DNA of 64,000 nt from the NCBI RefSeq assembly GCF_044324875.1, contig NZ_CP172185.1. The stretch is one strand, 5' to 3'. Below, piece after piece: positions 1 through 64,000 of this stretch. Position numbers and translations under genes: made by a program. This DNA comes from Escherichia coli. GTDB lineage: Bacteria; Pseudomonadota; Gammaproteobacteria; Enterobacterales; Enterobacteriaceae. The stretch's first letter is position 1. Each line of letters begins with the position of its first letter. Under the pieces are notes generated by a model. It made no database searches and was not told the origin of the DNA. It saw only the letters and a list, made by a program, of their open reading frames with translations.

Positions 1-301
1 CATCGCGCAGCCACGCTTCTCCGTGGGGAATATCGACCACGATTTGATGATCTTTGAGGATGCGGTCCATGACTGCTTTCGCGTAAAGGTTGATTTCAGA
101 AGCGCCAATATGCAGCTCGATGAAACCTTTTTCATCCGGCGTCGAAGCCATTGAGAACGGACGTTTGTCGCGCTCATCCATCACTACCATCAAATACTGA
201 CCAGCACGAAAAGAAAAGGCCGCGTCTGGTACGATTCGGACACGATATACGGTATCCGTGATAGCTTCTACCGAGGTCACTTTACAGCTTAAGGTTGTCA
301 T
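1..301 (-). CDS. fre: NAD(P)H-flavin reductase Fre, N-terminal part (gene continues beyond window start)
   Basis: Minus-strand translation from the ATG at ~301 reads MTTLSCKVTSVEAITDTVYRVRIVPDAAFSFRAGQYLMVVMDERDKRPFSMASTP..., which I recognise as Fre; it lies downstream of ubiD as in K-12. Confidence 0.8.
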   Translation of the reverse strand, partial: MTTLSCKVTSVEAITDTVYRVRIVPDAAFSFRAGQYLMVVMDERDKRPFSMASTPDEKGFIELHIGASEINLYAKAVMDRILKDHQIVVDIPHGEAWLRD

Positions 302-346
302 GCGCTTTCTCTGTCGGATCGATAAATAGGGCAAAACAAACGCGCA

Positions 347-1840
347 TCAGGCGCTTTTACCGTTGTTAAAAATAGCCAGTTCATCCCAGATGGCGTCAAT
401 ATGCGCGACAACATCCGGATCTTTTTTGATGGGACGTCCCCATTCACGCTGGGTTTCCCCTGGCCATTTATTCGTGGCATCCAGCCCCATTTTTGAACCC
501 AGCCCGGACACAGGCGAGGCAAAATCCAGATAATCAATAGGCGTATTTTCGACCAGCACCGTGTCCCGCGCCGGGTCCATACGGGTGGTAATCGCCCAAA
601 TCACATCGTTCCAGTCGCGTGCGTTGACGTCATCATCGCAAACGATCACAAATTTAGTGTACATAAACTGGCGTAAGAACGACCAGACGCCCATCATGAC
701 GCGCTTCGCGTGTCCGGCGTACTGTTTTTTGATCGTCACTACCGCCAGGCGATAAGAGCAGCCTTCCGGCGGCAGGTAAAAATCGACAATTTCCGGGAAC
801 TGTTTTTGCAGAATCGGCACAAACACTTCGTTCAGTGCGACACCCAGCACCGCAGGTTCATCCGGCGGACGCCCGGTATAGGTGGAATGATAAATCGCAT
901 CTTCACGCTGGGTAATATGCGTCACAGTAAATACCGGGAAACTATCGACTTCGTTATAGTAACCGGTGTGGTCGCCATACGGCCCTTCCGGCGCAGTTTC
1001 GCCTTGTTCGATATACCCTTCCAGCACAATCTCCGCACTGGCGGGCACTTCAAGGTCATTGGAAATACACTTTACTACTTCGGTTTTGGTGCCGCGTAGC
1101 AATCCGGCAAACGCATACTCTGAAAGCGTATCCGGAACGGGGGTGACTGCACCGAGAATCGTGGCGGGATCGGCACCCAGCGCCACAGAAACCGGGAAAC
1201 GTTCGCCCGGATGCGCCACACACCACTCCTGATAATCCAGCGCGCCGCCGCGATGCGACAGCCAGCGCATAATCAGTTTGTTTTTACCAATCAGCTGCTG
1301 GCGATAAATGCCCAGATTCTGCCGCTCTTTATGCGGGCCGCGCGTCACTGTCAGCCCCCAGGTAATCAGCGGCGCGGCATCTTCCGGCCAGCAGGTCATA
1401 ATGGGGATACGGTGAAGATCGACGTCATCGCCGGAGATAATTTTTTGCTGACACGGCGCACCACGCAGTCGCTTTGTCGGCATGTTCAATACTTGCTTGA
1501 ACTGCGGCAGTTTATCAAACAGGTCGCGGAAACCTTTTGGCGGCTCCGGCTCTTTCAGAAACGCCAATAATTTACCAACTTCACGCAGCGCCGAAACATC
1601 TTCCTGCCCCATGCCCATCGCCACGCGCTTTGGCGTACCGAACAGGTTGCACAGCACCGGCATTGAGTAGCCTTTAGGGTTTTCGAACAACAGCGCAGGC
1701 CCACCGGCACGCAAAGTGCGGTCAGCAATTTCAGTGATTTCCAGATGCGGATCCACCGGGAGCGTGATACGTTTTAGCTCACCCTGCTGTTCAAGCAGCG
1801 TCAGGAAGTCGCGTAAATCGTTATATTTCATGGCGTCCAT
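347..1840 (-). CDS. ubiD: 3-octaprenyl-4-hydroxybenzoate decarboxylase UbiD
   Basis: 497-aa ORF; sequence and length match UbiD; conserved position next to fre and rfaH. Confidence 0.9.
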
Positions 1841-1961
1841 TGTAGCCTCTTAATCTGCGCCCATTATACGGCGTTCATCTTTGCGATTCTGTAAATTTGT
1901 TAAATTAGCGTGAACTCTGACGGTATAACGCAAACTGGGGAATATAATTAACTTAGCGTAA

Positions 1962-3286
<1,325 letters not shown>

Positions 3287-3315
3287 ATGACAACCGCCCT
3301 GACGGGCGGTTGAGT

Positions 3316-4092
3316 TTATTCTTTAGTTTTTTCGCTTTCTGCTTCAGCGTCGTTTTCTTCTTCCCGGTTTCGGCCCTTACCAACGTAAAAGCGTGAGAAG
3401 AAGACACCGATTTCAAACAGACAGTACATCGGGATCGCCAACAGCGTTTGCGAGAAGACATCCGGCGGCGTCAGCAGCATCCCGACAACAAATGCGCCAA
3501 CCAGCACATACGGACGTTTTTTGCGTAAGTCTTCTGGCGAGGTAATTCCCATCCAGCACAGCAGCACAATTGCCACCGGCACTTCAAAGGAGACACCAAA
3601 CGCCATAAACAGCGCCATAACGAAGCTTAAATAGCTGGCGATGTCGGTGGATACCTGTACCCCTTCCGGCGCGGTATTGGCAAGGAAGCCAAATGCCAGC
3701 GGAAAGACCACAAAGTAGGCGAACGCCATGCCGATATAAAACAACAGAGAGCTGGAAACCAGCAGCGGCACCACCAGGCGACGTTCATGCTTATACAGCG
3801 CTGGGGCGATAAACGCCCACACCTGATAGAGAATCACCGGCGCTGACAGAATCAGCGACACCATAAAGGTCAGCTTGATCGGCGTAAAGAACGGCGAGGC
3901 CACGTCGGTGGCGATCATCGTTGAACCTTGCGGCAACTGCTTGATCAATGGAGCGGATACCAGGTGATAGATGTCATTGGCGAAATAGACCAGACACAGG
4001 AATATCACGATCACCGCGATAATGCAGTTCAGCAGACGCTTACGCAGCTCAATCAGATGCGTGATAAGCGGTTGAGTATCTTCTACAGACAT
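3316..4092 (-). CDS. tatC: Twin-arginine translocase subunit TatC
   Basis: 258-aa polytopic membrane ORF; matches TatC in length and sequence. Confidence 0.9.
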
Positions 4093-4094
4093 GT

Positions 4095-4610
4095 TTACGG
4101 TTTATCACTCGACGAAGGGGAAGGTGCAGCGGTTTTCGGTTCAGCGTCCGCAGCAGGTTTTACCACCGGCTCTGGCGTGGTTTCTGGCTTCTGTTCCGGC
4201 GAACTGGCCTGCGTTTGTGCAGCAGCAGGCGTTACGCCTTCATGCGCAGCTTCATTGTCTTTCACCACCGGGTTGTGGATGGTGTGCGCTTCATCACTCG
4301 CCTTTTCAGGATCGTTTGCAACGTAGGAACGCTTCATCGACTCCGCGGCCTGGCGTAGTTCATCCATCGACGCTTTCAGTTCGGGCGTCAGGTTAGTGAG
4401 GCTCGCCTTTTCAACCTTTTTCAGACTGTCCTGAAACTCCTGGAGTTTTAACTCCTGGGTCAGTTCGTTCTGCACCGTTGTCGCCAGTGAACGCAACGCG
4501 CGAATCCAGCCCGCGACCGTTTTTACCGCCACAGGCAGTCGTTGCGGCCCCAGAACGACGAGGCCGATGATGAATACCAATAGCAGTTCGCTAAAACCGA
4601 TATCAAACAC
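4095..4610 (-). CDS. tatB: Twin-arginine translocase subunit TatB
   Basis: 171-aa [29 protein letters not shown]...; TatA/B family N-terminal helix with a long acidic/Pro-rich tail. Confidence 0.9.
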
Positions 4611-4613
4611 GGA

Positions 4614-4883
4614 TTACACCTGCTCTTTATCGTGGCGCTTCGCGTCTTCTGTTTTAGCCTGTTCCTGATTCGTATCCGCCTGCTTATCGGCGATAGTTTT
4701 CGCAGTAAAATCAGCATCCTGACTGGTTTTATCCTGCTTTGGTTCATCATCGCTCATTGCTTTTTTAAAGCCTTTGATCGACGCACCAAGATCGGAACCG
4801 ATGGAGCCGAGCTTTTTGGTGCCAAAAAGCAGTACAACGATGACGGCAATAATCAATAACTGCCAAATACTGATACCACCCAT
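4614..4883 (-). CDS. tatA: Twin-arginine translocase subunit TatA
   Basis: ORF track gives 103 aa; the known TatA begins at the internal [27 protein letters not shown] (89 aa), so the start was moved to ~4883. Confidence 0.85.
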
Positions 4884-4961
4884 ACATGTTCCTCTGTGGT
4901 AGATGATGATTAAACAAGGCCGCATTATACGTTACACGGCCCGCCTTGAGCGATGAAAAAA

Positions 4962-7204
<2,243 letters not shown>

Positions 7205-7217
7205 TTCCGGTCTCCTG

Positions 7218-7973
7218 TCAGAACTTATAACCACGATGCAACGCCACAACCCCTGCCGTCAGATTGTAGTAGTCGACACTTTCGAATCCGGCATCCTGCA
7301 TCATGGCTTTCAGGGTATCCTGATCGGGATGCATACGGATGGATTCTGCCAGATAACGATAGCTGTCGGCGTCGTTCGCGACCAGTGAGCCAATACGCGG
7401 CAGCACATGGAAGGAGTATGCATCATAGGCTTTGCTCAGCGGCTCGATAATTGGCTTCGAGAACTCAAGCACCAGCAGGCGGCCGCCGGGTTTCAGCACG
7501 CGATACATTGAACGCAGTGCTTTATCTTTGTCGGTGACGTTACGCAGACCAAACGAAATGGTGATGCAATCAAAGGTGTTATCCGGGAACGGCAGCGCCT
7601 CAGCGTTCGCTTGAACATACTCAACGTTGCCAATCACACCGATATTACGCAGCTTCTCGCGTCCCATTTTGAGCATGGATTCATTGATATCAGCAAGGAC
7701 CACTTTGCCAGTTTCTCCGACCAGGCGGGAGAATTTCGCTGTCAGGTCGCCGGTGCCACCAGCCAGATCCAGCACGGTCTGCCCACGGCGTACGCCGCTG
7801 CAATCAATCGTGAATCGCTTCCACAAACGATGAATACCAAATGACATCAAATCATTCATGACATCGTATTTTGATGCCACGGAATGGAAAACGTGGGCGA
7901 CCATATCCGCTTTTTGTTCCTTCGCGACGGTCTGAAAACCAAAGTGCGTCGTTTCTTGTGACTTATCCACCAT
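7218..7973 (-). CDS. ubiE: Demethylmenaquinone/ubiquinone C-methyltransferase UbiE
   Basis: 251-aa ORF with SAM-MTase motif ([11 protein letters not shown]); recognised as UbiE. Confidence 0.9.
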
Positions 7974-8067
7974 CTCAATGCCTGCTCATCAAAAAATTGT
8001 TCCAGAAGTGTAACAGATTGGGCGTCGATGCCCTAGATTTCTACCCGGCTTAACTACCCCCAATGGG

Positions 8068-9495
8068 CTAGCGCGACTGCTGATTATATTCATCATCGCG
8101 TTGATAAGCTTCATCATTCGGCTGCCCAGGAACCGACCGAAGTCGATACTCTTCATCCTGGCTCACCGCCTGTTCAGCCAAATCCGGGTTAATCTCGCGT
8201 TTAATTTCTACCCCTAAACCGCGAAACGCTTCTGCCTGCGCCAGCACATTTCCGCGACCTGAAGAGAGTTTTTTCATCGCCTGGCGATAGTTATCCTGCG
8301 CTTTGTCCAGACTTTGACCAATCGCGGACATATCATCAATAAACAGACGCATCTTGTCGTACAGCTTGCTGGCGCGATCGGCGATTTGCTGGGCGTTACG
8401 GCTTTGATGCTCATAACGCCAAAGGTTGGCGATAGTACGCAACGCCACCAGCAGCGTGGTGGGGCTAACCAGCATTATGTTGTTCTTTAATGCTTCGGTG
8501 ATCAGCTCCGGCTGGCGATCAAGCGCCAGTAAAAAAGCGGGTTCCACAGGGATAAACATCAGCACGTAATCCAGCGTTCGTAGCCCCGGCAGCTGTTGAT
8601 AGTCTTTGCGCCCAAGCAAGCGGATGTGATTACGTACCGAAGCAATATGCTCCTGCAATGCGCTTTCGCGTGTGTAGTCGTCTTCCGCGTTGAAGTAGCG
8701 TTCATAGGCGACCAGCGTCATTTTGGCATCGATCACCACATCTTTCCCCTGCGGTAGCCGCACGATGACATCCGGCTGCATCCGCGAGCGAGCGTCATTT
8801 TCGATGCTGACCTGGGTTTCGTATTCATACCCTTCACGCAGTCCGGAAGCCTCCAGCACCCGCGTCAGTACCACTTCGCCCCAGTTCCCCTGGGTTTTGT
8901 TATCGCCTTTCAGCGCGCGGGTCAGGTTGATCGCTTCCTGGGCCATTTGCGCGTTGAGCTGCTGGAGATTGCGAATTTCGTGGGTCAGGGTATGGCGTTC
9001 TTGTGCTTCTTTACCAAAGCTGTCCTGAACCTGACGGCGGAAACCGTCCAGTTGTTCACGTAGCGGCGACAACAGGCTGTTCAGACTCTGACGGTTTTGC
9101 TCATCAACCCGGCGATTGCTGTGCTCAAAAATACGGTTGGCGAGGTTTTCAAACTGCTCACTGAGGCGCTGCTCGCTGTTAATCATCTGGCGAATTTTAT
9201 CGTCAGCATGTTGCTGTGCGGCTTCCATCCGCGTGGTTACTTCACGCAGATCGGCCTCCAGAGAGGTGTTAATACTTTGCAGGCTGCGCACTTCGTTATT
9301 GAGTAACTCGCACTCAGCGCGCCAGTGCTCGCTTTGGGTAATTTGTTGTTTTGCCGCGCTTAACTCCGCGACCATCTCTTCACGTTCAGCTAATTGCTCG
9401 GCTTTTTGCTGCGCATGTTGATAACTGGCAAACAGCCAGCCAATTGCCACACCCACCAACGCAATAACTGCGTAAACCATGATTGAGAAATCCAC
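8068..9495 (-). CDS. rmuC: DNA recombination protein RmuC
   Basis: 475-aa ORF with N-terminal TM segment and long coiled-coil region; matches RmuC (YigN) position and length. Confidence 0.85.
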   Translation of the reverse strand: MDFSIMVYAVIALVGVAIGWLFASYQHAQQKAEQLAEREEMVAELSAAKQQITQSEHWRAECELLNNEVRSLQSINTSLEADLREVTTRMEAAQQHADDKIRQMINSEQRLSEQFENLANRIFEHSNRRVDEQNRQSLNSLLSPLREQLDGFRRQVQDSFGKEAQERHTLTHEIRNLQQLNAQMAQEAINLTRALKGDNKTQGNWGEVVLTRVLEASGLREGYEYETQVSIENDARSRMQPDVIVRLPQGKDVVIDAKMTLVAYERYFNAEDDYTRESALQEHIASVRNHIRLLGRKDYQQLPGLRTLDYVLMFIPVEPAFLLALDRQPELITEALKNNIMLVSPTTLLVALRTIANLWRYEHQSRNAQQIADRASKLYDKMRLFIDDMSAIGQSLDKAQDNYRQAMKKLSSGRGNVLAQAEAFRGLGVEIKREINPDLAEQAVSQDEEYRLRSVPGQPNDEAYQRDDEYNQQSR

Positions 9496-9599
9496 AACGC
9501 CTCCTGACGCAACAACTTACCCGCACAAAATAGAATTGTGCTGTACAAACGTCCAGTTGGAAAGGCATTTCCTGCGAGGCGCTACGCAAAAATACAAAA

Positions 9600-9616
9600 G
9601 GCCGAACGCGTCGGCC
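9600..9616 (-). terminator. Rho-independent terminator downstream of udp
   Basis: Perfect inverted repeat ggccga-acgcg-tcggcc; on the minus-strand transcript it is followed by a U-rich tract (cuuuuguauuuuug). Lies just 3' of the udp stop. Confidence 0.6.
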
Positions 9617-9635
9617 TTCAGACAGGAGAAGAGGA

Positions 9636-10397
9636 TTACAGCAGACGACGCGCCGCTTCCACCACGATTTTCACCGCTTGGCTTTCAGTTTGTTTCATCG
9701 TCTCAGCATTCGGGATCTCTTGCTGGGTGCGGTTAACGATAACGCCCGCCACCATACCCGCACGCAGGCCCTGACTTGCACACATGGTCAGCAGGGTTGC
9801 AGATTCCATTTCATAGTTCATTACGCCCATCGCCTGCCACTCTTCCATAGAACCTTTAAAGTGACGAACTACGCGACCAGAGTAAGTATCGTAACGTTCC
9901 TGGCCTGGGTAGAAGGTATCAGAAGAAGCCGTCACGCCAACGTGAGTCGTCGCGCCAATGGATTTCGCCGCTTCAACCAGCGCAGTCGTACATTCGAAAT
10001 CAGCGACAGCCGGGAATTCCAGCGGTGCGAAGTGCAAGCTCGCGCCATCCAGACGAACAGACGCCGTGGTAACCAGAACATCGCCAACATTAATATGCGG
10101 CTGAATAGCGCCCGTTGTACCGATACGCAGGAAGGTGCGAATGCCCAGCTGTGCCAGCTCTTCAACAGCAATAGAGGTAGACGGGCCGCCGATACCGGTA
10201 GAGCAGACGATAACAGGTTTACCATCCAGCTCTGCACGCCAGGTGGCGAATTCGCGGTGAGATGCCAGCTTAACCGGCTTATCCATCAGCGCGGCGATCT
10301 TTTCCACACGATCCGGGTCGCCAGGGACGATGGCAAGCGTAGCCCCTTGTAAATCGTTTTTAGTGAGGCCGAGATGAAAAACATCAGACTTGGACAT
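9636..10397 (-). CDS. udp: Uridine phosphorylase
   Basis: ORF track gives 255 aa; known Udp starts [19 protein letters not shown] (253 aa); PNP/UDP phosphorylase family. Confidence 0.9.
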
Positions 10398-10519
10398 ATA
10401 CAACTCCTCTGTGAATCGGTTTAGTCAGAAGAAGCAAAAAGACACTTTACCGAAGGGTTTAACATTTTTTCGTGACACTCATCACCATGACGCAAATGCG
10501 TTGCATAAATTTACCCAGC

Positions 10520-10610
10520 AAAAGTGATGCAAATCACATAAATCACTCTTCATTCTGCAGGACTGCATAAAAGATGAGCCGATTCAGGCAATGTGATTTG
10601 TTGCATGCTG
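10520..10610. promoter_or_regulatory. udp/ysgA divergent promoter region with two CRP-like palindromes
   Basis: Sequences aGTGAtgcaaaTCACA (~10523-10538) and TGTGAtttgttGCAtg (~10592-10607) resemble the CRP consensus TGTGA-N6-TCACA; the udp promoter is known to be CRP/CytR regulated. Confidence 0.4.
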
Positions 10611-10658
10611 ACTATAGTTAACATTGCGCAACATTTTTATAAGGGTACGGAGAATACC

Positions 10659-11471
10659 ATGGCAACAACACAACAATCTGGATTTGCACCTGCTGCATCG
10701 CCTCTCGCTTCGACCATCGTTCAGACCCCGGACGACGCGATTGCGGCGGGCTTCACCTCTATCCCCTCACAAGGGGATAACATGCCTGCTTACCATGCCA
10801 GACCAAAGCAGAGCGATGGCCCACTGCCAGTGGTCATTGTAGTGCAGGAAATTTTTGGCGTGCATGAACATATCCGCGACATTTGTCGCCGTCTGGCGCT
10901 GGAGGGGTATCTGGCTATCGCACCTGAACTTTACTTCCGCGAAGGCGATCCGAATGATTTTGCCGATATCCCCACGTTACTTAGCGGTCTGGTAGCAAAA
11001 GTGCCTGACTCGCAGGTGCTGGCCGATCTCGATCATGTCGCCAGTTGGGCTTCCCGCAACGGCGGCGATGTACATCGTTTAATGATCACCGGATTCTGCT
11101 GGGGGGGACGTATCACCTGGCTGTATGCTGCGCATAACCCGCAACTGAAAGCGGCGGTGGCATGGTACGGCAAACTGACAGGCGATAAGTCGCTGAATTC
11201 ACCGAAACAACCTGTTGATATCGCAACCGATCTTAACGCGCCGGTTCTCGGCTTATATGGTGGTCAGGATAACAGCATTCCGCAGGAGAGCGTTGAAACC
11301 ATGCGCCAGGCGCTGCGGGCTGCTAATGCGAAAGCAGAGATTATCGTCTACCCGGATGCCGGGCATGCATTCAACGCCGATTATCGCCCGAGCTATCATG
11401 CCGAATCTGCGAAAGATGGCTGGCAGCGTATGCTGGAGTGGTTTAAGCAGTATGGTGGGAAGCGGAATTAG
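10659..11471 (+). CDS. ysgA: Dienelactone hydrolase family protein YsgA
   Basis: ORF track begins at 10593; the likely start is the ATG at 10659 (MATTQQSGF...) preceded by ggaga. Alpha/beta hydrolase; conserved neighbour of udp. Confidence 0.8.
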   Translation: MATTQQSGFAPAASPLASTIVQTPDDAIAAGFTSIPSQGDNMPAYHARPKQSDGPLPVVIVVQEIFGVHEHIRDICRRLALEGYLAIAPELYFREGDPNDFADIPTLLSGLVAKVPDSQVLADLDHVASWASRNGGDVHRLMITGFCWGGRITWLYAAHNPQLKAAVAWYGKLTGDKSLNSPKQPVDIATDLNAPVLGLYGGQDNSIPQESVETMRQALRAANAKAEIIVYPDAGHAFNADYRPSYHAESAKDGWQRMLEWFKQYGGKRN

Positions 11472-11862
11472 TTTCCTCTTAGTCTATATTTGAGATGGTG
11501 AGTGAACGAGTGCGTTTTGCTGCCATCTCTGTCCCCCAAAAAATAATCAGTATGAATTGATTGGAGAGCACGACTCCGCTATTTGACCTTAAGAAAGTCG
11601 GCAAGTAATAGTCATAAGTGAGTCTCTTCACTGGCAGACACCTTAGAGATTTACCATCAACTCCCATTCTCAAACAAACATTAATTATTATCAACACATT
11701 CACATTAATTATAAATTATCTCAGACCTTCCTGATAAAAAGATATTAAAGTGAAACATTTTGTTTTTCACATTTTAGTTCATCCCTTTTAGGCGTAAATA
11801 AAGGTAAAAAATAACAATACTATTTTTCTTTCACAAAAGAATTAACAAAAGGTTTTTCAAGG

Positions 11863-12996
11863 ATGAGTGATATTATTTACCTGAACATAACCGGAGAACA
11901 ACAAGGATGTATTTCCTCTCGTTGTGGAACGAGCGCATCAATAGGTAATCGCTGGCAGATTGGCCATGAAGATGAAATCTTCGCGTTCTCGCTCTCTAAT
12001 AGTATTACGAATACAGGCAAAGGGTCACAATTGCATGGCCTTAGTTTCTGTAAATTGATTGACAAAAGCTCCCCGTTACTTATTAACGCTATTAACAATA
12101 ACGAGCAGTTGTTCATGGAGTTTGACTTCTATCGGATCAATAGATTTGGTCGATGGGAGAAATATTACAACATTCAACTTCGCGGCGCGCTCTTATCAGC
12201 AATCAATCACCTGTTTACTGAGAACAATCTGGATACAGAAACCATCACTGTCAGTTATGAATATATACTCTCCAGGCATCTGATTGCTAATACTGAATTT
12301 AGTTATTTGGCATTTCCCGATAACTACAACCGTCTGTTTATACCACGGCCAAAAACTAAAGATGATAATGGCCTCAAAACACTCAATAGTAAAGCGGTTG
12401 GCAGACTGCTTGCTGCTGGCGGCATATACAATGGGAATATCGAAGGATTCAGGGAAACAGCAAACAAGTTGGGAGGAGATGCACCTGCTGGTTACGATCA
12501 AGTTATGGATAACAAAGGGTTACTCATCGCTGGTGCTTCAATAGTTGCTGGAGTTGTTCTGGGAAGAATGAGATTCCCTGATTTGGAATCACTTGAGCAT
12601 TTCGGAGCCAGAGGAGCAGTATCAGGAAGACCATTTAATCCCGACCTTGCCGGTGGTCCAATTGAAAACCTGACGATAGATGGCGTAACAATCAACAGGG
12701 AAGGTATCGCTATTGTTGAAAAGCATATCTCCAGATTTGATCATGATCCAGCTAATGATGTAATGATTTCAAGGCTAAAGAAAATAGCAAATAAAGAATT
12801 GCTTCCTGAAAAATACGATCTGAACTACTATACTCATGAATGTCGCGAGTATCAGCGTTATTGTAATTTAGGATGGGAAACAGGTGAACCGAAAGGTTTA
12901 GATGGATATGAATTATGGAATAATGTACATACTGCAACTCTAGAAGACTTTAAAATTAAAGATACTGACTTATTTCATCCGGATGCAAAAAAATGA
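11863..12996 (+). CDS. Hcp (T6SS tube protein) fused to a C-terminal extension of unknown function; candidate Hcp-ET type VI effector
   Basis: Residues ~1-160 (MSDIIYLNITGEQQGCISSRCGTSASIGNRWQIGHEDEIFAFSL...LHGLSFCKLIDKSSPLLINAINNNEQLFMEFDFYRIN...EKYYNIQLRGALLSAI) align by eye with enterobacterial Hcp (Y-I-x-I-x-G-x-Q-G, S-I-G-N-x-x-Q-x-GHEDEI, DKSSPLL, FxFYR...E-Y-Y). Residues ~165-377 form an extra domain containing a hydrophobic stretch (LLIAGASIVAGVVLG). Visibly AT-rich; absent from the K-12 ysgA-metE interval as I recall it. Confidence 0.7.
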   Translation: MSDIIYLNITGEQQGCISSRCGTSASIGNRWQIGHEDEIFAFSLSNSITNTGKGSQLHGLSFCKLIDKSSPLLINAINNNEQLFMEFDFYRINRFGRWEKYYNIQLRGALLSAINHLFTENNLDTETITVSYEYILSRHLIANTEFSYLAFPDNYNRLFIPRPKTKDDNGLKTLNSKAVGRLLAAGGIYNGNIEGFRETANKLGGDAPAGYDQVMDNKGLLIAGASIVAGVVLGRMRFPDLESLEHFGARGAVSGRPFNPDLAGGPIENLTIDGVTINREGIAIVEKHISRFDHDPANDVMISRLKKIANKELLPEKYDLNYYTHECREYQRYCNLGWETGEPKGLDGYELWNNVHTATLEDFKIKDTDLFHPDAKK

Positions 12997-13250
12997 CGAT
13001 TACGATAGTTGAATTTAACGTGCTGAAAGTTATGGCTGAGAAAGATATTGACTGGAGCTGGATGGTGCTGGATCGTACTTTAGCTATACGAAATATTCCA
13101 GGATTTGGCAACGTAGCGAATATCGTAACAAAGCTGGTTAATCATGGGTTGGTTGATATCGTAAATGGTGAGGGCAACTCTAGACCACGCTACAGAGTTT
13201 CTCAATATGGATTGAATCTTATCAAAGAACAACAAGACAACCTCTTCTGA
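12993..13250 (+). CDS. Small protein (85 aa), candidate cognate immunity protein or small winged-helix-like protein
   Basis: ATG overlaps the TGA stop of the Hcp fusion (ATGA), implying translational coupling. No signal peptide. Paralogous to the next ORF. Confidence 0.5.
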   Translation: MTITIVEFNVLKVMAEKDIDWSWMVLDRTLAIRNIPGFGNVANIVTKLVNHGLVDIVNGEGNSRPRYRVSQYGLNLIKEQQDNLF

Positions 13251-13309
13251 TCCAGCCATTACAGGAGCATGATTTACATTGTGATCTTTCAATAAGATAC
13301 TCATCAATT

Positions 13310-13570
13310 TTGGTACAGAATATCGTGATCACTAAAAATGAACTTAACGTGCTGAACGTTATGACTGAGAAAGATATAAACTGGAACTGGATGAATCTCG
13401 ATCGCACACTATCCATAAGGCAAATTCCAGGATTCGGGAATGTTGTTAACATTGTTAACAAATTAGCTAACGAAGGTTTGGTTATTATTGAGGATAGCGG
13501 GAATAAGTCTATGCCTCACTACCACGTTAGTGAAAAGGGATACAATCTCGTGCAACGTGAGAATAAATAA
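13310..13570 (+). CDS. Small protein (86 aa), tandem paralog of the preceding ORF (second immunity candidate)
   Basis: Roughly half the residues match the upstream 85-aa ORF (NVLKVM-EKDI-W-WM-LDRTL-IR-IPGFGNV-NIV-KL-N-GLV). Start codon uncertain: the track start appears to be non-ATG. Confidence 0.45.
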   Translation: MVQNIVITKNELNVLNVMTEKDINWNWMNLDRTLSIRQIPGFGNVVNIVNKLANEGLVIIEDSGNKSMPHYHVSEKGYNLVQRENK

Positions 13571-13678
13571 CGTAGCGTTGATTACTGAACGGAATCACTC
13601 AAAACTGTGTTTTGCGAAAAAAACGATTCGGTTATTTCTGCTCCTGAAGATCAGCTTCAATCTGGCACTCATGCAAAA

Positions 13679-13698
13679 TGGCTTCCAGTGCTGGAAGC
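13679..13698 (-). terminator. Hairpin downstream of metE (putative terminator)
   Basis: Perfect 9-bp inverted repeat ggcttccag-tg-ctggaagcc immediately 3' of the metE stop; the flanking U-tract on the minus transcript is only moderate. Confidence 0.4.
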
Positions 13699-13738
13699 CA
13701 TTATCGTACTGCAATTTACAGTGACTCGTTAATATTCG

Positions 13739-16000
13739 TCATCCCCGACGCAAATTCTGCGCCGCCTGCACCATGTTCGCCAGTGCCGCGCGGGTTTCTG
13801 GCCAGCCGCGCGTTTTCAGGCCACAGTCCGGGTTGACCCACAGACGCTCTGCCGGAATGCGTTTTGCCGCTTTCTTCAGCAAGGCTTCAATCCATTCCAC
13901 GCTCGGTACGTTTGGCGAGTGAATGTCATAGACGCCAGGACCGATTTCATTTGGATAATCAAACTCTTCAAACGACTCCAGCAACTCCATGTCGGAACGC
14001 GAGGTTTCGATGGTGATGACGTCTGCGTCCAGCGCCGCAATCGAATCCATGATGTCGTTGAACTCGCAGTAACACATGTGAGTGTGGATTTGTGTGTCAT
14101 CTTTCGCCACGGCGGCGTTGATACGGAAAGCCTCCACGCCCCACTGGAGATAGGCATCCCAGTCGCCGCGACGCAGCGGTAAACCTTCGCGCAGTGCCGG
14201 TTCATCAATCTGGATGATGCCAATTCCAGCGGCTTCCAGGTCCGCCACTTCATCACGCAGCGCCAGCGCAATTTGTTTGGCGATGGTTTCACGGCTGACA
14301 TCTTCACGCGGGAACGACCAGCAGAGAATGGTCACCGGGCCGGTCAGCATCCCTTTCACCGGTTTGTCAGTCAGCGATTGCGCATACTTCGCCCACTCAA
14401 TGGTAATCGGTGCCGGGCGGCTAACGTCACCAATGACAATCGGCGGCTTCACGCAGCGGGAACCGTAGCTCTGTACCCAACCGTTTTGCGTAAAGACAAA
14501 ACCGTCGAGATGCTCGCCAAAGTATTCCACCATGTCATTACGCTCGGCCTCGCCATGCACCAGCACATCCAGACCTAAACGTTCCTGCTCAACAATGGCC
14601 TGCTTGATATGTTCCGCAATGCCCGTGCGGTAGTTGTTGGCGTCGAGATTACCCTTTTTGAAATCCAGACGCAGGGTACGAATTTCCGTGGTTTGCGGGA
14701 AGGAACCAATCGTGGTGGTCGGCCACGCGGGCAGTTTAAAACGCGCACGCTGGGCTTCAGCACGCACTTCATAGACATTCGCACGCTGACTGTCCTGAGC
14801 GGTGATCGCCGCCAGACGCTTTTCTACTGCCGGATTATGTACGCGGGTTGAGTGACGACGCGCCTGAATCGGAGCGCTCCACTCTGCCAGAGCAGCCGTG
14901 TCACCACTGTTCAGCGCATCGCGCAGCAGTGCCAGTTCATGACATTTTTGCAGGGCGAAGGCAAACCAGCTTTTCACTTCTGCATCAAGACGCGTTTCCA
15001 CGCTCAGGTCGATGGGGCTGTGCAGCAGTGAGCAGGAAGATGCCACCCACAAATCGCGTTTGCCGACAATGTCCTTAATTTGCGCATACTTCTCGGTAAG
15101 ATCGGCGCGCCAGACGTTACGACCATTGATCAGACCCGCAGACAGCAGCCAGTCAGAAGGCAGACGCTTGTGCAGTTCAGCAACGTCATCTTTACCATGT
15201 ACAAGATCGACATGCAGACCCTGAACAGGCAGCGCAGTAATCGTGTCGAGATTTGGCGTTACGCCTTCAAAATAGGTGGTCAGCAGCAGTTTCACCTGTC
15301 CCTGGAGCGCGTCGTAAGCGGGTTTGTATGCGTCCAGCCACGCCTGCGGTAGTTCCAGTACCAGCGCTGGTTCGTCGATCTGTACCCACTCAATACCGCG
15401 TTTTGCCAGTTCTGCCAGCACTTGCTGATAAATCGGAAGAATGTCGTTCAGCAGGCTCAGGCGATCAAACTGTTCACCTTTCACTTTACCCAGCCACAGG
15501 TAGGTAACCGGCCCCAGCAGCACAGGTTTCACCTTGTGGCCCAGCGCCAGCGCCTCGTCCACTTCCTCCAGCAGCTGCGTCCAGGTCAGTTTGAACTGTT
15601 GGCCTTTAACGAACTCCGGCACCATGTAGTGATAGTTGGTGTTAAACCATTTGGTCATTTCCGCTGCCGCCGCAGGTTCACCAGTCGGCGCACGTCCACG
15701 ACCAATACGGAACAGGGTGTCGATATCTACCGAACCATCTTTGTTCTGATGACGTGGCGGAACATTACCCAGCAGCAGACTGGTGGTCAGTACATGATCG
15801 TACCAGGCAAAATCGCCCACCGGCAGCAGGTCGATACCCGCCTGCTTTTGTTGATCCCAGTGACGGGCACGTAATTCACGCCCAACCGCCAGCAGTTCTT
15901 CACGCGTGGAGTTCCCCGCCCAATAACTTTCTTGCGCTTTTTTCAGCTCGCGACGCAGGCCAACGCGAGGGAAACCGAGGGTGTGATTCAATATTGTCAT
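13739..16000 (-). CDS. metE: Cobalamin-independent methionine synthase
   Basis: 753-aa ORF beginning [29 protein letters not shown]; recognised as MetE. Confidence 0.95.
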
Positions 16001-16235
16001 TTTTCTTCCTCTAATTATATGTAAATCCTATGGATTTTGAATTTAGGGAAGGCGGCAAGTTTATTCATCCCCGGGAGCTTACTGAAGTAAGTGACCGGGG
16101 TGAAGAAACGCAGCCAACGCACCATAAATTTAAAAGACGAAGGATTTTAGCCGTCCAGATGTTTACACATCCATAATTGGCGGTTACTGTATATTCCTCA
16201 AGCGCAAATTATTCATGCCGAAGTGAAGGACTTTC
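16001..16235. promoter_or_regulatory. metE-metR divergent promoter/operator region
   Basis: Intergenic region between divergently transcribed metE and metR; MetR and MetJ are known to act here. Individual operator sites not resolved by eye. Confidence 0.5.
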
Positions 16236-17189
16236 ATGATCGAAGTAAAACATCTGAAAACGCTACAAGCGTTGCGGAACTGCGGCTCGCTCGCAGCCGC
16301 TGCGGCGACGTTGCATCAGACGCAATCCGCCCTGTCTCACCAGTTTAGCGATCTGGAACAACGCCTTGGCTTCCGGCTATTTGTGCGTAAGAGCCAGCCG
16401 CTTCGCTTTACACCGCAGGGAGAAATCCTGTTGCAACTGGCAAATCAGGTGCTGCCGCAAATCAGCCAGGCACTGCAAGCCTGCAATGAACCGCAGCAGA
16501 CGCGTCTGCGCATTGCCATCGAGTGCCATAGCTGTATTCAGTGGCTGACGCCCGCGTTAGAAAATTTCCATAAGAACTGGCCGCAGGTCGAGATGGACTT
16601 TAAATCGGGCGTGACGTTTGACCCGCAGCCTGCGTTGCAACAGGGCGAGCTGGATCTGGTGATGACGTCAGATATTCTGCCGCGCAGTGGCCTGCATTAT
16701 TCGCCGATGTTCGATTATGAAGTGCGTCTGGTGTTGGCACCTGACCATCCGCTGGCGGCGAAAACGCGTATTACACCGGAAGATCTCGCCAGCGAGACGC
16801 TGTTGATTTATCCGGTGCAGCGTAGTCGACTGGATGTCTGGCGGCATTTTCTTCAGCCAGCAGGCGTCAGCCCGTCACTGAAAAGCGTCGATAACACCTT
16901 ATTGTTGATTCAGATGGTTGCCGCGCGGATGGGTATTGCCGCACTACCGCATTGGGTGGTGGAGAGTTTTGAACGCCAGGGTCTGGTGGTGACCAAAACC
17001 CTGGGCGAAGGCTTGTGGAGCCGACTGTACGCCGCCGTGCGCGATGGCGAGCAGCGTCAGCCGATTACAGAAGCGTTTATTCGCTCAGCGCGCAATCACG
17101 CCTGCGATCATCTGCCGTTTGTGAAGAGCGCGGAGCGACCCACTTACGATGCACCCACAGTGAGGCCAGGATCACCAGCGCGCCTGTAA
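16236..17189 (+). CDS. metR: LysR-family transcriptional activator MetR
   Basis: 317-aa ORF with N-terminal HTH ([37 protein letters not shown]); recognised as MetR. Confidence 0.9.
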
Positions 17190-17976
17190 TAAACGTTGGC
17201 CAGTGCGGCTGTTGGTGCCAGATAGCCAGGTTTACCAGCAGCCCTGCCGGAACGTGCATATTATTCATAATGCCCAGCGTTCCGGCGTCCACCTGCGTCG
17301 CGCCGTAGTTCCACATAAAGTAGCCAATCCCGGAAGCCACCACGCCAAGAAACACCAGAATGCCCCATTGCAACGTGGTTTGCGGCATTTTCTGCGCATT
17401 TCCCAGCAAGAACCATGCAATCACCGCCACCAGGAACGCGCCAAGATAGAACCACGCAAAGGCGTTATGCTGCGGCATCGGGCGAGTTTCCATCAGACGT
17501 TTGTAACCCACCATGCCGATGGCAAAAGTGATATTGGAGAGCTGCACCAGCAGCAGGCCAGTCCAGAAGTGGTCGGTGACCTGATCATAGCGAATAATCC
17601 CGGCACCAATCACCGCCAACAAGGCGCTAAAAGCATAGCCCCAGCGCAGACGGCGCTGACTCATGATGTCATAAATCAACGTGATGTAGAGCGGCGTCAG
17701 TACGGTGAACAGCAGCAGCTCGGAGACCGTCAGGTAGAGATAGGCGCGGAAACTCAGCATATACATCACGCCGAGCTGCATCGCGCCTACCAGCATATAC
17801 AGGCCGACCGTTTTCAGGCTATTGCCACGGGTACGCAGAAACGGCAGAAAAACCAGTGCCGCCAGGCCAACGCGCACCAGCACTGCAAAATAGCTATCGA
17901 CGTGCCCCGCAAGGTACTCGCCATAAAAGCTAAAGGAGAAGGCCCACAGAATCGTGGTGATGATAAGTAGCGCCAC
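17077..17976 (-). CDS. yigM: EamA/DMT-family inner membrane transporter YigM
   Basis: 299-aa polytopic membrane ORF; conserved position convergent with metR, with 3' ends overlapping by ~113 bp. Confidence 0.8.
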
Positions 17977-18051
17977 AATGGAAAACTCTTTGATTAACGA
18001 GTATCCATTGTAGCGAAGTATCAGGTTGACAACTGACCAAATAAAGAACGA

Positions 18052-18852
18052 TTACGATAAATAGAGCTTACGCAGATAATGCGGCACTGCGTCCTCGGCG
18101 TTAGTACCAATCACTTCCAGTTCCGGATGCAGATCTTTCAGACGCTGGTGCGCACTGCCCATAATGCAGCCTTTCCCCGCCATCGACAGCATTTCGGCGT
18201 CGTTCATCCCGTCACCAAACGCAATACAATCTTGCAGGCTGTAGCCCAGTTTCTTCGCCACCGCTTCCAGCGCATGACCTTTCGACACGCCGCCCGCCAT
18301 CACTTCCAGACAGGTTAAGGTAGAGAAACTGACGTTGACGCGATCGCCCCAGCGAGCGTTGATCGCCTGCTCCAGCGGCAGAAGTTGTTCATGGGAATCG
18401 CAGGTGAAGAACACTTTGCTGACGCCTTCCGGCTCCAGTAATCCCGGCTCATACAGCGCATATTTGAACACCGCTTCTTTAAAAAAGCGCATCTCTTCCG
18501 GGCGATGGCGATTCATAAACCATTCGTCGTCGCGATAAACGTTAGTAATGATGTCCGGATTGTCGTTGACTACGCCAAACAGATCGCTGGCAATGTCGCG
18601 ATCCAGGTTATGAGCAAAAATCAGATTGCCATCCAGATCGTGAACGCGCGCGCCATTGGAGGTAATCATGTAAGACTTAATCTCCAGATTATCGCGAATT
18701 TGCCCCACATCAACGTGGTGACGACCGGTCGCAAACACAAAGTTGATGCCGCGCGCGGTGAGCAGCTTCAGAGTTTCTTTGGCGTAAGGGGATAACGTAT
18801 GGTCGGGAGAAAGTAACGTGCCATCTAAATCAGACGCAACAACCTGGTACAT
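18052..18852 (-). CDS. yigL: Cof-type HAD phosphatase YigL
   Basis: ORF track begins at 18978; the HAD motif start MYQVVASDLDGTLL gives a 266-aa protein starting at ~18852, immediately after the pldB stop. Confidence 0.85.
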   Translation of the reverse strand: MYQVVASDLDGTLLSPDHTLSPYAKETLKLLTARGINFVFATGRHHVDVGQIRDNLEIKSYMITSNGARVHDLDGNLIFAHNLDRDIASDLFGVVNDNPDIITNVYRDDEWFMNRHRPEEMRFFKEAVFKYALYEPGLLEPEGVSKVFFTCDSHEQLLPLEQAINARWGDRVNVSFSTLTCLEVMAGGVSKGHALEAVAKKLGYSLQDCIAFGDGMNDAEMLSMAGKGCIMGSAHQRLKDLHPELEVIGTNAEDAVPHYLRKLYLS

Positions 18853-18859
18853 AAGAAAT

Positions 18860-19882
18860 TTAAACCTCTGTAGAGCGGTTTCCGCTGGGTGAGTTATGCC
18901 TGTTGAAAAAATCAACGATGGCGTGGAGCGCGACTGAGCGCATTGCGTCCTTTTCAAAAAGGATCTCATGGTACGCACCTTTAATTACCAACGGCCGTCC
19001 TCCTTCGACAGGATGGCCCGCGGCAGTGCGGAGTTCACAAAAACGGTCGTGCATGCGGTTATCCACCACGCGTTCCTCTTCAGCTTGTAAGAGAAGCGTT
19101 GGCGTGGTGTCATCACCCGCACCGGCTAACACCTGTTCGCCAGCCAGAATACTTTCGCGTACCCAATGGTAGGTCGGCCCACCGACGCGAATCGTTGGGT
19201 CATCAGCATAGAAGCGTAAGTTACGTCGATATCGCTGTCTGCTGTGGGTCAGTACGTTGATAGCAAACGGCAACGCGCGCCAGCGCCCGGTGCCTATTGC
19301 ATAGCCATCACGGAAACGTGGATGCGCTTCGGCCCAGTTGAGGATCTGCCGTGCCATAAATGACGGCATACGAATCACGATCCCAAACATTGGCGCAGTT
19401 AGCGCAATGGCGTCACATACACCTGGATGGCGTTGCAGAAATAATGTGGAGATCGCACCGCCCATTGAATGTGCCAGTATATAGCGTTTACGCCACGGAC
19501 CGGGCTGAACCTCCTGTTGCCAGAATGCCGCCAGATCATCAACATAATCATTAAAGCGATTAACATGCCCGAGATGCGGATCGGCTAACAGGCGACCGGA
19601 ACGTCCCTGCCCGCGATGGTCGATGATTAAGACATCAAACCCCAAATGGAACAGGTCATAGGCCAGTTCCGCATATTTTACGTAGCTCTCAATACGCCCC
19701 GGGCAGATGACTACCACCCGGTCATGGTGCTGTGCGCGAAAACGGACAAAGCGCACCGGAATGTCATCCACACCAGTAAATTCTGCTTCATCACGCTGAC
19801 GCCAGAAATCAGTCAGCGGTCCCATGGTAAAAGCAGCAAACGCGTTTTCTCTTGTTTCCCAGTCTTTTTGCTGCTGAAACAT
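18860..19882 (-). CDS. pldB: Lysophospholipase L2
   Basis: 340-aa alpha/beta-hydrolase ORF (GHSMGG motif); conserved position. Confidence 0.85.
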   Translation of the reverse strand: MFQQQKDWETRENAFAAFTMGPLTDFWRQRDEAEFTGVDDIPVRFVRFRAQHHDRVVVICPGRIESYVKYAELAYDLFHLGFDVLIIDHRGQGRSGRLLADPHLGHVNRFNDYVDDLAAFWQQEVQPGPWRKRYILAHSMGGAISTLFLQRHPGVCDAIALTAPMFGIVIRMPSFMARQILNWAEAHPRFRDGYAIGTGRWRALPFAINVLTHSRQRYRRNLRFYADDPTIRVGGPTYHWVRESILAGEQVLAGAGDDTTPTLLLQAEEERVVDNRMHDRFCELRTAAGHPVEGGRPLVIKGAYHEILFEKDAMRSVALHAIVDFFNRHNSPSGNRSTEV

Positions 19883-19992
19883 CGGGTAATCTGCCTCTTA
19901 AACCACGTAAAATCGTTTTTTTAAGCGTGCCTGACACAACGCTGCGACAGTAGCGTATTGTGGCACAAAAATAGACACACCGGGAGTTCATC

Positions 19993-20613
19993 ATGACCTT
20001 AGAATGGTGGTTTGCCTACCTGCTGACATCGATCATTTTAAGCCTGTCGCCAGGCTCTGGCGCAATCAACACCATGACCACCTCGCTCAACCACGGTTAT
20101 CGCGGCGCGGTGGCGTCTATTGCTGGGCTTCAGACCGGACTGGCGATTCATATTGTGCTGGTTGGCGTGGGGTTGGGGACGCTATTTTCCCGCTCAGTGA
20201 TTGCGTTTGAAGTGTTGAAGTGGGCAGGCGCAGCTTACTTGATTTGGCTGGGAATACAGCAATGGCGCGCCGCTGGTGCAATTGACCTTAAATCGCTAGC
20301 CTCTACTCAATCGCGCCGACATTTGTTCCAGCGCGCAGTGTTTGTGAATCTTACCAATCCCAAAAGTATTGTGTTTCTGGCAGCGCTATTTCCGCAATTC
20401 ATCATGCCGCAGCAACCACAACTGATGCAGTATATCGTGCTCGGCGTCACCACTATTGTGGTCGATATTATTGTGATGATCGGTTACGCCACCCTTGCTC
20501 AACGGATTGCTCTATGGATTAAAGGACCAAAGCAGATGAAGGCGCTGAATAAGATTTTCGGCTCGTTGTTTATGCTGGTGGGAGCGCTGTTAGCATCGGC
20601 GAGGCATGCGTGA
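19993..20613 (+). CDS. rhtB: Homoserine/homoserine lactone efflux protein RhtB (LysE family)
   Basis: 206-aa membrane [30 protein letters not shown]...; LysE/RhtB family. Confidence 0.85.
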
Positions 20614-20620
20614 AAAATAA

Positions 20621-20655
20621 TGTCGGATGCGGCGTAAACGCCTTATCCGACTTAC
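20621..20655. repeat. REP (repetitive extragenic palindromic) element
   Basis: tgtcggatgcggcgtaaacgccttatccgac closely resembles the E. coli REP consensus (GCCGGATGCGGCGTAAACGCCTTATCCGGCCTAC); lies between convergent rhtB and rhtC. Confidence 0.55.
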
Positions 20656-20674
20656 TCTGATGACGCGTCTGGCA

Positions 20675-21295
20675 TCAACGCGAAATAATCAAATGAATGC
20701 CAAATCCGGCAAATAACGCCCCGGCAAAACCATCAATCCACTTCGCCAGACGCTGATAACCACGGCGCATTTGCGGCAAAGCAAACAGGCTGGCAACGAC
20801 GGTAAACCACGCCAGTGTTTCGATAATAATCAACGCGAAAATGCCCCAGCGCTCAGTGGTGCCGACGTTATCGCCGACAAACAGCGAGAATACCGAACCA
20901 AAGTAGATAATCGCTTTCGGATTGGCGAGATTGGTCAGTAAGCCTTTCAGGAAACTGCGCCCGCTTTTTGCCAGCTCAACCTGTGGTGCAGGCGCAGAAA
21001 CCGCCTCTTTTTTCAGTGCACCGCGTAGCATCTGGTAACCCATCCAGCAGAGATACAGGCCTCCGCCCACCATAATCAGCGTATGCAGCCAGGCCATTTT
21101 TTCGATAATCAAATGCAGGCCAAGCAACGCAATCCCAGCCCAAACCATTACGCCGCAGGTAATGCCCAGCACGCCCATCATCGCTTCTTTACGGGAACGA
21201 CTGACAGCGGTCTGAGAGACAAAAAAGAAATCGGGACCGGGGCTCATAAGCGCCACAATGTGCACCATGGCGACGGTGAGGAATAACATCAACAT
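20675..21295 (-). CDS. rhtC: Threonine efflux protein RhtC (LysE family)
   Basis: 206-aa membrane ORF MLMLFLTVAMVHIVALMSPGPDFFFV... Confidence 0.85.
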   Translation of the reverse strand: MLMLFLTVAMVHIVALMSPGPDFFFVSQTAVSRSRKEAMMGVLGITCGVMVWAGIALLGLHLIIEKMAWLHTLIMVGGGLYLCWMGYQMLRGALKKEAVSAPAPQVELAKSGRSFLKGLLTNLANPKAIIYFGSVFSLFVGDNVGTTERWGIFALIIIETLAWFTVVASLFALPQMRRGYQRLAKWIDGFAGALFAGFGIHLIISR

Positions 21296-21358
21296 ACATT
21301 AGACTCGCGGGGGAAACGTTTACGGAGTCTTCATCCTGGCACTTTTTTATCCTGCTGA

Positions 21359-23188
21359 CTACTCTTCGTCATCGCCATCAACATGCGCACGAATCAGCGC
21401 CATGAACGGTTTGCCAAAGCGTTCCAGCTTGCGCATCCCAACGCCGTTAACGCTGAGCATTTCGCTGGCAGTGATCGGCATCTGTTCAGCCATCTCAATC
21501 AAGGTCGCGTCGTTAAACACCACGTACGGCGGGACATTGCTTTCATCGGCAATCGATTTACGCAGTTTGCGTAATTTGGCGAACAGTTTGCGATCGTAGT
21601 TGCCGCCGAAGGATTTCTGCATCGCTTTCGGTTTGAGCGCCACGATACGCGGCACGGCAAGTTGCAAAGAGGATTCGCTGCGCAGCACCGGACGCGCAGC
21701 CTCTGTCAGTTGTAGGGCAGAATGCTGGGCAATATTTTGCGTCACCAGGCCGAGGTGAATCAGCTGGCGGATCACGCTCACCCAATGTTCATGGCTTTTA
21801 TCACGGCCCATGCCATAGACTTTCAGTTTGTCATGACCATAGTCGCGGATACGCTGGTTATTAGCGCCACGAATCACTTCCACCACATAACCCATCCCAA
21901 ACCGCTGATTCACACGACCAATGGTGGAAAGGGCAATCTGAGCATCGGTTGAACCATCGTATTGTTTCGGCGGATCGAGGCAGATATCGCAGTTCCCGCA
22001 CGGCTCCTGCCGCCCTTCGCCAAAGTAGTTCAGCAGCACCAGACGACGGCAAGTTTGCGCTTCGGCAAACGCGCCCATCGCATTGAGTTTATGACGTTCG
22101 ATATCCTGTAACTGCCCCTGCGGTTTCTCTTCCAGACAACGACGCAGCCACGCCATATCCGCCGGATCGTAAAACAGCATCGCTTCCGCGGGCAGGCCAT
22201 CACGCCCGGCGCGTCCGGTTTCCTGATAATAGGATTCAATGTTGCGCGGAATATCAAAATGCACCACGAAGCGAACGTTTGGTTTATTGATGCCCATGCC
22301 GAACGCCACCGTCGCCACCACAATTTGCAGGTCATCGCGCTGGAATTTCTCCTGCACATCAGCGCGAACATTATTTTCCAGCCCGGCATGATAGGCCGCC
22401 GCGCTAATTCCCTTGCTTTGCAGGCGCGCAGCGGTGTCTTCTACTTTCGCACGACTATTACAGTAAATAATCCCCGACTTACCGCGTTGTTCCTGTACAT
22501 AACGCATCAACTGATCGAGCGGTTTGAATTTCTCCATCAGCATGTAGCGAATATTCGGACGGTCAAAACTGCTGATTTGAATCAGCGGATCGTTCAGCCC
22601 CAGCAGGCGCACGATATCCTGGCGCGTGGTGTCATCGGCTGTGGCAGTCAGCGCCATAAACGGCAGCGTCGGAAAACGCTGACGCAGCTGACCGAGGGCA
22701 GCGTATTCCGGGCGGAAATCGTGACCCCATTGGGAGATACAGTGCGCTTCATCAACGGCTAATAACACCGGATTCCAGTGCGCCAGATGCTCAAGAAAGT
22801 TATCCAGCATCAGACGTTCCGGCGCGATATAAAGCAGGCGGATTTGCCCGGTGCGACAGCCTGTCATAACTTCAAGTTGCTGCTCGCGGGTTTGCGTCGA
22901 GTTAAGGCACGCCGCCGCCACGCCGTTGGCTTGCAGTTGATCCACCTGATCTTTCATCAACGAAATCAGCGGTGAAACAACCACGGTAAGGCCGTTTAGC
23001 AATAAGGCAGGGATTTGATAGCAAAGGGATTTTCCGCCACCAGTGGGCATGACGACGAGGCAATCGCGGCCGGAAAGCACAGTGTCGATAATTTCTTCCT
23101 GGCCGGGGCGAAACTGTTGGTAGCCAAAGGTTTCTTGTAAAACCTGTTTAGCTCCGGACTCCAGATTCAACACTTCCGCCTGCGCCAC
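21359..23188 (-). CDS. recQ: ATP-dependent DNA helicase RecQ
   Basis: ORF track gives 611 aa; DEAH helicase motifs, Zn-binding Cys cluster and C-terminal HRDC domain present. Start likely at the GTG giving (M)[11 protein letters not shown]. Confidence 0.9.
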
Positions 23189-23320
23189 ATTCACCCCGAT
23201 TGCCTGAAATAAAAACAGGCGCTATTTTCAGCGCCTGCGCGAGAAACTGCAATGCTTTTAGTCTCTGAGAGGGTAATCCTGGATACTGGATTCCAGATTT
23301 GCCAACCACTCAACCGTTCA

Positions 23321-24190
23321 TCAAAACAAGTCGTTTAGCATAACCCCTACACCAACGCGGGTCTGGTTGAAGTTATAGTCGATGAGCGATTCGCCGTAAC
23401 CGCTGTAAACCTGAGTATAAAGGCGCACATGTTTGGTGATCGGGTAACTTAAGCCTAACTCCGCGCCGCCGTAGCCCGTGTTCCAGTTGTACTGTCCTTT
23501 CGCACTCAACACCGCATCACCGAGGTGATAGCCAATTTTAAGCTGGTAGTAACCCATATATTTGGTGATATCCGGGTTATCGTCAGTATTACCCACCACA
23601 TACCACGGCTTCACTTCTACCAGCCAGTTACCGTTTTCTGCCATCAGGCGAGTATAAAGGCGGTTCCAGCTGCGGGAGGTCGGGTCTGAACGCCCGTTAG
23701 AGTCGTGGTTATACCCCATCTCCACATCGCGCAGCGTCCAACCTGCAAAACGGTAATCGGTGGCAAAACCGAGGAACAATTGCGGTTCGTAGTTGGTTTC
23801 ACGAAACGGTGAAGACTCTTCGCTATTGGACAGTTGCCACCAGGATTTTTGCGTATAAGACGCACCCAATACCGAGTTCGGGCCTAAAATCCCACGCCAC
23901 AGCGGAAATGCCAGGCTCAACTGAAACTTTACTTCATCCTTACGCGCATTTTCCGCCCAGTCGTAACTGGCAATCGCTTCTTTATTCAGATCGCTGGTTT
24001 GGGTGTAGATGAGGTAGTTGGTGTCATAAGGATAGAGCGTGAACGGATTGTCATGCTCCTGCAGCATATTGGCGATAATACTGCCACGCACCGCTGGCGC
24101 GTCATGCACCTCTTTCACCGTTGCCTCTTGTGCATATACTGCCATAGGCAACATAAACACCGGCAACAACCAGCCCTGCAGAGTCCGCAT
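23321..24190 (-). CDS. pldA: Outer membrane phospholipase A
   Basis: 289-aa ORF with signal peptide (MRTLQGWLLPVFMLPMAVYAQEA) and beta-barrel-like sequence; recognised as OMPLA. Confidence 0.9.
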   Translation of the reverse strand: MRTLQGWLLPVFMLPMAVYAQEATVKEVHDAPAVRGSIIANMLQEHDNPFTLYPYDTNYLIYTQTSDLNKEAIASYDWAENARKDEVKFQLSLAFPLWRGILGPNSVLGASYTQKSWWQLSNSEESSPFRETNYEPQLFLGFATDYRFAGWTLRDVEMGYNHDSNGRSDPTSRSWNRLYTRLMAENGNWLVEVKPWYVVGNTDDNPDITKYMGYYQLKIGYHLGDAVLSAKGQYNWNTGYGGAELGLSYPITKHVRLYTQVYSGYGESLIDYNFNQTRVGVGVMLNDLF

Positions 24191-24354
24191 CGGTCGTGTT
24201 CTCCGTAACGAATTATTGATAAGGTGAATATTTTTCTGCGGGCTATTTTACATACTTAACTCCATAGCCGTTAGTTATCCCTTCCTAAAGTAGAAACCAA
24301 CAACAAAGAAGCATAAAATCAACATTTCATTAACCAATGAAGTGTAAGGATGAT

Positions 24355-24822
24355 ATGTCTGCCGTACTGACCGCTGAACAAGCCCTGAAATTAGTGGGTG
24401 AGATGTTTGTTTATCACATGCCATTTAACCGCGCATTGGGGATGGAACTGGAGCGTTACGAAAAAGAGTTCGCACAGCTGGCCTTTAAAAATCAGCCAAT
24501 GATGGTGGGTAACTGGGCGCAAAGCATTTTGCACGGCGGAGTCATTGCGTCGGCGCTGGATGTCGCCGCCGGTCTGGTGTGCGTGGGAAGTACCTTAACC
24601 CGCCACGAAACCATCAGTGAAGATGAACTACGCCAGCGGCTATCGCGGATGGGGACCATTGATCTTCGCGTTGATTATCTGCGCCCAGGCAGGGGCGAGC
24701 GTTTTACTGCTACCAGTAGTCTGTTGCGTGCAGGCAATAAAGTCGCCGTCGCCCGCGTTGAATTACACAATGAAGAACAGCTTTATATTGCCAGCGCTAC
24801 AGCCACCTATATGGTAGGTTGA
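24355..24822 (+). CDS. yigI: 4HBT/hotdog-fold thioesterase YigI
   Basis: ORF track begins at 24337; known protein starts [18 protein letters not shown] (155 aa). Confidence 0.8.
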
Positions 24823-24873
24823 TAACGTAAAAGCAGGTAAACTGCTGTTACCAATTAAAAATGAGTATTCCCG

Positions 24874-25764
24874 ATGGATGCAAAACAAACGCGGCAGGGC
24901 GTATTACTCGCTCTTGCCGCTTATTTTATTTGGGGTATTGCGCCAGCGTACTTCAAGCTGATTTACTACGTGCCCGCCGATGAGATCCTGACGCATCGCG
25001 TGATCTGGTCGTTTTTCTTTATGGTGGTGCTGATGAGCATTTGCCGCCAGTGGTCCTATTTAAAAACGCTGATTCAGACGCCACAGAAAATTTTTATGCT
25101 GGCAGTCTCTGCCGTGCTGATTGGTGGCAACTGGCTACTGTTTATCTGGGCGGTGAACAATCACCATATGCTGGAAGCGAGCCTTGGTTACTTTATTAAC
25201 CCGCTGGTGAACATTGTGCTGGGGATGATTTTCCTCGGCGAGCGATTCCGCCGGATGCAATGGCTGGCGGTGATTCTGGCGATATGTGGCGTGTTGGTTC
25301 AGTTGTGGACTTTTGGTTCACTGCCGATTATCGCGCTGGGGCTGGCGTTTAGTTTTGCCTTCTACGGCCTGGTACGCAAGAAGATTGCTGTTGAAGCGCA
25401 AACCGGCATGTTAATCGAAACTATGTGGTTGCTGCCCGTGGCGGCGATTTACCTGTTTGCTATTGCCGACAGCGCAACCAGCCATATGGGGCAAAACCCG
25501 ATGTCGCTGAATTTACTGCTGATCGCCGCCGGTATTGTCACTACCGTACCGCTGTTGTGTTTTACTGCGGCTGCGACACGCCTGCGTCTCTCAACGTTAG
25601 GCTTTTTTCAGTACATTGGCCCGACGCTGATGTTCCTGCTGGCTGTGACGTTTTATGGCGAAAAACCGGGTGCCGATAAGATGGTGACCTTCGCCTTTAT
25701 TTGGGTGGCGCTGGCAATTTTTGTGATGGATGCGATTTATACGCAGCGTAGAACGTCCAAATAA
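24874..25764 (+). CDS. rarD: EamA/DMT-family transporter RarD
   Basis: 296-aa polytopic membrane ORF; conserved position. Confidence 0.85.
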   Translation: MDAKQTRQGVLLALAAYFIWGIAPAYFKLIYYVPADEILTHRVIWSFFFMVVLMSICRQWSYLKTLIQTPQKIFMLAVSAVLIGGNWLLFIWAVNNHHMLEASLGYFINPLVNIVLGMIFLGERFRRMQWLAVILAICGVLVQLWTFGSLPIIALGLAFSFAFYGLVRKKIAVEAQTGMLIETMWLLPVAAIYLFAIADSATSHMGQNPMSLNLLLIAAGIVTTVPLLCFTAAATRLRLSTLGFFQYIGPTLMFLLAVTFYGEKPGADKMVTFAFIWVALAIFVMDAIYTQRRTSK

Positions 25765-25858
25765 AAAATAAATATATTCTGAAAAAATATGCCGACTCTT
25801 GCATGAGAGTGGGCATATTGCCATGCTGACAGGAGACTCACACAAGGATGTAAAATTT

Positions 25859-26239
25859 ATGTTGCGTATATTTATCCCAACATCTAACGGTAAGATTTCC
25901 AGACGCCGTTATATATTTTCATTTATTTTAATAAATTTCATTTTTGCCTTTCTTATTATCTTTTTTAACGATGGGGACGCAGGTTTTCTTGTTATTGTCT
26001 CTACCATCGCACTCCATTATCTCGTCATCAACATAAATTGCCAACGACTCCGTGATAGTGGTTTCATATATATAAAAACTTATGTTTTTGGTACATTAGC
26101 AGTATATATCATCTCTATCATCACAATGATAGCCGAACATTTTGATTGTTCAGGCAATGGTTCGATGATTTTTTTGATTTGTTATTTTTCCACTTTCAGT
26201 ATGCTAATGCTTGCACCTACTGATTCATCAAAACAATAG
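25859..26239 (+). CDS. yigG: Small inner membrane protein YigG
   Basis: ORF track begins at 25799; internal start [34 protein letters not shown] gives ~126 aa. AT-rich; conserved position after rarD. Confidence 0.6.
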
Positions 26240-26252
26240 TTATGGAGTATTT

Positions 26253-26633
26253 ATGAGTAAGGAGTATATGAACGATGGTTCATTAAGTGAAAAATGGAAA
26301 TACCGATTTAACTTTTATGATCAACATGGCTTTCCTGGATTCTGGGGGGCAACACCAGAATATAAAGCAGCATTTAAAACATTAAAAGTAAGACAACGAT
26401 TAACTATTCAAATGAATTTCATTGCTTTCTTCTGTTCCTGGATCTATTTATTTGTTCTGGGATTATGGAAAAAAGCAATTATAGTTCTATTACTTGGCAT
26501 TCTATCTCTATTTGTTGGTGCACTAATTGGCGTTAACATTCTGGGAATTGCCGTAGCAGCCTATGTTGCTGTTAACACGAACAAATGGTTTTATGAGAAA
26601 GAGGTAAAAGGGTTAAATACCTGGAGCCTTTGA
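26253..26633 (+). CDS. yigF: Small inner membrane protein YigF
   Basis: ORF track begins at 26211; internal start MSKEYMNDGSLSEKWKYRF gives ~126 aa with TM segments. Confidence 0.6.
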   Translation: MSKEYMNDGSLSEKWKYRFNFYDQHGFPGFWGATPEYKAAFKTLKVRQRLTIQMNFIAFFCSWIYLFVLGLWKKAIIVLLLGILSLFVGALIGVNILGIAVAAYVAVNTNKWFYEKEVKGLNTWSL

Positions 26634-26640
26634 ATAACAG

Positions 26641-26677
26641 GTGGCTTAGCCAGGCTAAGCCACCGCTCTCGTTTTTT
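26641..26677 (+). terminator. Rho-independent terminator after yigF (possibly bidirectional with corA)
   Basis: Stem gtggcttag / ctaagccac with loop ccagg, followed by cgctctcgtttttt. Confidence 0.5.
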
Positions 26678-27626
26678 ACAACCAGTTCTTCCGCTTAAAG
26701 TACAAATACGGTGCCAGGCCCGCGAGGATCATAAAGATAATCGCGCCAGGGTAGCCGAAACTCCACTTCAGTTCCGGCATAAACTCAAAGTTCATCCCGT
26801 AGCTGGAAGCAACCAGTGTTGGCGGCAGGAACACGACGGATACCACCGAGAAGATTTTGATGATGCGGTTCTGCTCGATATTGATAAAGCCCATCGCCGC
26901 CTGCATCAGGAAGTTCACCTTCTGGAACAGAGATTCGTTATGCGGCAGCAGGGATTCGATATCTCGCAGGATTTCACGCGCCTGCTCCAGTTGACCACCC
27001 GGTAAACGCGCCTTGCGTACCAGGAAGTTGAGCGCGCGCTGGGTATCCATCAGACACAGGCGAACTTTCCAGCCGATATCTTCCAGTTCCGCCAGCGTGG
27101 AGAGCGCCTCGTCGTACTCATCGCCCTGATGCCCTTCCATAATTACCCGGCTCAACTGCTCCAGGTCGCTGTAGATATTTTCAATTTCATCTGCCAACTG
27201 TTCGATTTTGGTTTCGAACAGATCCAGCAGCAGCTCGTAGGCGTTACCGTCCACCATTGACTGGCTACGGGCACGCATACGATACAGACGGAATGCAGGC
27301 AGTTCACGCTCACGCAGAGTAAACAGACGACCATCACGGATGGTAAATGCCACAGTGGAGTTACCGGCGTGATCTTCCGCATCTTCAAAGAAGAAGAAGG
27401 AGTGAATATGCAGGCCGTCATCGTCTTCAAAGAAACGTGCCGATGCTTCGATGTCTTCCAGTTCCGGGCGGGTTGCCAGGCTCTGGCCAAGTTCAGATTG
27501 TACGCGCAGTCGCTCGTCGTCGTCCGGTTCGACAAGATCAATCCATACTGCATTTACAAGGGGTTGTGACTCTTCGACTTCCAGCCGGGTCAGTCGGTTA
27601 TTTTCCAGTTGAAATGCGCTCAGCAT
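26676..27626 (-). CDS. corA: Mg2+/Co2+ transporter CorA
   Basis: ORF track gives 321 aa; known CorA starts [15 protein letters not shown] (316 aa) and carries the C-terminal GMNF motif ([13 protein letters not shown]). Confidence 0.9.
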
Positions 27627-27995
27627 GACCGGGACTCCCAATGCTTAAAATATCGGACAGTTCGGTGGGCACACAGAAACAAATTGGGTTTCAGACCATT
27701 AAACAGCCTGACTCAGCGCGACGGGAAAAATTGAGGTCGCTGACAACCGCTAAGGCTATCAGCAAAAAGGGATAGCCTTAGGAGTTGATCCTGGATGACA
27801 GGATAGTGAGCCAGTATCTACTGGGTGTGTCCAAGGCGAATGTCCTCTTAGAGTGATCGTGCGCGCATGTTACGCCAGCAAAATTTTGCCGTCAACACGC
27901 AACAGAACACCACAGAACAATAGTTGAACTTCGCGCTTTTTGGTACTCGTCAAGGTCGCTAACAGGATAAAAAAATCCCACATCCAGGACCTATA

Positions 27996-28760
<765 letters not shown>

Positions 28761-28842
28761 GCATTGTACACTCGAGGAGGCCAGACAAACTGGGACTGGC
28801 TACACAGCTGGAAAATCATCAGATAAATGAAGGGAAACAAAA

Positions 28843-29745
28843 ATGAAAAAAACGCTCGCAACGTTATTTTTATTAACGTGTCTGGGATCATCATCCGCCT
28901 ATGCGGATAACGCTCTGATTTTACAAACTGATTTTAGCCTGAAAGATGGTGCCGTCTCGGCGATGAAAGGGGTCGCATTCGGCGTTGACCATAATCTTAA
29001 AATCTTTGATTTAACACACGAAATTCCACCGTATAACATCTGGGAAGGCGCTTATCGTCTGTATCAGACTGCCAGTTACTGGCCGCAAGGTTCGGTGTTT
29101 GTTAGCGTGGTCGATCCGGGCGTAGGCACTGACCGTAAATCGGTAGTGCTGAAAACCAAAAACGGTCAATACTTCGTTTCACCAGATAACGGTACGCTCA
29201 CTTTGGTGGCACAAACTCTGGGTATTGATAGCGTCCGGGAAATCGACGAAAAAGCTAACCGCCTGAAAGGTTCTGAAAAGTCATATACCTTCCACGGTCG
29301 TGATGTGTATGCCTACACCGGTGCGCGTCTGGCTTCCGGGGCGATTACGTTCGAACAGGTGGGGCCAGAGCTTCCTGCAAAAGTTGTCGAACTTTCTTAT
29401 CAGAAAGCCAAAGCAACAAAAGGTGAAGTGAAGGGCAATATCCCGATTCTCGATATTCAGTACGGCAACGTCTGGAGCAATATCAGCGACGAGTTGCTGA
29501 ATCAGGCAGGAATCAAACTCAACGACACGTTGTGTGTGACCATTTCCGAAGGTTCCCAGCAAAAATACGCAGGGAAAATGCCGTATGTCGCAAGCTTCGG
29601 CGATGTGCCGGAAGGCCAGCCGATGGTGTATCTGAACAGCTTGTTGAATGTTTCCGTGGCGCTGAATATGGATAATTTCGCGCAGAAACATCAGGTTACG
29701 TCTGGTGCTGACTGGAATATTGATGTGAAGAAGTGCGCTAAGTAA
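28843..29745 (+). CDS. Secreted DUF62-family protein (SAM hydroxide adenosyltransferase / fluorinase-chlorinase-like fold)
   Basis: 300-aa ORF with cleavable signal peptide (MKKTLATLFLLTCLGSSSAYA); motifs LQTDFSLKDGAVSAMKGVAFGV, FDLTHEIPPYN, VFVSVVDPGVGT and the C-terminal LNSLLNVSVALNMDNFA fit my recollection of the DUF62 family. I do not recall a gene here in K-12. Confidence 0.6.
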   Translation: MKKTLATLFLLTCLGSSSAYADNALILQTDFSLKDGAVSAMKGVAFGVDHNLKIFDLTHEIPPYNIWEGAYRLYQTASYWPQGSVFVSVVDPGVGTDRKSVVLKTKNGQYFVSPDNGTLTLVAQTLGIDSVREIDEKANRLKGSEKSYTFHGRDVYAYTGARLASGAITFEQVGPELPAKVVELSYQKAKATKGEVKGNIPILDIQYGNVWSNISDELLNQAGIKLNDTLCVTISEGSQQKYAGKMPYVASFGDVPEGQPMVYLNSLLNVSVALNMDNFAQKHQVTSGADWNIDVKKCAK

Positions 29746-29754
29746 GGTGCTGAT

Positions 29755-29785
29755 GCGGGATGCGGTGTGGCGCACCGCATCCCGC
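29755..29785. terminator. Strong hairpin between convergent DUF62 gene and uvrD (likely bidirectional terminator)
   Basis: 13-bp perfect inverted repeat gcgggatgcggtg-tggcg-caccgcatcccgc in the 44-bp gap between the two stops. Confidence 0.5.
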
Positions 29786-29789
29786 AACG

Positions 29790-31952
29790 TCACACCGTCT
29801 CCAACCGGGCGTAAGCCGCCACCAGCCATTTAATACCCTGGCCCTGGAATGCCACCTGCAAACGGCTATGCTCACCGCTGCCTTCCATATTGACGATGGT
29901 GCCTTCACCAAACTTAGCGTGGCGTACGCGCTGGCCGAGCTTGTAGCCGCTGTCGTTCTCGACCATCGGCGTACCCATCCGTTGATGGCTGACCGGGCGG
30001 CTTACCGTGGCGCGCAGGCGCACCTCTTCCACACACTCTTCCGGCAGCTCGCCGATAAAGCGCGACGGGCGATGGTAAACCTCTTTGCCATACAGACGGC
30101 GGGTTTCCGCGTAGGTCAGCGTCAGTTTCTGCATCGCGCGGGTTACGCCAACGTAGGCCAGACGGCGTTCTTCTTCCAGACGTCCGCCTTCATCCAGCGA
30201 CATCTGGCTTGGGAACATGCCCTCTTCCATACCGACGATAAACACCTGCGGGAACTCCAGACCTTTCGCCGAGTGTAGCGTCATCAACTGCACCGCATCC
30301 TGCCAGGTATCCGCCTGCCCTTCACCTGCTTCCAGTGCCGCATGGGAGAGGAACGCCTGCAGCGGCATTAAATCTTCGTCTTCTTCGTTGTAGCTGAACT
30401 GGCGCGTCGCCGTCACCAGTTCCTCTAAGTTTTCGATACGCGTCTGGCCTTTTTCGCCCTTCTCCTGCTCGTACATGGTGCGCAGGCCGGAGTCTTTAAT
30501 GACCCGGTCAGTCTGTACATGCAGCGGCATATCGGCAGTTTCCTGCGCTAAGGCGTCGATCAGTTCCATAAACCGTTGCAAGGCACTGGCAGCACGTCCG
30601 GCGAGGGCTTTTTCCTGCAACAGTTCACGACATGCCTGCCAGAGTGTTAACTGGCGATCGCGCGATGTCTGACGTACCACGTCCAGCGTCCGGTCACCAA
30701 TACCCCGCGTTGGCGTATTCACCACGCGCTCAAAGGCCGCGTCGTCGTTGCGGTTGGCAATCAGGCGCAGATATGAGAGCGCGTCTTTGATTTCCTGGCG
30801 TTCGAAGAAGCGCATCCCGCCGTAAATACGGTACGGCATACTCGCCTGCAACAGTGCTTCTTCCAGCACGCGCGACTGGGCGTTGCTGCGGTAGAGAATG
30901 GCGCACTCGGCGAGCGCCCCGCCGTTATCCTGCCAGGTCTTGATACGGTTAACCACAAAACGCGCTTCGTCGAGTTCGTTAAAAGCGCAATAGAGGGAAA
31001 TCGGCTCACCGTCCGCGCCATCGGTCCACAGTTTTTTACCCAGACGCCCGTTGTTGTTTTCAATCAGGGCGTTCGCGGCGCTCAGAATATTGCTGGTAGA
31101 GCGGTAGTTCTGCTCCAGACGGATAGTTTCAGCACCGGGGAAATCATTGAGAAAACGCTGAATATTCTCGACCTGCGCCCCACGCCAGCCGTAGATTGAC
31201 TGGTCGTCATCACCGACGATCATCACTTTGCCGGTGTCGCCCGCCAGCAGGCGGATCCACGCGTACTGAATGTTGTTGGTATCCTGGAATTCGTCCACCA
31301 GGATGTTGGTAAAACGTTCGCGGTAGTGTTGCAGGATATGCGGCTTGTTAAGCCACAACTCGTGAGCGCGCAGCAGCAGCTCGGCGAAGTCCACCAGGCC
31401 CGCACGATCGCACGCTTCCTGATACGCCTGATACACCTTCTGCCAGGTCTGCTCCACCGGGTTACCGTAGCTTTGAATATGATGCGGACGCAGGCCTTCA
31501 TCTTTCTGGCTGTTGATGTACCACATTGCCTGGCGCGGCGGCCACTGCTTCTCGTCGAGGTTCATAGCTTTGATCAGACGCTTAAGCAGGCGTAGCTGGT
31601 CTTCACTGTCGAGGATCTGGAAATCCTGCGGCAGATTGGCGTCCATATGGTGCGCACGCAGCAAACGGTGCGCCAGCCCGTGGAAGGTGCCGACCCACAT
31701 GCCGCCCTGGCTGGTGCCCATCAGTTGCCCGATACGATGACGCATCTCCGCCGCCGCTTTGTTGGTAAACGTCACAGCCATAATCGAGTATGGCGAGCAG
31801 TTTTCCACGCTCATCAGCCAGGCGATACGATGCACCAGTACGCGCGTCTTACCACTGCCCGCGCCCGCCAGCACCAGAAGGTTGCTGCGTGGCGCGGCCA
31901 CCGCTTCGCGCTGTTTGTCATTAAGGCTGTCGAGCAGGTAAGAAACGTCCAT
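29790..31952 (-). CDS. uvrD: DNA helicase II UvrD
   Basis: ORF track gives 738 aa; known UvrD starts MDVSYLLDSLNDKQREAVAAP (720 aa); Walker A GSGKT present. Confidence 0.95.
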   Translation of the reverse strand: MDVSYLLDSLNDKQREAVAAPRSNLLVLAGAGSGKTRVLVHRIAWLMSVENCSPYSIMAVTFTNKAAAEMRHRIGQLMGTSQGGMWVGTFHGLAHRLLRAHHMDANLPQDFQILDSEDQLRLLKRLIKAMNLDEKQWPPRQAMWYINSQKDEGLRPHHIQSYGNPVEQTWQKVYQAYQEACDRAGLVDFAELLLRAHELWLNKPHILQHYRERFTNILVDEFQDTNNIQYAWIRLLAGDTGKVMIVGDDDQSIYGWRGAQVENIQRFLNDFPGAETIRLEQNYRSTSNILSAANALIENNNGRLGKKLWTDGADGEPISLYCAFNELDEARFVVNRIKTWQDNGGALAECAILYRSNAQSRVLEEALLQASMPYRIYGGMRFFERQEIKDALSYLRLIANRNDDAAFERVVNTPTRGIGDRTLDVVRQTSRDRQLTLWQACRELLQEKALAGRAASALQRFMELIDALAQETADMPLHVQTDRVIKDSGLRTMYEQEKGEKGQTRIENLEELVTATRQFSYNEEDEDLMPLQAFLSHAALEAGEGQADTWQDAVQLMTLHSAKGLEFPQVFIVGMEEGMFPSQMSLDEGGRLEEERRLAYVGVTRAMQKLTLTYAETRRLYGKEVYHRPSRFIGELPEECVEEVRLRATVSRPVSHQRMGTPMVENDSGYKLGQRVRHAKFGEGTIVNMEGSGEHSRLQVAFQGQGIKWLVAAYARLETV

Positions 31953-32035
31953 TGGCACCGCCGCGTAAAAATAGGTTGGGCGGAGAAGCGCAACGCCCTC
32001 CACCAAAAAGCTGGGTATATATACAGATTTGTTGA

Positions 32036-32752
32036 TTATATCAGCGAGGTCAGAGATGCCAACCGGGAAATTTCCAGATGCGGCAGTAAACGGCTATCCC
32101 AGGTTTGCATCAGATCGCCATTTTCCGGTCTGATCCAACAGGCCTGCATTCCGCTGCGAATTGCCCCACCCACGTCAGTGGTGAGATCGTCCCCAACATG
32201 TAAGATCTGGCCGATCGGCACGTTGAGTTTTTCCGCAGCCAAAAAGTACATATCGCTGAACGGTTTTGAGCGCCCGTGCGGGCCAGCGCGCAGCACAAAC
32301 TCAAAATAATCCCCCAAACCAAACAGTTCCGGCTGGGCGTTACCGTTGGTGATAGCCACCAGCGGCCATTTCTTCGCCAGCTGTTTTAAGGTGTCGTGGG
32401 TTTGCTGCGGGACATCGATTCGGCTGCGCCATTTGGCAAAGTTGATCATTGCCGCGTGTGCGCCTGCACTGGCTTCTTCGGCACTCAGCCCGGCGTCGAG
32501 CATCGCTTGTTCAATCGAACGAAAACGCCAGCGCGTCACGTCGTGATAAATCTCGGGTTCCGCTTCCCGTACCGCCTGGCGCAGGCGTTGCAGATCTTCA
32601 TTCTGGAAGCTGCGCAGCGCCGGATGGTAATTTTGCACAAAGGTAAGCGCCTCTCGCTCGGTGCGCAAAATCACCGGACGGTTATCGTAAAGGGTATCAT
32701 CCAGGTCAAAGGTGAGCGCCGAGATGCGCCCCAAAGGCCGGTAAAAACGCAT
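32036..32752 (-). CDS. yigB: HAD-family FMN/5-amino-6-(5-phospho-D-ribitylamino)uracil phosphatase YigB
   Basis: 238-aa ORF; HAD motif; conserved position between uvrD and xerC. Confidence 0.85.
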
Positions 32753-33648
32753 TATTTCCCCCGTTTGGCGCGTGGATGCGCCGCATCGTACACCGAGGCA
32801 AGGTGTTGAAAATCAAGATGAGTATAGATTTGCGTGGTGGAGAGGTTGGCATGACCCAGCAGCTCCTGCACACCACGAAGATCGCCGCTCGACTCCAGCA
32901 TATGCGTAGCGAACGAGTGACGTAATTTATGCGGGTGAACGTGATTATTCAGCCCTTGTTTTATGCCCCATTCGGCAAAGCGTTTCTGCACATTACGCGC
33001 GGAGATACGCTTGCCCAGTTTCGACAGAAAAAGCGCGTCGTCTTCGCTACCAAACAGGTCGCGCAAATCAAGCCAGTGCTCAATCCACGCCACAGCGTTG
33101 CGACCAATCGGCAGGCGGCGCTCTTTGCTGCCTTTCCCCATCACCCACACTTCGCCGGATTCCAGGTCGAGGTGTTTGATATCGAGCCCCACCAGTTCGG
33201 AAAGACGCAGACCCGCGCCGTACATCACTTCCAGCATTGCCCGATCGCGCACGGCGAGGGGATCGTTGATATCAATATCCAGCAGCCGATTCATATCATC
33301 GACGTCGATGTTTTTCGGCAGATGACGCGGCGCTTTCGGTGCCGAAACACCTTTCGCCGGGTTGGCTTTGAGTTCGTTCTGGCTGACCAGCCAGTCAAAA
33401 AAGCTACGTAGCGCAGAAAGCCGTAACGCCAGACTTGCAGCTCCCAGCCCTTTACGGCGACTGCGTACAGCGAAATTGCGCACCATCGTCACATCACATT
33501 GCTGCCAGCTTTGCAGGCCGTTTTCACTGGCAAAATTGATGATCGCCTCAAGCTGACGCTGATAGTTAAGCAGGGTTATCGGGCTAAGCTGACGCTCCAC
33601 GCTCAGATAACGTAGGTAGCGTTCTACATCGGTGTGTAAATCGGTCAT
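32752..33648 (-). CDS. xerC: Tyrosine site-specific recombinase XerC
   Basis: 298-aa ORF with the tyrosine recombinase C-terminal region ([27 protein letters not shown]...Y); chromosomal dif recombinase, not phage-associated in this context. Confidence 0.9.
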
Positions 33649-34352
33649 ACGCGTTCAATCCAACGCTCCAGAAGCTCCGGCAACATCAGCGCAATTTCAT
33701 GAAGTAACTGCGTTCCCTGCCCTTGTTGATAGTGACTGGCATCGCGACTGGTAAACAGCACAACACCCAAATCAGCATCGCTTCCCAGCATCGACATCGC
33801 CACCGATCCCACCGCTTTCGCTTCCGGTAGCACCACCAGAAGCTCCGGTCCGTTAAGCGGCCCCAGATAGTGCTGTTCCTGCCCCAGACGCTGAATACGC
33901 AGCGGTTCGAAAGACTGACGGCTTAATGCCAGATGAGTGTGGTTCGACGGCGCACCTAAGCGCCAGCGATCTGGAAACAGGCGCAAACTCGCCCCTGCCA
34001 GGCCGAGATCGCGCGCCCAGCGGTGAAAGCGCATCAGCATATCATCGAGACTGCTGGCGGCGGTGAGACTACGCTGCAAGTAGAGTAAGCGATAAAACAG
34101 GCCTTCGTTGGCAATAGCCTGTTCCATCAACAGCGCCATGTTCTCTTCCAGAACATGAATATGATTACGTGCGCGGGCCATGTGCCATTCGACCAACGAA
34201 ACGGTGCCGCGTACCGGATGCGGCACACGTATCGCTTCAACTGCGCGCGCATTGCGGATAAAAAACTCAGGATTTTTAATCAGATAATCGACAACCGCCC
34301 GGTCATCAAGCTCCGTGAGTGTTTCCTGCAGTTCTTCCCCTGGTTGCTTCAT
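33645..34352 (-). CDS. yigA: DUF484-family protein YigA
   Basis: 235-aa ORF; conserved dapF-yigA-xerC-yigB operon position. Confidence 0.8.
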
Positions 34353-35173
34353 AGATGAATAAATCCGTCGTAGACATGTACCGCCGGGCCAGTCATATAT
34401 AACGGGTGACCCGGACCTTTCCAGGCGATATCAAGACGACCGCCGGGGAGTTCCACGCGTACTTCTTCGGCCAGCAAACCTTGCTGAATCCCTACCGCCA
34501 CCGCCGCACATGCGCCGCTGCCGCAGGCCTGGGTTTCTCCTGCCCCACGCTCATAAACGCGTAAACGAATATGCTCGCGCTTAACCACTTGCATAAAACC
34601 GATATTGGCGCGCTCCGGAAAACGCTCATGGCTTTCCAGAACAGGACCAAGCGTTTCTACCGCCGCGGTATCGACATCATCGACCTGAATCACGCAGTGC
34701 GGATTTCCCATCGACACCACGCCACATAAGATTGTCTGCTCGGCGGCGCGCATAATATAGGTCTTTTCCGCTTTGTTAGCGCGAAACGGCACAGCGGAAG
34801 GTTCGAAGTTGGGCTCGCCCATGTTTACGCGAACCAGATCATCATCGGTGACGGTCAGAACCATCCGCCCGTTGGCGGTGCTGACGCGGATATCGCGCTT
34901 ATTGGTCAGCCCTTTCAGACGCACAAAACGGGCAAAGCAGCGCGCGCCGTTGCCGCACTGCGCCACTTCACTGCCATCGGCATTGAAAATGCGATAGTGA
35001 AAATCCAGTTCAGGATCATACGGTGGCTCAACCACCAGCAGTTGGTCAAACCCTACCCCCAGGTGCCGATCCGCCAGGCGACGAATCAGCTCCGGTGAAA
35101 AAAAGACATTCTGCGTTACCGCGTCGACGACCATAAAATCGTTGCCAAGGCCATGCATTTTCGAGAACTGCAT
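34349..35173 (-). CDS. dapF: Diaminopimelate epimerase
   Basis: ORF track gives 275 aa; known DapF starts [17 protein letters not shown] (274 aa). Confidence 0.9.
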
Positions 35174-35209
35174 CATTTACTCCAATCACGCGGGTACAGA
35201 AACTGACTT

Positions 35210-35413
35210 TTAGTAATTCACCTGGGATGGACCATCGCCAGTGGCGCGGTCGTTTTTATCCGGCACTGTGGATTGCGTTTGCGTCTCTACCGGTTTGGTC
35301 GGCGGTGGTGCGTTTTTATCTGCAGGCGGGAAATAGAGCGGACCTTTCAGACCGCAGCCCGTCAGGCTGAAGAGAGTAAGTAATACAGTGAGTGCCTTAA
35401 ACACGTTTTTCAT
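35210..35413 (-). CDS. yifL: Small lipoprotein YifL
   Basis: 67-aa ORF with lipobox (MKNVFKALTVLLTLFSLTGC). Confidence 0.8.
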   Translation of the reverse strand: MKNVFKALTVLLTLFSLTGCGLKGPLYFPPADKNAPPPTKPVETQTQSTVPDKNDRATGDGPSQVNY

Positions 35414-35492
35414 TATGGATTGCCTGTAAAGTTCATCGCTTTCTGCTTTCTATCATCGCAGGAGAAGGCGTAAAAGCAAGCGTTTAGCGACT

Positions 35493-35668
35493 CTTTATGA
35501 AGTCTGAAAAGTGAGGAAATGCTGCGAGTATAACGCTTACACGTGGCGATTTATGTTTTGCTGGTAGTTTCGTGATCAACACCTCGTGCCAGGATGGCTT
35601 TATGCACTATCGCAATGTGGTTTGTTTGTTGTCTTGTTCGTTGTTTTTATCGTCGGCATGGGGCTTTT
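35493..35668 (+). repeat. Leader-module repeat copy 1 (5' UTR plus truncated signal-peptide ORF remnant)
   Basis: ctttatgaagtctgaaaagtgaggaaatgctgcgag...tagtttcgtgatcaacacctcgtgccaggatggctttatgcactatcgcaatgtggtttgtttgttgtcttgttcgttgtttttatcgtcggcatgggg is near-identical to the 5' ends of the genes at ~36578 and ~39461, but runs into a stop after ~22 codons (…SSAWGF*). Confidence 0.6.
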
Positions 35669-35761
35669 AAAAGAGTGGCGCACCATGCAATTTCGTTGTC
35701 TGACCTTAGTCGCCAGTGACATACAGCTTTGCCAACCTGGTGATAAGAGGGAAAAAATCTG

Positions 35762-36316
35762 ATGGGGCTATTTACCCAACTGGAAAAATTTGACCAAAAG
35801 CTTACGCGCGGTTATGCCCGCTGGGGGCGCTGGGTATGGCGGACGTTAATTGTCGTTCCAATACTGGTCGTATTGTGGAATATAGGGCAGGCAGTATGGG
35901 GAGGACCAAGAGGTGGAGTGATTCTGGAAATCCACAGTGAAATTGACCGCCCGATACTGGGATTCAGTGTTAACGGCGTGGCGGGCGCGAATGCTTTTGC
36001 GAATGGTGGCGGTTCAATCACCTGTTGCGGTGATGTCAGTGGGGATACGGCAGAGGTTATCTGGACATTAAGTACTACTCGTACACAGTATAATGCTGGA
36101 ATGCGTCTGGAGAAACGCAATATGACGTTACCTCTCCCAAAAAGAGAATGGGGAGAAAATTATCTGCACGTGCATTTTATGCCTGGCGATAAAGTGTTGC
36201 TGGGGTGGAGTAAAGATTCTTTTTCTCCGTATGAAGATCTTCACAACGGGGGGTACAAGACCCGCGTTCGGCAGGATGTGAAAGATAAACTTTATGGCAC
36301 AGGAAAAATGAATTGA
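35762..36316 (+). CDS. Hypothetical membrane-anchored protein (184 aa)
   Basis: ORF with a predicted N-terminal TM/signal-anchor (WVWRTLIVVPILVVLWNIGQAVWG) and a Gly-rich GGGSITCCGD motif; preceded by a plausible RBS (agaggg). Function unknown. Confidence 0.45.
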   Translation: MGLFTQLEKFDQKLTRGYARWGRWVWRTLIVVPILVVLWNIGQAVWGGPRGGVILEIHSEIDRPILGFSVNGVAGANAFANGGGSITCCGDVSGDTAEVIWTLSTTRTQYNAGMRLEKRNMTLPLPKREWGENYLHVHFMPGDKVLLGWSKDSFSPYEDLHNGGYKTRVRQDVKDKLYGTGKMN

Positions 36317-36577
36317 TAGATTTCTATAAAAATCACGTTCGGCAGAAAGCGTAATAATGTGGCGAATGTTAGATACCCGTGGTGGAACCTGGGTACAACT
36401 CGTGAAAGACAATAAAGAAGGCAACGGGGGGCGGAATCCCACCTTGCCTCCCTTCCAGGGGTCAATCCGGAATATTTTTATGCTATTAGCCGTACTATGG
36501 GGCAGTTCCGGGATTGTATTTATATCGTGAATGAAAACATCACCTTTATTCCAGCAACTATCAGAAAATAGCGATGA

Positions 36578-36750
36578 CCTTTATGGATTCTGAAAAGTGA
36601 CGATTTGCTGCGAGAGTTACGCTTACTTGTGAGGATTTATGTTCTGCTGGTAGTTTCGTGATCGGCACCTCACGCCAGGATGGCTTTATGCACTTTCGCA
36701 ATGTGGTTTGTTTGTTGTCTTGTTCGTTGTTCTTATCGCCTGCCTGGGGA
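36578..36750 (+). repeat. Leader-module repeat copy 2 (intact; forms the 5' UTR and signal peptide of the 490-aa gene)
   Basis: cctttatggattctgaaaagtgacgatttgctgcgagagttacgcttacttgtgaggatttatgttctgctggtagtttcgtgatcggcacctcacgccaggatggctttatgcactttcgc...; direct repeat of copy 1. Confidence 0.6.
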
Positions 36751-38130
36751 TGTAAGCTTTCATCTGTGGATCCCAATGAGTATCAGCAACAGGGAAAAGG
36801 CGTGGTGTACCTGCGCCCTAATCAAAACACCAATCTTTCGCTACCGAACGTGAATTACAAGCGCCTGCGTCGGTTGGCGAATTTGTTAATTGACCCAGCG
36901 ACACTGGAAGATTGGGAGGAAATACCGCCGTTAACCGATCTGTCTACTGATTATGATGTGAGGGGCGCAAATGCCTGGTATCCTCATTACTCCTGGCATA
37001 GCGATGGTCGCTATATTATTTACGCTGGCAAGATAGTGCAAAATCCTGCGGGTGCACCGCCGGTTGACGTCACGTCATTCAAGGCTTGGGGCGATTTTGC
37101 CGCTGATAAAAATAGCCTCTATTTCAGAGGCGAACGCACGGATGACAATGGTGGTGACAAGCCTTTAGATAGCAAAACACTGCATCAGATGAATTTACCG
37201 CCGCCATGGGAACCTGACGTCCTCGGGCTGATATTGCGTGATGCTAACTTCCTGTATATCAACGGGCATCGTATTGCTGAGACCAATAGTTTCCGCGTGC
37301 TGGCGCAAAAGTCCTGGGATAAGCACGGAAAATTTTCCATGAAGTTTAGCTGCATTCGCAAACCATTCGGCCCCTGGGATACGCTGGCTCGTACACAGAC
37401 GAAGATTATGCTCAACGGCGAACAACTGGATGCCGACCCGGATACCTTCACCGTTGTGCGCTGGATACCTGAAGCATTAATAAGCTGGCGAGATAAAAAC
37501 GGCTTTCACCGAAAGGTACTGGATCAATATGCCCTGGACAGCAATGAGGAATATAGCTGCGGTAGTTTCAATGTAAAGGAACACCGCGTCACCTGGCGTA
37601 GTAGCTTCCCGGGTAAGGGAGCAGAATGCCAACAAGAAGAGATTCCCGGCCTCGATCCTGAACAGTTTCACCCAATTAGCGATGCTGTCGCGCAATATCA
37701 GGACAAGCTGTACGTCATCGAAACAACGCCATTTGACGAGCTCAAGCTGAATATTGTTACGCTTGATGACCCGAAACTGATTATTAATAAGCGCTTCAAC
37801 GCCGGGAAGCGTCACGGTTACTTGCTCACAAGAAAGGGAGACGAGTTTGGGGATTCTGGTTTACAGGTGTTTGAATCCGCCGGGCCGCTCATTTTATTTG
37901 ATAACCACATCCCCAGCGAACGGGAAGCGCATCAGGTTAGCAGCAACCCTTATATCCAAAAATGGTTAGCCCGCGACGACAAATATGTTTATCGCTTCGA
38001 TGGCATGCAGCTCTGGCGCTATCACACCGCAGATCCCCGAGCCGTGCGCGTCGTGAACGATCAACTCGATGACAAAATTAACGGTGATGGCGAGTTTATA
38101 CCCACTCCGCGCGATGAGGCTAAAAAATGA
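36658..38130 (+). CDS. Secreted repeat protein, paralog A (DKNYY-like motifs; possible lipoprotein)
   Basis: 490-aa ORF; N-terminus M(I/H)...FRNVVCLLSCSLFLSPAWGC looks like a signal peptide ending in Cys. Recurrent motifs KNSLYFRGERTDDNGG, NFLYINGHR, DKLYVIETTPF and DDKYVYRFDG resemble the DKNYY family. Start may be the ATG at ~36688. Confidence 0.6.
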   Translation: MIGTSRQDGFMHFRNVVCLLSCSLFLSPAWGCKLSSVDPNEYQQQGKGVVYLRPNQNTNLSLPNVNYKRLRRLANLLIDPATLEDWEEIPPLTDLSTDYDVRGANAWYPHYSWHSDGRYIIYAGKIVQNPAGAPPVDVTSFKAWGDFAADKNSLYFRGERTDDNGGDKPLDSKTLHQMNLPPPWEPDVLGLILRDANFLYINGHRIAETNSFRVLAQKSWDKHGKFSMKFSCIRKPFGPWDTLARTQTKIMLNGEQLDADPDTFTVVRWIPEALISWRDKNGFHRKVLDQYALDSNEEYSCGSFNVKEHRVTWRSSFPGKGAECQQEEIPGLDPEQFHPISDAVAQYQDKLYVIETTPFDELKLNIVTLDDPKLIINKRFNAGKRHGYLLTRKGDEFGDSGLQVFESAGPLILFDNHIPSEREAHQVSSNPYIQKWLARDDKYVYRFDGMQLWRYHTADPRAVRVVNDQLDDKINGDGEFIPTPRDEAKK

Positions 38131-39437
38131 AAGTGATGAAAAAAAGTATCTCACTGGCGCTCATCCTGTTGGGGTACACGGTGGCAATTCCGGCCGTCCA
38201 GGCTGAAGGGTACGAATACTACTCTAACCAGGGAGCCCTGGTTTACGGTTCAAACTTCGGGGGACAAAAGAAAATCATTGCCAAGTTTACGGGAATTAAC
38301 AGACGCGATTTGTACCCTGTGGAAAATATCTCTGGCGAGCAGGAACGATATATTATCGAAGATGAAGTCACCACAATTAAAGAGGAGTACCACTGGATAA
38401 CGGACGGTCACGTCATTCTCTGGCGAGGGAAAATCGTGAGTAATCCTCCCGGTACGCCAATGGTCGATGTTGCCAGCTTTAAGGCTCTGGGCCGCTTCGC
38501 CGTCGATAAATACAGTCTCTATTTTGACGGTCAGCGCACCGAAAGCAATAGCGGTGCTTCGAAGGTGGACCTGGCAACCCTAAAAGCTATCGAAGATAAC
38601 AGCAGCACGCTGGTTGACCGACATAACCTTTATTTATTGGGACGCAGGCAGGCCAGTAGCGACGATTTCAGCGTACTACAAAGTAAATTGTGGGGGGATA
38701 TCGAGCGGTTCCGCCCACGCAATGAAGGGGCTACCTCCCGCGACCTGCTTATTCGTCATCGCCAGGATGTGTTTCTCAATGGTCAGCGCATTGCAGACGT
38801 TGATGCTGACACCTTTCACATCATTCGATGGATCCCCAATTCATTATTGGTCTACCGCGACAAACATGGTGAGCACCGTTACGCCTATGGCAACCCGGCC
38901 GGAAAAATGGCAACGACCGATGATGCGAATTCGTTTGAAATCGGTGAAAAAACCGTCCGCTGGCGCAGGCAACTCGCGCGGGATGACGCCTGGCCCACGC
39001 AACTCTCGTGGGATGTCATATGGGGGGCCTGGCAGGATATTCCCAATGTTGATCCGGAACAGTTCCATCTGATCACTGACCGCATCGCGCAGTATCAGGA
39101 TCGTCTGTATATCATCAAACTGTCGCCAGTTGGCGAAGACCAGCTTAACGTTATCACCCTGGATACCCCTGATTTAGTGGTTGATCACGTCTTCAATGGT
39201 GGGAAAAAGCACATTTATATTATCAAGGACAGAGCGTGGGTGCAGGATGTTCATGTGATTGCTACCCACGGTCCACTCACCATGGCTGAGAGTTTCGCCT
39301 GGGACGATCGCTATGTATATGCCTGGCGGGGCCAGCGACCTTCCAGAACTGAATCGCCATGTCCGGAGCAAACCGTTGAGCAGGATGATGGCATAGTCAT
39401 TAAGACCGAAGCATCAGAGTGCCACCGCACGCCGTAA
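38127..39437 (+). CDS. Secreted repeat protein, paralog B (DKNYY-like motifs; Sec signal peptide)
   Basis: 436-aa ORF whose ATG overlaps the stop of paralog A (ATGA). Classical signal peptide MKVMKKSISLALILLGYTVAIPAVQA; motifs KYSLYFDGQRTESNSG, HNLYLLGRR, DRLYIIKLSPVGEDQLNVITLD and DDRYVYAWRGQ; C-terminus ...KTEASECHRTP. Confidence 0.6.
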   Translation: MKVMKKSISLALILLGYTVAIPAVQAEGYEYYSNQGALVYGSNFGGQKKIIAKFTGINRRDLYPVENISGEQERYIIEDEVTTIKEEYHWITDGHVILWRGKIVSNPPGTPMVDVASFKALGRFAVDKYSLYFDGQRTESNSGASKVDLATLKAIEDNSSTLVDRHNLYLLGRRQASSDDFSVLQSKLWGDIERFRPRNEGATSRDLLIRHRQDVFLNGQRIADVDADTFHIIRWIPNSLLVYRDKHGEHRYAYGNPAGKMATTDDANSFEIGEKTVRWRRQLARDDAWPTQLSWDVIWGAWQDIPNVDPEQFHLITDRIAQYQDRLYIIKLSPVGEDQLNVITLDTPDLVVDHVFNGGKKHIYIIKDRAWVQDVHVIATHGPLTMAESFAWDDRYVYAWRGQRPSRTESPCPEQTVEQDDGIVIKTEASECHRTP

Positions 39438-39460
39438 AATGGGTCATTATTTTTAACGGG

Positions 39461-39555
39461 TAGTTTCATGATCAACACCTCGCGCCAGGATGGCTTTATG
39501 CACTATCGCAATGTGGTTTGTTTGTTGTCTTGTTCATTGTTTTTATCGTCGGCAT
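39461..39555 (+). repeat. Leader-module repeat copy 3 (partial; 5' end of the 685-aa gene)
   Basis: tagtttcatgatcaacacctcgcgccaggatggctttatgcactatcgcaatgtggtttgtttgttgtcttgttcattgtttttatcgtcggcatgggg matches copies 1 and 2. Confidence 0.6.
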
Positions 39556-41525
39556 GGGGATGTCGGCTTTCCGCGCCTGAACATAATATTTACCAGAAAC
39601 AGGGAAAAGGCGTGGTATACCTGCGCCCTTATAAAGAAACAAATCTTTCTCTTCCTGACGTGAATTACAAAAGTTTGCGCCGTTTACCCAATTTATTAAT
39701 AGACCCGACAACACTAGACGAATGGGATAAAGAACCGCCTCTGACTGATTTGACAACCGACTACCTCTATGAGGGCGCACAGGCCTGGTATCCTCATTAT
39801 TCCTGGCATAGCGATGGTCGCAATATCCTCTACGCGGGTGAAGTTGTGCAAAACCCTCCCGGCACACCTCCCGTCGATGTCGCCTCGTTCAAGGCATGGG
39901 GTGATTTTGCCGCAGATAAACACAGTCTCTATTTTGAAGGCAAGCGCACCGATGACAATGGCGGAGAAAATAGTCTAGATATCAAAACGCTGCATCAGGT
40001 GAAATTCCGTTCCCCCTGGAAACCTGACTTACTGGGGCTGATATTACGTGACGCTAATTTCTTGTATATCAATGGGCATCGCCTCGCTGACCCCGAGAGT
40101 TTCCGTGTGCTGGCGCAAAAGTCCTGGGATCGGCGAGGAAAGTTTTCCGCCGAGTTTAACCCCTGCGTTGCCGTACCATTTGGCCCCTGGGATACGTTAG
40201 CCCGTACACGGACCAAAATCATAATCAATGGCGAACAGCTTACAGCCGACCCAGAGACATTTACTGTCGTGCGCTGGATGCCCAGTTCGTTATTAACCTG
40301 GCGTGATAAAAACGGGCTGCAGCGTAAAGTGCTGAATCAGGGAAATCTGGACAAAGATAGGGCAAATAGCTGTGCAACGTTCAATTTACAGGAACACTTT
40401 GTTTCATGGCGCAAAGGGCCAGAATGTCAGCAAGAAGTCCTACCCGGCCTCGATCCAGAACAATTTCACCCTCTTAGTAATACCGTTGCTCAGTATCAGG
40501 ACAAGCTGTACACCATCAAAAAAACGGAATTTGGCGAAAATAGGCTAGATATCGTCACACTGGATAATCCTGGTTTGGTGATAGATAAACGCTTTAACGC
40601 GGGAAGAACTCACGGCTATTTATTGACCAAATTACCAGCTGATGGTGAAGAAGAAGATGGCCTCCAGGTATTCGAGTCTTCCGGGCCGCTTATCCTGATG
40701 GATTATCGTGTTCCTGACGAGCATGAGGCTCACCTTAGCGATAGCCCCCATTACAAGAAATGGTATGCACACGACGATCGTTATGTTTACGCATTCGATG
40801 GCTCACAGCTTTGGCGCTACCCAACTCCCAATACCAAAGCCGTGCGGGTGAAATGGAAAACCAAAGATTCAGGATATGGCTATTGGGCAAACTACCGTAG
40901 TGGTGAGCTTGACGGCAGACTTCTTGAGGATGGTGCGTTTATTCCAACGGGAATCCCCTATAACTCATCCGTTAACATTGCTCAATATTCTGATGGCGAA
41001 GGCTCTTTTCTCGTCGGCGAAACCGATGTTAGCTGGCGTAAGCTTCGCTCTACAGACCAGCAATGGAGTCAATGGGAGAAACTCCCCGATATTGACCCGA
41101 AAGCATTTCATCCCATCACCGATCGTGTCGCGCAGTACAAAAATCATCTGTACATTGCGAAATTGTCTCCTTTTGGTGAAGACACCCTGGAGATAATAAC
41201 GCTCGACTCTTCTGCACCTTTCCTGAAACAACGAATTAACGCCGGGAAAGGCCATGGTTACTTTATGCGCTCTTCCCGTTTACGCGATGATATTCAAATT
41301 TTTGCTATTGATGGACCATTGAAAACCACCGAACGTTTCGCTTATGACAATCGCTATGTTTATACCTGGATCGGTAGCCAACTTTATCGAACCGCATCGC
41401 CCTGTCCGGCCAGGACACGTAATCTGGATCAGAACATGTTTTCATCCAATGATGACATCATCATCCTGAAGACGGAGGAAGAGTGCCACAAAACACCAGA
41501 CATTGAGCAAACTTTGAAGCCCTGA
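39468..41525 (+). CDS. Secreted repeat protein, paralog C (mosaic: A-like body plus B-like C-terminal module)
   Basis: 685-aa ORF. The first ~440 aa are collinear with paralog A (e.g. YPHYSWHSDGR, FKAWGDFAADK, PWDTLARTRTKI); the last ~230 aa resemble the C-terminal half of paralog B (DRVAQYKNHLYIAKLSPFGEDTLEIITLD, DNRYVYTWIGSQ, ...KTEEECHKTP). Confidence 0.6.
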   Translation: MINTSRQDGFMHYRNVVCLLSCSLFLSSAWGCRLSAPEHNIYQKQGKGVVYLRPYKETNLSLPDVNYKSLRRLPNLLIDPTTLDEWDKEPPLTDLTTDYLYEGAQAWYPHYSWHSDGRNILYAGEVVQNPPGTPPVDVASFKAWGDFAADKHSLYFEGKRTDDNGGENSLDIKTLHQVKFRSPWKPDLLGLILRDANFLYINGHRLADPESFRVLAQKSWDRRGKFSAEFNPCVAVPFGPWDTLARTRTKIIINGEQLTADPETFTVVRWMPSSLLTWRDKNGLQRKVLNQGNLDKDRANSCATFNLQEHFVSWRKGPECQQEVLPGLDPEQFHPLSNTVAQYQDKLYTIKKTEFGENRLDIVTLDNPGLVIDKRFNAGRTHGYLLTKLPADGEEEDGLQVFESSGPLILMDYRVPDEHEAHLSDSPHYKKWYAHDDRYVYAFDGSQLWRYPTPNTKAVRVKWKTKDSGYGYWANYRSGELDGRLLEDGAFIPTGIPYNSSVNIAQYSDGEGSFLVGETDVSWRKLRSTDQQWSQWEKLPDIDPKAFHPITDRVAQYKNHLYIAKLSPFGEDTLEIITLDSSAPFLKQRINAGKGHGYFMRSSRLRDDIQIFAIDGPLKTTERFAYDNRYVYTWIGSQLYRTASPCPARTRNLDQNMFSSNDDIIILKTEEECHKTPDIEQTLKP

Positions 41526-41572
41526 CCCCATGCCGCTATACTGCCGCCATCACTTAAAAACAGGATACAACA

Positions 41573-41893
41573 ATGAACGACAGTGAATTTCATCGCCTGG
41601 CTGATCAACTGTGGCTGACCATTGAAGAGCGTCTGGACGACTGGGATGGCGATAGCGATATCGACTGCGAAATCAACGGCGGTGTACTGACCATTACCTT
41701 TGAAAACGGGAGCAAAATCATTATCAACCGTCAGGAACCGCTGCACCAGGTGTGGCTGGCAACCAAACAGGGCGGCTACCATTTTGATATGAAAGGCGAT
41801 GAGTGGATTTGCGATCGTAGCGGCGAAACCTTCTGGGATTTGCTGGAACAGGCGGCGACGCAGCAGGCGGGTGAAACAGTCAGTTTCCGCTAA
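41573..41893 (+). CDS. cyaY: Frataxin homolog CyaY
   Basis: 106-aa [66 protein letters not shown]...; recognised as CyaY. Confidence 0.9.
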
Positions 41894-41899
41894 GATTGC

Positions 41900-41927
41900 A
41901 TGCCGGATAAGCCTCGCTTTCCGGCAC
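41900..41927. repeat. REP-like palindrome / bidirectional terminator between cyaY and cyaA
   Basis: tgccggataagcctcgctttccggca inverted repeat between convergent genes. Confidence 0.35.
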
Positions 41928-41932
41928 GCTCA

Positions 41933-44479
41933 TCACGAAAAATACTGCTGTAATAGCGGCGTGTCGTGATCCTGATTGGCAGGCGGCATGTTGCCGATAG
42001 ATTTGGTGCGGAACGGAATCACCTGTTCACGACCATCAACCTTCACAATCTGATAGAACTGCGGCAGGTTGAAGTTGATGAAGCTTGAGCCGTAGGTAAA
42101 ACGGTCGTGCGATGACGAGTAGAAGCGACTGACGTCACGCACCAGCTCCTCTTTGCTGCCTTCGCAGTGGTGATACACCTCAACCCGGTTGCTTTCGTCG
42201 AGAATGTAGATATTAAAGCCATTCTCGTCTTGCGTTTCTTCGAAAAAGAACTGGATGATCCCTTCGCTGGCAAAGCCGTCCACCACCGCCGGTAATTTGA
42301 CGTGATTGGTTTCAACCTGCACTGACAGGCCGTGCAGTTTGTTATGCGAAATAGCGCCATAAAACTCGATGGCATTTTCTAGTTTCTGTACCGATACATT
42401 CAGGCGTTCGAAGAATAAGCCCCAGGTTTGACCAGAAACGCGCAGCGCCTTGAAGCGCCCGGTTTCCTGGCGGGTGCTGGAAAGACGCAGTTCAATGCAC
42501 TCAGAAACCAGTTGCTGTACACGAGTACGGATTAATCCGCGCAGATGCTGGCTGTAGCAGAAGACTTCCACGCTATCTGGCGGTGCGGCGTCCTGATGCA
42601 TTTTGCCGAGAATAGTTTTCAGGGCTTCGATCATCGACTGCTCGCCGTTGAAGTGCAGCGTACGCACTTCGTTCCACGAGTTGCGGTACAGCAGGTCAAC
42701 GCTACCTACCAGGCAATTTTGATTCTCGCCAAAGCTGAAGACATCCAGCTTACGGAAATCAAAATGCACCACCTGATTGCGGAACGCAGCTGTCGGGTCA
42801 TATTCCAGGTTAACGATAATCGCCAGATGGCGGATCTCACACGGGCTGTAGAGCGCCTTCGGTGTCGGTGCAGGTAAGCGCAGCGGGAAATGGTGCGACA
42901 CGTCGGCGACCATCTCCTGCAACTTAGGCAAATCGACAATGCCGTTACCTTTAATATACAAACGGGTGCGCGAGGTCAGCAGGCCGTTAAACCACGCCCA
43001 GGCCACTAGCTTATTAAGATAACGGTTATATTCCAGCGGCTGATGGCTGATGATCGACTCAATATTTGGCGCGCGGTTATACAGATACCAACCTGAACGG
43101 TTAGCCCGGCCCGGCGGCACATAAATAAAGGTCAGATTCGGTTCCGAGAGATCGGGCGAAATCTGCGGGTTTACCAGCGTCACTTTACCTGGCAATGCTT
43201 CAAACGCGGCATACAGTTTACGCGTCAGTACGCCGATATCCTGCGGACTGGCGGAGACGCTAAGGTTATTGCGACGCGCAAAGCGGATCAGATTACGGTA
43301 GCTCTGCATCATTGCGTCGAGCAGCTCGTTGTGCGCCTCACGCACCTGATCAATCTTCCAGTTAGCGCGGTTATCGAGCATTGCCAGACGAGCATCGTCC
43401 CATTCCCACTCTTTCACTAACTGGGTTAGCACTTCACGACGCCAGCCTACGCAAGCGCGTTCACGGCTGAGTTTTTCGCACACTTTTAAATAGAAGCAGC
43501 GGCGTACTAAATCCAGACGGGTGAAATCTTCAATCGCCGTCAGGTACTCAGTAACACGCTCCAGCATCATGCAGTAAGGATCGAGGCCAAACGATACAAT
43601 CTCGCCGTCGTGCAAACGCTGTTTGATATCTTTCGCCAGCAGTCGTGGGTTGGGGTATTCCCAGGAATAGGCTTCCAGTAGCAGTGTTTTCAGCACCGCT
43701 TTGTATGGGGAATCGATACTCTTATAGAGCTGCCAAAGGCTGGCACCAAAGTACTCTTCGGCAGAAAGTGAGCTTAAGCCGCCGAGATCCAGCCATTCAT
43801 TTGGCGTCAGCACGCCCTGCGCGTAAAGCGTCATCACATAGTCATCGTAATGCTCTTCTTCGTCGCACGGCACCATATTCCACAGAATACGCTTACCGGC
43901 GAGACGCACGGCGGTACGATAAAATTCGTCAAGCAGCAGTATATGCTGGGTGGAGCCACAATCTTCGCCCCCCAGGCTGCCGCTTTCATTATGACGGAAG
44001 CGATTTTCATCAATCAGGAAGAAGCTAACTTCCACGCCCAGCGAGGCGGCCCAGCTTTCCAGCAGGCTGCATTTACGTTGTAGTAACTGGCGCTCTTCGC
44101 TATCAAGCCAGGATTGATGACAGACCCAGATATCCAAGTCAGAGGAACAACTTTGCCCTACGGACGAGGTGCTGCCCATGGTGTATACACCAGTAATTGG
44201 AAGCTCACCTTTCGGCGGGTCCTGTACTGACATTCCACGATACAGTTCAAGCTCGTTCAGGTAGTGGCGTTGAGTTTCATCAGGCGTGTAAAGGCAAATG
44301 CCTTTGGGAACGTTACCATCAAGGTAACCCGGCATTAGCGGATGGTGATAGTGCAACAATGTCGGCAGTAGACTGTAGACCTGTTGGAATGCAGGCCCCA
44401 TAGCAGCAAGCGCGCGATCCACACGCAATTGATTTATGGCATCCAGTCTCTGTTTCAGAGTCTCAATATAGAGGTACAA
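41933..44479 (-). CDS. cyaA: Adenylate cyclase (class I)
   Basis: 848-aa ORF whose first codon is TTG (revcomp of caa at 44477-44479), then [16 protein letters not shown]..., consistent with the known UUG start of E. coli cyaA. Confidence 0.95.
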
Positions 44480-44865
44480 GACGTATCGCCTGATTTGCTA
44501 CCCGTCATGACTGTGATTCCGCCAACATCAACGGTAACACGCGGCATTCGGGATATTTCGTATGTCAAAGGTAACCGTTACCACTTTTCGCGCCTGGTTT
44601 TTTTAGTTTCACGACGAAAAAATGGTCTAAAACGTGATCAATTTAACACCTTGCTGATTGACCGTAAAGAAAGATGCGCTACATACAAGTGTAGCACCGT
44701 TTATTCTCTGTAAATTCCTTATTACGACGGCGTGAAACGCCTGTCAGGATCCACTGCCAGACCTCATTTTACGGTTTGCGCAGGCGTCTACGTTTCACCA
44801 CAACACTGACATCGCTCTGGCAAGGATGTTAGGATGGACCACGGATGATAATGACGGTAACAAGC

Positions 44866-45807
44866 ATGTTAGACAATGTTTTAAGAATTGCCACACGCCA
44901 AAGCCCACTTGCACTCTGGCAGGCACACTATGTCAAAGACAAGTTGATGGCGAGCCATCCGGGCCTGGTCGTTGAACTGGTACCGATGGTGACGCGCGGC
45001 GATGTGATTCTTGATACGCCGCTGGCGAAAGTAGGCGGAAAAGGCTTATTTGTAAAAGAGCTGGAAGTCGCGCTCCTCGAAAATCGCGCCGATATCGCCG
45101 TACATTCAATGAAAGATGTGCCGGTTGAATTCCCGCAAGGTCTGGGACTGGTCACTATTTGTGAGCGTGAAGATCCTCGCGATGCCTTTGTGTCCAATAA
45201 CTATGACAGTCTGGATGCGTTACCGGCAGGCAGTATCGTCGGGACGTCCAGTTTACGTCGCCAGTGCCAACTGGCTGAACGCCGCCCGGATCTGATTATC
45301 CGCTCCCTGCGCGGCAACGTCGGCACTCGCCTGAGCAAACTGGATAACGGCGAATACGATGCCATCATTCTTGCCGTAGCCGGACTAAAACGTTTAGGTC
45401 TGGAGTCACGCATTCGCGCCGCGTTGCCACCCGAGATTTCTCTTCCGGCGGTAGGACAAGGTGCGGTGGGCATTGAATGCCGCCTTGATGATACACGCAC
45501 TCGCGAGCTGCTTGCCGCGCTGAATCACCACGAAACTGCACTGCGCGTTACCGCAGAACGCGCCATGAATACCCGTCTCGAAGGCGGATGTCAGGTACCA
45601 ATTGGTAGCTACGCCGAGCTTATTGATGGCGAAATCTGGCTGCGTGCGCTGGTCGGCGCGCCGGACGGTTCGCAGATTATTCGCGGTGAACGCCGCGGTG
45701 CGCCGCAAGATGCCGAACAAATGGGGATTTCGCTGGCAGAAGAGCTACTGAATAACGGCGCGCGCGAGATCCTTGCTGAAGTCTATAACGGAGACGCCCC
45801 GGCATGA
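44866..45807 (+). CDS. hemC: Porphobilinogen deaminase (hydroxymethylbilane synthase)
   Basis: ORF track begins at 44845; known HemC starts [20 protein letters not shown] (313 aa). Confidence 0.9.
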
Positions 45808-46544
45808 GTATCCTGGTCACCCGCCCGTCTCCCGCTGGAGAAGAGTTAGTGAGCCGTCTGCGCACACTGGGGCAGGTGGCCTGGCATTTTCCGCTGATTG
45901 AGTTTTCTCCGGGTCGACAATTACCGCAACTTGCTGATCAACTTGCAGCGCTGGGGGAGAGGGATCTGTTGTTTGCCCTCTCGCAACACGCGGTTGCTTT
46001 TGCCCAATCACAGCTGCATCAGCAAGATCGTAAATGGCCCCGACTACCTGATTATTTCGCCATTGGACGCACCACCGCACTGGCGCTACATACCGTAAGC
46101 GGACAGAAGATTCTCTACCCGCAGGATCGGGAAATCAGCGAAGTCTTGCTACAATTACCTGAATTACAAAATATTGCGGGCAAACGTGCGCTGATATTAC
46201 GTGGCAATGGCGGTCGTGAGCTAATTGGGGATACCCTGACGGCGCGCGGTGCTGAGGTCACTTTTTGTGAATGTTATCAACGATGCGCAATCCATTACGA
46301 TGGTGCAGAAGAAGCGATGCGCTGGCAATCCCGCGAGGTGACGACGGTCGTTGTTACCAGCGGTGAAATGTTGCAGCAACTCTGGTCGCTGATCCCACAA
46401 TGGTATCGTGAGCACTGGTTACTACACTGTCGACTATTGGTCGTCAGTGAGCGTTTGGCGAAACTCGCCCGGGAACTGGGCTGGCAAGACATTAAGGTCG
46501 CCGATAACGCTGACAACGATGCGCTTTTACGGGCATTACAATAA
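45804..46544 (+). CDS. hemD: Uroporphyrinogen-III synthase
   Basis: 246-aa ORF overlapping the hemC stop (ATGA); conserved hemCDXY order. Confidence 0.9.
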
Positions 46545-46565
46545 CTCTCATAACAGGAAGCCATA

Positions 46566-47765
46566 ATGACGGAACAAGAAAAAACCTCCGCCGTGGTTGA
46601 AGAGACCAGGGAGGCCGTGGACACCACGTCACAACCTGTCGCAACAGAAAAAAAGAGTAAGAACAATACCGCATTGATTCTCAGCGCGGTGGCTATTGCT
46701 ATTGCTCTGGCGGCGGGCGTCGGTTTGTATGGCTGGGGTAAACAACAGGCCGTCAATCAGACTGCCACCAGCGATGCCCTGGCTAATCAACTGACGGCAC
46801 TGCAAAAAGCCCAGGAGAGCCAAAAAGCTGAGCTGGAAGGCATTATCAAGCAACAAGCTGTACAGCTTGAGCAGGCGAATCGTCAGCAAGAAACGCTGGC
46901 AAAACAGTTGGATGAAGTCCAACAAAAGGTCGCCACCATTTCCGGCAGCGATGCTAAAACCTGGCTGCTGGCTCAGGCCGATTTTCTGGTGAAACTCGCA
47001 GGACGGAAGCTGTGGAGCGATCAAGACGTCACGACCGCTGCAGCGTTGCTGAAAAGTGCAGATGCCAGCCTGGCGGATATGAATGACCCGAGTCTGATTA
47101 CCGTTCGTCGGGCAATTACCGATGATATCGCCAGCCTTTCTGCGGTATCGCAGGTGGATTATGACGGCATCATCCTGAAGCTCAATCAGCTTTCAAATCA
47201 GGTAGATAACCTGCGTCTGGCCGATAATGACAGCGATGGTTCGCCGATGGATTCCGACGGTGAAGAGCTTTCCAGTTCCATCAGCGAATGGCGTATCAAT
47301 CTGCAAAAAAGCTGGCAGAATTTTATGGACAACTTCATTACGATTTGCCGTCGTGATGACACCGCCGTACCGCTGTTAGCGCCAAATCAGGATATCTATC
47401 TGCGCGAAAATATTCGCTCTCGCCTGCTGGTCGCGGCACAAGCCGTACCGCGTCATCAGGAAGAGACTTATCGCCAGGCGCTGGAGAACGTCTCCACCTG
47501 GGTACGTGCTTACTACGATACTGATGATGCCACCACCAAAGCGTTCCTCGACGAGGTGGACCAGTTAAGCCAGCAAAATATCTCGATGGATCTCCCGGAA
47601 ACCCTGCAAAGCCAGGCGATGCTGGAAAAACTGATGCAGACTCGCGTGCGTAACCTGTTGGCACAACCGGCAGCGGGGACAACGGAAGCTAAACCTGCAC
47701 CTGCACCTGCACCTGCACCTGCACCGCAAGCTGATACTCCGGCAGCCGCGCCGCAAGGAGAATAA
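46566..47765 (+). CDS. hemX: HemX (putative uroporphyrinogen-III C-methyltransferase-like membrane protein)
   Basis: 399-aa ORF with N-terminal TM segment, coiled-coil Q-rich region and C-terminal Pro-Ala repeat. Confidence 0.85.
47693..47722 (+). repeat. Hexanucleotide tandem repeat (cctgca)n within hemX encoding (PA)n
   Basis: aaacctgcacctgcacctgcacctgcaccgcaa: four or more tandem cctgca units encoding [13 protein letters not shown] near the HemX C-terminus. Confidence 0.7.
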
Positions 47766-47767
47766 CC

Positions 47768-48964
47768 ATGCTAAAAGTGTTATTGCTCTTTGTTTTGCTG
47801 ATTGCGGGGATAGTGGTTGGCCCGATGATTGCCGGACACCAGGGTTACGTGCTGATCCAGACCGACAACTACAATATTGAAACCAGCGTCACTGGCCTGG
47901 CGATTATTTTGATTCTGGCAATGGTAGTGCTGTTTGCCATTGAGTGGCTACTGCGGCGGATCTTCCGCACAGGCACACACACCCGTGGGTGGTTTGTCGG
48001 ACGTAAGCGTCGCCGTGCCCGTAAGCAGACCGAACAGGCGCTGCTGAAACTGGCGGAAGGCGATTATCAGCAAGTTGAAAAGCTGATGGCGAAAAATGCC
48101 GATCACGCTGAACAACCGGTGGTGAACTATCTGCTGGCTGCCGAAGCCGCGCAACAACGCGGTGATGAAGCACGCGCCAACCAACATCTGGAACGCGCAG
48201 CGGAGCTGGCCGGCAACGACACAATTCCGGTAGAAATCACCCGTGTACGTCTGCAACTGGCCCGTAATGAAAACCATGCAGCACGTCACGGCGTTGATAA
48301 GCTGCTGGAAGTTACGCCACGCCATCCGGAAGTATTACGTCTGGCGGAACAGGCGTATATCCGCACTGGTGCATGGAGTTCGCTGCTGGATATCATCCCA
48401 TCAATGGCAAAAGCCCACGTTGGCGATGAAGAGCATCGTGCAATGCTGGAACAACAGGCATGGATTGGCCTGATGGATCAGGCGCGTGCCGATAACGGTA
48501 GCGAAGGTTTGCGTAACTGGTGGAAAAACCAAAGCCGGAAAACGCGTCATCAGGTGGCGTTACAGGTGGCAATGGCGGAACATCTTATTGAATGTGACGA
48601 TCATGATACTGCCCAGCAAATTATCATCGACGGCCTGAAACGCCAGTATGACGATCGCCTGCTGCTGCCGATCCCGCGTCTGAAAACCAATAACCCGGAA
48701 CAGCTGGAAAAAGTGCTGCGCCAACAGATCAAAAACGTGGGCGATCGCCCGTTGTTGTGGAGCACACTGGGTCAGTCGCTGATGAAGCACGGCGAATGGC
48801 AGGAAGCATCGCTCGCCTTCCGCGCGGCGCTGAAACAACGTCCGGACGCCTACGATTACGCATGGCTTGCCGACGCGCTGGACAGACTGCACAAGCCGGA
48901 AGAAGCCGCAGCGATGCGTCGCGATGGCTTGATGTTAACGTTGCAGAACAACCCGCCACAGTAA
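47768..48964 (+). CDS. hemY: HemY (TPR-containing membrane protein, protoheme IX biogenesis)
   Basis: 398-aa ORF with N-terminal TM helices; conserved position. Confidence 0.9.
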   Translation: MLKVLLLFVLLIAGIVVGPMIAGHQGYVLIQTDNYNIETSVTGLAIILILAMVVLFAIEWLLRRIFRTGTHTRGWFVGRKRRRARKQTEQALLKLAEGDYQQVEKLMAKNADHAEQPVVNYLLAAEAAQQRGDEARANQHLERAAELAGNDTIPVEITRVRLQLARNENHAARHGVDKLLEVTPRHPEVLRLAEQAYIRTGAWSSLLDIIPSMAKAHVGDEEHRAMLEQQAWIGLMDQARADNGSEGLRNWWKNQSRKTRHQVALQVAMAEHLIECDDHDTAQQIIIDGLKRQYDDRLLLPIPRLKTNNPEQLEKVLRQQIKNVGDRPLLWSTLGQSLMKHGEWQEASLAFRAALKQRPDAYDYAWLADALDRLHKPEEAAAMRRDGLMLTLQNNPPQ

Positions 48965-48967
48965 TCT

Positions 48968-48998
48968 ATATCGCCTCGTTCAGAGGCGATATTTTTTT
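48968..48998 (+). terminator. Rho-independent terminator of the hemCDXY operon
   Basis: 10-bp stem atatcgcctc / gaggcgatat with loop gttca, followed by tttttt. Confidence 0.65.
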
Positions 48999-49004
48999 AC
49001 CAGG

Positions 49005-49604
49005 ATGTCAAAATTGCGCACGCCGTCCCGCTATCTTTTTCGCTTGCCATCGCATGAAATTACTCCTTTTCGGGCAACGCTCTTTTTAATCTTGTTGATA
49101 TGTGCCGCTCTGGCTGGCGTAAGTTGGCTGATTATTTCCTTTGTGCGTACGGGCAATACATTCATCTTCTGGTTAACACTTTTTATTGGGTATCTGATAG
49201 CTGCGGCGAAGCAGGAAAAAATCAAGCTCCTCAAGAAGTACCGAATCATGGCAGATAAACGTCGGGGACGCTCCATTTGCCAGTTCGCCCGCGAATTTGA
49301 CACCTACACCGTAGATACATGGGTGATTCGTGCGGTGTGGGATACCTTGCAAGGAAACGGTTATATCGATTACCCACTGCCACTGAAAGCCGATGATATA
49401 CTGGACGATGATCTGGATTTGGTGAGCGACGCAGTCGAGTTAGAAGAGCTGGTTGAAGATACCGCTGCTCGTTGCGGGCGCGATCTATGCGGAATAGAAG
49501 AGAATCCGTTTCTTCCCATCGTCACGGTAGGCTCTCTTGTAAGAGTGTTAAACGCGCAACCGATGACCCAGGAGCGACGTAACCAGTTCTTTATCCGGTC
49601 ATAA
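49005..49604 (+). CDS. Hypothetical protein (up to 199 aa; N-terminal TM segments, acidic C-terminal region); start uncertain
   Basis: Long ORF between the hemY terminator and glmZ. Predicted TM helices (ATLFLILLICAALAGVSWLIISF, FIFWLTLFIGYLIAAA) and an acidic tract (DDILDDDLDLVSDAVELEELVEDTAA). The first ATG abuts the terminator T-run, so a later start (e.g. ATG ~49248) is possible. Not recalled as annotated in K-12. Confidence 0.3.
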   Translation: MSKLRTPSRYLFRLPSHEITPFRATLFLILLICAALAGVSWLIISFVRTGNTFIFWLTLFIGYLIAAAKQEKIKLLKKYRIMADKRRGRSICQFAREFDTYTVDTWVIRAVWDTLQGNGYIDYPLPLKADDILDDDLDLVSDAVELEELVEDTAARCGRDLCGIEENPFLPIVTVGSLVRVLNAQPMTQERRNQFFIRS

Positions 49605-49809
49605 AAAAACGCCTGCTCTTATTACGGAGCAGGCGTTAAAACAGGTCTGTATGACAACAAGTGGGTGCTTCACTCAACGTTGTGTCCATGGTGTCTGATG
49701 AGGCATAAGCGACATCTGTCAGTGGACGATAAGCACCGTAAACGGCTCTGCGTCATTCCGGAGTTTATGAGGCACTAAGGCGAACATAAGAGATGGAATG
49801 AGCATCTAC
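49603..49809 (-). ncRNA. glmZ: GlmZ small regulatory RNA (activator of glmS translation)
   Basis: The reverse complement reads GTAGATGCTCATTCCATCTCTTATGTTCGCCTTAGTGCCTCATAAACTCCGGAATGACGCAGAGCC...ACGCCTGCTCCGTAATAAGAGCAGGCGTTTTTTT, matching my recollection of GlmZ with its terminator hairpin and U-tail; known to lie between hemY and aslA. Confidence 0.8.
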
Positions 49810-50233
49810 TCGTTTATTATGCCACAGAGAACCGGGAAATAACATCCCTTAACACTTGTTATGAGATAATTCTGTAATCCTCTTTGCTTCCTGAGTAATA
49901 ACTTCCTGAGTGAATATTTCTCCTGCGCACGATTCTACACATATATATAATGAATAATAAAAGTCATTCAATTAATAACATATATATTAATTGCCGTTAA
50001 AACTAAAAACAGCATCAATAATCAACGCGATATAACATCACCGCCTTACATATCACCTGCGCCAGAGGTAGGATTGAAAACGCTCTCCTGATTTTCCAAT
50101 TCATTTTCTGGATAAATAAATAATTTATTTTTATCACTATTATTTATGCAATCATCCTGTCAGGGAGAGGGATCTCAATTATCAATGCTTAATTACGTCA
50201 TCATTTTGACGACATGAAACCGGAGCATTTTGC

Positions 50234-51889
50234 ATGGAATTTTCGTTTTCACCCAAACTTCTTGTTGTAGCTGTCGCCGCCGCTCTTCCTCTCATGGCCA
50301 GCGCAGCAGATACCCCGTCAACCGCCACCGCACGCAAAGGCTTTGCCGGATACGATCACCCAAACCAGTATCTGGTTAAACCGGCGACCACTATTGCCGA
50401 CAACATGATGCCGGTGATGCAGCATCCTGCACAAGACAAAGAAACCCAGCAGAAGCTGGCAGAACTTGAGAAAAAAACCGGTAAGAAACCGAACGTGGTT
50501 GTTTTCTTGCTGGATGATGTGGGCTGGATGGATGTTGGCTTTAACGGCGGTGGCGTGGCGGTGGGTAACCCTACACCAGATATCGACGCCGTTGCCAGCC
50601 AGGGGCTGATTTTAACTTCGGCGTATTCTCAACCGAGTTCTTCCCCAACCCGCGCCACGATTCTTACCGGACAATACTCCATCCACCACGGCATTCTGAT
50701 GCCGCCAATGTACGGGCAACCGGGCGGTCTGCAAGGGTTAACCACTCTGCCGCAGTTGCTGCACGATCAGGGCTACGTCACTCAGGCCATCGGGAAATGG
50801 CATATGGGGGAAAACAAAGAGTCGCAGCCGCAGAACGTTGGCTTTGATGATTTCCGCGGTTTTAACTCGGTATCCGATATGTATACCGAATGGCGTGATG
50901 TTCACGTCAACCCGGAAGTCGCCCTGAGCCCGGATCGTTCTGAATACATCCAAAAACTGCCGTTCAGCAAAGATGACGTTCATGCCGTGCGCGGCGGTGA
51001 ACAGGAAGCCATTGCCGACATTACGCCGAAATATATGGAAGACCTGGATCAACGCTGGATGGAATATGGCGTTAAGTTCCTCGACAAGATGGCGAAGAGC
51101 GATAAGCCTTTCTTCCTCTACTACGGCACTCGCGGCTGTCACTTCGATAACTACCCTAATGCGAAATATGCGGGTAGCTCTCCGGCGCGCACCTCTTACG
51201 GCGACTGCATGGTGGAGATGAACGATATCTTCGCCAATCTGTATAAAGCACTGGAGAAAAACGGTCAGCTTGATAACACGCTGATTGTGTTCACCTCTGA
51301 TAACGGTCCGGAAGCCGAAGTTCCGCCGCACGGTCGCACACCGTTCCGCGGTGCGAAAGGTTCTACATGGGAAGGCGGCGTTCGTGTGCCAACCTTCGTT
51401 TACTGGAAAGGCATGATCCAACCGCGTAAATCTGACGGCATTGTCGATCTGGCGGATCTCTTCCCTACGGCGCTGGATCTGGCGGGGCATCCTGGGGCGA
51501 AAGTAGCGAATTTAGTACCGAAAACCACCTTTATCGATGGTGTGGACCAGACATCTTTCTTCCTGGGAACAAATGGTCAGTCTAACCGTAAGGCCGAGCA
51601 CTACTTCCTCAACGGTAAACTTTCTGCTGTGCGTATGGATGAGTTCAAGTATCACGTCCTGATCCAGCAACCGTACGCGTATACCCAGAGCGGGTATCAG
51701 GGTGGATTCACCGGCACAGTAATGCAAACGGCGGGATCGTCGGTGTTTAACCTGTACACCGATCCGCAGGAAAGCGACTCTATCGGCGTGCGCCATATCC
51801 CAATGGGTGTACCGCTACAGACCGAAATGCATGCGTATATGGAGATCCTGAAAAAATATCCACCACGCGCGCAGATTAAATCTGATTAA
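50234..51889 (+). CDS. aslA: Arylsulfatase AslA (putative; FGly-type sulfatase)
   Basis: 551-aa ORF with signal peptide and the sulfatase signature [15 protein letters not shown]; preceded by a strongly AT-rich promoter region (~49900-50230). Confidence 0.9.
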
Positions 51890-51914
51890 GCCGGCGCTAT
51901 CGCTGAGATCAACC

Positions 51915-51950
51915 TTTGCCGGATGCGATGCTGACGCATCCGACAATCAA
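51915..51950. repeat. REP-like palindromic element between aslA and aslB
   Basis: tgccggatgcgatgctgacgcatccgacaat resembles a REP unit; between convergent genes. Confidence 0.35.
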
Positions 51951-51979
51951 CCGCAGGCGGCCACAAAATGGCTGCTATT

Positions 51980-53215
51980 TTACTTATTCACCACCAGCAA
52001 ATGCGCCTGCATAATGTCGCTGGCCGGACGACCGTGCGCCAGCAAATCAACCATTGCTTTAAGATATGGCGGTAGATGGCGGAAATAACGCTGATACCCG
52101 GCACACAAATAATTCAGCCCGGGTTTGCCGCTGGCATCGAGCATAAAGCGGTGTTTCGGGCAGCCTCCCCAGCACGCTTTTAACACGTTGCAACTGCGAC
52201 ACTGTGCCGGTAACTGCTTGAATTTATCTTCACCAAATGCCTGCTGTTGCGGGGAATCAATCATTTCTGCAATTGTCTGCTGAAGCATATTCCCCAGTCG
52301 ATATTGCGGATAAACATAGTGATCGCAGGCGTAAACGTCGCCGTTGTGTTCAACAATCACCGAGCGCCCACAGGTTGGCTGATGATGGCAAACCGCTCCT
52401 GGCGCACCGACAAAATTGGCAAACGCCCATTCGATATTCATCACGAAAATATTGCCGACGTCGCGTTTGATCCAGTGGTCGAATATCGCCACCAAAAATT
52501 CACCGAACTCCTCGGGGTGTACCGACCATTCCGTCAGTTCGCCCTGAATATCGCCGGGACCATGTAGCTTAAGTCCAGCATGAACAGCCGTTTCATCAGC
52601 CAGGCGTTCGACCACAGGAATAAACTGGATAAACTCAACGCCTGCATCACACAGAAAATCATAGATTTGCAAAGGTTGTAACGCACTGGTGCGATTTACG
52701 CAGACCAGCGCGTTATAGTCGACATGATGTTTTTGCAGGAGCGTCAGGGCACGCATCACCAGCTTATGCGTTGGTCTGCCGCCTTTGGTCACGCGATATT
52801 GATTGTGGATCTCAGCCGGACCATCCAGCGATAACCCAACAAGGAAATGATTTTCTGCCAGAAATGCACACCATTCGTCATCAAGCAGAACGCCGTTAGT
52901 CTGGAAGCTGTTACTTATCTTCCTGCCAGCACCATATTTCGCCTGTAGCGCCACGGCACGGCGGTAAAAATCCAGCCCGAGTAACGTTGGTTCGCCGCCC
53001 TGCCAGGTAAAAGCCACTTCGTTTTGGGTTTCGCTGGCAGCGATATAGTGACGGACATACGCTTCCAGCGTGTCATCGTCCATATGCGTGACTGGCTTTT
53101 CGCGGTAAAGGGATTGTTTTTCGAGATAAAAACAGTAGTCACAGTTCAGATTACAATCGGAACCGCTCGGTTTCGCCATCACATGAAAAGCACGCGTTGG
53201 AACCTGTTGCAGCAT
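51980..53215 (-). CDS. aslB: Anaerobic sulfatase-maturating enzyme homolog AslB (radical SAM)
   Basis: ORF track begins at 53245; known start MLQQVPTRAFHVMAKPSGSDCNLNCDYCFY carries the CxxxCxxC radical-SAM motif. Confidence 0.85.
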   Translation of the reverse strand: MLQQVPTRAFHVMAKPSGSDCNLNCDYCFYLEKQSLYREKPVTHMDDDTLEAYVRHYIAASETQNEVAFTWQGGEPTLLGLDFYRRAVALQAKYGAGRKISNSFQTNGVLLDDEWCAFLAENHFLVGLSLDGPAEIHNQYRVTKGGRPTHKLVMRALTLLQKHHVDYNALVCVNRTSALQPLQIYDFLCDAGVEFIQFIPVVERLADETAVHAGLKLHGPGDIQGELTEWSVHPEEFGEFLVAIFDHWIKRDVGNIFVMNIEWAFANFVGAPGAVCHHQPTCGRSVIVEHNGDVYACDHYVYPQYRLGNMLQQTIAEMIDSPQQQAFGEDKFKQLPAQCRSCNVLKACWGGCPKHRFMLDASGKPGLNYLCAGYQRYFRHLPPYLKAMVDLLAHGRPASDIMQAHLLVVNK

Positions 53216-53329
53216 GGTCGCTCCTTGCCTGAAGTCATCCTTCAATAAGTTAAGGGCGAAATCATACCGTGGCGCAATGAGTTATTACGGGCGTTTATTG
53301 CGAAGGGAGAGTGACGAAATGCACAGAAA

Positions 53330-53356
53330 ACAAAAAACCCCGCCGAAGCGGGGTTC
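53330..53356 (-). terminator. Rho-independent terminator of the argX-hisR-leuT-proM tRNA operon
   Basis: On the minus transcript: aaccccgc-uucg-gcgggguu followed by uuuuguuuu, immediately 3' of proM. Confidence 0.6.
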
Positions 53357-53361
53357 AAAAT

Positions 53362-53438
53362 TGGTCGGCGAGAGAGGATTCGAACCTCCGACCCACTGGT
53401 CCCAAACCAGTTGCGCTACCAAGCTGCGCTACTCGCCG
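53362..53438 (-). tRNA. proM: tRNA-Pro (anticodon UGG)
   Basis: Reverse complement CGGCGAGTAGCGCAGCTTGGTAGCGCAACTGGTTTGGGACCAGTGGGTCGGAGGTTCGAATCCTCTCTCGCCGACCA; 77 nt, cloverleaf with TGG anticodon and encoded CCA. Confidence 0.9.
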
Positions 53439-53480
53439 AAATACTGCTTTTTGAATTTTTAGTTCAATTCTTTAAAGTCG

Positions 53481-53567
53481 TGGTGCGAGGGGGGGGACTT
53501 GAACCCCCACGTCCGTAAGGACACTAACACCTGAAGCTAGCGCGTCTACCAATTCCGCCACCTTCGC
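53481..53567 (-). tRNA. leuT: tRNA-Leu (anticodon CAG)
   Basis: Reverse complement GCGAAGGTGGCGGAATTGGTAGACGCGCTAGCTTCAGGTGTTAGTGTCCTTACGGACGTGGGGGTTCAAGTCCCCCCCCTCGCACCA; 87 nt type II tRNA with long variable arm. Confidence 0.9.
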
Positions 53568-53587
53568 ATTGTCACAACTTCTAATAA

Positions 53588-53664
53588 TGGGGTGGCTAAT
53601 GGGATTCGAACCCACGACAACTGGAATCACAATCCAGGGCTCTACCAACTGAGCTATAGCCACC
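53588..53664 (-). tRNA. hisR: tRNA-His (anticodon GUG)
   Basis: Reverse complement GGTGGCTATAGCTCAGTTGGTAGAGCCCTGGATTGTGATTCCAGTTGTCGTGGGTTCGAATCCCATTAGCCACCCCA, including the extra 5' G characteristic of tRNA-His. Confidence 0.9.
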
Positions 53665-53721
53665 ACTACAAATCTTGTTACGCGGTATTACTACCACCGC
53701 AGCTCAAGCGCCGGGACTAAA

Positions 53722-53798
<77 letters not shown>

Positions 53799-53900
53799 TT
53801 AGCGCCGTTGCGGGGGTGGATAATACGGACTTCCCACCCCTCTGTCTAGTCCCTTTTTAAATAAATTGCGCGTTTGGTTACGGTTTGTGCGTTTTGCTGC

Positions 53901-55286
53901 TTATTCCTCCAGTTTATGCGCTTTTCCGTGGCGATTAAGCCCAAAAACTTTATAAATCGCCGTCACAGCCAGCATAAAGATGATGCCGACAAACAGCGAC
54001 ATACGCGTATCTTCATTAAAGTACATGCCGATCAAAACGCAAATCAGGAATGCCATTGTTACGTAGTTGGCCCACGGGAACAGGATTGAGCGGAACGGAT
54101 GGCTGGCAATCGCCGCTTTATGCGCACGACGAAAACGCAGCTGGCTTATCAATATCACAAACCATGGCACCATCCCCGGAAGCACGCTGGCACTGTAGAC
54201 GTAGACAAACACACGCTGCGGATTGGGAATGATGTAGTTCAGGCATGAGCCAATTAACAGGATAGCAATAGATACTGCCACACCCGCAACCGGTACGCCG
54301 TGACGGGAAACTTTCGCCATCGCCGTCGGTAACTGACGGTTTTTCGCCAGTGCGTAGAGCATACGTCCGCAACTGTACATGCCGCTGTTACAGCCAGAGA
54401 GCGCAGCCGTCAGCACCACAAAGTTGATAATGCCCGCCGCTGCGGTAATGCCGATTTTGGCGAAAGTCAGTACGAACGGGCTACCGTTGCTGCCTATTTC
54501 ATTCCACGGGAAGATGGTGACGATAACGAAAATCGCGCCTACGTAGAAAATCAGGATACGCCACAGCACTTTGCCTACGGCACTGCGCAGCGTCACCTGC
54601 GGATTCTTCGCTTCACCGGCAGTAATGCCAATCAGCTCCACGCCCTGGTAGGACGCCACCACAATACACAATGCGGTCAGGAACCCTTTCCAGCCACCCG
54701 CAAAGAAACCGCCATGCTCTGTGAGGTTGCTAAAACCAATCGACTGCCCGCCATTGCCAAAGCCAAAGAAAATCACGCCCAGGCCAATGACAATCATCAC
54801 GATAATCGTGGTGACTTTGATCATCGCGAACCAGAACTCGATTTCGCCGTACAACCGCACCGCCGCCAGATTCGCCAACGCCACCAGCGCCACCGCGATC
54901 AATGCGGGTATCCACTGCGCCATCTCCGGGAACCAGAACTGGACATAAACGCCAATGGCGGTGATTTCTGAGATCCCCACCGCCATCCACATAAACCAGT
55001 AAGACCAGGCGGTGAGATAGCCAAAAAACGGGCTCATATAACGATGCGCATAAACGGCGAACGAACCGGTAACCGGTTCGAGGAACAACATTTCGCCCAT
55101 TGAACGCATGATGAAAAAGACGAACAGCCCGGCGATGATATAGGCCAACAATACGGATGGCCCGGCCCATTTCAGGGTACTGGCGGCCCCCATAAACAGG
55201 CCGACGCCAATGGTGCCCCCCAGGGCGATGAGTTCGATATGTCGAGCTTCCAGCCCACGCTGTAGCTCTGGTTTGTTATCTGCCAT
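53901..55286 (-). CDS. yifK: APC-family amino acid permease YifK
   Basis: 461-aa polytopic membrane ORF; conserved position between the tRNA operon and the wec cluster. Confidence 0.9.
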
Positions 55287-55422
55287 AAATCCTCGTGTTG
55301 TGTTTGCATGCTTTCCGGTGTTACCGGTTATCGTTATGGGTACATCGAGTGTTGCGAATGTTTTCGTAATTCAGGAGAAATGGCAAATAAAGCATTAAAA
55401 ATTTGAATGCTTTGTGTAATAA

Positions 55423-55458
55423 AAAAGCAGACAGGCGACGGAGTGACCACTCCGTCGC
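55423..55458 (-). terminator. Putative terminator at the end of the wec (ECA) operon
   Basis: Hairpin gcgacggagtg-ac-cactccgtcgc just 3' of the wecG stop; the minus transcript continues ...cugucugcuuuuuu. Confidence 0.45.
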
Positions 55459-55476
55459 TTTACAAAGAGAGGAAAA

Positions 55477-56217
55477 TCAGAGGTTGCCGGTGTAGTGCCA
55501 GCGTAAATAACGCAGCAAACGAAGCTGACGCTTAATGCGGCTCGGCTGCGAAAGCAGGCGGTAGAGCCACTCCAGCCCCAGCGTTTGCCAGATTTTCGGT
55601 GCGCGTTTTACGTGACCGGTGAAAACATCGTAAGTCCCGCCAACGCCCATATACAGCGCATCCGGATGCACCAGACGGCAGTCGCGCATGAAGATCTCCT
55701 GCTTTGGCGATCCCATCGCAACGGTGACGATTTGCGCTCCGCTGGCATGAATGCGTTCAAACAGCATCTGACGCTGCTCGGGTTTAAAATAACCATCCTG
55801 ACTGCCAACGATATTCACATTCCACTGGTTGCGTAGTTTAGCTTCAGTTTGCGCCAGCACTTCAGGTTTACCGCCCACCAGAAATACCGGCGTCCCTTCT
55901 TTGCCTGCGCGCGCCATCAGCTCTTCCCAGAGATCGGCCCCGGCAACGCGGGAAACCTGCGCCTGCGGGTACTTTTTACGTACTGAACGTACAACGCTGA
56001 TACCATCCGCATATTTAAATTCGGCAGCGTTAATTAACTCCCTGACCTCGGCGTTATCTTCAATGGTCAGCATTTTTTCAGCATTAATGGCAACCAGCGT
56101 TCCCTGCTTAAGCTGCCCGTCAGCGAACAGATAATCGAGGGCGTGCTGCATATCACGCCAACCGATCAACTGTAAGCCACGCAGCGTATAGGTCGGTGCC
56201 GTGGTGTTGTTATTCAT
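55477..56217 (-). CDS. wecG: UDP-N-acetyl-D-mannosaminuronic acid transferase (ECA biosynthesis)
   Basis: 246-aa ORF; WecB/TagA/CpsF glycosyltransferase family; last gene of the wec cluster. Confidence 0.9.
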
Positions 56218-56219
56218 TG

Positions 56220-57572
56220 TTATCCTTCAACCTGCGTCCGGAGCGATGATTTTGTTCGTTTATGAATGAGTCCGGCGCTTTCAAAAAGCCAGTACAACAG
56301 TTTTGCGATCATCAGACATGCGCCGAAGACCACGATAAAAAAGACTACGCGTGAGACAAACGAATCCAGCCCTTCACGTGCCAGCACGATCATATTGAAG
56401 ATCGCCCCGAAGCAGAAACTGTGCAATATCGCAGCCTTATAGCGATTAGTCTCGCGGTTGCCCAGCTCATACAGCCAGTCGAACCATTTGATGATCAGGC
56501 CAACCACAATCGCCCCGAGCGGGATGAACAACGCGCCGCCCATCACCACCAGTGAGCCTATAAGCGTAGGCGAGATCGCCAGCCCGGAGTGGTTATTCAG
56601 CACTTCCCACGTAAAGTAGTTGGCGGAGTTCAGTACCATACTCGGGCGACCCGGCCACAGCCAGGAAGGGATAAAGACATAGAAATCGCGGACAATGGGA
56701 GCCAGCCCCTGGAAGTCGATGTTGTCGTAGTTCTGCAACAGCAATGCCAGATTCTCCCACGGCGAAAAGGTATCGCGGGTGAGATAGAGAAACGTATAGA
56801 ACGCTTCATCACCGCTCACATTCATTCCATAGCGTTTTAGCGCCAGCCAGAACATGCCCACAATCCCCAGCACGCCCGCCGCCGCCAGCATCCACAACGA
56901 AATCCAGCCGCGAATAATGCCAATAAACAGGAAGATAGCGAATGCGATGATGATATTGGCGCGAGTGCCGCCGACAATCATATAAGTCAGCAAGCCAAAA
57001 GCGACCGTGCTGACGAGGAAAAACAGCCACGCTTTGCTGTCCTGGCGCAGAAAGTAGACCACCAGCATCGCCGGGATGAAAAAGTAAAAGAAGCGTTTTA
57101 ACGCCACGCCAGAGACTTCACTGGAGAAGATCTGACTGTAGGAGTTAAGCCGGAACAGCAAAAAGCCGTTGTGCATGAAGAAGATGCCGACGCTTACCAG
57201 CGCAATGCCCATCAGGATCACCCACGTGAGATTGGTCTCCACGCGGTTCATGGTAAACAGCGGACGGCGCGGTACATCAGCAACGCGTTTGCGTAGGCGG
57301 GTTTTGTAGGTGACGTAGTAAACCGCGTAGAAGCAGCCCGCAGAAAGCAACGCCTGCAACAAGATTTCTGGCGGCGCGACACCAACATCAAAGCGAAATA
57401 CCAGCACGCTGGTCAGCGGGAAGCCGAAGAAAAAGGTGAGCAAAAACAGCAATGAAAAGAAGACATTGAAGTTAAAACGCACACGGCGAAACTCAAACCA
57501 GGTCAGCGTGGCAATAAACAGCGTGCAGAGCAGCCAGACAATAAACAGGCCACTGAATTGCAGCAGACTCAT
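56220..57572 (-). CDS. wzyE: Enterobacterial common antigen polymerase
   Basis: 450-aa polytopic membrane ORF between wecF and wecG. Confidence 0.85.
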
Positions 57573-58648
57573 GCAACCTCCCCGGCGGCAATAGCCAACG
57601 CCCGCTGCCAGCCTTGCAGATAGTTCGGGCTAAAGAAGGCAATGGTGTTTTTATCCACCGACGCCAACTGGCGCTGCGCTTCACGCACAATATCCTCGTT
57701 GAGATCGTCGGTAGTAAACAGCACCGGCAAATGCTGTTCCGTCATATCCTGCCAGAACGGATTTTCCCGGTTAAGCACACAAGGAATGCCCGCCTGAATC
57801 AGTAAGCACAGCGTACCAATGCCCTGCTGGCGGGCAAAAATAAAGTAACCAAGATCGCACTGACGAAGTAGCGTCAGATAGGCGTCAAATTCCAGTTTTT
57901 CGCTCAGAACTTGCAGATTTTCTTCGCTGAATAACTCCAGCCCCGCCTGACGAACTTCCTCGATGTACGCTTCGTTATTAGGCGGATATCCCATCGGCAC
58001 CACCACTTTTACCGTATCGCCAAATTGCTGATGAACGGCGCGCAAGGCAGCAATATGCTCATTGCTGCGGTCGCCGGAGTTGCCCACCAGAATGGTCATT
58101 TTCCCTTCACGTTGCCGATCGTTCGCCATCGTATTGAGAGAAGGGTCCATCCGCGTCGGGAAGTACAGCAGTTCGCCCCGCACCTTTGGGTGCGTTTTGG
58201 CAAAAAAGCTCAAATCGCCGCGGGTGGCAAACACACAGCCGACTCGCTTTTGCGCCAGGCGACGTAGCGGGTAAAAAAGCTTATATCTCAAGCCACTGGA
58301 AAGCTCATACAGATCTGCTCCCCAGATATGCCAGTAAAACTGGCTGGGCTTAATGCCACCACTCAGCAGAGCCAGCCACAGTGTGGGATTGAACTGACCG
58401 TGGAAGAAAAATCGCTGCTGACGGTTAGCTTTTGCTTTCGCGATGACCGCTTCCGCCAGCGATTTTTTCCCAGGGAAAAATTGCACAGAAAGCGCCGGAC
58501 AGCTATCACTTAAGCCGTCGTCCTTGCCAACAACCATAAACTCGCGCGCGTGCTCGCTCGTCGCGGCCAGCGCGTCGTTGAAAAACCGCAAAACGGTTCG
58601 GTTATGGTGAGGGATATCCGATCCCAGTACGTGAATCAGTACAGTCAT
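57569..58648 (-). CDS. wecF: TDP-N-acetylfucosamine:lipid II N-acetylfucosaminyltransferase
   Basis: 359-aa ORF; conserved position in the ECA cluster; overlapping stop/start with neighbours. Confidence 0.85.
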
Positions 58649-59895
58649 GCCCGCCTACGCCAGAGTAAAAACACGCCACAACAAAGAGAAAAATAGACGA
58701 TATAGGTTGCCATATAGGCCTGCGCCGCGCCCAGTGCGCCATGCGCAGGGATTAGCCAGTGGGCAAATACCATCAATAAAGTGAACTGGCTGACTTCCGC
58801 CAGAATATAAAACCGCAGTGACGCTTTGGCGATCACCAGATAACCAAAGACATAAGCGCCCACTTTTAACACATCACCCACCAACTGCCAGGCAAAGAGA
58901 TCGCGCATAGCGGTAAATTTATTCGACAACAGCAGCCAGATAGCAAAATCACGCAGCAACCAGACGGTAAAACTCGCCGCCGCCACTGCCGGTAAGACGA
59001 ATTTCAGCGATTTAACTACTTCCCGGGTGATATCGCGCTTTTCCGTTAGCCGCGACAACGTGGGCAGCAAATATACGCTGAACGATGCCGTAATAAATTG
59101 CAGGTAGGCATCGGAAATACTGCTCACCCCTTGCCAGATCCCCACTTCATCCCAGCTATACTGCGCCGCCAGCAGTTTACGCATCATGATGTAAGCAACA
59201 GGCAAGGTCACCGACGTAATCAACGCCATGAGCGTAAATTTGCTCAACTGCCCTGCCAGACCGTTATCCCAGCTGGGTTTCAGATAGCTTAACGGGATGA
59301 CACCTCGTTTGATCAACATGATGGCGGCAGGAATCACCACCAGCGCGGGAATCAGCGCCAGACCCAGCAACGCCCCTTCATAACCGCCCAAACGGTAACT
59401 GACGTAGTACGCGAGAACGCCAATCAAGCTGCCGACAATCAGCGATAACGCATTACCTGCGGCATCGCGAAAGCCTTTCATCAGCGCCAGTAACAGGTTG
59501 CCCCAGGCGATCCCCATTTGCACCAGCGCCACTAAACGCACCAGCCCCTGATAGTCGGTATTACCAAACAATCCCTGGCTGATTGGCGCAGCTGCCAGCA
59601 CAAAAACCAGCGCCATCAGCGTAGAGAAGCCAAGTACCATCGCTGATGAAGTGCCGACCACGCGGCGCAGCTGTTGCGGATTATCATGGTACTGGGCAAC
59701 GTATTTAGTTACGCCGTTAAAGATGCCAGCCCCGGCAAGCACGCCGAGCACGGTAATCAACTGGCGGAAATTTGCCGCCAGCCCAAGCCCCGCCGGACCA
59801 AATGACACCGCCAGCAACTTACCGACCAGTAACCCGGCACCAATCTTGACCAGTGTACTGGCCGCCGTCCACAAGGACGCTTTTGCCAACGACAT
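58645..59895 (-). CDS. wzxE: ECA lipid III flippase
   Basis: 416-aa polytopic membrane ORF (Wzx/MOP family); conserved position. Confidence 0.85.
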
Positions 59896-59896
59896 A

Positions 59897-61027
59897 TCAG
59901 GAGAAGTAGTTCAACAAAGTCGCAATTACCGTACGCTGATTGACGGGCGACAGGTTGTAGAACAGCGGCAGGCGCAGCAGGCGCTCGCTCTCTTTGGTGG
60001 TGTAGCGATCTTCACCGTGGAACTCACCAAAGCGTTCCCCCGCAGGGCAACCGTGCAGCGGAATGTAATGGAACACCGCCATGATTTCCGCTTCTTTCAG
60101 AAAGTTAATCAACGCGCTCCGGTCATCAATATCCCGCAGTTTAATGTAGAACATATGCGCGTTCTGCACGCAGCCATCGGGAATCGACGGCAGCTCGATA
60201 CGCCCGGCTTTCGCCAGAGGTGCTAACGCATCGTAGTAGTTTTGCCACAGCGCCAGACGTTGCTGATTGATACGATCCGCTGCTTCCAGTTGCGCCCACA
60301 GGTACGCAGCTTGCAGATCGGACATCAAATAGCTGGAGCCAATATCGCGCCAGGTATATTTATCGACCTGACCACGGAAGAACTGGCTGCGGTTAGTGCC
60401 TTTTTCACGGATGATCTCGGCGCGTTCGATTAACGCTTTATCGTTAATCAGCGTCGCGCCGCCTTCACCGCCCGCCGTGTAGTTTTTGGTTTCATGGAAG
60501 CTAAAGCAGCCAATATGACCAATGGTTCCCAGCGCACGCCCTTTGTAAGTGGACATCACGCCCTGAGCGGCATCTTCCACCACAAACAGATTATGCTTTT
60601 TCGCCAACGCCATAATGGTGTCCATTTCGCAGGCCACACCCGCGTAATGGACCGGCACGATAACGCGCGTTTTGTCGGTGATCGCTGCTTCAATCAACGT
60701 TTCGTCGATGTTCATGGTGTCCGGGCGAACATCCACAAAAACGATTTTTGCGCCACGCAGCACAAAGGCATTGGCGGTGGAGACAAAGGTGTAGCTCGGC
60801 ATGATCACTTCATCGCCAGGCTGGATATCGAGCAGCAGCGCCGCCATCTCCAGCGAAGCGGTGCAGGATGGCGTCAGTAACACTTTGGCGCTGCCAAAAC
60901 GTTGCTCCAGCCACTGCTGGCAGCGACGGGTAAAACCGCCATCGCCACACAGTTTGCCACTACCCATTGCCGACTGCATATAGTCGAGTTCGGTTCCCAC
61001 CACCGGCGGTGCGTTAAATGGAATCAT
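59897..61027 (-). CDS. wecE: dTDP-4-amino-4,6-dideoxygalactose transaminase (DegT/aminotransferase family)
   Basis: 376-aa ORF of the PLP-dependent DegT/DnrJ/EryC1 family. Confidence 0.9.
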   Translation of the reverse strand: MIPFNAPPVVGTELDYMQSAMGSGKLCGDGGFTRRCQQWLEQRFGSAKVLLTPSCTASLEMAALLLDIQPGDEVIMPSYTFVSTANAFVLRGAKIVFVDVRPDTMNIDETLIEAAITDKTRVIVPVHYAGVACEMDTIMALAKKHNLFVVEDAAQGVMSTYKGRALGTIGHIGCFSFHETKNYTAGGEGGATLINDKALIERAEIIREKGTNRSQFFRGQVDKYTWRDIGSSYLMSDLQAAYLWAQLEAADRINQQRLALWQNYYDALAPLAKAGRIELPSIPDGCVQNAHMFYIKLRDIDDRSALINFLKEAEIMAVFHYIPLHGCPAGERFGEFHGEDRYTTKESERLLRLPLFYNLSPVNQRTVIATLLNYFS

Positions 61028-61031
61028 GTGA

Positions 61032-61706
61032 TCACCTGTATAACCAGTACGCGGTGCTTTCTACATTCGCACCACTTTGTATGTATCGTTTTAGCGCGGC
61101 GGTGTTGCCCATTTGGGTCGCCACCCGCAAAGTTGTTTTACCGCGAGCATACGCCCAGTTTAGCGCCGTTTGCATCAGCTCAGCACCTGCACCTCGTCCA
61201 GCCAGCAGGCCAATTCGCGCATCTGTCGCATTGAGTTCCCGTAAAGAGACATAGCCGCGAATATCGCCGGACGCCGCACGTAAAATCAGACATTGATGAT
61301 CAAAGGTGCCGCGCACGGCATTTTCAATCCACTGTGCATAAAAGCGTCCGCTGGCGTCAGGCGCATACCACGGCGCACGAAAACGGCTTTGCGCAAATGC
61401 GGCGCTGGCTAACTGACGTAATGCGGGAATATCGGTCTCTTGTGCCACTACAGCACCACTATCACTGACATTGTTCACGGGTAGCGCCAAATCAACTTCA
61501 CCTTCTACCAGGGAGAATCCCAGCTGTTGCAGGGCATCCAGTTCACCCGTATTTGATGCCGCAATTTTGGCCTGTACCCGTGACCACGGCGCTAAGGCGT
61601 CTGACGTCAGGAGCGGTGCTTCAGGCGTGATGCGCACGATGGCGCTGTTAACACCAAAGAAGGCGTTTTCCCAGGTTAGTGGCTCAATACTGGCGCGGAC
61701 GGGCAC
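61032..61706 (-). CDS. wecD: dTDP-fucosamine acetyltransferase (GNAT)
   Basis: 224-aa ORF with a GNAT-like C-terminal half; overlaps the 3' end of rffH by ~23 bp. Confidence 0.8.
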
Positions 61707-62565
61707 GGAGTAACTCCAGCAGATATTGGCCGTAGCCAGTTTTCGCTAATGAACTGGCAGCACGCTTCACACCCTCGTCATCGAGCCAGCCGTTACGCCA
61801 GGCGATCTCTTCCAGGCAGGCAATCTTAAAGCCCTGGCGTTTTTCCACCGTCTGTACAAAGGTGCTGGCTTCAATCAGGCTGTCGTGAGTGCCAGTGTCC
61901 AGCCAGGCAAATCCGCGCCCGAGCAGTTCAACGGTCAGGTTGCCCGCCTCGAGGTACATCTGGTTGATGGAGGTAATCTCCAGTTCACCACGCTCCGACG
62001 GCTTCACCTGCTTTGCGTACTCCACGACTTTACTGTCGTAGAAATAAAGTCCGGTCACCGCCCAGTTTGACTTCGGCTGTTTTGGCTTTTCTTCCAGCGA
62101 GATCGCACGGAAATTGTCGTCAAACTCCACCACGCCAAAGCGTTCCGGATCCATTACCTGATAGCCAAATACCGTCGCCCCTTCCGTGCGCGCCGCAACA
62201 TGACGCAGCTTCGGACTGAAGCCCTGACCGAAGAAAATGTTATCGCCCAGCACCAGACAAGAAGGTTCACCGTTGAGGAAGGTTTCACCGATGATAAAGG
62301 CCTGCGCCAGACCGTCCGGGCTGGGCTGTTCGGCATATTCCAGCTGGATACCGAACTCACTACCATCGCCCAGCAGGCGCTGGAAATAACCTTTATCTTC
62401 CGGCGTAGTGATGATGAGAATTTCGCGGATACCGGCCAGCATCAGCACCGACAGCGGATAGTAAATCATTGGCTTATCGTAAATCGGCAACAGTTGCTTC
62501 GATACGCCGCGCGTAATCGGATGCAATCGGGTGCCGGAACCGCCCGCCAGGATAATACCTTTCAT
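61684..62565 (-). CDS. rffH: Glucose-1-phosphate thymidylyltransferase
   Basis: 293-aa ORF beginning [38 protein letters not shown]; RmlA family. Confidence 0.9.
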
Positions 62566-62583
62566 GTTTGCCTCCGCTGAAAA

Positions 62584-63651
62584 TTAGCCTTTCAGACCTA
62601 AACGCTCGCCCTGATAGCTGCCGTCCTGCACCTGCTTCCACCAGCTTTCATTAGCCAGATACCACTGCACCGTTTTACGCATTCCACTTTCAAAGGTTTC
62701 CTGCGGCAGCCAGCCAAGTTCATGGGCAATTTTCGAAGCATCAATGGCATAACGCAGATCATGCCCCGGACGGTCAGCGACAAAGGTGATCAGGTCATGA
62801 TAGTGCGCCACGCCGTGCGGCTTGTTTGGAGCCAGTTCTTCCAGCAGCTCGCAAATGGTTTCCACAACATCGAGATTCTTACGCTCGTTGTGACCACCAA
62901 TATTATAGGTTTCACCGACTTTCCCGGTGGTCGCCACGCAATACAGCGCGCGGGCGTGATCTTCCACATACAGCCAGTCACGGATTTGCTGCCCGTTGCC
63001 ATATACCGGCAGCGGTTTACCCGCCAGCGCGTTGAGGATCATCAGCGGGATCAGTTTTTCCGGAAAGTGGTAAGGACCGTAGTTATTCGAGCAGTTGGTG
63101 ATAAGCGTCGGCAGACCATAGGTCCGCAGCCAGGCGCGCACCAGGTGGTCGCTGCTGGCTTTTGAAGCGGAATAGGGGCTGCTCGGCGCATACGGCGTGG
63201 TTTCGGTGAAGAAATCATCCGTCGAGTGCAGGTCACCATATACTTCGTCAGTGGAGATGTGATGAAAACGGAACGCTGATTTTTTATCTTCCGTCAGCGC
63301 ATTCCAGTAAGCCCGCGCCGCTTCAAGCAATGTATAAGTCCCGACAATGTTGGTTTCAATAAACGCTGCCGGGCCGTCAATAGAACGGTCAACATGGCTT
63401 TCGGCTGCCAGATGCATGACACAGTCTGGCTGATGCTCAGTGAATACGCGCGCCAGTTCTGCCCGATCGCAGATATCAACTTTCTCAAAGGCAAAGCGCT
63501 CGCTTTGCGCGACCGGTGCCAGCGACATCAGATTTCCGGCGTAGGTCAGCTTATCGACCACTACCACCGCGTCGCTCGTTTCGTTGATGATATAACGCAC
63601 CAGCGCCGAGCCAATAAACCCGGCACCACCTGTTATCAGAATCTTTCTCAT
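62584..63651 (-). CDS. rffG: dTDP-glucose 4,6-dehydratase
   Basis: ORF track begins at 63660; known start [20 protein letters not shown] (Rossmann GxxGxxG) gives 355 aa. Confidence 0.9.
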
Positions 63652-64000
63652 CAGCGCCAAACTCCTTTGGCATCGACGACATACTGCTGATGGACATTGT
63701 CGCCATTGATAACTTTGAACTGACTATGATCGACCAACATCACCAGCACATCTGCCGTTGCCAGCGCCTCGTCAAGCTGCGCCAGAGTACAAAGCCCGGT
63801 CAGTTTCTTCGGCAACTGGTGGATGTTAGGCTCAACAACCAGCGTTTCGCCGCTGTGCCACTGGGCGATCAGTTCAGCGATTTCCATCGCCGGGCTTTCG
63901 CGCAGGTCATCAATATTCGGTTTAAACGCCAGACCAAAGCAGGCGATTTTCAGTTCGCTGGCGCGTTTATCGGTAGCCGCCAGGCAATCAGCCACCGCCG
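63651..64000 (-). CDS. wecC: UDP-N-acetyl-D-mannosamine dehydrogenase, C-terminal part (gene continues beyond window end)
   Basis: ORF still open at the window edge, ending ...[12 protein letters not shown]; UDP-glucose/GDP-mannose dehydrogenase family C-terminus; conserved position upstream of rffG. Confidence 0.8.

Follow-up and report, generated by a model that had tools for sequence, protein, structure and literature searches.

Results and Discussion

Organization of the Locus

The window analyzed here is a stretch of 64,000 nucleotides of DNA from Escherichia coli. The segment of interest begins with hemY (47768-48964, plus strand), which is followed on the same strand by a terminator-like hairpin at 48968-48992. 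An orphan open reading frame occupies 49005-49604 on the plus strand and encodes 199 residues when read from its ATG; RefSeq annotates 196 residues, starting from 49014. The stop codon of this frame lies over the U-tract of an RNA gene, glmZ, which is found on the minus strand at 49603-49809 and is convergent with hemY. The divergent upstream neighbor of glmZ is aslA (50234-51889, plus strand), and further upstream are an open reading frame of the size of aslB (51980-53245, minus strand) and the genes for tRNA-Pro, Leu, His, and Arg (53362-53798, minus strand). The canonical aslA-glmZ-hemY order is kept in the window.

The tRNA cluster contains the four genes Arg(ccg)-His(gtg)-Leu(cag)-Pro(tgg), as is the case in K-12. 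The O157 genome that was examined has five tRNA genes in this cluster, the additional one being a second Leu.

Identity of the RNA Gene

The whole window was scanned with the covariance models of Rfam 15 at their gathering thresholds. The minus strand from 49809 to 49603 (207 nt) was found to match RF00083 (GlmZ_SraJ) with a score of 218.4 bits (gathering score, 60; E = 3.4e-56). The match is untruncated and covers model positions 1-214 of 214. The first-pass annotation had read the minus strand as the full GlmZ sequence, with this Rfam accession and these same coordinates, and had proposed the GlmZ covariance model as the check that could overturn the reading. The scan bears out the identification by a wide margin.

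Alignment with glmZ of K-12 MG1655 (b4456) gave 207 identical nucleotides out of 207, and position 49809 of the window is the base at which the annotated K-12 ncRNA starts. The 5' end of the primary transcript is assigned to the G at 49809. The length of 207 nt agrees with that reported for the primary transcript of GlmZ, for which a processed form of ~151 nt has also been described (PMC4152352). The K-12 gene (also known as SraJ or RyiA) and that of the window share all 207 nucleotides, their 5' end, promoter hexamers, and terminator, as well as aslA and hemY as neighbors. Of 5,426 complete E. coli genomes, 5,424 carry the gene at an identity of 99% or more, each as a single copy, and the identity is 100% among the 12 matches listed. 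The region 48900-50300 shares 99.6% identity with E. coli 042, which indicates that the window comes from an 042-like strain. The sequence from 49809 to 49603 is the gene for the GlmZ sRNA, a known and invariant member of the E. coli core genome.

The paralogue of GlmZ is GlmY (Tke1/SroF, b4441; RF00128 GlmY_tke1), and the locus could in principle encode this RapZ decoy instead of the base-pairing GlmZ. The two RNAs are placed in one Rfam clan, a lower-scoring overlapping match of this clan was suppressed in the scan, and they are identical at ~65% of positions (134/207) and share the architecture of stem-loops 1 and 2 that is recognized by RapZ (PMC4737144). The two differ in their mode of action, since GlmY serves as a protein decoy whereas GlmZ functions by base-pairing (PMC4152352). 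In the window, the GlmZ model outscores GlmY within the clan at 218 bits, and the RNA is 100% identical to K-12 glmZ. The locus adjoins hemY and aslA, and not glrK, upstream of which glmY is located. Both of the blocks that pair with glmS, UUGUUGUC and GACCUGU, are present together with a U7 tail, whereas K-12 GlmY has neither the two blocks nor the long U-tail. The assignment to GlmY is refuted by the clan competition, the identity to K-12 glmZ, and the pairing blocks, and we give it practically no chance of being correct.

Similarity between the paralogues was also apparent in the search for orthologues, where an 18-nt motif derived from GlmZ matched a GlmY gene in Erwinia. This gene, from Erwinia endophytica, scores 122.5 bits with RF00128 and is located at 9556-9718 on the plus strand of its locus. 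Short conserved motifs thus do not separate the paralogues, whereas the covariance models do.

Annotation of glmZ

The gene had been described as missing from the open reading frame track and as worth recording for that reason. No open reading frame of at least 40 residues covers 49605-49848, and those that overlap glmZ are limited to five chance frames of 24-37 residues. Among the 12 RefSeq matches listed, none has a feature under the glmZ match, and the annotations of O157:H7 PV15-279 and E. coli 042, which were inspected, contain nothing at glmZ. In the RefSeq record of K-12, glmZ (NC_000913.3, 3986432-3986603) is 172 nt in length, in contrast to the 207 nt given by the literature and the Rfam model; this feature is 35 nt short and ends before the terminator hairpin. 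An explicit record of glmZ therefore has annotation value, because tracks of open reading frames miss the gene and the RefSeq records considered here are either featureless at this position or, in K-12, too short.

A second sRNA match was obtained elsewhere in the window. RF02757 ("Erse small RNA") matches in full length with 315 bits at 6599-6850 on the minus strand, a stretch that takes in the 3' end of ubiJ and the beginning of ubiB. Of 5,426 E. coli genomes, 5,425 show conservation of this locus. It is probably the sRNA published as EsrE, which lies within yigP/ubiJ.

Promoter and Upstream Region

The published glmZ promoter of Escherichia and Shigella has the sequence ATGTTA-N15-tggCATAAT (PMC3045617). 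The predicted promoter in the window consists of the -35 hexamer ATGTTA at 49840-49845, an exact match to the published Escherichia motif, and the extended -10 element TGGCATAAT at 49816-49824 (CATAAT at -12 to -7), which likewise corresponds to that motif; both are on the minus strand. The combined pattern ATGTTA-N15-TGGCATAAT, at 49845-49816, occurs once in the window with 0 occurrences expected by chance, and the -10 hexamer ends 6 nt upstream of the 5' G. A simple sigma-70 scan missed this promoter because its -35 element is weak, and it was located by means of the published motif. The sole upstream difference from K-12 and O157 is a G at 49832 (position -23, within the promoter spacer), where both of these strains have an A.

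In K-12, mutation of the -35 element cut the expression of glmZ drastically, and mutation of the -10 element abolished it (PMC3045617). Deletions and point mutations in the same strain identified a single constitutive sigma-70 promoter that is independent of GlrR and sigma-54 (PMC3045617). A search of the aslA-glmZ spacer for the GlrR site TGTC-N10-GACA, with up to one mismatch, did not find one. Direct reading of TGGCATAATAAACGAG revealed that a -24-like TGGCA of the sigma-54 type is kept, but without the -12 TTGC. As judged from these motifs, the glmZ promoter of the window is of the Escherichia type, which is defined as a single sigma-70 promoter free of sigma-54, GlrR, and IHF elements; it is driven by sigma-70 only and has no GlrR sites. 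A scan of the whole window with the sigma-54 consensus at 3 mismatches was uninformative (287 matches versus 341 expected) and was set aside.

The intergenic region between aslA and glmZ (49850-50230) is AT-rich, with a GC content of 0.31 (at 49850-50149) versus ~0.53 in the flanking genes. Two promoter-like sites are found within it on the minus strand, at 50178-50136.

Fold, Terminator, and Comparative Structure

The minimum free energy of the single GlmZ sequence was determined to be -60.8 kcal/mol, with z = -3.3 relative to dinucleotide shuffles. Two stem-loops at the 5' side are delimited by the consensus structure and by covariation. Stem-loop 1 (nt 1-65; 49745-49809, minus strand) is the putative RapZ-binding module, a role assigned from the cryoEM work on the K-12 RNA (PMC9841335). 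Stem-loop 2 (nt 73-146; 49664-49737, minus strand) is the central one and, given the identity of the two RNAs, would decide whether RapZ-dependent cleavage by RNase E takes place (PMC4737144, PMC9841335). The single-stranded region that follows (nt 147-173; 49637-49663, minus strand) is unpaired in the 14-species consensus fold. It holds the glmS pairing site, and it is predicted to contain the Hfq contact and the RNase E site as well, the latter at approximately nt 151 (position 49659 of the window). The RNA ends with the intrinsic terminator (stem-loop 3) and an oligo-U tail at 49603-49637 on the minus strand. The terminator stem-loop had been noted before from the letters alone, and we find it to be composed of an 11-pair stem with 7 G-C pairs at 49637-49608, followed by a T-run ending at 49603 that supplies a U7 tail. 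The oligo-U tail of GlmZ is a determinant for Hfq (PMC4737144).

Orthologues were collected by a search for the exact pattern AACGTTGAGTGANGCNCC in one genome per species. This search returned 120 loci, mainly from the Enterobacterales, with a few chance matches in unrelated MAGs. Fourteen diverse loci were then scored with Rfam; 13 were full-length GlmZ (136-219 bits), and one, from Erwinia, was GlmY. The 13 GlmZ loci are from E. albertii, Salmonella, Enterobacter, Citrobacter, Pluralibacter, Yersinia, Pectobacterium, Serratia, Brenneria, Acerihabitans, Proteus, Morganella, and Providencia.

A 14-sequence Enterobacterales alignment was folded with RNAalifold, which gave the three expected stem-loops and left the region between the helices unpaired. 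Standard pairs were found in 98.5% of the cells of this alignment versus 34-43% when the partners were slid by 1-3 columns. Changes on both sides were observed in 13 of the 48 GlmZ pairs, and compensatory changes in 6 of the 10 pairs of the terminator stem. None of 500 shuffles matched the observed pairing, the count of compensatory pairs, or the covariation score. The seed core GACCUG is unchanged in all 14 orthologues. The architecture of stem-loop 1, stem-loop 2, single-stranded region, and terminator stem-loop 3 is conserved with compensatory changes.

The comparative data also bear on the proposal that the real product of the region is a small protein and not an RNA. The five frames of 24-37 residues that overlap glmZ would be the candidates, but frames of these lengths are expected by chance. 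The substitutions between species keep base pairs and not reading frames, insertions and deletions of lengths not divisible by three are found throughout the GlmZ alignment, and the covariation backs an RNA structure. A protein product is so improbable on these grounds that it can be disregarded.

Pairing with the glmS Leader

Two blocks of the RNA are predicted to pair with the leader of glmS. Block A, UUGUUGUC (nt 150-157; 49653-49660, minus strand), is complementary to glmS -29 to -22 in a duplex prediction with the K-12 leader, which was taken from the region between glmU and glmS. Block B, GACCUGU (nt 163-169; 49641-49647, minus strand), is complementary to glmS -40 to -34, also by duplex prediction. 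The complementarity thus amounts to 8 + 7 nt, or 15 nt in two blocks, within glmS -40 to -22. These 15 nt coincide with the published site for GlmZ, which is located on the left half of the inhibitory stem covering the ribosome-binding site of glmS (PMC4152352). In 5,404 E. coli records, the 63-nt stretch of glmS that contains the target has an identity of 99% or higher.

General measures of complementarity were less informative. When nt 141-175 of GlmZ, which include the single-stranded region, were folded with the glmS leader, the two-block site was recovered, yet 17 of 200 shuffles were equally good and the result is not significant. For the whole molecule, Smith-Waterman complementarity was equaled or exceeded by 136 of 150 shuffles, and its best path missed the known site. 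RNAduplex calculations with the whole molecules and a 221-nt glmS leader returned meaningless, very long duplexes interrupted by large loops (-77.8 kcal/mol for GlmZ and -85.8 kcal/mol for GlmY) and were dropped as a test. Because these generic statistics are non-significant, the case for pairing with glmS rests on the agreement with the site mapped in an identical RNA. The predicted pairing is consistent with the published site and is statistically unproven.

The Orphan Gene beside the Terminator

The major difference from the K-12 locus is found immediately 3' of GlmZ. The distance from the GlmZ U-tract to hemY is 51 bp in K-12 and O157 versus ~640 bp in the window. Identity with K-12 ends 3 nt beyond the U-tract, and the differing K-12 sequence is ~45 bp. 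The spacer between terminator and hemY, ~50 bp in K-12, is therefore ~640 bp with the orphan gene in the window. The gene is absent from K-12, the host in which all of the GlmZ experiments were conducted.

The encoded protein is WP_001260227.1, a RefSeq "hypothetical protein" whose N-terminal third is hydrophobic and whose C-terminal part is acidic. No significant family was returned for it by searches against Pfam, NCBIfam, and PADLOC, and its homologues are confined to Escherichia (E. coli, E. albertii, and Escherichia sp.) in the sources that name them. The gene was found in 693 of 5,426 complete E. coli genomes at 93.5-99.6% identity, with the value of 93.5% in ST131-type strains.

The TAA stop codon of the orphan frame (49602-49604) shares two positions with the GlmZ U-tract, namely the final two bases of the tract. 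Since no plus-strand terminator was found after the orphan frame, its transcripts could run antisense into glmZ, and one can ask whether the convergent gene, inserted at the terminator, impairs termination or shuts glmZ off through transcriptional interference, so that glmZ would be a silent relic in this strain. The RNA itself, the promoter hexamers, and the terminator hairpin, U7 tail included, are, however, intact and the same as in K-12. The arrangement is also maintained in all 693 genomes at the identities given above, which implies a long coexistence of the two genes. Any antisense transcription is probably weak, because the strong terminator of hemY (48968-48992) precedes the orphan frame and a search for a sigma-70-like promoter of the frame found none. 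We regard a silenced glmZ as very improbable.

Neighborhood of glmZ across the Enterobacterales

In all 89 loci in which hemY was captured, this gene is oriented convergently with glmZ. The convergent synteny of glmZ with the hemCDXY cluster has been described previously (PMC3045617). The spacer between glmZ and hemY is usually 13-120 bp, and in several lineages it measures 0.5-1.5 kb and contains cargo that is unrelated from one lineage to the next. In the Enterobacter/Phytobacter type, the cargo is a polytopic membrane protein of ~400 residues; in Brenneria, a protein of 225 residues; and in Providencia, Moellerella, and Proteus, hydrophobic peptides of 75-105 residues. The long spacers with unrelated cargo imply that lineage-specific genes have been acquired repeatedly at this position, and the glmZ-hemY spacer looks like a recurrent insertion hot spot in the Enterobacterales.

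On the other side of glmZ, other genera differ from E. coli. GlmZ of Salmonella, Yersinia, and most other Enterobacterales belongs to the same family (136-219 bits) and has the same fold, the GACCUG seed, and a convergent hemY. In these genera, however, the tRNA operon argX-hisR-leuT-proM is directly upstream of glmZ, without aslBA between them. The operon was found 0.15-0.6 kb upstream of glmZ in Salmonella, Citrobacter, Enterobacter, Pluralibacter, Serratia, Proteus, Providencia, and Morganella. In Brenneria it is ~8 kb from glmZ, with other genes between. AslA homologues were found in 8 of 125 loci, including those of E. coli, K-12, and E. albertii. The position of the tRNA operon beside glmZ elsewhere makes aslB-aslA look like a lineage-limited insertion between the operon and glmZ.

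Proposed Mechanism

The explanation that we propose for the locus as a whole, and hold to be nearly certain, is that it is the glmZ gene of an 042-like strain, from which a sigma-70-driven 207-nt RNA would activate glmS under the control of RapZ, RNase E, and GlmY. The first-pass annotation had outlined the same mechanism (activation of glmS translation, control through RapZ and RNase E, and GlmY as the decoy), and it agrees with the published work (PMC4152352, PMC4737144, PMC9841335). No observation made here contradicts the explanation.

In this mechanism, the constitutive sigma-70 promoter would drive synthesis of the 207-nt RNA, which would fold into two 5' stem-loops, a single-stranded region of ~27 nt, and the terminator hairpin with its U-tail. 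Hfq, bound to the single-stranded region and the U-tail, would promote the pairing of blocks A and B with glmS -40 to -22. The pairing would open the hairpin that masks the ribosome-binding site of glmS, and more glucosamine-6-phosphate synthase, the enzyme at the start of cell-wall sugar synthesis, would be made. When glucosamine-6-phosphate is plentiful, the adaptor RapZ, on stem-loops 1 and 2, would present the single-stranded region to RNase E. The cut, within the pairing sequence near nt 151 (approximately 49659 in the window), would remove the pairing site. When glucosamine-6-phosphate is scarce, the paralogue GlmY would sequester RapZ, and full-length GlmZ would accumulate. The steps that involve Hfq, RapZ, RNase E, and GlmY are taken from the published work on these components (PMC4737144, PMC9841335, PMC4152352).

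The analysis itself demonstrates that the RNA belongs to the GlmZ family and is identical to the K-12 sequence, and it shows the promoter motif, the covarying structure, the complementarity to glmS, the terminator, and the synteny. Expression of the RNA, the high-affinity binding of Hfq, the binding of RapZ, cleavage by RNase E to the ~151-nt form, and the activation of glmS are inferred for the 042-like strain because its RNA is 100% identical to the K-12 GlmZ of those studies. The genes glmS, rapZ, glmY, hfq, and rne are located outside of the window, and their presence in the strain is assumed from species-wide conservation, which was checked for glmS.

Significance

GlmZ is a central regulator of the synthesis of cell-envelope precursors, and it contributes to the intrinsic resistance to inhibitors of GlmS (PMC4908143). 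Its mechanism has already been solved to the level of cryoEM, and the locus described here adds nothing new to it scientifically. Of mild interest is only that the genes found directly 3' of GlmZ vary between strains. It is conceivable that in ~13% of E. coli genomes (the 042/ST131 type) read-through from the orphan gene, which may encode a membrane protein, proceeds antisense to the terminator and seed of GlmZ and could tune the termination, stability, or availability of the sRNA. We consider such a regulatory consequence unlikely, since the sRNA is untouched, as are its promoter and terminator. If it were true, antisense read-through from the orphan gene would make glucosamine-6-phosphate homeostasis strain-dependent.
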